DNA from: a virus
Lineage: Duplodnaviria; Caudoviricetes
Virus record (IMG/VR): IMGVR_UViG_3300037461_000242
Coordinates: 1 to 33,531 of that record
DNA: 33,531 nt
Reading direction: 5' to 3' (one strand)
Part shown: positions 1 to 33,531 of the stretch, one piece after another
Position numbering within the stretch: position 1 is the first letter of the stretch
Layout of the letters: each line of letters begins with the position of its first letter
Made by a program: the position numbers and the translations under genes
The notes under the pieces: generated by a model
Seen by the model: the letters and a program-made list of their open reading frames with translations, nothing else
What the model was told of the DNA's origin: nothing
Databases searched by the model: none

Positions 1-28
1 TCTTGATCTTGTCACCCGGCTTGAACAC
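1..28 (-). CDS. 5' end of a hypothetical protein running off the window (MFKPGDKIK...)
   Basis: GTG at 28 preceded by GGAGGAG on the minus strand; overlaps the end of ORF 12..281. Confidence 0.45.
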
Positions 29-281
29 TGTCTCCTCCCTTCATGACGCGCCAGTAGAAGAAGCTGACCGCGTAGCTCTGCGCGCCCGTCGAGTAGTGGG
101 TGCCGTCGGGGCCAACCAGGGAGCACGCCTTGGTCGGGTTGAAGTTTCGGTGAGCCATCATGTACCCCTGGATCTTCCAGCCAGAGGTGAAGGGGAACAC
201 CAGGTCCACGAGGGCTCCGCGCTTCGCCCTGCTCTCGTTCGCCGCCCGGGTCACTTCCTTCTCGATCTCGCGCATCGTCAT
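12..281 (-). CDS. hypothetical phage protein
   Basis: ORF 12..296 trimmed to ATG 281 after GAGGTG SD; directly downstream of the promoter copy at 301-329. Confidence 0.65.
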   Translation of the reverse strand: MTMREIEKEVTRAANESRAKRGALVDLVFPFTSGWKIQGYMMAHRNFNPTKACSLVGPDGTHYSTGAQSYAVSFFYWRVMKGGDSVQAG

Positions 282-300
282 CTTGTCACCTCGCAATTAT

Positions 301-329
301 AAGGTAGCACGTGTATAGCAACCCGTCAA
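301..329 (-). promoter_or_regulatory. early-type promoter, conserved motif copy 1
   Basis: TTGACG-GGTTGCTATACACGTGC(17)-TACCTT on minus strand. Confidence 0.75.
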
Positions 330-414
330 TCAAAAATAAGCATAGGTTGTAACCCAGCGAAACTTCAGAGAATAAAATCGTGTCAGAAACATGGAGGACC
401 CCGCGTCTTTCTGA

Positions 415-443
415 TTGACAAACAAAGTGCAGGGAGCTACAAA
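415..443 (+). promoter_or_regulatory. sigma70-like promoter of the Y RNA/Ro60 unit
   Basis: TTGACA-17 nt-TACAAA; predicted +1 near 450-451 coincides with the 5' G of the first hairpin. Confidence 0.65.
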
Positions 444-450
444 GGGGACT

Positions 451-518
451 GGCGAACCGTAGCTTTGGGTTATCAGACTTGTAATCTGAACCTCTCCCAG
501 AGCAGTTATTTGTTCGCC
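451..518 (+). ncRNA. Y RNA-like ncRNA 1 (putative Ro60 ligand)
   Basis: 5' GGCGAAC pairs with 3' GUUCGCC, followed by C-G opposite UUG (bulged-C helix as in Y RNAs); 8-bp upper stem 462-469/496-503; internal 5-bp/7-nt hairpin; upstream of Ro60. Confidence 0.75.
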
Positions 519-533
519 TCTTTGAGCTTACGT

Positions 534-611
534 CTTCGGTGAACCGAAGTCGTTGGGTTACCTTCCAACAGCAAACCCAGCGGCGCCAAACTTGTCCACC
601 GAGGGTTTTTT
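534..611 (+). ncRNA. Y RNA-like ncRNA 2 (putative Ro60 ligand) ending in a U-tract
   Basis: CUUCGGUGAAC(C)GA pairs with UUGUCCACCGAGG (one A-C mismatch); 11-bp upper stem 549-559/574-584; shares GAACCG, UUGGGUUA and UUGU with RNA 1; T6 at 606-611. Confidence 0.75.
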
Positions 612-620
612 GCTCGGGCG

Positions 621-665
621 CTTCTCCGGCCCAAACTTGTCTCGCTTGGCGAGACCGACAGGAGG
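621..665 (+). promoter_or_regulatory. 5'-UTR hairpin resembling a circularly permuted Ro-binding helix, adjacent to the Ro60 Shine-Dalgarno
   Basis: CCAAACTTGTC (631-641) duplicates 586-596; GUCUCGC 639-645 pairs with GCGAGAC 649-655, followed by CGA; AGGAGG at 660-665. Confidence 0.55.
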
Positions 666-671
666 TAGATC

Positions 672-2300
672 ATGGACTACACGCGGCACTTCTCTACGGT
701 TGCAACTCCACAGACCCAGCCGATTCCGGGAGCCAAGACTCCCCAGGTCCCGAACTCCGCCGGGGGCTACTCCTGGGCGGTCGATGACTGGACCCGGCTG
801 GACCGCTTCCTCATCCTCGGCAGCGAGAAGGGGACCTACTACATCTCCGAGCATAAGCTGACCGTGGAGTGCGGGGAGGCAGCCCTTCGGTGCATCGCCA
901 AGGACGGACCTCGGGTGGTCGAGCGCGTCCGGGAGATCTCCGAGGCAGCTCGGGCGCCCAAGAACGATCCGGCTCTCTTTGTGCTGGCCCTCTGCATGAA
1001 GAAGGGTGACGAGCACACCCGGCGGCTGGCCTACCAGGTGATGCCGAAGGTGGCAAGGATCGGGACGCACCTGTTCCACCTGGCCCAGAGCCTCAAGGGG
1101 CTTGGTGGGATCAAGGGCTCGGGGATGACGCGGGCGTTCAAGCGCTGGTACCAGGAGAAGTCCGCCAAGGACCTCGCGTATCAGCTAGCCAAGTACCAGG
1201 CCCGGGATGGGTGGTCACACCACGACATCCTGAAGCTGGCGCATCCCTGCCCGAAGAACCCCCTCCAGGAGGGGATGTTCGGCTGGGTTCGGGAGGGCAT
1301 CCTCGCCAGCGAGGCCATCGAGTGGGCGGTGGAGAACGGTGAGGACGATGCAGTCTTCTTCCTCCAGGCGGTCAACGCTCTGCGTGGGGAGGAGAAGAAG
1401 GACGTGAAGGAGGTTTGCGGGCTGATCAGCGAGTTCCGACTCCCGATGGAGGTGGTCCCAAACGAGGTGAAGAATCATCCCGAGGTATGGGCAGCGATGC
1501 TCCCCCACATGGGGATCACGGCTGTGGTGCGGAACCTCGCCAAGATGACGAGCGTGGGGCTCCTGGTGCCCAACTCGACCGAGACCAAGTTCGTGACCGA
1601 TCTGATCACGAACGCGGAGCGGTTGAAGAAGGGGAAGGTCCATCCGATCCAGATGCTCCTGGCGATGGCGACCTACGCCTCGGGGCACGGGATGAAGGGG
1701 TCGTTGACCTGGACCCCGGTGCGGCAGATCGTGGACGCCCTGGACGAGGGCTTCTACCAGTCGTTCGGAGCGGTGGAGCCCGCAAACAAGAGGATCTGCT
1801 ACGCCCTGGACGTGTCCGCTTCGATGGACGGGAACCGGATCGCAGGGACCTACATCGACGCTCGGATGGGGGCGGCAGCGATGGCGCTGGTGTGCGCGCG
1901 GACGGAGGAGACCTGGGAGATGATGGGGTTCTCGCACACGCTGGTCCCGGTCAACATCTCCCCGCGTCAGCGGCTGGACGATGTGATCAAGACCATGCAG
2001 CGGATCCAGATGGGTGGGACGGACTGCGCGCTCCCCATGCGGTGGGCGGCTCAGGAGAAGAGGGACTTCGACGCCTTCGTGGTCCTCACGGACTCCGAGA
2101 CGTGGGCAGGTCGGAGCGGGCACCCGGCTCAGTGGCTCCAGCGCTACCGTCAGCAGCGGGCCATCGCCGCGAAGCTGGTCGTCGTGGGGATGTGCAGTTC
2201 GGGATTTTCTATTGCTGACCCTGACGACGGTGGGATGATCGACGTGGTAGGTTTCGACGCCTCGGCGCCGAACATCATCAGCGATTTCATCCGCGAGTAG
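672..2300 (+). CDS. rsr: Ro60/Rsr TROVE-vWA RNA-binding protein
   Basis: N-terminal VPNSAGGY and RFLILGSE..TYY; KYQARDGWSHHDILKLAH; RNLAKMT; vWA MIDAS DVSASM, GGTDC, TDSET; 542 aa with strong SD. Confidence 0.96.
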   Translation: MDYTRHFSTVATPQTQPIPGAKTPQVPNSAGGYSWAVDDWTRLDRFLILGSEKGTYYISEHKLTVECGEAALRCIAKDGPRVVERVREISEAARAPKNDPALFVLALCMKKGDEHTRRLAYQVMPKVARIGTHLFHLAQSLKGLGGIKGSGMTRAFKRWYQEKSAKDLAYQLAKYQARDGWSHHDILKLAHPCPKNPLQEGMFGWVREGILASEAIEWAVENGEDDAVFFLQAVNALRGEEKKDVKEVCGLISEFRLPMEVVPNEVKNHPEVWAAMLPHMGITAVVRNLAKMTSVGLLVPNSTETKFVTDLITNAERLKKGKVHPIQMLLAMATYASGHGMKGSLTWTPVRQIVDALDEGFYQSFGAVEPANKRICYALDVSASMDGNRIAGTYIDARMGAAAMALVCARTEETWEMMGFSHTLVPVNISPRQRLDDVIKTMQRIQMGGTDCALPMRWAAQEKRDFDAFVVLTDSETWAGRSGHPAQWLQRYRQQRAIAAKLVVVGMCSSGFSIADPDDGGMIDVVGFDASAPNIISDFIRE

Positions 2301-2469
2301 CCTTCTCCACTGGCTTCGGCTTGCAGTCTGGGCAGAAGTCGATCCTCCCCTTCTGAACCCATCCCTTGCTGCGTAGGTCAGCCCGCATCAGATGCGCCGG
2401 GCGCTTCCTGGGGTCTCCCCGTTCGCCTACCCGGTCGCAGCAGTTGCAGCGTACCTCCAGGATGATCAT
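2287..2469 (-). CDS. small Cys-rich (zinc-finger-like) protein
   Basis: CNCC...CPDC; ATGA overlap with upstream gene. Confidence 0.6.
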   Translation of the reverse strand: MIILEVRCNCCDRVGERGDPRKRPAHLMRADLRSKGWVQKGRIDFCPDCKPKPVEKATRG

Positions 2470-2789
2470 TTCTTCCTCTTCGTTCCGTAGGTCCCCTTCA
2501 GCTCCAACCCTATCCCCTTGGCAGCCGCTCGAAGCGGACCTACGTGGTGGTGGTTGTCGCAGGCGTCCCAGAGGTCCTGGATGCGCTGGCCTATGACCTC
2601 CAGGGGCTCTTCGATCTTCTCTACCGTGATCCTATAGCGACGAACCCGGACGTTACCCTCCCAGCAGGATGGCTTGTCCTGCCTGAGCTGGTTGACCGTG
2701 TAGAGTTCCATGGGCGTGAAGGTTTCGATGACGAGGGGACCCCTCTCCTCGGGGGTCCCCTCCTTCTTGACGACCTTCTTCTTGGTCAC
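2466..2789 (-). CDS. hypothetical phage protein
   Basis: GTG at 2789 overlapping the TGA of 2786..3475 (MTKKKVVKK...). Confidence 0.65.
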   Translation of the reverse strand: MTKKKVVKKEGTPEERGPLVIETFTPMELYTVNQLRQDKPSCWEGNVRVRRYRITVEKIEEPLEVIGQRIQDLWDACDNHHHVGPLRAAAKGIGLELKGTYGTKRKK

Positions 2790-3475
2790 AGGCCCAGCTC
2801 CGTCTGCTCGCCCGCCTTGATGACCTTGACCAGCCGGACCCTCGGATTGTCCAGCTTCTCCACGATCTTCTTGGCGCGCTCGGGGATGGTGTTCTCGTCC
2901 TCGATCACCAAGTCCACCCCCGTCGGTCTGAACGCGGTGAAGATCCCCTTCTTGGCCTTCTCGACCTCTTCCTTGCCCTCCGCGTCCATGACAGCGGGGA
3001 CCACCTTCCGGTGCGCCAGGTACACCACCGTCTTGCCCAGCTCGAAGCCCTTGGGCAGCGCCGGGAGCTTCCTGGAGACGCCCATGCGCCCCGCCTCGCG
3101 CATGAAGTCCTGGGGGGTGGGGTAGAACCCCTCCCCGACCCAGATGAGCCCGTGGCGCCCCTCGGGGGCTCCCAGGCCCATCGGGCAGGCCATGCAGTGC
3201 GCCAGGCTGCACTTGCTCTTCCAGTCCTCGGGGGTCTTCCAGTGCTCGCCCATGTTCACCCCCAGGAGGGCGCGGGGCTCGATCCAGGCCCAGGAGCGGG
3301 AGGGCTTGACCCCGCCACCGCAGCACGGGCACGCCTCCAGGAGGAAGGGCAGGCGGTCGCAGGCCACCGCCTCGCTCGGGCCGACCAGGTAGATCCCGAC
3401 CCCACCCTTCGAGGGCTTCCTGTACCCGCAGCCCCGGGGGCTCTCGATGCTCGTGTGAACCGTGAGGTTACTCAT
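2786..3475 (-). CDS. hypothetical phage protein with Cys motifs
   Basis: 229 aa, high GC3; RGCGYRK, CPCCG, CMACP motifs; AGGAG SD. Confidence 0.8.
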   Translation of the reverse strand: MSNLTVHTSIESPRGCGYRKPSKGGVGIYLVGPSEAVACDRLPFLLEACPCCGGGVKPSRSWAWIEPRALLGVNMGEHWKTPEDWKSKCSLAHCMACPMGLGAPEGRHGLIWVGEGFYPTPQDFMREAGRMGVSRKLPALPKGFELGKTVVYLAHRKVVPAVMDAEGKEEVEKAKKGIFTAFRPTGVDLVIEDENTIPERAKKIVEKLDNPRVRLVKVIKAGEQTELGL

Positions 3476-3488
3476 TGGAGGGCTCCTT

Positions 3489-3743
3489 TCAGTCGTTGGG
3501 TCCGGGGTTGCCCACGCAGGCGTCCCCCATCTGCTTCTTGAGGTACGTGACCGCCTCGGCGTCCACGCCGTACTGCTCGCAGGCGACGATCATCTTCTCG
3601 CAGATCGACCGCTGCCTCTTGACCTCCCCCTTCGGGCTCCGCTTCAGCCCGACCAGGTGATGGTAGGTCGCGATCTGGCAGCTCGTGAAGTACACCATCG
3701 CGTCGGGCAGCGTTCTGTGCTCCCTGTACTTGGCCCAGTTCAT
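3489..3743 (-). CDS. hypothetical protein
   Basis: ATG 3743 (MNWAKYREH) in ATGA overlap with 3740..3928. Confidence 0.65.
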   Translation of the reverse strand: MNWAKYREHRTLPDAMVYFTSCQIATYHHLVGLKRSPKGEVKRQRSICEKMIVACEQYGVDAEAVTYLKKQMGDACVGNPGPND

Positions 3744-3928
3744 AGCGCGCTCCCCATTGAGAAGTGGTCCTCGTCGTCGTAGTCTTCGGCTCCGTCCTCC
3801 GACTCGACGTTGACGCTGAAACCCTTCTTCTCCAAGCTCTGGATCAGGCGGTCCCTCTTGCCCTGGAGACCGCGCTCCGTTGCCGCCTCGATCTCTTTCT
3901 GGACCGTCAGCGTGACCATGACGCGCAT
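3740..3928 (-). CDS. small hypothetical protein with acidic tail
   Basis: abuts neighbours in a tightly packed minus-strand operon. Confidence 0.6.
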   Translation of the reverse strand: MRVMVTLTVQKEIEAATERGLQGKRDRLIQSLEKKGFSVNVESEDGAEDYDDEDHFSMGSAL

Positions 3929-4165
3929 CTACAGGCTCTCCGCGTCGAAGTGCATCCCACATTTGCAGCAGCAGTAGGCCAGCCGCGAGCCCGATTCCCC
4001 GTTGTCCTCGTGCGGCCCCATGTCGCCGCAGTCCGGGCACTCGATCCTGTTCTCCAGCACGTCCTTGCACGCCTTCGCCAGCCGCTCCAGGCCCCGATGG
4101 TCACCCTTCAGGAGCAGGTCCACCGCCATCGCGTCCGCACTCATCTTGGTCATCTTGCTAGCCAT
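3929..4165 (-). CDS. zinc-ribbon protein
   Basis: CPDCG...CCKCG; AAGGAG SD. Confidence 0.65.
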   Translation of the reverse strand: MASKMTKMSADAMAVDLLLKGDHRGLERLAKACKDVLENRIECPDCGDMGPHEDNGESGSRLAYCCCKCGMHFDAESL

Positions 4166-4409
4166 TGTCGTGCTCCTTGGACATCGAGTCCATGACTGCC
4201 AGGACGTGCCGTTCCTGGACGGTGTGTTTCATGGCGAGGAGCCGCTTGACCAGCTCTGCCTTGTTGAACCCCGCGAAGAGGGCGATCCGGACCATGCCCT
4301 GCGCGGGCTTGCTCATCCAGTCCTGGCCCCAGTCCTTGGGCAGCTCCCGAGCCCACTCGGCTCGAAGCCGGAACTCCAGAACCGCCAGCTCGTCCGCCGA
4401 CCTGGGCAT
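4158..4409 (-). CDS. hypothetical protein
   Basis: ATG 4409 (MPRSADEL) coupled by TGATG to upstream gene. Confidence 0.6.
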   Translation of the reverse strand: MPRSADELAVLEFRLRAEWARELPKDWGQDWMSKPAQGMVRIALFAGFNKAELVKRLLAMKHTVQERHVLAVMDSMSKEHDNG

Positions 4410-4591
4410 CAGTACCCCTCCGCCGCCAGGGCGCGAGCCCAGCCGCGAGCCTCCGGGAGGCTCTCGCAGGGGTAGGACTGCTTGAAGAAGTTCCCCGAGG
4501 GGAACCGGACGATCTGGGTGACCGTGAAGGTCCCCAGGTCGATGGAGACGGTGTTGGCGCTGCGGGAAGACACGATCTCGATCCGGTTCAT
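4409..4591 (-). CDS. hypothetical protein, first gene of cassette
   Basis: ATG 4591 after AAGGAG SD, just downstream of promoter copy 2. Confidence 0.65.
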   Translation of the reverse strand: MNRIEIVSSRSANTVSIDLGTFTVTQIVRFPSGNFFKQSYPCESLPEARGWARALAAEGY

Positions 4592-4615
4592 CTCGCTCTC
4601 CTTGCTTACAATTAG

Positions 4616-4644
4616 ACAGTAGCACGTGTGTATCAACCCGTCAA
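4616..4644 (-). promoter_or_regulatory. early-type promoter, motif copy 2
   Basis: TTGACG-GGTTGATACACACGTGC-TACTGT. Confidence 0.8.
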
Positions 4645-4716
4645 TCACAAAATGAAAGAAAAGTGAGCGCAGGGAGGCTTGGAGATCAGGGGGCTTCAGA
4701 GATGAAGGGAGGATGG

Positions 4717-6294
4717 CTAGCGGTCGTCTACGTCTGCCGCTGCGCGGAAGCGGATGAAGCGGCAGAACCTGGTGGCTCCAGTGTCGCCGGGGTCCTGCTG
4801 CTCTTTGTAGTCGATCCACTGTCCGTGGTAGCGCTTCTTGTGGTCCCAGATCTCCTCCCGGAGGTCCTGGGTGAACCCGCCGACGTGGATCCAGTTCTTC
4901 TCTCCCTTGGGGACCACCTGGAGGGACCCCAGGCGAGCGGCGGTCCGGAACGAAACGGTCTGGCTGCTGGAGTGAACGATGCGCTGACGGAGGTAGAGCG
5001 GGAGCTTGGACCAGAACCTGTCGAAGACGACTACCCCGGGGGAGGGAACCTCGTAGCCTGTCTTGGTCGCCACGACCTTTCCCCACTTTGCCATGATGGT
5101 GAGCAGATCCGCGACGACGGACTCTTCCACCTGGTCATGCCCCTTGCGCCCCCGCTTGAATCCCGTGATGAGCCCCGAGCGGTCTCGGGTAGGCTTGATC
5201 TTGAGCCAGCTCCTGGAGCGCTTGCAGACGTAGGGGGCTTCAGGGTCCTTGATGATGGAACCTTCGTACCCCTGCTCCAGGTAGCTTTCGTAGCACTGTC
5301 GGATGTCCTCCATAGTACGCACCACAGTGCGCTTGACGAGCCCCAGGGGGCCTTCCTTCCCCTCCAGGGCCAGGACTAGCTTGAGCTTCGCCCGGCGCTT
5401 CCTGAGCGGGAGGGAGCACGCTCCCAGCGAATACTGTCGGAGGGGGACCGCATCGAAGAGGCGGTACTCTACGGACTCCTCTATGTCCTTCGCCATCTCC
5501 TCAGAGACCTTCTTCCGGGGCTTCGCCAGGCTCAAGGTCTTGCGCCAGTCGGTCTGCCCCGTACTCCGGTCGAAACAGACCATCTCCCCATCCAGGACGA
5601 TCCCCTTGGAGCCCAGCTCCTGCAAGGCGCGCTCGATGTGGGGAAGGTGTTCTACGGGCTTGCCCCCTCGGGTCCACATGGTGACATTGCCCCTCTCATC
5701 GATCAGGGTGGTCACGCGGAGCCCATCGAGCTTGGGCTCCGACCACAGGAGGAAGGGCTCCTCCAGGACGGTGGTTCCCTTCGTTCGTTTCCCCTTGGTC
5801 TTCTTTTCCCACTCCTCGGCGAGCATGCACTTGTTGTAGGGGGCGTCTCCCCGGAGCAGGTCGGGCCAGATCTTCGGGATGGTCAGCTTTCCCACCCCGA
5901 TGCCCAGGTCCCGGTCAAAGACACGAGTGAACCACTTGTGCTCCAGCCTGGGGCAGGAGTTGAGGAACCTACGCAACAGGAGGAACCCCTCTTTGCCTGT
6001 CGCCTTGCGGGCTGAGAGATCTCCGCAGACCTCCTGGAGCCTATGAAAACGCTTTTCCACACCCCCGCTGCTCAGGACCCTCTTCTTCATGGTCTCACAG
6101 GTCCTGTCTGGGTAGACGTTGTAGCGCTGGGACCCATAGGCTAGCTGGATGATGACCTGGAGGGCTGGGTTTTCAGCGTGTTGCGCGAGAGTCTGCTCCT
6201 TGACCGTGCGGCTGGAAGATGCCTCCACACTTTCCAGGACTTCGATGGCTTCCTGGATCGTCGTCTTGTCCATGCTCTGGCTCCAAAATGGCAT
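4717..6294 (-). CDS. lig: ATP-dependent DNA ligase (start 6294 or 6273)
   Basis: motif I EPKLDGLR, VLDGEM, YRLFDAV, YEGSIIK, WLKIK; N-terminal DNA-binding domain with DLGIGVG; C-terminal OB fold. Confidence 0.93.
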   Translation of the reverse strand: MPFWSQSMDKTTIQEAIEVLESVEASSSRTVKEQTLAQHAENPALQVIIQLAYGSQRYNVYPDRTCETMKKRVLSSGGVEKRFHRLQEVCGDLSARKATGKEGFLLLRRFLNSCPRLEHKWFTRVFDRDLGIGVGKLTIPKIWPDLLRGDAPYNKCMLAEEWEKKTKGKRTKGTTVLEEPFLLWSEPKLDGLRVTTLIDERGNVTMWTRGGKPVEHLPHIERALQELGSKGIVLDGEMVCFDRSTGQTDWRKTLSLAKPRKKVSEEMAKDIEESVEYRLFDAVPLRQYSLGACSLPLRKRRAKLKLVLALEGKEGPLGLVKRTVVRTMEDIRQCYESYLEQGYEGSIIKDPEAPYVCKRSRSWLKIKPTRDRSGLITGFKRGRKGHDQVEESVVADLLTIMAKWGKVVATKTGYEVPSPGVVVFDRFWSKLPLYLRQRIVHSSSQTVSFRTAARLGSLQVVPKGEKNWIHVGGFTQDLREEIWDHKKRYHGQWIDYKEQQDPGDTGATRFCRFIRFRAAADVDDR

Positions 6295-6348
6295 AAACTT
6301 CAGTTTAGGCTTGCCTAGCCTACAGAATTCGGTTAGCTTGGGACGTTG

Positions 6349-6378
6349 AATCTAGCACAGTGTCCATCACCTTGTCAA
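6349..6378 (-). promoter_or_regulatory. promoter motif copy 3 (degenerate, 18-nt spacer) upstream of ligase
   Basis: TTGACA-AGGTGATGGACACTGTGC-TAGATT. Confidence 0.6.
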
Positions 6379-6395
6379 ACAGAGGAGAGCGTCTT

Positions 6396-6653
6396 ATGTC
6401 CACAAACGGAAAAAAGAAGTCCACGTCCACCGAGGGAGCAAAGCCCATCAAGAAGGTGAAGAAGACCGAGGAAGAAATCCCCATGCTGGTGGTGACCTCG
6501 AAGGTCAAGGACCTGATCAAGGGAACGGGCCTTCGGTGCTCCAGCGACTTCCCCACCGCTCTCAACAAGAGGATCTGGCGCGAGATCAAGACCGCCATCA
6601 AGCGCTGCCAGGGCAACAACCGCCAGACCGTCCGCGAAGTAGACGCCCTGTAG
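6396..6653 (+). CDS. bacterial-type histone-fold protein (Bd0055-like) with Lys-rich N-terminal tail
   Basis: LVVTSKVKDLIK...SSDF..AL...AIKRC..NNRQTVREVD matches the bacterial histone pattern with RxTVxxxD; AGGAG SD before ATG 6396. Confidence 0.85.
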   Translation: MSTNGKKKSTSTEGAKPIKKVKKTEEEIPMLVVTSKVKDLIKGTGLRCSSDFPTALNKRIWREIKTAIKRCQGNNRQTVREVDAL

Positions 6654-6666
6654 ATTATTGTCGCCC

Positions 6667-6837
6667 ATGTCGCGCGCCCCTCGATTCTGCGTCCCCCAAT
6701 TCACCAACATCTGCAAGGGCTGCGGCAAGCCGTTTTCCGCCAAGCGGACGAATACGGAATACTGCTACACGGATGAGTGCCAAGCTCTAAAGATGAAGCA
6801 CTACCGCGAACGTCTGAAGCTCGCCAAGACCGCGTAA
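6667..6837 (+). CDS. 56-aa zinc-finger-like protein (not in ORF track)
   Basis: MSRAPRFCVPQFTNICKGCGKPFSAKRTNTEYCYTDECQALKMKHYRERLKLAKTA; CxxC...CxxxxC plus basic helix. Confidence 0.6.
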   Translation: MSRAPRFCVPQFTNICKGCGKPFSAKRTNTEYCYTDECQALKMKHYRERLKLAKTA

Positions 6838-6878
6838 CTCTCCCTCCCCAAAAATGCGCGTGTGCCCCGAATAAAAGA

Positions 6879-6907
6879 TTGACGGGTTGATACACACGTG
6901 CTACTGT
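6879..6907 (+). promoter_or_regulatory. early-type promoter, motif copy 4
   Basis: TTGACG-GGTTGATACACACGTGC-TACTGT; 35 bp identical to copy 2. Confidence 0.8.
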
Positions 6908-6913
6908 CTAAGT

Positions 6914-7144
6914 ATGACGATGAAATGCAAGCGCTGCGGGAAGAGGACGAGCTGCGTGGACCTGTGCCTGACCTGCAAAACGGAGTTGCGGCGGGCCTTC
7001 AGAAGGGTGGAGAAGAACGGCATTCTCATCGACGTGGCCGGAGGCGCCTGGTGGGCGTGGGACCGGATCGGCAACGTCCTAGCTGGCCCGTGTGACCGTG
7101 GCGATCAGGTCCTCGTGGCCCTCGGGGAATATAGCCATGCGTAA
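6914..7144 (+). CDS. small Cys-rich protein, probably leaderless
   Basis: CKRCG...CLTC; ATG 6 nt after the -10 box. Confidence 0.6.
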   Translation: MTMKCKRCGKRTSCVDLCLTCKTELRRAFRRVEKNGILIDVAGGAWWAWDRIGNVLAGPCDRGDQVLVALGEYSHA

Positions 7145-7337
7145 GCCCCTCGACCTCGGCAACCTCACCGTTCGCACCACCAACGGCAAGCCCTTCACGG
7201 GCGAGCAGTCCCGGGAACTGGCCAAGCTGGTTTACCAGCGCTTTGGCTGCAATCTGGAGTCTGCTACCGCTGCCTGGCAGCGGATGCTCCAGAACTCATG
7301 CACCGAGCAGGACTTCGCGGAGCTGGTGGGCCTGTGA
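7137..7337 (+). CDS. hypothetical protein
   Basis: ATG 7137 after GGGGA; overlapping operon arrangement. Confidence 0.55.
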   Translation: MRKPLDLGNLTVRTTNGKPFTGEQSRELAKLVYQRFGCNLESATAAWQRMLQNSCTEQDFAELVGL

Positions 7338-7573
7338 CATCAGCGGAAGCTCTGGCTAGGGAATGCCGCTGGAGTAGCTGGGATGGTAACCCGGATCGGC
7401 TATCCAGGGAGGAGCGAGACGAGCTGTGCAAACTGCTGGGCGTCCAGAACCTGTGGAAGGTGAAGCACGGGGACCTCCAGGCGGGGGCAGACCTCCTGGC
7501 CGAGCATTACAACAAGGTGTGGCGCGAGGCGTTCAACGAGGCCCACCTGGAGGCGCGGAGGCGCAGGTCATGA
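7334..7573 (+). CDS. hypothetical protein
   Basis: GTGA overlap with previous gene. Confidence 0.55.
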   Translation: MTSAEALARECRWSSWDGNPDRLSREERDELCKLLGVQNLWKVKHGDLQAGADLLAEHYNKVWREAFNEAHLEARRRRS

Positions 7574-7917
7574 CCACCTGGACTGAGGAGATGCGAGCGG
7601 AGCTGTCCAACCTCTTCCACCTAGCGCACTGTGCGCTGGCGGGGACTTCCCCGGGCAGGTACGAGCGGAAGCTGTGGGCGTCCAAGAAGTTCAGCGAGGC
7701 CCACCCCGAGGTCAGCTCCACCGCTGCCTACAAGGAGCTGTGCAGGGAAGAGGCGTGGCGCTACGCTCTCACCCCTGACCCGGGGCCTCCGCCCGCCCCC
7801 AAGAGGAAGTGGAAGGACCGCTGCCTGGTGTGCCAGAGTCTAGGGAAGACCTACGATCCCGACGTATGCCAGATGGTGCCCTGCCCCTACTGCGACGGAA
7901 CAGGATACAAGTCATGA
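7570..7917 (+). CDS. hypothetical protein with C-terminal DnaJ-type CxxCxGxG zinc finger
   Basis: CLVCQSLG...CPYCDGTG; ATGA overlap. Confidence 0.65.
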   Translation: MTTWTEEMRAELSNLFHLAHCALAGTSPGRYERKLWASKKFSEAHPEVSSTAAYKELCREEAWRYALTPDPGPPPAPKRKWKDRCLVCQSLGKTYDPDVCQMVPCPYCDGTGYKS

Positions 7918-8189
7918 CCAAGCGGTTCATCATTGAGGAGCCCAACCTGATGACCCTGGGGCGCAAGGACGCCTTCGGAGGAGAGGTCGAGATCGACAAC
8001 GCGGTCTTCATGTACCTCGGGACCGCCCGCATCGTCTCGAAGCTCTCGGGTCTGATTCACCCCGACTCGAAGCTCCCTCCCTTCAGCGGCATGGAGGCTC
8101 TGGGCAACCTGGGGGTGGACGAGACTATGATCGCTCGCTTCTGCGCTTCGGGCTGTGACGAGGAATACTATGTCCGAAGAACAATGTGA
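7914..8189 (+). CDS. hypothetical protein
   Basis: ATGA overlap; MTKRFIIEEP... Confidence 0.6.
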   Translation: MTKRFIIEEPNLMTLGRKDAFGGEVEIDNAVFMYLGTARIVSKLSGLIHPDSKLPPFSGMEALGNLGVDETMIARFCASGCDEEYYVRRTM

Positions 8190-8394
8190 TCTACTTCAAG
8201 AGCAAGCTCTAGCCCTACTGCAAGATCTGTCGGGCGAACAACGAGGAGCTTTGGGGCACCTGCTGAACAACGCACTCACACCTATCGTGACCGAAGTGAG
8301 CTTCCCCCCACAAGAGTTGGACATCGACTCCTTGAGGCAGGCGGTGACCAAGCTGACGAAGCTGGTAAAGACGATCACCAGGTTCGGTCCCTGA
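8170..8394 (+). CDS. small helical protein resembling a stand-alone HisKA/DHp H-box
   Basis: GALGHLLNNALTPI resembles the H-box G[LI]AH[ED]xNNxLTxI; GAGGA SD. Confidence 0.5.
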   Translation: MSEEQCDLLQEQALALLQDLSGEQRGALGHLLNNALTPIVTEVSFPPQELDIDSLRQAVTKLTKLVKTITRFGP

Positions 8395-8533
8395 GCTTCC
8401 CCTTCGGATCCCGGGGCAACTTTACCACGTCGTAGCAGAGCTTCAGCTTCTTGCAGACCTCGCAGTAGGCGACCGCCCGCTGGATGGACTTGGGCCAGCC
8501 CTTCTTGCTCCGACAGTCCTCGCAGAACTTCAT
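8375..8533 (-). CDS. 52-aa zinc-finger-like protein (not in ORF track)
   Basis: MKFCEDCRSKKGWPKSIQRAVAYCEVCKKLKLCYD...; GAGG SD, directly after thyX. Confidence 0.55.
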   Translation of the reverse strand: MKFCEDCRSKKGWPKSIQRAVAYCEVCKKLKLCYDVVKLPRDPKGKLRDRTW

Positions 8534-8543
8534 GGGAGCCTCG

Positions 8544-9353
8544 CTAGATCTTGGGGTACTCGAACACCCATTCCCCAGCCTCGTTTTCCCTCATGTCGTA
8601 GAAGGCGTTGGGGTACTTCTCCTTCAGAAGTCTGGCGACCTGGTTGAAGACCATCCGGATCTCTTCCTCGGCGGTCTCAGCGGTCCGGAGGTTGATGGTG
8701 TGCCTCCAGGCGCGGAGGTTGCCCGTCGCCATGATAGTGGTCGCCAGCCCGATGGGGGCGAGCCTGCGGAACATGGAGGTGAGCTTCTTCTTCATGGTGA
8801 AGTTGGTCTGCTCGTCCACCCGGAACATGGCGTGGAGCTTCTTCTGGACCCCTGCCAAATAGTCCACGGTCTCCTCAAACAGCTCAGGAGCACCTGGGGT
8901 GTCCAGGACAAGCTTGGGCAGCCAGAAGCGGATCTGACCGCTCAGGCGCACGTAGCGGAGGCTCTCCTGGGAGTAGGCCCAGCCTGCCCGATGGCGGACC
9001 AGCTCGTGGGTGAAGACCCTGGACACGTCACGGAAGATGAAGGACACGGAAGCGTGCTCGAACAAGGCTCCGTGCTCCGACTTGATGACGTTCGCCAGGT
9101 AGGTTGGGTTCCCCTCCCTGACCTTGGTGACGTTCTCGTTCGTGGCCTCGGGCTTGTTCGGGTCCCATGGTGCCCAGGACCGATAGCACATCCTCCCGCC
9201 TGCCTCCAGGAGGGTCTCTGCATCGCTGACGCGGGGGTCAACGAACCAGTCGCTCTCCTCCAACCCTAGGTCCTTGATGTACTCCTGGAGTCCTCCTTCA
9301 TTCGATAGGGTCGTCGAAGCCACCAGGTATACCTTCGGCTCTACTCTCTTCAT
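8544..9353 (-). CDS. thyX: FAD-dependent thymidylate synthase ThyX
   Basis: GRMCYRS, HGALFEH, SRVFTHELVRHRAGWAYSQESLRY (RHRx7S), GNLRAW, EEEIR; GGAGGAG SD before ATG 9353. Confidence 0.96.
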   Translation of the reverse strand: MKRVEPKVYLVASTTLSNEGGLQEYIKDLGLEESDWFVDPRVSDAETLLEAGGRMCYRSWAPWDPNKPEATNENVTKVREGNPTYLANVIKSEHGALFEHASVSFIFRDVSRVFTHELVRHRAGWAYSQESLRYVRLSGQIRFWLPKLVLDTPGAPELFEETVDYLAGVQKKLHAMFRVDEQTNFTMKKKLTSMFRRLAPIGLATTIMATGNLRAWRHTINLRTAETAEEEIRMVFNQVARLLKEKYPNAFYDMRENEAGEWVFEYPKI

Positions 9354-9519
9354 CTTGCTCCTCCAATCGTAGTTCGTTGCAACGACAAGCGTAGCCTGGT
9401 TGCCCGCAGTCACAGATAGGGTCCGCCATGTCGTCATGCTCTGCGGCCCGGAGGTCCTCCTCCTTCCGGAGGGCACGTATCTCTTCGGAGGTGGGCCAGC
9501 GACTCTTCGTCCACGGCAT
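9298..9519 (-). CDS. small acidic protein with CDCG..CRC
   Basis: AGGAG SD; overlaps thyX start. Confidence 0.5.
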   Translation of the reverse strand: MPWTKSRWPTSEEIRALRKEEDLRAAEHDDMADPICDCGQPGYACRCNELRLEEQDEESRAEGIPGGFDDPIE

Positions 9520-9582
9520 CTCTTTCTCCTACGATCTACTACAGGATTCGGGGTAACATCTACACGGAAATCGACATGGTGA

Positions 9583-9611
9583 TTGACAACCAGAAGTCGC
9601 AAGATTAAGGT
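9583..9611 (+). promoter_or_regulatory. sigma70-like promoter for the NADAR gene
   Basis: TTGACA-17 nt-TAAGGT, lacking the repeated spacer motif. Confidence 0.5.
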
Positions 9612-9621
9612 AGTCTGCGCG

Positions 9622-10239
9622 ATGGCGATCTACTTCTATAAGAGAGACCGTGAGGAGTATGGGTGGTTGTCCAACTTCCACCGCGCTCCCTTCACCTTGG
9701 GGGGGATCTGCTACCAGTGCGTCGAGCATTGGTTTCAGAGCCAGAAGGCGATCACCCAGGACGAGCGGCTAGCCATCGCAGCGGCGGAGTCTCCCAAGGA
9801 GGCCAAGCAACTCGGGCGGGCCTGCAAGATGCGCAAGGACTGGGAGAACGTCAAAGAGCACGTGATGATGATCGGGCTCTCCGCCAAGTTTGAGCAGAAC
9901 CCAGAGCTGAAGCGCAAGCTCATGGAGACTGGGGAAGAAGCCCTGGTCGAGGACAGCCCCACCGACAACTTCTGGGGGAAGGGTCCAGACGGGGATGGAG
10001 ATAATCGTCTGGGCAAGCTCCTGGTGATGCTGCGATCCTACTACCGAGTCCAGTGTCATCTGGTCAACGTGTCCGTCTGGAAGGGGCTTGTACTCTGCAC
10101 CCCCTGGATCGCGGCGGGCAAACCTGTGGAGGAACCGTGTCAGACGCCAAGAAGTGGGACTACCCAAACTGCTACTTCTGCCACAAGATCATCGAGCCCG
10201 AGGAAGGGACGGCCATGGAAGGGCCGAAGGGGGAAGTAG
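9622..10239 (+). CDS. NADAR (YbiA-like) family protein
   Basis: YGWLSNF, VEHWFQSQK, AKQLGR, RKDWE, KFEQNPEL, LVEDSPTDNFWG, NRLGKLL. Confidence 0.92.
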   Translation: MAIYFYKRDREEYGWLSNFHRAPFTLGGICYQCVEHWFQSQKAITQDERLAIAAAESPKEAKQLGRACKMRKDWENVKEHVMMIGLSAKFEQNPELKRKLMETGEEALVEDSPTDNFWGKGPDGDGDNRLGKLLVMLRSYYRVQCHLVNVSVWKGLVLCTPWIAAGKPVEEPCQTPRSGTTQTATSATRSSSPRKGRPWKGRRGK

Positions 10240-10307
10240 TCTTCGCTCACTACTCCCACACGGGAGTCCCTACTCCTGAAGATGATGAAGAAGACCAGCA
10301 GCTTTGA
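10137..10307 (+). CDS. small protein with CxxC..H motif and acidic tail
   Basis: GTG after GGAGGA; overlaps the low-complexity C-terminal tail of the NADAR ORF. Confidence 0.5.
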   Translation: MSDAKKWDYPNCYFCHKIIEPEEGTAMEGPKGEVVFAHYSHTGVPTPEDDEEDQQL

Positions 10308-10572
10308 GAAGGTGCTCTCCCATAGCCGGGGGCAGCTCGTAGACGAAGTAGGCCAGGACCACCCTCCGCGTCATCTCAGTGTCGAGCCCCAGCCCATGAA
10401 TCATCTTGCTGAGAGCGGTGGCGGGTAGGTGCTGATCCCCGTTAAGGTAGATCCCCAGGTTCTTGATCTCTCCACAGCGATCTGACGCTTGCCGGTAGGT
10501 CAGCCCCAGATCCGCGATTCGTTTCTTGAGAAGTTGGGTTACTCGCTCTTGGGGAATAGGTGAGTCTGGCAA
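10270..10572 (-). CDS. XRE/Cro-like helix-turn-helix protein
   Basis: LKKRIADLGLTYRQASDRCG...YLNG...P...LSKMIHGLGLD. Confidence 0.7.
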   Translation of the reverse strand: MPDSPIPQERVTQLLKKRIADLGLTYRQASDRCGEIKNLGIYLNGDQHLPATALSKMIHGLGLDTEMTRRVVLAYFVYELPPAMGEHLLKAAGLLHHLQE

Positions 10573-10602
10573 CGGTTGGGCACTCCCGACTGTTTCTTGA
10601 TA

Positions 10603-12069
10603 CTAGACCTTGAAGAGGGCGGGCTTGACGAGGGCGTAGCGGGTGAGCTTGGCGCCCAGGCGACAGAGAGCGTCGTGGTACTCGGAGTCCAGGTGATCCA
10701 TGGACCCAATGTGAGAGTGCGCCAGCTCATGAATGAGAAGCCGATGGAACTCGTCGGTGTCCCCGCGCGCCACAGCCTCGAACCACTTGCGCCCGAGCCG
10801 ACCTAGGTTCCAGTGCAGTTCCCCGTTGGCACAGTAGCAGGCGCCGAAGTTGTTCCGGGTGTTGACGATCATCACCTCGGGCACGAAGCCATCCAGGAGC
10901 GCGGCAGCCAGGCGCTTCGTGTACTCCACCGTGATACGCTGGGCTTCCGTCCAGTCCTCCTCCGGGATGAACTCGGCGGGGTTGCCCGACTCGCTGTAGG
11001 GCTTGGGGCTCGGGGTCACCTGCCCCGCTGGCTTCGCGGCGGTGGTCCGCTTGACATTCTCCCACTCCCCCTTGCTCAGGCTCCCACCTTGGATGACGGT
11101 GTAGCCCTTGCTCACCGCCAGCTTGTTCGCCTCGGGGTCCGAGGGGTCGAAGACCACCCGCTTGGCGCCGAACCGGAGGTCGATGCCCCGGACCACCGCA
11201 GCGTCAGCCGCCCGCTTGTCCCCCAGGGCGTCGCGGACCCAGGTATCCGTAGCGTCCTCAGGCTCCAGGTCCTTGTACATCGCGTTGAGGACCGCGACCC
11301 GGACCGAGCGGAGGTAGCTCTCCGTGACCCCCGTGCGGTCCATGTTGAGTGGCACCTTCTGCCCGATGCTCACGTGCCACTTGTCCCCCGTCTCACAGAT
11401 CGGGATGCCCATCTCGTAGAGCATCGCGGGACCCTCTGCGCTGTAGACTTCCACCCGCGTCTTACGGATGGTCTTGGTGAGGTTTCCCTCCATGTCTACG
11501 CTGACGGTGGGAAGCGCCACCTCGAAGGTCTGGAGCGGGTGCCGTGGGGCCAGCTCCTTGCCGTTGAAGTAGGTCTTGATGTGTGGTGGGGGCAGGAGGT
11601 TGGCGCGGACTTCCTGGCAGACCTCAGCAACCTCATCCTTGGTCATGCGCAGGATACCCTCGAAGATAGACCCCTTCTCCGTCCGGTTACTGTAGTGCTT
11701 GCGCCCCTTCGGAGTGAAGACCACGTTCCCCTTGGTGGTCGAGATGCTGGCTTCCAGGCACAGAGCCAGGACCAGCTTCTCCCCGAAGTTGAAGCGCCCG
11801 CGCTGGGTGGGGTTGCCCTTCTTGGTGCTCTCCGCGAAGAGGGTGAAGGCGTGCGTCAGGTCGTGGAAGCCCTCGGGGGCGTCATCGCTCACGGTCAGGA
11901 CCGCGAGCCCTCGCTTGCCCACGACCAGCTCTGCGTCCACCCGCGTGACTCCGGGCTCATCCCAGGAGTTCTGGAGCAGCTCATAGAGCAAGAACGCCTT
12001 GCTCTTCTTCTCCAGGAGCTTCGCGAGCCCCTGGCGGTCCACATCGAACCAGTTGGCTGTCTTCGGCAT
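10603..12069 (-). CDS. GHKL-type ATPase fused to a C-terminal HExxH metallopeptidase-like domain
   Basis: ELLQNSWD, VSDDAPEGF, RGRFNFGEK, GSIF (Bergerat motifs); LLIHELAH...DH at the C-terminus. Confidence 0.8.
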   Translation of the reverse strand: MPKTANWFDVDRQGLAKLLEKKSKAFLLYELLQNSWDEPGVTRVDAELVVGKRGLAVLTVSDDAPEGFHDLTHAFTLFAESTKKGNPTQRGRFNFGEKLVLALCLEASISTTKGNVVFTPKGRKHYSNRTEKGSIFEGILRMTKDEVAEVCQEVRANLLPPPHIKTYFNGKELAPRHPLQTFEVALPTVSVDMEGNLTKTIRKTRVEVYSAEGPAMLYEMGIPICETGDKWHVSIGQKVPLNMDRTGVTESYLRSVRVAVLNAMYKDLEPEDATDTWVRDALGDKRAADAAVVRGIDLRFGAKRVVFDPSDPEANKLAVSKGYTVIQGGSLSKGEWENVKRTTAAKPAGQVTPSPKPYSESGNPAEFIPEEDWTEAQRITVEYTKRLAAALLDGFVPEVMIVNTRNNFGACYCANGELHWNLGRLGRKWFEAVARGDTDEFHRLLIHELAHSHIGSMDHLDSEYHDALCRLGAKLTRYALVKPALFKV

Positions 12070-12191
12070 CAGCTCTTCTCCTCAGTTGAAGGACGGGTGC
12101 TGCCCTTCGTCTCTGACAGCTCCCGGAGAACGCGATCTCGCTCCTCTGCGTCCTCCAGTTCCCCCGGCATCTCGGTCTCATGGTCGAACAT
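12069..12191 (-). CDS. 40-aa acidic peptide (not in ORF track)
   Basis: AGGAG SD; TGATG coupling to the GHKL gene. Confidence 0.45.
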   Translation of the reverse strand: MFDHETEMPGELEDAEERDRVLRELSETKGSTRPSTEEKS

Positions 12192-12205
12192 CGTGAACTC
12201 CTGAG

Positions 12206-12430
12206 CTAGAGGGCGATGCTCCAGACGATCTTGCCCCGGGAGTCCAGGACGCGCCCCTGGACGCTGACGTGCCCCTTGTTCTTGTCGTAGCCGTAGGTGT
12301 ACTGGTGGACCCCCATTTGCTGGAGGCGGGCCTGGGCAGCCTTCAGGGTGGCGAAGGCAGCCTTCTTGGTGGTGTTGAGGACCGGCAGGTTGAGGGCGCC
12401 ACCGTTGAGGCAGAGTTGAACGTAGAACAC
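12206..12430 (-). CDS. hypothetical protein
   Basis: GTG after GAAGGT; operon packing. Confidence 0.6.
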   Translation of the reverse strand: MFYVQLCLNGGALNLPVLNTTKKAAFATLKAAQARLQQMGVHQYTYGYDKNKGHVSVQGRVLDSRGKIVWSIAL

Positions 12431-12433
12431 GGG

Positions 12434-12694
12434 TTACCTTCTCACGAGTTCAGCAGCCAGGATGAAGACCAGGTGATCAAGCAGCCCCTTCTCGGGGTCC
12501 TGCGGGTTGCCGTCGAAGTCCACCGCCAGGTCGTAGTTCGTCTGGGCTACGATATCGAAGCTACCGCGCGCCGGGCAGCACAGGAACTCGATCTTCATGA
12601 ACTCGCCAGCACAGGCAGCCACGAGACGGTCCCGGGCTGCGTAGGCTTCGCTCTGGCTTCCGCAGTTCATCACCTTCACCAGCGTGGGTCCCAT
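12434..12694 (-). CDS. hypothetical protein
   Basis: TGATG coupling at 12694 (MGPTLVKV...). Confidence 0.6.
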   Translation of the reverse strand: MGPTLVKVMNCGSQSEAYAARDRLVAACAGEFMKIEFLCCPARGSFDIVAQTNYDLAVDFDGNPQDPEKGLLDHLVFILAAELVRR

Positions 12695-12972
12695 CAGGCT
12701 GCCTCTTCTTCCTTCTCCGCGCACTCGCGGGCGTACCGACTCAGGGCCTTGGAGTACCGCTCCAGCTTCTCCTCCAGGTAGTACAGCTCGGTCTCGATCC
12801 CGCTGGCGTCCATCTCCCCATCCATGTCAGCCAGTGAAGTGTCGGGATCCGCGTCCCTGGCGATGGCGTCCAGCTCCTCCAGAGCGTCCGTGAGCGTGGA
12901 CATCTCGCTCTGGACCGCCTCCATCGCATCCGACACCTTCTTGAGCATGGCCTTCTGATTTGGGGTCAACAT
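12694..12972 (-). CDS. acidic coiled-coil protein
   Basis: AAGGAG SD; first gene after promoter copy 5. Confidence 0.7.
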   Translation of the reverse strand: MLTPNQKAMLKKVSDAMEAVQSEMSTLTDALEELDAIARDADPDTSLADMDGEMDASGIETELYYLEEKLERYSKALSRYARECAEKEEEAA

Positions 12973-12996
12973 GTCTCGCTCCTTCATCGTAATTTG

Positions 12997-13025
12997 AATG
13001 TAGCACGTGTCCATCAACCTGTCAA
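12997..13025 (-). promoter_or_regulatory. early-type promoter, motif copy 5
   Basis: TTGACA-GGTTGATGGACACGTGC-TACATT. Confidence 0.8.
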
Positions 13026-13076
13026 TCTCTTTTCTTGACCCCCATACGTTTTTCTTCGGGGGTGCGTTTTTAGGGA

Positions 13077-13105
13077 TTGACAGGTTGATATACAGATGCT
13101 ACAGT
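13077..13105 (+). promoter_or_regulatory. early-type promoter, motif copy 6
   Basis: TTGACA-GGTTGATATACAGATGC-TACAGT. Confidence 0.8.
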
Positions 13106-13111
13106 CTAAGC

Positions 13112-13387
13112 ATGATGATCAAGCGCCCCGAGTGGCTGGACGAAATCAAGGCGGACGGGATCTCCACCCTGACCGCGCGCACCATCAACAGCTCGACCTC
13201 TTGCGCGTGCGCGGGGGTCATCGGTGGGAAGCCCGAGGGCAAGCTCACCGCTGTCACCATCAACGGGATGACTGCCTTCGTGTGGCTCACCCCGGACACG
13301 GACGGCAAGTACCGCTTCCCGTTCGAGGCAATCTACACGGTGTTCCCGAGCATCAAGCGTGGCTACTGCATCCACCCCGGTCGATAA
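13112..13387 (+). CDS. hypothetical protein, probably leaderless
   Basis: ATG 6 nt after the -10 box. Confidence 0.65.
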   Translation: MMIKRPEWLDEIKADGISTLTARTINSSTSCACAGVIGGKPEGKLTAVTINGMTAFVWLTPDTDGKYRFPFEAIYTVFPSIKRGYCIHPGR

Positions 13388-13398
13388 GGAGAAAACAG

Positions 13399-13644
13399 AT
13401 GGCAGACGCAACCTCCAGAGTGACCCTGACCTTCGACGTGCCCTTCATGGACCCCAGCTCCGAGAACTGCGCCAAGCTGAAGGCCATGCTGATGCACGCC
13501 ATGAACGACATGAGGGGCAACAACGGGCACCTGATGACCAGCGAAGAGTTCGCCCTGGCTCGTCTGGTCAGCAAGGGGTCCTACGTGAACGGGCAGAACG
13601 AGGATGAGCTGGAAGAGCTGGCGGAAGAGGCTGGGGTTCGCTGA
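13399..13644 (+). CDS. hypothetical protein
   Basis: TAAGGAG SD; MADATSRV... Confidence 0.65.
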   Translation: MADATSRVTLTFDVPFMDPSSENCAKLKAMLMHAMNDMRGNNGHLMTSEEFALARLVSKGSYVNGQNEDELEELAEEAGVR

Positions 13645-13671
13645 AAAACGTATGGGGGTCAAGAAAAGAGA

Positions 13672-13700
13672 TTGACAGGTTGATGGACACGTGCTACTGT
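13672..13700 (+). promoter_or_regulatory. early-type promoter, motif copy 7
   Basis: TTGACA-GGTTGATGGACACGTGC-TACTGT. Confidence 0.8.
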
Positions 13701-13724
13701 CTAAGCATGATGAAGGAGCGCTCG

Positions 13725-14279
13725 ATGGAAACCCTGACCGCCGCCAAGACCGTGTTCGTGAAGTTCCTCACCGAGATGTTCGGTGAGAACTCCACCACCT
13801 CGAAGACCCCCGTTGCCGTGCTCGGGGAGCGCGAGGTGGACATGAACGCCACCGTGACCTGCTGCCTCAACTCCGGCGATGACCGGCTCGTGCCGGTGAC
13901 CCGGTACGGGACCTGCGAGGTGGAGCTGCCCGAGTGGCTCTCCCCCGCCGAGTGGCTGCGGAACCAGGTGGCCTGGAAGTACGCCTGGGGCTTCGGTGTG
14001 GAGAAGACTTGGCCCGAGGCGTGGCAGCGGTTCGTGGCCTACGAGTGCTCGGGGCGCTCGACCCAGCGGCTCGCGGTGGTGAAGCTCCTGAGCACCAAGA
14101 GCTTCCGGTCTGCGTTCCGCGCGTCGCTGCGGAAGCAGCTTGAAGCGTGGCTGGCGACCCCGGCGGACGAGAGGAAGTACGGTAGCCCGTTCAGCGACAG
14201 GCAATGGGACTGCCTCTGCGAGGTTCACACGGCGCGTGAGGCTAGCCGCCTGGACAACCAGCTTTACTGGAACCGCTAG
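13725..14279 (+). CDS. Trp-rich hypothetical phage protein (alternative start 13707)
   Basis: AAGGAG SD; high GC3. Confidence 0.75.
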   Translation: METLTAAKTVFVKFLTEMFGENSTTSKTPVAVLGEREVDMNATVTCCLNSGDDRLVPVTRYGTCEVELPEWLSPAEWLRNQVAWKYAWGFGVEKTWPEAWQRFVAYECSGRSTQRLAVVKLLSTKSFRSAFRASLRKQLEAWLATPADERKYGSPFSDRQWDCLCEVHTAREASRLDNQLYWNR

Positions 14280-14290
14280 GGAGGTGACCT

Positions 14291-14599
14291 GTGTTCTCTG
14301 CGTTCCCCCTCACTCTCGAAACCATCCTCATCACCCTCGTGACAGGGGGCGTCTTCATGACCCCACGTCACAGCGCGGGTCCCCACACCCCCGCCGTCTC
14401 CGACGGCTACACCTGGGCGGTTCACAACCTCCAGGGGTCTCCGGTTGTGCTCGCTCACAACCCCTTCGATGCAGCTCTCTGGCTGCTCCGGTTGGAGACG
14501 GGCGAGATCGCCCTGTCAGATCGGGACGCCCCCGCCTGTCTCATGAGCGACGCTGAGATGGAAGAGTCCCACAAAGAGGAGCGCTTGCGCTACCTCTGA
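14291..14599 (+). CDS. hypothetical protein
   Basis: GTG after GGAGGT. Confidence 0.55.
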   Translation: MFSAFPLTLETILITLVTGGVFMTPRHSAGPHTPAVSDGYTWAVHNLQGSPVVLAHNPFDAALWLLRLETGEIALSDRDAPACLMSDAEMEESHKEERLRYL

Positions 14600-14605
14600 C
14601 CAATA

Positions 14606-14633
14606 ATCGTGTGGCTAAATTTAGCCACTCGAT
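14606..14633. promoter_or_regulatory. near-perfect 28-bp palindrome (operator or hairpin)
   Basis: GTGGCTAAATTTAGCCAC (14611-14628) is perfect, extended by ATCG/CGAT after one mismatch. Confidence 0.55.
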
Positions 14634-14665
14634 CATAGAAAATGCTCTGTGCCTGAAATAAAAGA

Positions 14666-14693
14666 TTGACGGGTTGATATACGGTGCTACAGT
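14666..14693 (+). promoter_or_regulatory. early-type promoter, motif copy 8 (16-nt spacer)
   Basis: TTGACG-GGTTGATATACGGTGC-TACAGT. Confidence 0.75.
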
Positions 14694-14726
14694 AGAGTTG
14701 TGGACAGCGAAAGAAAAGGAAACCCG

Positions 14727-15347
14727 ATGGACGACCTGACCCTCCTGGTGCTCTGCAAGACCTCGAACGAGAAACCCTGTGGATGGATGACCCCTCCGGC
14801 GGTTCGGGTGGTCGATGAGGACGGATGCACCGCTGAGGAGCGGCGCGAGGAGGCTCTGGCCCTGGTCCGCGACAGGGAGCGGTACGAGGAAGCCGTGAAC
14901 GAGCTGACCCTGGCCCAGAAGCGCCAGCAGCCCGGGTACGATGGCAAGACCGTCTACGGGAACAAGTACGAGTCCACACGGAACATGACCACGGCAGAGA
15001 TCGCCAAGGCGTTCCGCGCGGACGTGAAAGCGGTGACCAAGGCGGGCAAGCTCCCCAAGGGCCTCAAGCTCTCGGTGCGGACGCGCTACTTCGCTGGGGG
15101 GTCCAGCATCGACGTGACGGTCAAGGGCGTTCCCGCTGGCTACCCGGTCGTCAACCCGAGCTATGACCCCGAGTGGCGGGCGGGCGCTCCGGTGAACGAC
15201 CGCTACAGCCCTGAGTTCCGGAAGGTGCTGGACACGCTCAAGGCCCTGCTGGATGCTTACAACTTCGACGGGTCGGACACCATGACCGATTACTTCCACG
15301 TGCGCTTCTACGGGCACGTGAACGTGGGCTACAGGCTGGGCGAGTGA
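14727..15347 (+). CDS. protein with large-polyvalent-protein-associated (LPD29/LPD25-like) domain
   Basis: AEIAKAFRADVK...KLSVRT..GGSSIDV...YNFDGSDTMTDYF. Confidence 0.6.
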   Translation: MDDLTLLVLCKTSNEKPCGWMTPPAVRVVDEDGCTAEERREEALALVRDRERYEEAVNELTLAQKRQQPGYDGKTVYGNKYESTRNMTTAEIAKAFRADVKAVTKAGKLPKGLKLSVRTRYFAGGSSIDVTVKGVPAGYPVVNPSYDPEWRAGAPVNDRYSPEFRKVLDTLKALLDAYNFDGSDTMTDYFHVRFYGHVNVGYRLGE

Positions 15348-15559
15348 AACCCTGCCCCCACAGGATCGAGATGAACGTGGAGCGGCGCCCCGCGAACGCC
15401 CTGTGCGTGGAAATAGGGGCGCCTGCTCCCCGCTGCATCAACAAGCGCCCGGAGCACTGGGCAGGGTTGGGGGTCAACTCCTCGATCCGCTGGCTGGCGA
15501 GTGGGGGAAGCGCTCTGGTCTTTGGGGTGTGCGACTACTGTTGCCTGAAGGAGAAGTGA
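15344..15559 (+). CDS. small Cys-rich protein
   Basis: GTGA overlap; CPH...CDYCC. Confidence 0.45.
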   Translation: MKPCPHRIEMNVERRPANALCVEIGAPAPRCINKRPEHWAGLGVNSSIRWLASGGSALVFGVCDYCCLKEK

Positions 15560-15560
15560 C

Positions 15561-15998
15561 ATGCCGCGTCGTCGCAATTCACCGAGCAACGCCGAAGCTG
15601 CGATCACGATCTACCGCAACCTGGAGGGCAAGCCCACCCAGGAGGATGACGAGAACTCTCTGAGCTACCACATCCTGGTGAGCGGGAACTACTCCCCGGG
15701 AAGGCCCCCGCCCCCGTGCTCGGATCACGACCACCCCAACTTCTCGGACCCCGGGGACGGACCCGAGTTCGACTACGGCAAGATCGAGATCGATGAAGTC
15801 GTGGACTGGGAGGGGGAGCCCGTTGTGGAGGGCCACGCGCTCTTTGGGCGGGTTCTGAAGCCGGAGCAGATAGAGCTGACCTCGGCTGAGGACGACAGCC
15901 TCTACGAGGCTCTGGGTTCGTCCTACGACCACGACGACGGACCCGACCCGGATGAGGCTTACGAACGCTGGCGGGACAGGCAGGACGATGATTGCTAG
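15561..15998 (+). CDS. acidic hypothetical phage protein
   Basis: AAGGAG SD; C-terminal DPDEAYERWRD. Confidence 0.7.
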   Translation: MPRRRNSPSNAEAAITIYRNLEGKPTQEDDENSLSYHILVSGNYSPGRPPPPCSDHDHPNFSDPGDGPEFDYGKIEIDEVVDWEGEPVVEGHALFGRVLKPEQIELTSAEDDSLYEALGSSYDHDDGPDPDEAYERWRDRQDDDC

Positions 15999-16293
15999 AG
16001 CCCTCCTTCTGACTCTGCTCTTGCTCCCCTCCCCGGGTGGGGCGAAGCCCTGTGTCCTCAAGGGCAAGCTCTTGTACGGGCGCGTGCAGGTGGTCAACTC
16101 CTTCCCTGACCTCAAGGTCCAGGTGGTCAAGTCGTTCCCACACCTGCGAGTCCAACAAGTGGCGAGCTTCCCTAACCGTTGCGGGAGGTGGCAGTTCGTC
16201 AAGTCGTTCCCTGACCTCAAGGTCCAGTTCGTCAAGTCGTTCCCTGACCTCAAGGTCCAGTTCGTGACCTCCTTCCCGGGCGTTCCCCACTGA
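15988..16293 (+). CDS. secreted repeat protein, DUF6150/7_1-knot-like
   Basis: hydrophobic signal peptide; 11-aa VxxVxSFPDLK repeats; CxxxGxxxxGxV and CGxW motifs. Confidence 0.65.
   Translation: MIARALLLTLLLLPSPGGAKPCVLKGKLLYGRVQVVNSFPDLKVQVVKSFPHLRVQQVASFPNRCGRWQFVKSFPDLKVQFVKSFPDLKVQFVTSFPGVPH
16192..16265 (+). repeat. 33-bp in-frame tandem duplication
   Basis: CAGTTCGTCAAGTCGTTCCCTGACCTCAAGGTC x2 plus a partial copy. Confidence 0.9.
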
Positions 16294-16300
16294 AAATAAA

Positions 16301-16332
16301 TGATGGACAGCCATCCATCAACCTGCTACAGT
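16301..16332 (+). promoter_or_regulatory. variant promoter (copy 9) with inverted spacer motif
   Basis: TGGACA-17 nt-TACAGT; TGATGGA-N6-TCCATCA inverted repeat. Confidence 0.55.
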
Positions 16333-16338
16333 AAAAGC

Positions 16339-16824
16339 ATGAGAGACGTTTTCGTTTTCGTGAGACACGGGCACTACGACAAGGAGGGTGTGTCGGTGCC
16401 CGAGCGCGTGACCGCGCCGCTCACGAGCAAGGGCATGGATGCCGCGATTGAGGCTGGCGAGTGGCTGGCCCGCCGGGGCATCCAGCCTGACCTGGTGATG
16501 GCTACGCGCACCAGGAGGACCCAGGACACGGCGGAGCTGGTGGCTGAGGCCCTGGGCACCAAGACCACGGTGATGAGCGTGCCACGGGGCTTCCAGAGCG
16601 CGGAGGGCCTGGAGAAACTGCTAGACGAGTGGGCACCACCGATGCTGTACAAGAGCACGGGGCGGACGGTGGTGTTCGTGGGGCACCACACTCAGCAGGA
16701 TACGTGCCAGCGCGAGCTGGAGGGTGAGCCCGAGCTGCCGCGCAAGGCGCGGGGCAGCGTGCTGGTGTACGAGCGGCGTGGGGCAAAGTGGGTGTTGTCC
16801 GGATACCACGTAGGCTTAGAGTAG
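16339..16824 (+). CDS. histidine phosphatase superfamily protein (SixA-like)
   Basis: FVRHG, PLT..G, RTQDTA, VFVGH; about 160 aa. Confidence 0.8.
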   Translation: MRDVFVFVRHGHYDKEGVSVPERVTAPLTSKGMDAAIEAGEWLARRGIQPDLVMATRTRRTQDTAELVAEALGTKTTVMSVPRGFQSAEGLEKLLDEWAPPMLYKSTGRTVVFVGHHTQQDTCQRELEGEPELPRKARGSVLVYERRGAKWVLSGYHVGLE

Positions 16825-16845
16825 GGGAGTCACCAGGAGCTACCT

Positions 16846-17145
16846 ATGAAAGTCAGCGAACAGATCCGAGCCTCCATGCGCCAGGCGGATGACACGCCTC
16901 CCGGCCACCGCTTCCAGCAAGAGCTGTCGAAGGTGGACAAGAACATGAAGGTGACCCCCCAGATTCGCAAGAAGGTCTTCGCGGCAGTCTGGAAGAAGTA
17001 CAAGTCCATCGGGGACGGACTCCTGCTCGGTGGCAAGCACGTCATCATGGATGCTCCCGATGGGTACCACCGCTACACCATGGAGGACATGACCGACGCC
17101 GAGCTGATTACCTTCGCTCGCTGGAAGAAAATCCTCCTCAGTTAG
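16846..17145 (+). CDS. hypothetical protein (MKVSEQIRA N-terminal motif)
   Basis: AGGAG SD. Confidence 0.7.
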   Translation: MKVSEQIRASMRQADDTPPGHRFQQELSKVDKNMKVTPQIRKKVFAAVWKKYKSIGDGLLLGGKHVIMDAPDGYHRYTMEDMTDAELITFARWKKILLS

Positions 17146-17167
17146 CCCTCCGGGTTAGCCTTTCCGC

Positions 17168-17482
17168 ATGAAGCTCAGCCAGCTAGTGCAGCTCCGCCAG
17201 GCGTATGACCTGAGCGTTTCGATTGCGCCCACGTCACCCTTGTCTCTTCAGAACACTCCTCTGACGGTCAGGTCTCCTGGGGAAGAGATGACCCAGAAGA
17301 CCTGGAGGGCGTGGACTCTGGTTCTGGAAGAGAAGGATCGGAGCTTGGTGGTGGATCTCCTCCAGCGCTACCTGATCGTCCATCGGAATCCGGGGGGAGA
17401 GTGGTTTGAGGGCACATCTCGCGAAATGCTTGGACAAATTGGCCTGGAGAACGCTCTCCGGCGCTTCGGAACCCCCAAGTAG
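17168..17482 (+). CDS. hypothetical protein (MKLSQLV N-terminal motif)
   Basis: ORF preceded by GGGTTAG motif. Confidence 0.6.
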   Translation: MKLSQLVQLRQAYDLSVSIAPTSPLSLQNTPLTVRSPGEEMTQKTWRAWTLVLEEKDRSLVVDLLQRYLIVHRNPGGEWFEGTSREMLGQIGLENALRRFGTPK

Positions 17483-17540
17483 GATCTTTTCGGTATGCGC
17501 GGTTATCTCGGAATCCTGTAGAAGGATATAGGAGCCCCGC

Positions 17541-18143
17541 ATGTTCGTCGTTTTGGAAGGTATCGATGGAGCTGGCACGACCACAGGCGCCAAACTCGTA
17601 GCAGAAGCCCTGGCGAAAGAAGGGATCCCCGTCGTCTTCACCTTCGAGCCTTCAGACGGACCCATAGGCAGCCTGGCGCGCAAGGCCCTCCAACACAAGA
17701 TCGAGATCGACTTCCGGGGGATGCTGGGGCTCTTCGTAGCCGACCGATGGTGGCACATTGACAACGTGCTCAAGCCCGCCCTCGACCGAGGGCAGATCGT
17801 CATCTGTGACCGCTACCACTTCTCTACCTGGGTCTATCAACAAGACGTTTTCTCCCAAGCCATCATCGAGGAGCTACAGAAGGACCTTCTGGTTCCCGAC
17901 CTGGTGTATCTCCTCGACGTGCCCGCCGAGATCGCCCACAAACGCAAGAAGGGTGGGGAAGAGAAGTACGACGCCTTGGAGCGACAGAAGGTCTACCGGC
18001 AGCGCTACCTCACCGCCTCCCTGATGAACGGGGGCTATCGGCTGGGGAAAGAAGAGGTCTTCTGTCTGGACTCAGAGTTCATGTCTGCCTCTTACAACTC
18101 GGAGAGGATCATCCGCGATATAAAGGAGCGAAGGAAATCATGA
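17541..18143 (+). CDS. tmk: thymidylate kinase
   Basis: EGIDGAGTTT P-loop, TFEP, LFVADR..H, ICDRY.FS..VYQ, PDL...LD. Confidence 0.92.
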   Translation: MFVVLEGIDGAGTTTGAKLVAEALAKEGIPVVFTFEPSDGPIGSLARKALQHKIEIDFRGMLGLFVADRWWHIDNVLKPALDRGQIVICDRYHFSTWVYQQDVFSQAIIEELQKDLLVPDLVYLLDVPAEIAHKRKKGGEEKYDALERQKVYRQRYLTASLMNGGYRLGKEEVFCLDSEFMSASYNSERIIRDIKERRKS

Positions 18144-18853
18144 TGAACGGGACTCGACTTCCGATGGTGACCGTTGTGGGCCTTATAGGCTCTGGGAAGT
18201 CCACTCTAACTGAAGAGCTGGGCGTTGCCCTGGGGCCAAACACTCTGATCCTTCGGGAGCCTGTCATCGAGAACGGAGGGAACCCCTACCTCGCCGATTA
18301 CTACGCGGAGCCCAAGCGGTGGTCCCTGACGATGCAGGTTCACCTCCTCGCCCTTCGGTTTCGGATGCACAAGCATGCTCAATGGCACAGCCTCCAGGGT
18401 CACGGGGCCAGTGTCATCGACGGCAGCTACTACATGGACACCGCGTTCGCTCGTCTCCAGCTCAAGCTAGGACTCATGGAGCCGCGCGAGTTTGACACCT
18501 ACTCCGCCATCTATCATGCGATGACTGCTTCGGTCCTCTACCCCACAGCGTGTGTCCGGGTGCTTGTAGACCCCACGACTTGCAATCGGAGGATCTCCCG
18601 ACGGATGGAGCGTATCGAAGGTCGAAAGTGCGAGAGTGCTATCGACCTCAACTACCTCCAAAACCTCGATGGTGAGATCGAGCACATGGTGTCCGTCCTC
18701 AAGCACAACGGGGTCACTCACTTCGACATGCCCTGGGATCTGGACAGGGACAACCCCGAAGCCCGCCAGCAAGCCGTTCAAGGACTCGCCGCTCGCATCC
18801 TCGCTACTCGCCCGCCAGACCCCTTCCTGGACCTGCACCGACGCACCATGTAG
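18140..18853 (+). CDS. deoxynucleoside kinase family protein
   Basis: GLIGSGKST, LREPV, NPYLADYY.EPKRW, RISRR...E...YLQNL. Confidence 0.85.
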   Translation: MMNGTRLPMVTVVGLIGSGKSTLTEELGVALGPNTLILREPVIENGGNPYLADYYAEPKRWSLTMQVHLLALRFRMHKHAQWHSLQGHGASVIDGSYYMDTAFARLQLKLGLMEPREFDTYSAIYHAMTASVLYPTACVRVLVDPTTCNRRISRRMERIEGRKCESAIDLNYLQNLDGEIEHMVSVLKHNGVTHFDMPWDLDRDNPEARQQAVQGLAARILATRPPDPFLDLHRRTM

Positions 18854-18871
18854 GGGTTAGAATCCCTTGTC

Positions 18872-19951
18872 ATGGTCAAGCTCATTCATTGCGGCACCTT
18901 TCTCGTATCCGGCGCCGAGCCCGGGAAGATCAAAGTCCAGCGTAAGGACACCGGGCGGTGGGTCACCATCAACAAGGAGACCCTGAAAGAGAAGCCGGAC
19001 GAGTACGCCAAGCCCAAGAAGAGTGAGCAAGGACTCAGCAAGAAAGAGAAGAAATCCAAACGCAAGGAGAAGGTCCAGAAGGAAGTCTCCAAGCGTGAGA
19101 AGGTGACGAAGCTCCAGCAGAAGAAGGACACCAAGGACAAGCAGCGCGAGCTGAAGCAGAAGTTCAAGACGGACGAGCAGAAGAAAGAGGACAAGCCCCC
19201 TGAGACTTCTGATTCGGCTGAGACCATCCGTTGGTATCTGGAACACGAGGGGTTGAGCGAGAAAGCCAAGCCTGAGAAGGTGAACAAGGTCAAGGAGACT
19301 CTCAAGAAAGTCCTCGACAAGAGCAAGCCGCCGGAGAAGGGTGGGAAGTGCAAGCCGAAGACGAAGCTCGTTCGCGTTCTCGACCCAGAGACTGGCAAGC
19401 ACAAGATCAAGTGCGTGCCCGACAAGGCCAAGGCTCCCGGTATCACCGACCTCAAGGGTCCGAAGCCCAAGAAGGGCCTGGAGCGCATCGACCCCAAGGT
19501 CCAAGAGAAGGAACAGAAGGATAAGCAGAAGGCGGAGGAGGCCAAGAAGCGGCAGAAGGCTCTGGAGTTCGCCAAGAAACAGAAGGCGAAGGACGAGGCC
19601 CTGAAGAAGACGCCCCCTCCCCCTCCTCCGAAGAAGAAAAAGAAGGCAGGCTCTTTCGTTGGGGGAGAAGGTCCCAAGCCCAAGGCTCCTGAGCCCCCCG
19701 AGTTCGACCCTGAGCTGACTTCCCGGGAGCGCCTCGAAAAGAAGGAGGAGGAACGGGAGAAGGAAAGGGAGAAAGAGCGGGAAGAGGCAAAGAAGCAACT
19801 CCTGAAGGACCAGGAGAAGCGGGAGAACCCTCCGAAGGTGAAGCCCAGCGAGGTCCCCAAGCCTCCGAAGGCGCCGAAGATCCCGGACATCCGGAAGATC
19901 CGTCCGGTGCGAGTCAAACCGATCAAGCCGCCGAAGCCACCACGAATATGA
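18872..19951 (+). CDS. very Lys/Glu/Pro-rich low-complexity protein
   Basis: 359 aa dominated by AAG/GAG codons. Confidence 0.8.
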   Translation: MVKLIHCGTFLVSGAEPGKIKVQRKDTGRWVTINKETLKEKPDEYAKPKKSEQGLSKKEKKSKRKEKVQKEVSKREKVTKLQQKKDTKDKQRELKQKFKTDEQKKEDKPPETSDSAETIRWYLEHEGLSEKAKPEKVNKVKETLKKVLDKSKPPEKGGKCKPKTKLVRVLDPETGKHKIKCVPDKAKAPGITDLKGPKPKKGLERIDPKVQEKEQKDKQKAEEAKKRQKALEFAKKQKAKDEALKKTPPPPPPKKKKKAGSFVGGEGPKPKAPEPPEFDPELTSRERLEKKEEEREKEREKEREEAKKQLLKDQEKRENPPKVKPSEVPKPPKAPKIPDIRKIRPVRVKPIKPPKPPRI

Positions 19952-20253
19952 GACTCAGCGAGATCATGCGGGTCGCCCGCGAAACGATAGATGAGGTCCG
20001 CTACCTCCACTACCTGGACCCGGAGACGGACAAAGCCTTCCTCATCTTCCACACCCCGACTCCGTTCACCCTCCAGTTCTTGCAGAAGGCTCGGGCGCGC
20101 TACGACACGATGGAACAGGGGTACATCCTGCCGGTGAAAGACGCCCCCGAGAAGCTTTCCAGCACCACGTGGAAGTATCCCCTCTCCGCTCCGCTCAAAT
20201 GGGTGCGGGTGCGTACCCTCCTCGAAGATATCCAAGTAGACGCCTGGGAGTAG
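19948..20253 (+). CDS. hypothetical protein (MRLSEIMRVA motif)
   Basis: ATGA overlap. Confidence 0.7.
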   Translation: MRLSEIMRVARETIDEVRYLHYLDPETDKAFLIFHTPTPFTLQFLQKARARYDTMEQGYILPVKDAPEKLSSTTWKYPLSAPLKWVRVRTLLEDIQVDAWE

Positions 20254-20291
20254 CTCCCTGGCTTAGTCTCTCCACGTAAGACTGGAGAGTC

Positions 20292-21011
20292 ATGCTACAT
20301 CCTAGTGATCAAGACCCCGGCGTCATCCAGAGAGCTGGCGTGATCTTCGATATCGATGACACGTTGGCGGATAGCTCATGGAGAGAGAACCTGGACTATG
20401 TGGACCCCTCAGTCCTTATGGGGGATCCCGTCATCGAACCCGTCTACAGCTTGGCGAAAGAATGGGAGCAGCAAAGTACCAACACCTTCCCACCTACCCA
20501 GGTTGACGTGGTGTACCTCACCGGGCGGGGTCACTCCCTGTGGGTGCCTACGAAGCTGTGGCTCAGTAAGCACAAGCTCTTCGGGCAACTCATCTGCCGC
20601 CCCACCAGCGTGACAGAGCGGGAAATCCCTCTCTGGAAGGCCCGGACCATCGCCGAGCTGATGAAGAAGCATCGCTGGCAGCACGTGACCCTGTACGAGA
20701 ACAACGTCCAGACCCTGAAGTTGACCCAGAGCAAAATCCCCGAGTTCGCTTTCACTCCGGCGCTGGTCATCGCCGACGGAGAGAAGGTGTCCACCAGCTC
20801 CAAGATGACGGGTCTGCCCGAGAAGGACGTACTCAACTTCCAGATCCTCATGGGTCGTTTGGCGGAGGACAAGGGATGGAAGTCCCTGCTCCTCAAGAAG
20901 TGGGGTTCCCGGTCGGATCTCCTGGATGCCGCGCAGGACTTCATCCACGGCAAAGAGAATCGTCGGGAGTTTCGCCAGATGATCGACAGACTCTGGACTA
21001 GGACGAACTGA
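20292..21011 (+). CDS. HAD-superfamily phosphatase resembling the PNKP 3'-phosphatase domain
   Basis: FDIDDTLAD, YLTGR, LICRP, WK, YENN. Confidence 0.75.
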   Translation: MLHPSDQDPGVIQRAGVIFDIDDTLADSSWRENLDYVDPSVLMGDPVIEPVYSLAKEWEQQSTNTFPPTQVDVVYLTGRGHSLWVPTKLWLSKHKLFGQLICRPTSVTEREIPLWKARTIAELMKKHRWQHVTLYENNVQTLKLTQSKIPEFAFTPALVIADGEKVSTSSKMTGLPEKDVLNFQILMGRLAEDKGWKSLLLKKWGSRSDLLDAAQDFIHGKENRREFRQMIDRLWTRTN

Positions 21012-21643
21012 TGCGTCTTGCCAAAGAAATGTTGAGGGCCACCCCGACCGCGATCCTCAAGCGGGCGAAGCAAGCCACGGTCGTCCAGTTCGCGGTCACT
21101 CCCGACTACGACCAGCTCAACCGTCCTCACGCCTACATCGTGGGAGCGGTGGTATGCGCCCCTCCGCATGGGACCGGGAAACTGCACTCGGTCGAAGCGA
21201 GGCTCTACAACCCGGTGACTCAGGCCCCAACGTGGGTGAGCTGCGACTGCGGAAACATGAGGTATACCTGGGAGGTCGCCCTCTCCAACCACATGTCTTC
21301 CAGCAAGCGCTGTTCGAATGGTAAGGCCCCCTCGTGTCGGAATCCTCGGCAGATCCCCGGGCTCTGCAAGCACCTAGCGAAGTTCATCGCCAAGGCGATC
21401 ACCTCTTCTGCGGTGCGAAAGGTCTTGTTCCAGCTTCCGGCCAAGGAGGTCAAGAAGGTTCGTCAAGAAGGGCTCATGAACAAGAGAGGCATCCCCGAGA
21501 GGTTGCCCAAGAAGGGCTTTTGCAAGCCTCCTCCGAAGAAGTCGAAGAAGCCCCAGAGACCCGAGGACAGGGAGCGACCGAAGATCTTGCCCTATGGGGA
21601 GAACAGCCTGCCGCCAGGTGGGGAGCAGCGATGCAAAAAGTAG
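21011..21643 (+). CDS. SWIM-type zinc-finger protein
   Basis: VSCDC...LCKHL; TGATG coupling. Confidence 0.75.
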   Translation: MRLAKEMLRATPTAILKRAKQATVVQFAVTPDYDQLNRPHAYIVGAVVCAPPHGTGKLHSVEARLYNPVTQAPTWVSCDCGNMRYTWEVALSNHMSSSKRCSNGKAPSCRNPRQIPGLCKHLAKFIAKAITSSAVRKVLFQLPAKEVKKVRQEGLMNKRGIPERLPKKGFCKPPPKKSKKPQRPEDRERPKILPYGENSLPPGGEQRCKK

Positions 21644-22581
21644 ACAAGCTCAAGACCTTCTCTCCGCTAGCGCGTAAGAAGTTCGTCAGGGCAGATGAAG
21701 GGCAAGGCATCCAGGAGGTCCCCCCACCCCCCGTGGCGGTTCCCGAGCTGGAGAAGAAAGAGGACGTTCCGTCCAAGTTCTTGGCGGGGATCCTGTTCTT
21801 GAGTCAGGGAAGGATCCTCCTCTGCCACAAGACCAACGGCTCCTTGAGCTACTGGTACACCCCTGTGGGTCGGGTTACGAAGGACAAGCACGGGATGCAC
21901 AGGCACCTCTGGGCTGCCGCGAAGGACAAGGCCAGCGCAGTCCTGGGGACCCTTCCTCCCGGCACCCGAAGAGCCACCCGCAAGCACTTCTACCTTAACA
22001 AGAAGGCCAACACTGTCTATCTGACCTATGTGTGCGAGGTACCCCCGGGCGCACTGAAGTGGACTCCGACCCTAGGTCCCGACGCTGACTCCTACATCTG
22101 GGCCAGCCAGGATGACGCGGAGAACATGACGATCAGCCCGACCACCAAGCGGGTTCTTGAGAACGGAGATATCTGGGAGGGCAAGTTCTTCTCCCCGATC
22201 AACTTGGTCATGGAGCGCGAGGCAACTCTGGGAGACCTGGTGCAAGAGGGGGCAGAGAACTACGAGAAGATCAACAGAGTCGCTGAGACCCTGTTCGGCA
22301 AGATGTCGAAGGACATGCGGTTCACTCGTTTGGAGATGATCATCGTCGGAAACAGCCAGGCTACTCCGAAGGCGGGTGTCTCCGGGGTGTTGCACAGAGA
22401 AGACATTGCAGAGCAAGAGCTGTTCTTCGACGTTTCCCTGGCGATGATCGATGGCGTCGTCAAGATCGAGGTCTCCCTGAAGAAGGTGGGGGAGACGAAG
22501 AGGGGTTCCGCTACTACACCCGGCCAGATCGCGCAGATTCCTGCGTGGGTAGTTTCCAAACTGGATGAGTACGGTACCTGA
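21631..22581 (+). CDS. protein with degenerate NUDIX-like domain
   Basis: AGILFLSQGRILL...W.TPVG...AA; NUDIX-box glutamates absent. Confidence 0.55.
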   Translation: MQKVDKLKTFSPLARKKFVRADEGQGIQEVPPPPVAVPELEKKEDVPSKFLAGILFLSQGRILLCHKTNGSLSYWYTPVGRVTKDKHGMHRHLWAAAKDKASAVLGTLPPGTRRATRKHFYLNKKANTVYLTYVCEVPPGALKWTPTLGPDADSYIWASQDDAENMTISPTTKRVLENGDIWEGKFFSPINLVMEREATLGDLVQEGAENYEKINRVAETLFGKMSKDMRFTRLEMIIVGNSQATPKAGVSGVLHREDIAEQELFFDVSLAMIDGVVKIEVSLKKVGETKRGSATTPGQIAQIPAWVVSKLDEYGT

Positions 22582-22605
22582 CAATCATCTGGTATAGGAT
22601 ATCCC

Positions 22606-22836
22606 GTGAAACTGTCAGAAATCATGAGATCGGCTGCGGAGGCTGACCCCGAAGAGGCCCGCGAAAAGATCGGGGAACTGGTAGACTACCTGGAGAGGAA
22701 CGGATCCTCTCTGATCAAGGTCTGTGGGCGCCCCTTTGCCAAGGAATTGCGTCCTCTCTTGCGCCGGTTGGGTTCCGTAGGTAGTGTACTAGAGATCTTG
22801 CTGGACACCCGGGAGGATCTTGAAGCCAGGAGATGA
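22606..22836 (+). CDS. hypothetical protein (MKLSEIMRSA motif)
   Basis: GTG after AGGA. Confidence 0.65.
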   Translation: MKLSEIMRSAAEADPEEAREKIGELVDYLERNGSSLIKVCGRPFAKELRPLLRRLGSVGSVLEILLDTREDLEARR

Positions 22837-22837
22837 C

Positions 22838-23308
22838 ATGGAAAAAGAGCAAGCCATTCGAATGCTGGGCTTTCGTGATCCGAAGGGGACTCTGGTAGAC
22901 CCCACCACCGTACTGGATCTCAGCAAGACCTACCGCGTGTGCCTGTCTGCTGAGAACGGGTCTTGGAAGCCCACAGGAGAAGAGCTGTCAAGGCTCGGAG
23001 GGATTCTCCAGGATCTCGGGATCAAGGGTGGAATATATGCGGAGATGGGAACGGGAGGCACCTCCTTCTTCAACAAGGGAGGCGTCGTCATCTGCCGTTT
23101 CGTGGAGTCCCGGGTAGACGCACCACCTCCTCCCAAGAAGGCGGAGCCCGCCCCCGCCCCTGTTCTGCCTCCTGCTCCTGCCCCTGCTCCGGAGATCGCT
23201 CCCGAGGAAAAGAAGGCGGTCCAGGAAGTGGTAGAGGTCGCCAAGAAGGACCCTGAGGGCGCGGTGTTCTCCTCCACGCAGCCGCACAAGAAAAAGAAGA
23301 AGTTCTAG
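22838..23308 (+). CDS. hypothetical protein with Pro/Ala-rich linker
   Basis: AGGAG SD; immediately upstream of terminase. Confidence 0.7.
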   Translation: MEKEQAIRMLGFRDPKGTLVDPTTVLDLSKTYRVCLSAENGSWKPTGEELSRLGGILQDLGIKGGIYAEMGTGGTSFFNKGGVVICRFVESRVDAPPPPKKAEPAPAPVLPPAPAPAPEIAPEEKKAVQEVVEVAKKDPEGAVFSSTQPHKKKKKF

Positions 23309-23314
23309 CCTACC

Positions 23315-25408
23315 ATGAAGAAGAAGAAGGGAAGGGCAGAGCGGCAGGTCCACACCAAAGGCGGCGCCGCAGGCGTCCAGGCCCCTTCCAAAGCACCAAG
23401 CCACAGTCAGTTCGACCTGATCGACCCTACCTCCCTTCTGCTGGAGGCGGTATCCAACGGGCTCGAAGCTGGATGCGCTGACATCGACGACAGGGAGATC
23501 CCCCGAGCTTCCAACGTCGTTGAGTGGCTGACCTCTCCCAAGTTCCTCAACATCAGACCCTTCCCCAAACAGATCGAAGACGCGATCCACATCTTCTCTG
23601 CTGCCTGTTACATGTGCTCGGACACCGACTTCTTGGTCAACATCCCCATCGATGAGAAGCTGGGGAACATCATGGACCGGACAGTCCTGATGAAGAGGGG
23701 GAAGTGTCCTCGGTGCGGTCGCACGGTTCCCGAGATGCGGCGGGAGTGGTGCCTGGATCCAGCCAACTGCTACGGGGGTCGGATCAAGCCTTCCCCTCCC
23801 AACGACGTGGTAGCCCTCGAAGGTCAGCGGTCAGGCAAGTCCACCAAGACCGCGATGTACGCGACCTACGTGCTCCACCGCTTCCTCATGCTCCCAAACC
23901 CGGGCAAATACTTCGGGCTGCTGGAGAGCGTGGGAGCGCTGCACAGCACATTCGTGAGTGTCACCACCACCCAGGCATGGGAGAACCTCTGGCAGCCCTT
24001 CTCAGACCTCATTGACACCTCTCCCTGGTTCCAGAAGTACCACAACTGGCTCACAGAGAAGGGTCAGGAGGTAGGGGCAGAGCTATGGAACAAGCCGGAC
24101 ACCTATCTCTGGTACGCCCACAAGCGGCTGGGGCTCTCCTTCGCGGCGGCTGACCAGCGAACGCTGCGTGGTCGAACTCGTTTCATGGCAGCGGTGGACG
24201 AGATCGGGTGGTTCGGAGCAAGCAAGGACCGGACCGGAACCTCTCGTGTGCGCGCGGACGGGGACGGAACCGTTCGAGCCCTGGACCGCAGCCTGGCCAC
24301 CATCCGTCATGCAGCTACGAAGAAACGAAAGAAGGGTCTGGACGCCCCTGACGCTTATCTCTTCACGATCTCCAGCCCCAGCTCTGCGACCGATCCGATC
24401 ATGCGGCGGTACAAGAAGGCTGAGAACTCGCCGCGCATGTACTACATCAAGCGCCCCACCTGGGAGGCGAATCCTACTTTCACCGAGGAGTCGCTGCGAA
24501 CTCAGGAGGGGGACAGCTTCGAGCGCGACTTCCAGTGCGACTTCGCGGTCAACCCTCCATACTCCGACGATCCGTGGTGGGAGAACGAGTCAGCCCTACT
24601 GGGTCTGTGCTCCACCCGTGACGTGGTTCTCTGGACCGGGGCACCCGAAATCATGAGGGACCCCACAGGGGACGCCCTTCGCTGGCTGTTCTACAAGTTT
24701 AGCGCTCTGAGCAAGGACAAGCACACACCCCGTTGCCTCTCCTTTGACACTGGGCTCAGGCACAACAGCTTTGCCTGGGCAGTTGGAGGGCTAGACAAGG
24801 GGTCTGACACCGTGGTGGTGGAGGACGTAGGGGAGTTGTCTCCAGGACCCAACGAGAGGATCCATCACGGACTTCTCTGGGATCACGTGATCAAGCCTCT
24901 GGTCGAATCGATGTGCTTCTACCACGTCGTTTGGGACCGCTGGGAGTCAAGCCGCTACGTGGCGGACCTCCGGACGAAGTACAAGATCCGGTCGGAGCAA
25001 TACAGCGCCACGATGAAGGACGGGAAGAACCTCCGCTCAGACATGCTCAACTCGAAGATCCTCCTTCCGAAGCCGGAGTGCTCGATCCAGCAGCTCCCCA
25101 TCGGAAATCAAGTTGAGCTAGCCCGGCGCCCTCGGGCTCACCTCCTTCTTCAGTGCATGACCGCCCGGGATGGAAACGGGCTGCCCCTGAAACCCGAAGG
25201 CGGAAACGATGATCTTCTCCGCTCCGTACTTCTGCTCCAGACCTTCATCCGGGACAACGCCGACGTGTACGGTCGCCTCTCTCGCTACAGCTCTCGGGCG
25301 GTAGGCATTGGAGTGGGCGGGCGCGTCATAGGTGGGATGCCCGGACGCGGTGCAGGGGTAGTCATGGGAAACGGTGGAAGAGCCATCGGAATCGGCCCGC
25401 GTTACTAG
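23315..25408 (+). CDS. terL: terminase large subunit
   Basis: Walker A GQRSGKS, Walker B AAVDE, coupling motif ISSP, PTWEANP, nuclease acidic residues SFDTG/WDRW/NDD; N-terminal CxxC pairs. Confidence 0.9.
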   Translation: MKKKKGRAERQVHTKGGAAGVQAPSKAPSHSQFDLIDPTSLLLEAVSNGLEAGCADIDDREIPRASNVVEWLTSPKFLNIRPFPKQIEDAIHIFSAACYMCSDTDFLVNIPIDEKLGNIMDRTVLMKRGKCPRCGRTVPEMRREWCLDPANCYGGRIKPSPPNDVVALEGQRSGKSTKTAMYATYVLHRFLMLPNPGKYFGLLESVGALHSTFVSVTTTQAWENLWQPFSDLIDTSPWFQKYHNWLTEKGQEVGAELWNKPDTYLWYAHKRLGLSFAAADQRTLRGRTRFMAAVDEIGWFGASKDRTGTSRVRADGDGTVRALDRSLATIRHAATKKRKKGLDAPDAYLFTISSPSSATDPIMRRYKKAENSPRMYYIKRPTWEANPTFTEESLRTQEGDSFERDFQCDFAVNPPYSDDPWWENESALLGLCSTRDVVLWTGAPEIMRDPTGDALRWLFYKFSALSKDKHTPRCLSFDTGLRHNSFAWAVGGLDKGSDTVVVEDVGELSPGPNERIHHGLLWDHVIKPLVESMCFYHVVWDRWESSRYVADLRTKYKIRSEQYSATMKDGKNLRSDMLNSKILLPKPECSIQQLPIGNQVELARRPRAHLLLQCMTARDGNGLPLKPEGGNDDLLRSVLLLQTFIRDNADVYGRLSRYSSRAVGIGVGGRVIGGMPGRGAGVVMGNGGRAIGIGPRY

Positions 25409-25464
25409 AGACCCGCACAGTTCCTGGCTTAGTTTCCCTCCGAGCCTGCTCGGAGTGTGTACCT

Positions 25465-25836
25465 ATGAAAAAAGCATCCTCAATCATCAAGAACAGGGTG
25501 GTCAGCGAAGACCTGACGAAGTGGGTGGACTCCTACTTCAGCGGTCAGTACGTCCACCCCGAAACTCGCAAGGACGTGATCCAGGCTCTCAAGACTGCTG
25601 GGTTCTCCAAGGGAGTTCCTCGTGTACAGAACAGCCTGGCGATGAAGGTCGCTCACGCGATCATCAAGAAGACGCTTCCGGTCATCGCAGAGGCCAGAGT
25701 CGCTGCCGTCGTCAATGCCACCAGTGCGTGCCCGCGTTGCGGGAGCGCGATGGTCACCGTGGGACTCGCGAACGGCGCGAACGGGCGCTACTGCTCGAAC
25801 GTGAAGTGCCGTGTCAGCGCATGGGTCTCCGAATAG
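25465..25836 (+). CDS. protein with C-terminal zinc ribbon
   Basis: CPRCG...YCSNVKC. Confidence 0.7.
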   Translation: MKKASSIIKNRVVSEDLTKWVDSYFSGQYVHPETRKDVIQALKTAGFSKGVPRVQNSLAMKVAHAIIKKTLPVIAEARVAAVVNATSACPRCGSAMVTVGLANGANGRYCSNVKCRVSAWVSE

Positions 25837-25851
25837 CCTTAGGACACAGCC

Positions 25852-27900
25852 TTGTTTTCCATCTCGCGTAAGCGTGTAGGCGGACCAACTCTCAAGACGG
25901 GACAGATCCGTGGGTCCTCCACTGTCGGAACGATGAGACAAGCTGGAGGAGACTACCCTGCCCCCATGGGGGGTGGTGGTGGGATCCCCACCTCCAGATC
26001 CCAGACATACACGCAGCTCACTCCAGTCACCGAAAGGCTGGAGCGCGGAACGGTTGCCCACGACTGGATCCCGCGAGACACCCGGACGCTCAATCGGGTG
26101 GTCAGGCTGATCTATCTGACAGACGCTGTAGCAGGCCCCGCCATCGACTTCTACCGTGAGGTCCCCTTCGGACCCGTGGTGCTCGGTGGGATCAAAGACG
26201 AGAACAGGCTGAGGTACTACTACGAGGCTCTGGACAACCTGAAGCTCCAGCGGCACCTCCCTTACCTTGCGGGTGACCTCCTCGTGGTCGGGCGACTCAT
26301 CGTTCACATGCTCATGAACGAATCAAAGGGCATGTGGGAAGAGATGATCGTTCACGACTCCGACTACATCATGGTGGAGCCCAGCCCGATCCTTGGGGAA
26401 GAGCCGACCATCGATCTGATGGTCCCACCAGGTTACCAGAAGTGGGCGGTCTCTCCAGACCCCCGCATCGTCAAGCAGAGGTCTCGTCTCGATAAGAACC
26501 TCGTTCGTCTCATGGCGGCGGGAACCACGATCCCTCTGAGCCCTGAGAACACGATCTTCATCCCCCGCAAAGCCAGCGCCAACGACTACACGGGGACCTC
26601 CCTCCTGATGCGGATTCTCCCGATCATCTCCATCGAGTGGGCGTACCTCAACGCCGAGGTCACGGGCCTCCGGCGCCGCGCTGCTCCCTGGACCATTGCC
26701 AAGATGGGCATCGAGGACAAGTGGGAGCCTTCTCCTGAGGAGATGCAGGCGGTCCAGGACATGCTGGTCGCCGCTGAGGAAGACCCCACGGGAGCCAAGC
26801 TCATCCTCAGAAACGGAATCGAGATCGACCAGGTGGGAGGTCACTCGGATCTGGCCAAGTGGCTCGAACAGTGGCCCGTGCTGAAGGAGGCCAAGCTCCA
26901 GGGCCTGGGGATGAACGAAGCCTTTGCCACAGGAGAAGCTTCCTGGTCCTATCTGGAGTCCATGCTCTCCCTGGGAATGGAACGTATCCGAAACTTCCGT
27001 CAGTTCATTGCTCTGGAAGTCATCCAGGAGGGAGTCCTCGCTCCCCTCGCCAAGTACAACGAGTTCTACAAGCGCACCCGAGCAGAGATTGACCACAGGA
27101 TCCGCACCACCAAGAAGGCGGTCGAGAACCTGGACATTCCCAGCGTGGAGTGGAGTCGGTCGCTACAACCCACGGCTGACCGCGACTATCTGGACATCTT
27201 GGAGATGCTGGAGGGCAAGGGCCTTCCGGTCAACCTGCGAAAGTGGGCGCAGGCAGGCGGCTACGATATCGACGAAGCCTTGGAGGGTTCCAAGTCTGAC
27301 CTGGAACTACGCAAGCGCCTCGCAGACTACAAGAAGCAGATCGATGCCGTCTCCGGACCTACCCCGGACCAAGAGGGAGAAGAAGGTGGTGGTGGAGGAT
27401 ATGGGGAGGGGAGCTTCAACGCGATCACCGAGCGTTTGGCGGAACTACCGATCTGGCAGAAGTGCGCTGGAAACGAGTTCTTGTCACTGAGGCGTGGGGA
27501 ACTCCCACAGCTAACCCGCTACTTCAAGCTCAACGGAACCAAGCCCGGACTCAAGGAGTGGAAGAGGGTCGAAGCCCGGATGCTGGATGACGGCATTCGC
27601 ATGTCCAAGATTGCTGCCTTCCGCTACCTCCTGACCCGGGCTGGCGTGATCTCTCTGCCCCTTCCTCCCACAGCAGCGGTCAAAGTTCGTGACCACCTCA
27701 TCCGCGAAGCCAATGGGAAGGCTCCAGACCGCATCATGATGAAAGAGATCTACTGGATCAATCATGAGCTGGAGCGACAGAACGTGGTGGAGCCCGAGCG
27801 GGTGGTCGCCAACGTAACACCAACCCTTAGCACTGCACCGTGGGTCCGTCCTGCGGGGCCTAAGCTCCTGACTGGCGACGGTTGGGAGGGCGAGAGCTAG
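25852..27900 (+). CDS. portal protein (putative; start uncertain, possibly ATG 25933)
   Basis: size and position between terminase and protease; helical portal-like segments (AGPAIDFY, GTSLLMR, PSPEEM). Confidence 0.7.
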   Translation: MFSISRKRVGGPTLKTGQIRGSSTVGTMRQAGGDYPAPMGGGGGIPTSRSQTYTQLTPVTERLERGTVAHDWIPRDTRTLNRVVRLIYLTDAVAGPAIDFYREVPFGPVVLGGIKDENRLRYYYEALDNLKLQRHLPYLAGDLLVVGRLIVHMLMNESKGMWEEMIVHDSDYIMVEPSPILGEEPTIDLMVPPGYQKWAVSPDPRIVKQRSRLDKNLVRLMAAGTTIPLSPENTIFIPRKASANDYTGTSLLMRILPIISIEWAYLNAEVTGLRRRAAPWTIAKMGIEDKWEPSPEEMQAVQDMLVAAEEDPTGAKLILRNGIEIDQVGGHSDLAKWLEQWPVLKEAKLQGLGMNEAFATGEASWSYLESMLSLGMERIRNFRQFIALEVIQEGVLAPLAKYNEFYKRTRAEIDHRIRTTKKAVENLDIPSVEWSRSLQPTADRDYLDILEMLEGKGLPVNLRKWAQAGGYDIDEALEGSKSDLELRKRLADYKKQIDAVSGPTPDQEGEEGGGGGYGEGSFNAITERLAELPIWQKCAGNEFLSLRRGELPQLTRYFKLNGTKPGLKEWKRVEARMLDDGIRMSKIAAFRYLLTRAGVISLPLPPTAAVKVRDHLIREANGKAPDRIMMKEIYWINHELERQNVVEPERVVANVTPTLSTAPWVRPAGPKLLTGDGWEGES

Positions 27901-27902
27901 CC

Positions 27903-28646
27903 ATGCCTGAAATCCGTGGGTACACCTTTGAGAGAATCGTCATGGGGTCTGTGGTTGCTGCCCAGAGAACCTGGGAGGGGCGCCGCCTCAGCTCAGAGAG
28001 CGACCGAAAGGGTAACCGACGGCTCGTTACCGCTGGCGTGCTGGAAAACACCCCGGTCATCGACATCTCCTGGCTCAAGGCAGCGGCTGAGGTCTATGAC
28101 CTCAGCGCCAACCCCAAGGACTACGTGTTCGTCGAGGTTCCCGCCAACAACGCGGACCTGCCGAACCGCAACATGGATGCCTTCCCCTACGATGAGTTGG
28201 TCAAGTACCGCCCAATCCTGGGGCGGCTCGCCTACAAGTCCTATCGCGGGAAGATGTGCAGCCAGAACCATGACAACAAGGACCCCGCCAAGGCCAAGGG
28301 GCTCTGTTTCGACTCCCAGATGACGAAGGACGGGAATTTCTGGCACACGAAGGTCATTGCAGGCTTCTGCCGCCAGAAGGACGCCAAGCTCGCCAACCGG
28401 ATCCTGGCTAATAAAGACGCAGGCTACAGCATGGCGTGCCTCATTGGGGGCGCCTCCTGCTCGGTCTGTGGATTCTTCTCTCAGGGCAACGTCACCTGCC
28501 GCCACATCAACGGTGGCCTCGGCAAGGGAACTGTTGTCAGTGGCAAGCTGGTCTACGACCTTTGCCGTGACCTCAACTTCTGGGAGCTGGCCCACGTTGA
28601 AGACCGCGCAGACATCGATGCGGTCAAGGACTGGGTACGAGGATAA
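27903..28646 (+). CDS. prohead maturation protease (putative)
   Basis: NRNMDAF, NHDN, YSMAC...CSVCG...CRHI, FWEL pattern of large-phage head proteases; follows portal. Confidence 0.75.
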   Translation: MPEIRGYTFERIVMGSVVAAQRTWEGRRLSSESDRKGNRRLVTAGVLENTPVIDISWLKAAAEVYDLSANPKDYVFVEVPANNADLPNRNMDAFPYDELVKYRPILGRLAYKSYRGKMCSQNHDNKDPAKAKGLCFDSQMTKDGNFWHTKVIAGFCRQKDAKLANRILANKDAGYSMACLIGGASCSVCGFFSQGNVTCRHINGGLGKGTVVSGKLVYDLCRDLNFWELAHVEDRADIDAVKDWVRG

Positions 28647-28648
28647 CC

Positions 28649-29023
28649 ATGGCAACCAAGATCGTCAAAAGAGGAAGCAAGTTCGTCCGCGCGAGCGTCC
28701 AGGGAGCCCGCCAGGTGCAGGCCCAACACCGAGACCCTGACAAAGTGGCCGAGGCTCTGCTGAAAGCAGAAAAGGCTGTCTACAACATGCGGGGGGTGGG
28801 CGGCTACACGCAGGCGTGGGAATGGCTCGGTGACATGCTGCGAGATGCTACGGGGCTGTCGGGCAGCTTCTACCAGGACGCGAAACTCACAGAGCTGAAA
28901 GACAAGCTCTACAAGCTCGACCATGAGCTGATGAACGTCACTCCCTACCTGAACGCTGCCGCCAAGCGGATCAAGAAGGAGCACGCTGAGAACGAGAAGA
29001 AGAAGCAGGAACGCGGCTACTAG
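28649..29023 (+). CDS. hypothetical protein, possible head component
   Basis: GAGG SD; within head module. Confidence 0.65.
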   Translation: MATKIVKRGSKFVRASVQGARQVQAQHRDPDKVAEALLKAEKAVYNMRGVGGYTQAWEWLGDMLRDATGLSGSFYQDAKLTELKDKLYKLDHELMNVTPYLNAAAKRIKKEHAENEKKKQERGY

Positions 29024-29038
29024 GGTTAGGATCACGCC

Positions 29039-29281
29039 ATGAAACTCCGTACTTTGGTCCGCATAGCTCAAGAAAGTGACCAAGGCACCCCTGACTTCGA
29101 TCAGAACGAGATCGAGATGGGGACCAAAGTGGAGATGGAGCACAAGGGCACCATCGAGTGGCTGAAGAAGAACTGCACCACCGCTTCGATGGATGAGATA
29201 GCGCGTCGCATCGCTCAGGACCACCTCCGCGAGCTGCCAGACTACTACACGCGCCTGAAGAAGATGGAGAGTGAAGGGTGA
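29039..29281 (+). CDS. DUF5661-like protein
   Basis: EIEMGTKVEMEH...IA.DHL.E.PDYYTRL..ME. Confidence 0.75.
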   Translation: MKLRTLVRIAQESDQGTPDFDQNEIEMGTKVEMEHKGTIEWLKKNCTTASMDEIARRIAQDHLRELPDYYTRLKKMESEG

Positions 29282-29724
29282 GACTCCAAGACTTCATTCG
29301 CGCCGCCCGAGCCTCCACCCATCTTGTCCGGCAGGCGGAGTTCAAGCCCGAGGACTTCATCCCGAGCAAGAACAAAAAGGAGATCCCCAAGACAGGGGAC
29401 CCCCATCCCAAGGGAGGGGTATACCTGCACCGTGTCAGCCTCCAGGCTGTTCGGGAAGCTCTCCCCTTCCTCTTGAACGAGGGTGTTCGGGTGGGTCGGG
29501 TGATGAAGGTGGGGATCCCCAACCCGGGCCAGAAGTGGATCGTGGAGGTCAGCAAGGCGGGGACGAACTCCATGACCCAGAACGACAAGGGTGAGTGGAC
29601 CCTCAACCCCTATGGGGGCGTTCCTGGGGCTCTCGTGGTCTACACAGAGGGAGATCAGATTGTGTGGACGGGGGAATCTTACGACTGCTGGGACCACGCG
29701 CTCCTGGCCTACTCGCAGGGCTAG
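29278..29724 (+). CDS. hypothetical protein (MRLQDFIRAA motif)
   Basis: GTGA overlap. Confidence 0.65.
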   Translation: MRLQDFIRAARASTHLVRQAEFKPEDFIPSKNKKEIPKTGDPHPKGGVYLHRVSLQAVREALPFLLNEGVRVGRVMKVGIPNPGQKWIVEVSKAGTNSMTQNDKGEWTLNPYGGVPGALVVYTEGDQIVWTGESYDCWDHALLAYSQG

Positions 29725-29726
29725 CC

Positions 29727-29972
29727 ATGAAGGTATCGGAACTCTGCAAGACACAGGACGCTGGCAATCGCTGGGGGCAGATCCGCTCTCAACGTCGCGC
29801 CCGAAAGATGCGTGACGCTCTTGGGGGCATCAAGACCGCCACGGACGAGCTGAAGAAGCTAGCACAAGGAATCGAGCATCGAGAGGACGCGAAGACTTTG
29901 ATCGAAGAGCTTCGGTCCCTCGTGGAAAAGCTAACATCACGCCTCTTGGAAGTAGAAGAGGCTGAGGGGTAA
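29727..29972 (+). CDS. small coiled-coil protein (MKVSEL motif)
   Basis: ATG 2 nt after previous stop. Confidence 0.6.
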   Translation: MKVSELCKTQDAGNRWGQIRSQRRARKMRDALGGIKTATDELKKLAQGIEHREDAKTLIEELRSLVEKLTSRLLEVEEAEG

Positions 29973-30112
29973 GTAGACGGGTTCTGCATCCGCCTAGCTC
30001 CTGTAGTCTTACTGATACACAAGTGTGCTCAAAAGTGGGTTAGTTATAGGAAGACTGTTCACTGACTCATTGAGCACGGAACGCTGCAAACAGCGTCACT
30101 CGGAGGAAAACC

Positions 30113-31606
30113 GTGAGCGCACGACTGCTAGCCCAGATTCGAAAGGCGGATGCTACCCCGGCAGCGACCCCAGCCCCCAAGAAGGACCCTGAGGTCGTGG
30201 ACAGCATCAAGAGTCTCTCCAACGACGCAGAGGAAGTCTCCGCGTTCCTGCGCAACCTGCTGGACATCAGCCAGGGCAGGACCGCGACCTACCTCGCGCA
30301 CATCAAGGCGTACTTCCCCCGGCTCTGGAAGGAGCTGAAGGTCGTCGCAGCGGAGGAGGAAGCTCCTCCTCAGGCTGAGGACGATGAGGAGCCCGTCGAG
30401 GTCCCGCCCGCTGCTCAGGACGAAGAAGTCGAAGAGCTGGACGAGGAGATCGAGGAGCCCGTAGGCGAGGGCGAAGAGGAAGAGCCTGTCGCCGAAGACA
30501 CGTTCCCACCCGCTGCTCAGGACGAAGAAGTCGAAGAGCTGGACGAGGAGCCTGTCGCCGAGGACATGCCGCCTCCGGAAGCTCAGGAGGAAGAGCAGGT
30601 CGCCGAGCCCCCCGCAGCCGAGGGCGAAGAGGAAGTTCCCCCGGTGGGCGAGGGCGAAGAGGAAGAGCCTGTCGCCGAGGACTCCGAAGAGGAGACCGAA
30701 GGTCAGGAAGAGGAAGTCGCGGTCGAGCCCGTGGTGGACCCGGAGGAGCTGGAGCAGAAGGAAGGCGCCGCCATCGACATGGTGCTCTTCGGTGCTGGCA
30801 CCCTCAACCCCCACTGGTCCGTCTTCGCGGACGGGAAGCCCCTGGCGGAGATCCAGCTTCAGGACCAGGAGAACCCCGAGGCGATCAAGGACGTGTTCAC
30901 GTCCGAGGACTACCCGAAGCACGTCTCCGAGGCATGCTCCAGCTCCGTGGGCGTCCGTGGCACCCTGGAGTCCCTGCGGGCTCGCTGGTATCACGGGGTC
31001 GTGACGAGCGGCAAGGCAGTCGAGACCGCTCGTGAGGCAGCCTCCCAGGACATGGAGAACGAGTACGCTTCGCGGCTCGCCTCCCTGAAGGAAGACCTCC
31101 TCAACACCATCAACCTCGCCATCACCGCCAGCAACAAGGGTCGGAAGGGTCTGTTCGTCGAGAACACCCTGAAGAACTCCATCGTCGAGGTGATGCGTCA
31201 GGCTGGCGTGATCAACGCCCGCCAGGTCGCCTCCGAGGTGTGGGTCGAGGCCAGCCAGCAGTACATGACCAACATCCTCAAGGTCGCTGAGAAGTGGATG
31301 GGGTACAGCCCCGAGACCATGAGTGAGGTCACCAAGGAGATCCTGGGCACCGACGTGATGCCGGATGCCGAGGAAGTGGACCCCGAGGATGAGGTCGAAG
31401 AGGCGATGGGGGAGACCGACGCCCCGAGCGTCCCGCAGCTTCAGCAGACCCAGGCTCGCAAGGCTGGTATGGGCATGGTCAACGTCCCGATCAGGACCTC
31501 GACCGTCCGAGCGCACATGCCTGAGGATTACCGTCATGACACCGCAACCCGCGTGGCGACGACTCTTTCGCGCCGCATGGGCATGAGGAGGACTGGCGGT
31601 CGGTAG
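30113..31606 (+). CDS. acidic scaffold / prohead core protein (putative)
   Basis: long Glu-rich tract and helical C-half; GGAGG SD; position between protease and capsid. Confidence 0.7.
   Translation: MSARLLAQIRKADATPAATPAPKKDPEVVDSIKSLSNDAEEVSAFLRNLLDISQGRTATYLAHIKAYFPRLWKELKVVAAEEEAPPQAEDDEEPVEVPPAAQDEEVEELDEEIEEPVGEGEEEEPVAEDTFPPAAQDEEVEELDEEPVAEDMPPPEAQEEEQVAEPPAAEGEEEVPPVGEGEEEEPVAEDSEEETEGQEEEVAVEPVVDPEELEQKEGAAIDMVLFGAGTLNPHWSVFADGKPLAEIQLQDQENPEAIKDVFTSEDYPKHVSEACSSSVGVRGTLESLRARWYHGVVTSGKAVETAREAASQDMENEYASRLASLKEDLLNTINLAITASNKGRKGLFVENTLKNSIVEVMRQAGVINARQVASEVWVEASQQYMTNILKVAEKWMGYSPETMSEVTKEILGTDVMPDAEEVDPEDEVEEAMGETDAPSVPQLQQTQARKAGMGMVNVPIRTSTVRAHMPEDYRHDTATRVATTLSRRMGMRRTGGR
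30407..30678 (+). repeat. internal duplications in scaffold gene
   Basis: 42-bp repeat 30407-30448/30509-30550 and 32-bp repeat 30464-30495/30647-30678. Confidence 0.85.
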
Positions 31607-31679
31607 TTTCTGCGCCTGGTGTGGTCCAGGTTCTAGTCTTAACAAGGGATAACCGGAAGAAACCAAAGAGGAAAGAACC

Positions 31680-32462
31680 ATGTCACAGCCAGTTCGTACT
31701 CGTCCAGGCGCACTGACCCAGCACAAGATCGACCGCACCCGGTCGGCCTGGGACAAGCTCATCGAGGTTCCGCTGAAGTCCACCAACGCCTACACGCAAG
31801 AGGGCGACTGCATCGTCCTTGGCAGCGAGGCGGGGACAGACTACGCGGTCTATGACCGCAGCGCTGGCGTCGCGAACGAGAAGTTCGCGGGCGTCGCGAT
31901 CAGCGACTACCGCAGGATCACCGACTTCGTGAAGTGCGAGACCACCGTGGTCCCCACGGTCGCTGCCTTCACCTTCCAGCTCGCCAAGACCACCCCGGTG
32001 GCTGGCAGCTTCTTCCTTCAGGATGCCGCTGGGACCGTCATGACCGACGTGTCCCCGGGCGCCCCCGCCAGCGTCAACCAGTACAGCGTGTCCGCTTCGG
32101 GACTCGTGACGTTCCATGCCGCCAAGGCAGGCGTCACCATCAGCCTGATCCGGTACACCTACATCCCGACGGTCCGCGAGATGAACGCGATCTTCTATCA
32201 GCGTCCCCTCGTGGCCCAGGGCCAGAGCCTGCTCCAGCAGGTCGCCATCGCGGTCGGGCACGTCCAGATGTTCACGACGGGCTACGTCTCGGCCAACACC
32301 TTCACCGTGGGCTGCCGGGTCTACACGGGAGCAAGTGGCAAGTTCACGACGACCACGACTGCGGTGCAGGTCGCGGGTGTGGTGATCAGCCTCCCGACCG
32401 TCTCCGACGTGTACCTGGGCGTCGCCTATGACTCCATCGTCCCGGGCGTTCTGACCTGGTAG
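31680..32462 (+). CDS. virion structural protein, head-decoration-like
   Basis: beta-rich Thr/Val/Gly composition, EKFAGVA, VYTGASGKFTT, G.VI.LPT...YLGV; upstream of capsid. Confidence 0.65.
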   Translation: MSQPVRTRPGALTQHKIDRTRSAWDKLIEVPLKSTNAYTQEGDCIVLGSEAGTDYAVYDRSAGVANEKFAGVAISDYRRITDFVKCETTVVPTVAAFTFQLAKTTPVAGSFFLQDAAGTVMTDVSPGAPASVNQYSVSASGLVTFHAAKAGVTISLIRYTYIPTVREMNAIFYQRPLVAQGQSLLQQVAIAVGHVQMFTTGYVSANTFTVGCRVYTGASGKFTTTTTAVQVAGVVISLPTVSDVYLGVAYDSIVPGVLTW

Positions 32463-32489
32463 TGAACTGCTGATCGAGGAGCGCTTCCC

Positions 32490-32915
32490 ATGGGTGCTTT
32501 GGTAGACCGTCTTGCACAAGCCATCGAGGGACTGCGAAGTGTGCAGGCCCGCCTGATTCAGGCTGGGAACGATGCGGAAGTTGTGTCACTTCAGACAGCT
32601 CTGATTGACCCTCTTCAGAACCTCTCCCTGGATCTGGATGGGTCCCCTGTGGACATGAAGTCCGAGGAGATCGAGGCGGCATACGTGGAGGCCCGTGGGA
32701 AGCGTCGAGGCAAGGCAGTAAAGGTCAGGATGTCATGGTCCTGCTGCCACGAACCCCATGCAACGGTGACCCGAAAGGGATCGAAAATCTGGGTCGCTGA
32801 CTGCAAGTGGAAGAAGGGTGATCGGACCGGGCAGGTTCCTCGGAGAATCGCCGAGGGTGACTCGCCCAAACCCCAGCGGTTCAAGCTGGGTGGAAGAGTG
32901 ATGAAACGCTGCTGA
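32490..32915 (+). CDS. hypothetical protein
   Basis: GAGGAG SD. Confidence 0.6.
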   Translation: MGALVDRLAQAIEGLRSVQARLIQAGNDAEVVSLQTALIDPLQNLSLDLDGSPVDMKSEEIEAAYVEARGKRRGKAVKVRMSWSCCHEPHATVTRKGSKIWVADCKWKKGDRTGQVPRRIAEGDSPKPQRFKLGGRVMKRC

Positions 32916-32969
32916 AAGGCGGGCGCTCTAGTCTTATAGAAATTGTGTCTCGAAGATGAGGGTACAACA

Positions 32970-33531
32970 ATGAGTCTGAGACCGCACCTGGTACACGCCC
33001 GCTCGAAAGCGGGACTCGCCGAGGCAGCCGTGAAGAACGTCCGCCTCACCCCCGGCGGCAAGCTCGACCGCTCCAAGGAGCGCATGATCGGAGCCAACGG
33101 GGAGATCAACGCCAACAACAAGCAGGAGCTGGTGGAGCGCCTGGCAGGGCTCTTCGAGCTGTTCCAGCAGGGTGAAGTTCAGGCCAGCAACCAGATGGTG
33201 GACGCGGAGTATGGCAACGAATGCGAGAAGATCGTGTCCGCCGCCATGGAAGACCGCGAGCACGGCGCTGGCGGAGGCTTCTGGGTCATGGGTGAGACCC
33301 TGGGCGATGCCGTGTGGGAGACCACCGGGCGCCTCGGCTTCACCAGCAAGTTCCTCCTCCGGCACGACGTGCCGCGTGGCCAGGAAGGTCGCATCCGCGT
33401 TCGCCAGAAGAACGTGGTCTCCTGGATCATCACGCGCGAGTCGTACATCCCGCGCTCGATCATCCGGCAGAACTGGGTCTACCCCGAGGTCGTGACGATC
33501 AGCACCTACGTCACCATCGACGACACCGTGC
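32970..33531 (+). CDS. major capsid protein (putative, truncated by window end; not in ORF track)
   Basis: open from ATG 32970 to the end: MSLRPHLV...MIGANGEINANNKQEL...GETLGDAVWETTGRLGFTSKFL...; GAGG SD, strong codon bias, last gene of head module. Confidence 0.7.
   Translation, partial: MSLRPHLVHARSKAGLAEAAVKNVRLTPGGKLDRSKERMIGANGEINANNKQELVERLAGLFELFQQGEVQASNQMVDAEYGNECEKIVSAAMEDREHGAGGGFWVMGETLGDAVWETTGRLGFTSKFLLRHDVPRGQEGRIRVRQKNVVSWIITRESYIPRSIIRQNWVYPEVVTISTYVTIDDTV

Follow-up and report, generated by a model that had tools for sequence, protein, structure and literature searches.

A tailed face-to-face histone encoded by an uncultured tailed phage and preceded by a putative late promoter element

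Results

The histone gene and its translation start

The window (the whole stretch of phage DNA analysed, 33,531 nucleotides) contains at 6396-6653 (+) an 85-aa histone-fold open reading frame (ORF) ending in TAG. The features at and around the gene are as follows, HLp being the histone of Leptospira perolatii.

4717..6273 (-), ATP-dependent DNA ligase gene, divergent neighbour of the histone gene
6329..6339 (+), imperfect copy of the GRSTTAG element, TCGGTTAGCTT, with one mismatch, 63 nt before the histone start
6349..6378 (-), sigma70-type promoter TTGACA-18-TAGATT with extended -10, facing the ligase gene and lying within the histone 5′ leader
6381..6389 (+), Shine-Dalgarno (SD) site AGAGGAGAG, 6 nt 5′ of the ATG at 6396, from SD pairing
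6396..6653 (+), gene for a tailed face-to-face (alpha3) histone, 85 aa, from sequence match and from fold and tetramer prediction
6396..6482 (+), N-terminal tail, 29 aa: residues 1-23 basic (net +7) and followed by an acidic linker, EEEIP
6483..6650 (+), histone core, from the predicted structure: alpha1 34-43, alpha2 52-73, truncated alpha3 81-84; DNA-binding residues by match to HLp, S35, K36, K38, K42 and T78; tetramer residues R70, G73, N74 and R76; R76-D83 clamp
6667..6837 (+), Cys-rich 56-aa ORF with no family at E≤0.01

The gene is genuine and intact. Searching 1.84 billion proteins returned 176 relatives at E≤0.001, so the ORF is not a chance reading, and its codon pattern is gene-like (GC3 0.86, compared with 0.64-0.96 across the remaining in-frame genes examined). 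Another study (run X2) yielded a second strain, represented by a 971-bp contig comprising the start of the ligase gene, the histone gene and the next gene; its histone ORF is intact, with one substitution, A15E in the tail, and one synonymous difference. The two main holders of the sequence are wetland and sediment metagenomes, the best of which may be where the window comes from, and there is no RNA data set among the listed holders. The protein has a mass of 9.5 kDa, a pI of 10.1 and a net charge of +11. No terminator-like site lies between the gene and the Cys-rich ORF downstream, and the two are possibly co-transcribed.

The ATG at 6396 has the best SD pairing (-9.1 kcal/mol; AGAGGAG, spacing 6), compared with -5.9 for the internal ATG at 6483. 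An in-frame GTG at 6360 was rejected as the start because of its weak SD (-4.3 kcal/mol) and its position inside the divergent promoter. The internal Met, residue 30, is absent from all six closest relatives, which carry Q (P0002-P0005), T (P0021) or V (P0022) at this position and are all tailed. Together with the SD at 6396, this indicates that the tail belongs to the conserved product. By these sequence signals the 29-aa tail is part of the histone and is translated from 6396, as the initial annotation had proposed. That the gene yields mainly a tail-less protein from 6483 would fit the weak SD there and the presence of Met in this column in 31 of 126 aligned relatives; given the six tailed relatives that lack it, we regard this as very improbable. 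A tail-less form may be a minor product in the window's strain.

The core is of the face-to-face type

The protein matched no histone family in Pfam, PHROGs or NCBIfam. A structure model built on 126 sequences has the three helices of a histone fold, and its first Foldseek match is HLp (9QT0; TM 0.90 over the target, rmsd 0.9 Å, 42% identity). Chains of HBb, the Bdellovibrio bacteriovorus histone also called Bd0055, follow at ranks 4-7 (rmsd 1.0 Å), and HMfB at rank 46 (rmsd 2.7 Å). By sequence, too, HLp is the best match among solved structures (9QT0, E 1.7e-7), ahead of HTkC of Thermococcus kodakarensis (9F2C, 2.4e-3) and Bd0055 (0.03). The predicted fold, the relatives and the phage head genes in the same record all bear out the original reading of the ORF as a phage-encoded, bacterial-type histone.

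Face-to-face (FtF) alpha3 histones (Schwab 2024; Hu 2025) are characterised by residues R48 and N52, the motif RxTxxxxD and assembly into a toroidal tetramer; bacterial dimers of the Bd0055 kind lack R48/N52 (PMC11390915). Both tetramer residues of the FtF profile are present here, as R70 and N74. The motif reads R76-Q77-T78...D83, with no K/R after the R, and the four-residue alpha3 fits the FtF criterion of an alpha3 cut to 3-4 residues. The full motif recurs in 126 of 146 single-domain relatives. HLp residues R49/N53/R55/T57/D62 correspond to R70/N74/R76/T78/D83, and the exposed alpha1 lysines K36, K38 and K42 to HLp K15, K17 and K21; five of the nine HLp DNA-contact residues are identical, all three lysines included.

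Four-copy prediction gave a score of 0.90 in three of three runs, against 0.00 for the best of three controls, with at least 77% of contacts in common between runs and partner pLDDT of at least 77. Of 30 solved pairs, 20 attain the score mark, as does 1 of 23 single chains. The calibration of the tool does not extend to four copies, and resemblance to the solved HLp and HTkC structures may explain the pass. The predicted dimer-dimer contacts (66, 69-70, 73-74, 76, 82-83 and 85) coincide with the FtF interface formed by the end of alpha2, L2 and alpha3. These contacts, the match to HLp and the five residues R70/N74/R76/T78/D83 identify the protein, almost certainly, as an FtF histone of the HLp/HTkC type rather than the Bd0055 type, with a ring-shaped homotetramer as the predicted assembly.

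This result displaces Bd0055, cited in the initial annotation with sequence ends that do agree with the PDB chain, as the model for the protein. HBb/Bd0055 (PDB 8CMP, 8FVX, 9EZZ) shares the alpha3 histone fold and a very similar alpha1 start, and its high Foldseek ranks could be taken to favour a dimer that bends or coats DNA. It is, however, a dimer without the R48/N52 tetramer residues and a weak overall match, whereas in the phage protein R70 and N74 are present and used in the predicted tetramer, and Q77 replaces the K of RKT. A Bd0055-like dimer is thus very improbable, and multimer prediction upheld an assembly but of the tetrameric, not the dimeric, type. The pertinent model is accordingly DNA wrapping round a ring, not coating or bending in the manner of Bd0055.

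Three other class assignments were considered and rejected. The bacterial dimer class (HBb/Bd0055; BBVHFP) is contradicted by R70 and N74, by RQT and by the confident predicted tetramer. The viral tail-to-tail "phage histones" of Schwab 2024 are defined by a C-terminal helical tetramerisation domain and absence of RxTxxxD, whereas the protein stops two residues past D83 and has the motif. A nucleosomal, HMf-type histone would have a full alpha3 helix of about 10 residues instead of four.

Comparison with HLp and HTkC

HLp (PDB 9QT0-9QT2; PMC12701072) shares with the phage histone the alpha3-truncated fold, the tetramer residues, the RD clamp and the DNA-binding lysines. It is reported to wrap about 60 bp, with MNase protection of 35-72 bp, and to decondense the nucleoid and elongate the cells when expressed in E. 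coli (PMC12701072). Wrapping of DNA as in HLp is likely, by analogy. The two proteins differ in that HLp is chromosomal, 63 aa long and short-tailed, whereas the phage-borne protein has a 29-aa tail and one more C-terminal residue. In alpha2, K58, R59, R62 and K65 stand where HLp has E, K, A and D, and HLp T27/G29/T56 are replaced by C48/S50/Q77.

HTkC (PDB 9F2C) has the same fold (rmsd 1.0 Å) and the tetramer arginine, but is archaeal, 59 aa long, without a long tail and 32% identical to the phage histone. It compacts DNA strongly; its tetramer needs the arginine equivalent to R70, and in it a conserved arginine forms a salt bridge with the C-terminal carboxylate of the opposite dimer (bioRxiv 10.64898/2025.12.06.692711). 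In the phage protein the C-terminus lies at D+2, as in 11 of 126 aligned sequences, instead of the usual D+1 (111 of 126), and L85 falls inside the predicted interface; the extra residue shifts the carboxylate bound by the conserved arginine in HTkC.

Tail, clade-specific changes and phylogeny

The tail (8 K, 3 S, 4 T and 4 E; net +4 over its 29 aa) is predicted to be disordered, with pLDDT below 50 at residues 6-24; the core from Met30 has 56 aa and a net charge of +7. Relatives numbered 168, namely the best 150 of the 176 plus further matches, and 146 of them have a single histone domain; two domains are found in 22 of the 168, P0023-P0045 among them. Tails of at least 10 aa occur on 96 of the 146 single-domain proteins and of at least 29 aa on 34, and 56 of the 71 tails of 15 aa or more have a net positive charge. 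Basic tails are also described as common on bacterial FtF histones (Schwab et al., PMC11390915). Of the Lys/Ser/Thr richness initially ascribed to the tail, the lysine part is thus a family trait, whereas the Ser/Thr part is confined, among the five closest proteins, to P0001 and P0002 (S+T fraction 0.24, against 0.07-0.08 in P0003-P0005). As this richness is not conserved, a conserved Ser/Thr phospho-code is unsupported and was rejected. P0005, from the same clade, has a 94-aa tail with a net charge of +23.

Alpha2 carries a net charge of +5 in the clade of the phage histone, against a median of 0 in relatives; this value is attained by 5 of 126 aligned relatives, four of which are P0001-P0004. 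Two further differences lie at or near the tetramer interface: an extra C-terminal residue relative to 111 of the 126, and E63, at an interface-adjacent position held by L, M or V in most cellular relatives.

In a tree of 205 rows and 58 columns, from which P0119 and pieces shorter than 45 aa were excluded, 10 of 200 inner branches are strongly supported. P0001-P0005 and P0022 group together (SH-aLRT 91), apart from the histones of Nannocystaceae; the phylogeny upheld the grouping but not a joining to that family. FtF-type histones are present in named Nannocystis, Enhygromyxa, Plesiocystis and Paraliomyxa strains (L016, L029, L036, L037, L044, L079), several of these genomes having two copies. 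The nearest Atlas clusters are mostly from Myxococcota and Planctomycetota, and neither these clusters, nor the named Ro60 neighbours (see below), nor the tree identified a histone-bearing host. On the lineage initially suggested for the host, Myxococcota/Bdellovibrionota, these data speak neither for nor against. A tblastn search of 50,697 GenBank phages returned nothing at E≤1, though distant copies could escape it. Searches of viral, metagenome and genome contigs did not confirm a locus for any histone relative, and scans with the ligase and the promoter repeat revealed none.

The phage and its gene neighbourhood

The virus record is rated 11% complete, which implies a full genome of about 300 kb. 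It contains the tailed-phage genes for terminase, portal, head protease and major head protein, and its terminase is about 30% identical to TerL of PaBG and related jumbo phages. The source is probably a fragment of an uncultured, giant, PaBG-related tailed phage. Four related uncultured stretches (L001, L002, L083 and L085) have the same head-gene order and terminases 68-71% identical; inserts of about 1.1 kb, possibly inteins or introns, split the terminase gene of L001 (9385-10466) and the head protease gene of L002 (15154-16304). The histone was not seen in the parts of these stretches examined, head-gene blocks included; as all four are fragments, this says nothing on its absence from those phages. 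Contiguity of the histone and head genes in the window rests on the assembly and on promoter repeats that recur along the window.

Genes for Ro60, ThyX and NADAR lie near the histone gene. The full-length Ro60/TROVE protein (672-2300, +) has two closest relatives 65-67% identical, and the named Ro60 neighbours are mixed Myxococcota and Chloroflexota. P0004, the nearest histone relative on a long contig, and the closest Ro60 relative each derive from one 27,440-bp JGI contig entry, which suggests that a related phage retains both genes. Besides ThyX and NADAR, the nucleotide and repair functions include a histidine phosphatase and, in tandem, thymidylate kinase and deoxynucleoside kinase.

8544-9353 (-), 9622-10239 (+), 16339-16824 and 17541-18853 (+), nucleotide and repair genes

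Three further proteins of the window were recorded. A very Lys/Pro-rich protein of 359 aa (18872-19951, +), preceded by a GRSTTAG element and without a Pfam or PHROG family, is a candidate second DNA-condensing protein; just a short N-terminal piece is kept in related phages. A 488-aa protein (10603-12069, -) gave a weak match to a sacsin-type ATP-binding domain (E 0.002, below the cut-off) and looks GHKL-like by eye. A 101-aa ORF (15988-16293, +), without a Pfam family, has a signal-peptide-like start and about five VKSFPDLKVQ-like repeats.

Two kinds of promoter-like elements

Nine near-identical sigma70-type promoters (nine of 11 search matches) occupy the left half of the window. Their consensus is TTGACR, 16-18 nt with a conserved spacer, TGC and TACWGT; some form divergent pairs, and all nine are likely early promoters. 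The window search found none on the histone's own strand beside the gene.

306, 4621, 6354, 13002 (-) and 6902, 13100, 13695, 14688, 16327 (+), -10 boxes of sigma70-type promoters
16814, 17153, 18855, 20261, 25427, 29024, 30038 (+), GRSTTAG elements

The second element, GRSTTAG, lies 13-78 nt before head-region genes and is kept in orthologous gaps of the window, L001, L002 and L083; it is also found before non-structural genes. A variant, CTAGTCTTA, precedes capsid-associated genes at 31680 and 32970. A matrix was made from 19 sites of three related phages, chosen by eye after the motif had been noticed in the window, with five starts corrected by hand. Its seven best matches in the window sit 13-73 nt ahead of starts, and the site upstream of the histone ranks 10th of 67,040 window positions. 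Eight of the 11 sites scoring at least as high as the histone's lie 10-80 nt before a start on the same strand (background 6.1%), and none of the nine genes with a sigma70-type promoter is preceded by the element. At -3 every one of the 19 training sites has a G, which is missing from the histone's copy. In a shuffle test the window had 8 sites against 3.2 expected (P 0.014), the differences in L001 (4 vs 2.1, P 0.17) and L002 (4 vs 2.0, P 0.14) not being significant. In PaBG and RHEph12 the terminase region shows no enrichment of the element: the plus strand has 0 and 1 matches, respectively, and no start is preceded by one. Nothing relevant to the element emerged from a literature search.

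We interpret GRSTTAG as a putative, clade-specific late promoter element. The one-mismatch copy before the histone gene hints at late expression, as does the finding of no sigma70-type promoter for the gene on its own strand. PaBG encodes a sigma factor of its own, as group 2 jumbo phages generally do (PMC7824862), which makes it plausible that a phage sigma factor reads GRSTTAG.

An element that precedes both head-region genes and the histone gene would suit an internal head protein, made late, neutralising and organising the genome of about 300 kb inside the prohead, and ejected with the DNA to shield it from host nucleases. The protein is suitably small and basic, and some large eukaryotic DNA viruses are reported to use histones for genome packaging (bioRxiv 2024.12.06.627149). 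Its gene, however, sits with early and replication genes, at least 17 kb away from the block for terminase, portal, protease and capsid, and the head-gene blocks of the four related stretches contain no histone. Rigidly wrapped DNA would, moreover, be difficult to pack and eject through the portal. We consider this role unlikely.

Discussion

Tailed FtF histones of phages are a published class. Liu et al. 2024/2025 described viral FtF histones (VFFHFP) from Caudoviricetes, their Lys-rich tails being 5-40 aa long (bioRxiv 2024.12.06.627149; PMC13681535), and the present protein resembles them in being Caudoviricetes-encoded, FtF-like and predicted to be tetrameric, with a Lys-rich N-terminal tail within that range (29 aa, 8 Lys). 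Supplement file 3 of that article uses the VFFHFP label 106 times, at least once with gene coordinates 6396-6653; the entry is very likely the same gene, an identification made from the coordinates as the rows hold no sequence. The novelty first attached to a tailed viral histone was therefore overstated, the more so as such tails are widespread among relatives. In the accessible parts of Liu et al. the class consists of predictions only, and the promoters, timing and basic alpha2 of the clade do not appear. No viral FtF histone tested at the bench came up in a literature search, and a term search of the accessible text of a 2026 jumbo-phage review (PMC13282480) returned no occurrence of the word histone. 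What is new here is the GRSTTAG element in the clade with its one-mismatch copy before the histone gene, and the unusually basic alpha2.

With a probability of about one in two, we propose that the protein is a late phage nucleoid protein, a tailed FtF histone whose ring tetramer wraps about 60 bp of the new phage genome. To judge from the promoter elements, the histone would be made late in infection. The homotetramer, by analogy with wrapping and compaction in HLp and HTkC, would wrap DNA without sequence preference, its target presumably being newly replicated phage DNA. The disordered basic tails and the basic alpha2 may add electrostatic affinity or bridge neighbouring particles. During packaging of tailed phages the terminase threads the DNA through the portal; the histone would be stripped off at this step.

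A histone that binds non-specifically cannot alone prefer phage over host DNA. The same tetramer might act on the host, coating or decondensing its nucleoid, or mixing with and disabling a host FtF histone, and so stopping host transcription. Such a takeover agrees with the likely non-specific binding, with the effects of HLp on the E. coli nucleoid and cell length (PMC12701072), with the essentiality of FtF histones in Leptospira (PMC11390915), and with the differences of the clade near the interface (E63, the extra C-terminal residue, alpha2 +5 against a median of 0). Several findings argue against it. Every DNA-binding and tetramer residue is kept, unlike in a dominant-negative decoy; no histone-bearing host was identified, the clade standing apart from Nannocystaceae histones. 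Phage takeover factors are usually early, whereas the histone gene has no sigma70-type promoter on its strand. On balance this reading is rather unlikely, and we retain the late nucleoid protein as the preferred one.

A bolder version of the latter, which we hold to be quite doubtful, is that this jumbo-phage clade builds late, phage-sigma-driven chromatin from the tailed histone, shielding the genome from nucleases and possibly carried in the capsid, with the extra-basic alpha2 face and the tails stacking the wrapped particles. If true, phage chromatin would be a histone-based alternative to the protein nucleus of phiKZ.

As the class, and very likely the gene too, had already been catalogued computationally, the discovery value of the locus is low. 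The remaining question is what phage histones do, and to this the clade adds clade-specific surface changes and a hint on timing, provided by the putative late element and the divergent early promoter in the histone leader. Strains of Nannocystis, Enhygromyxa, Plesiocystis and Paraliomyxa are possible laboratory models besides Leptospira, and the protein, being small and easily expressed, is a reasonable first candidate for testing phage chromatin.
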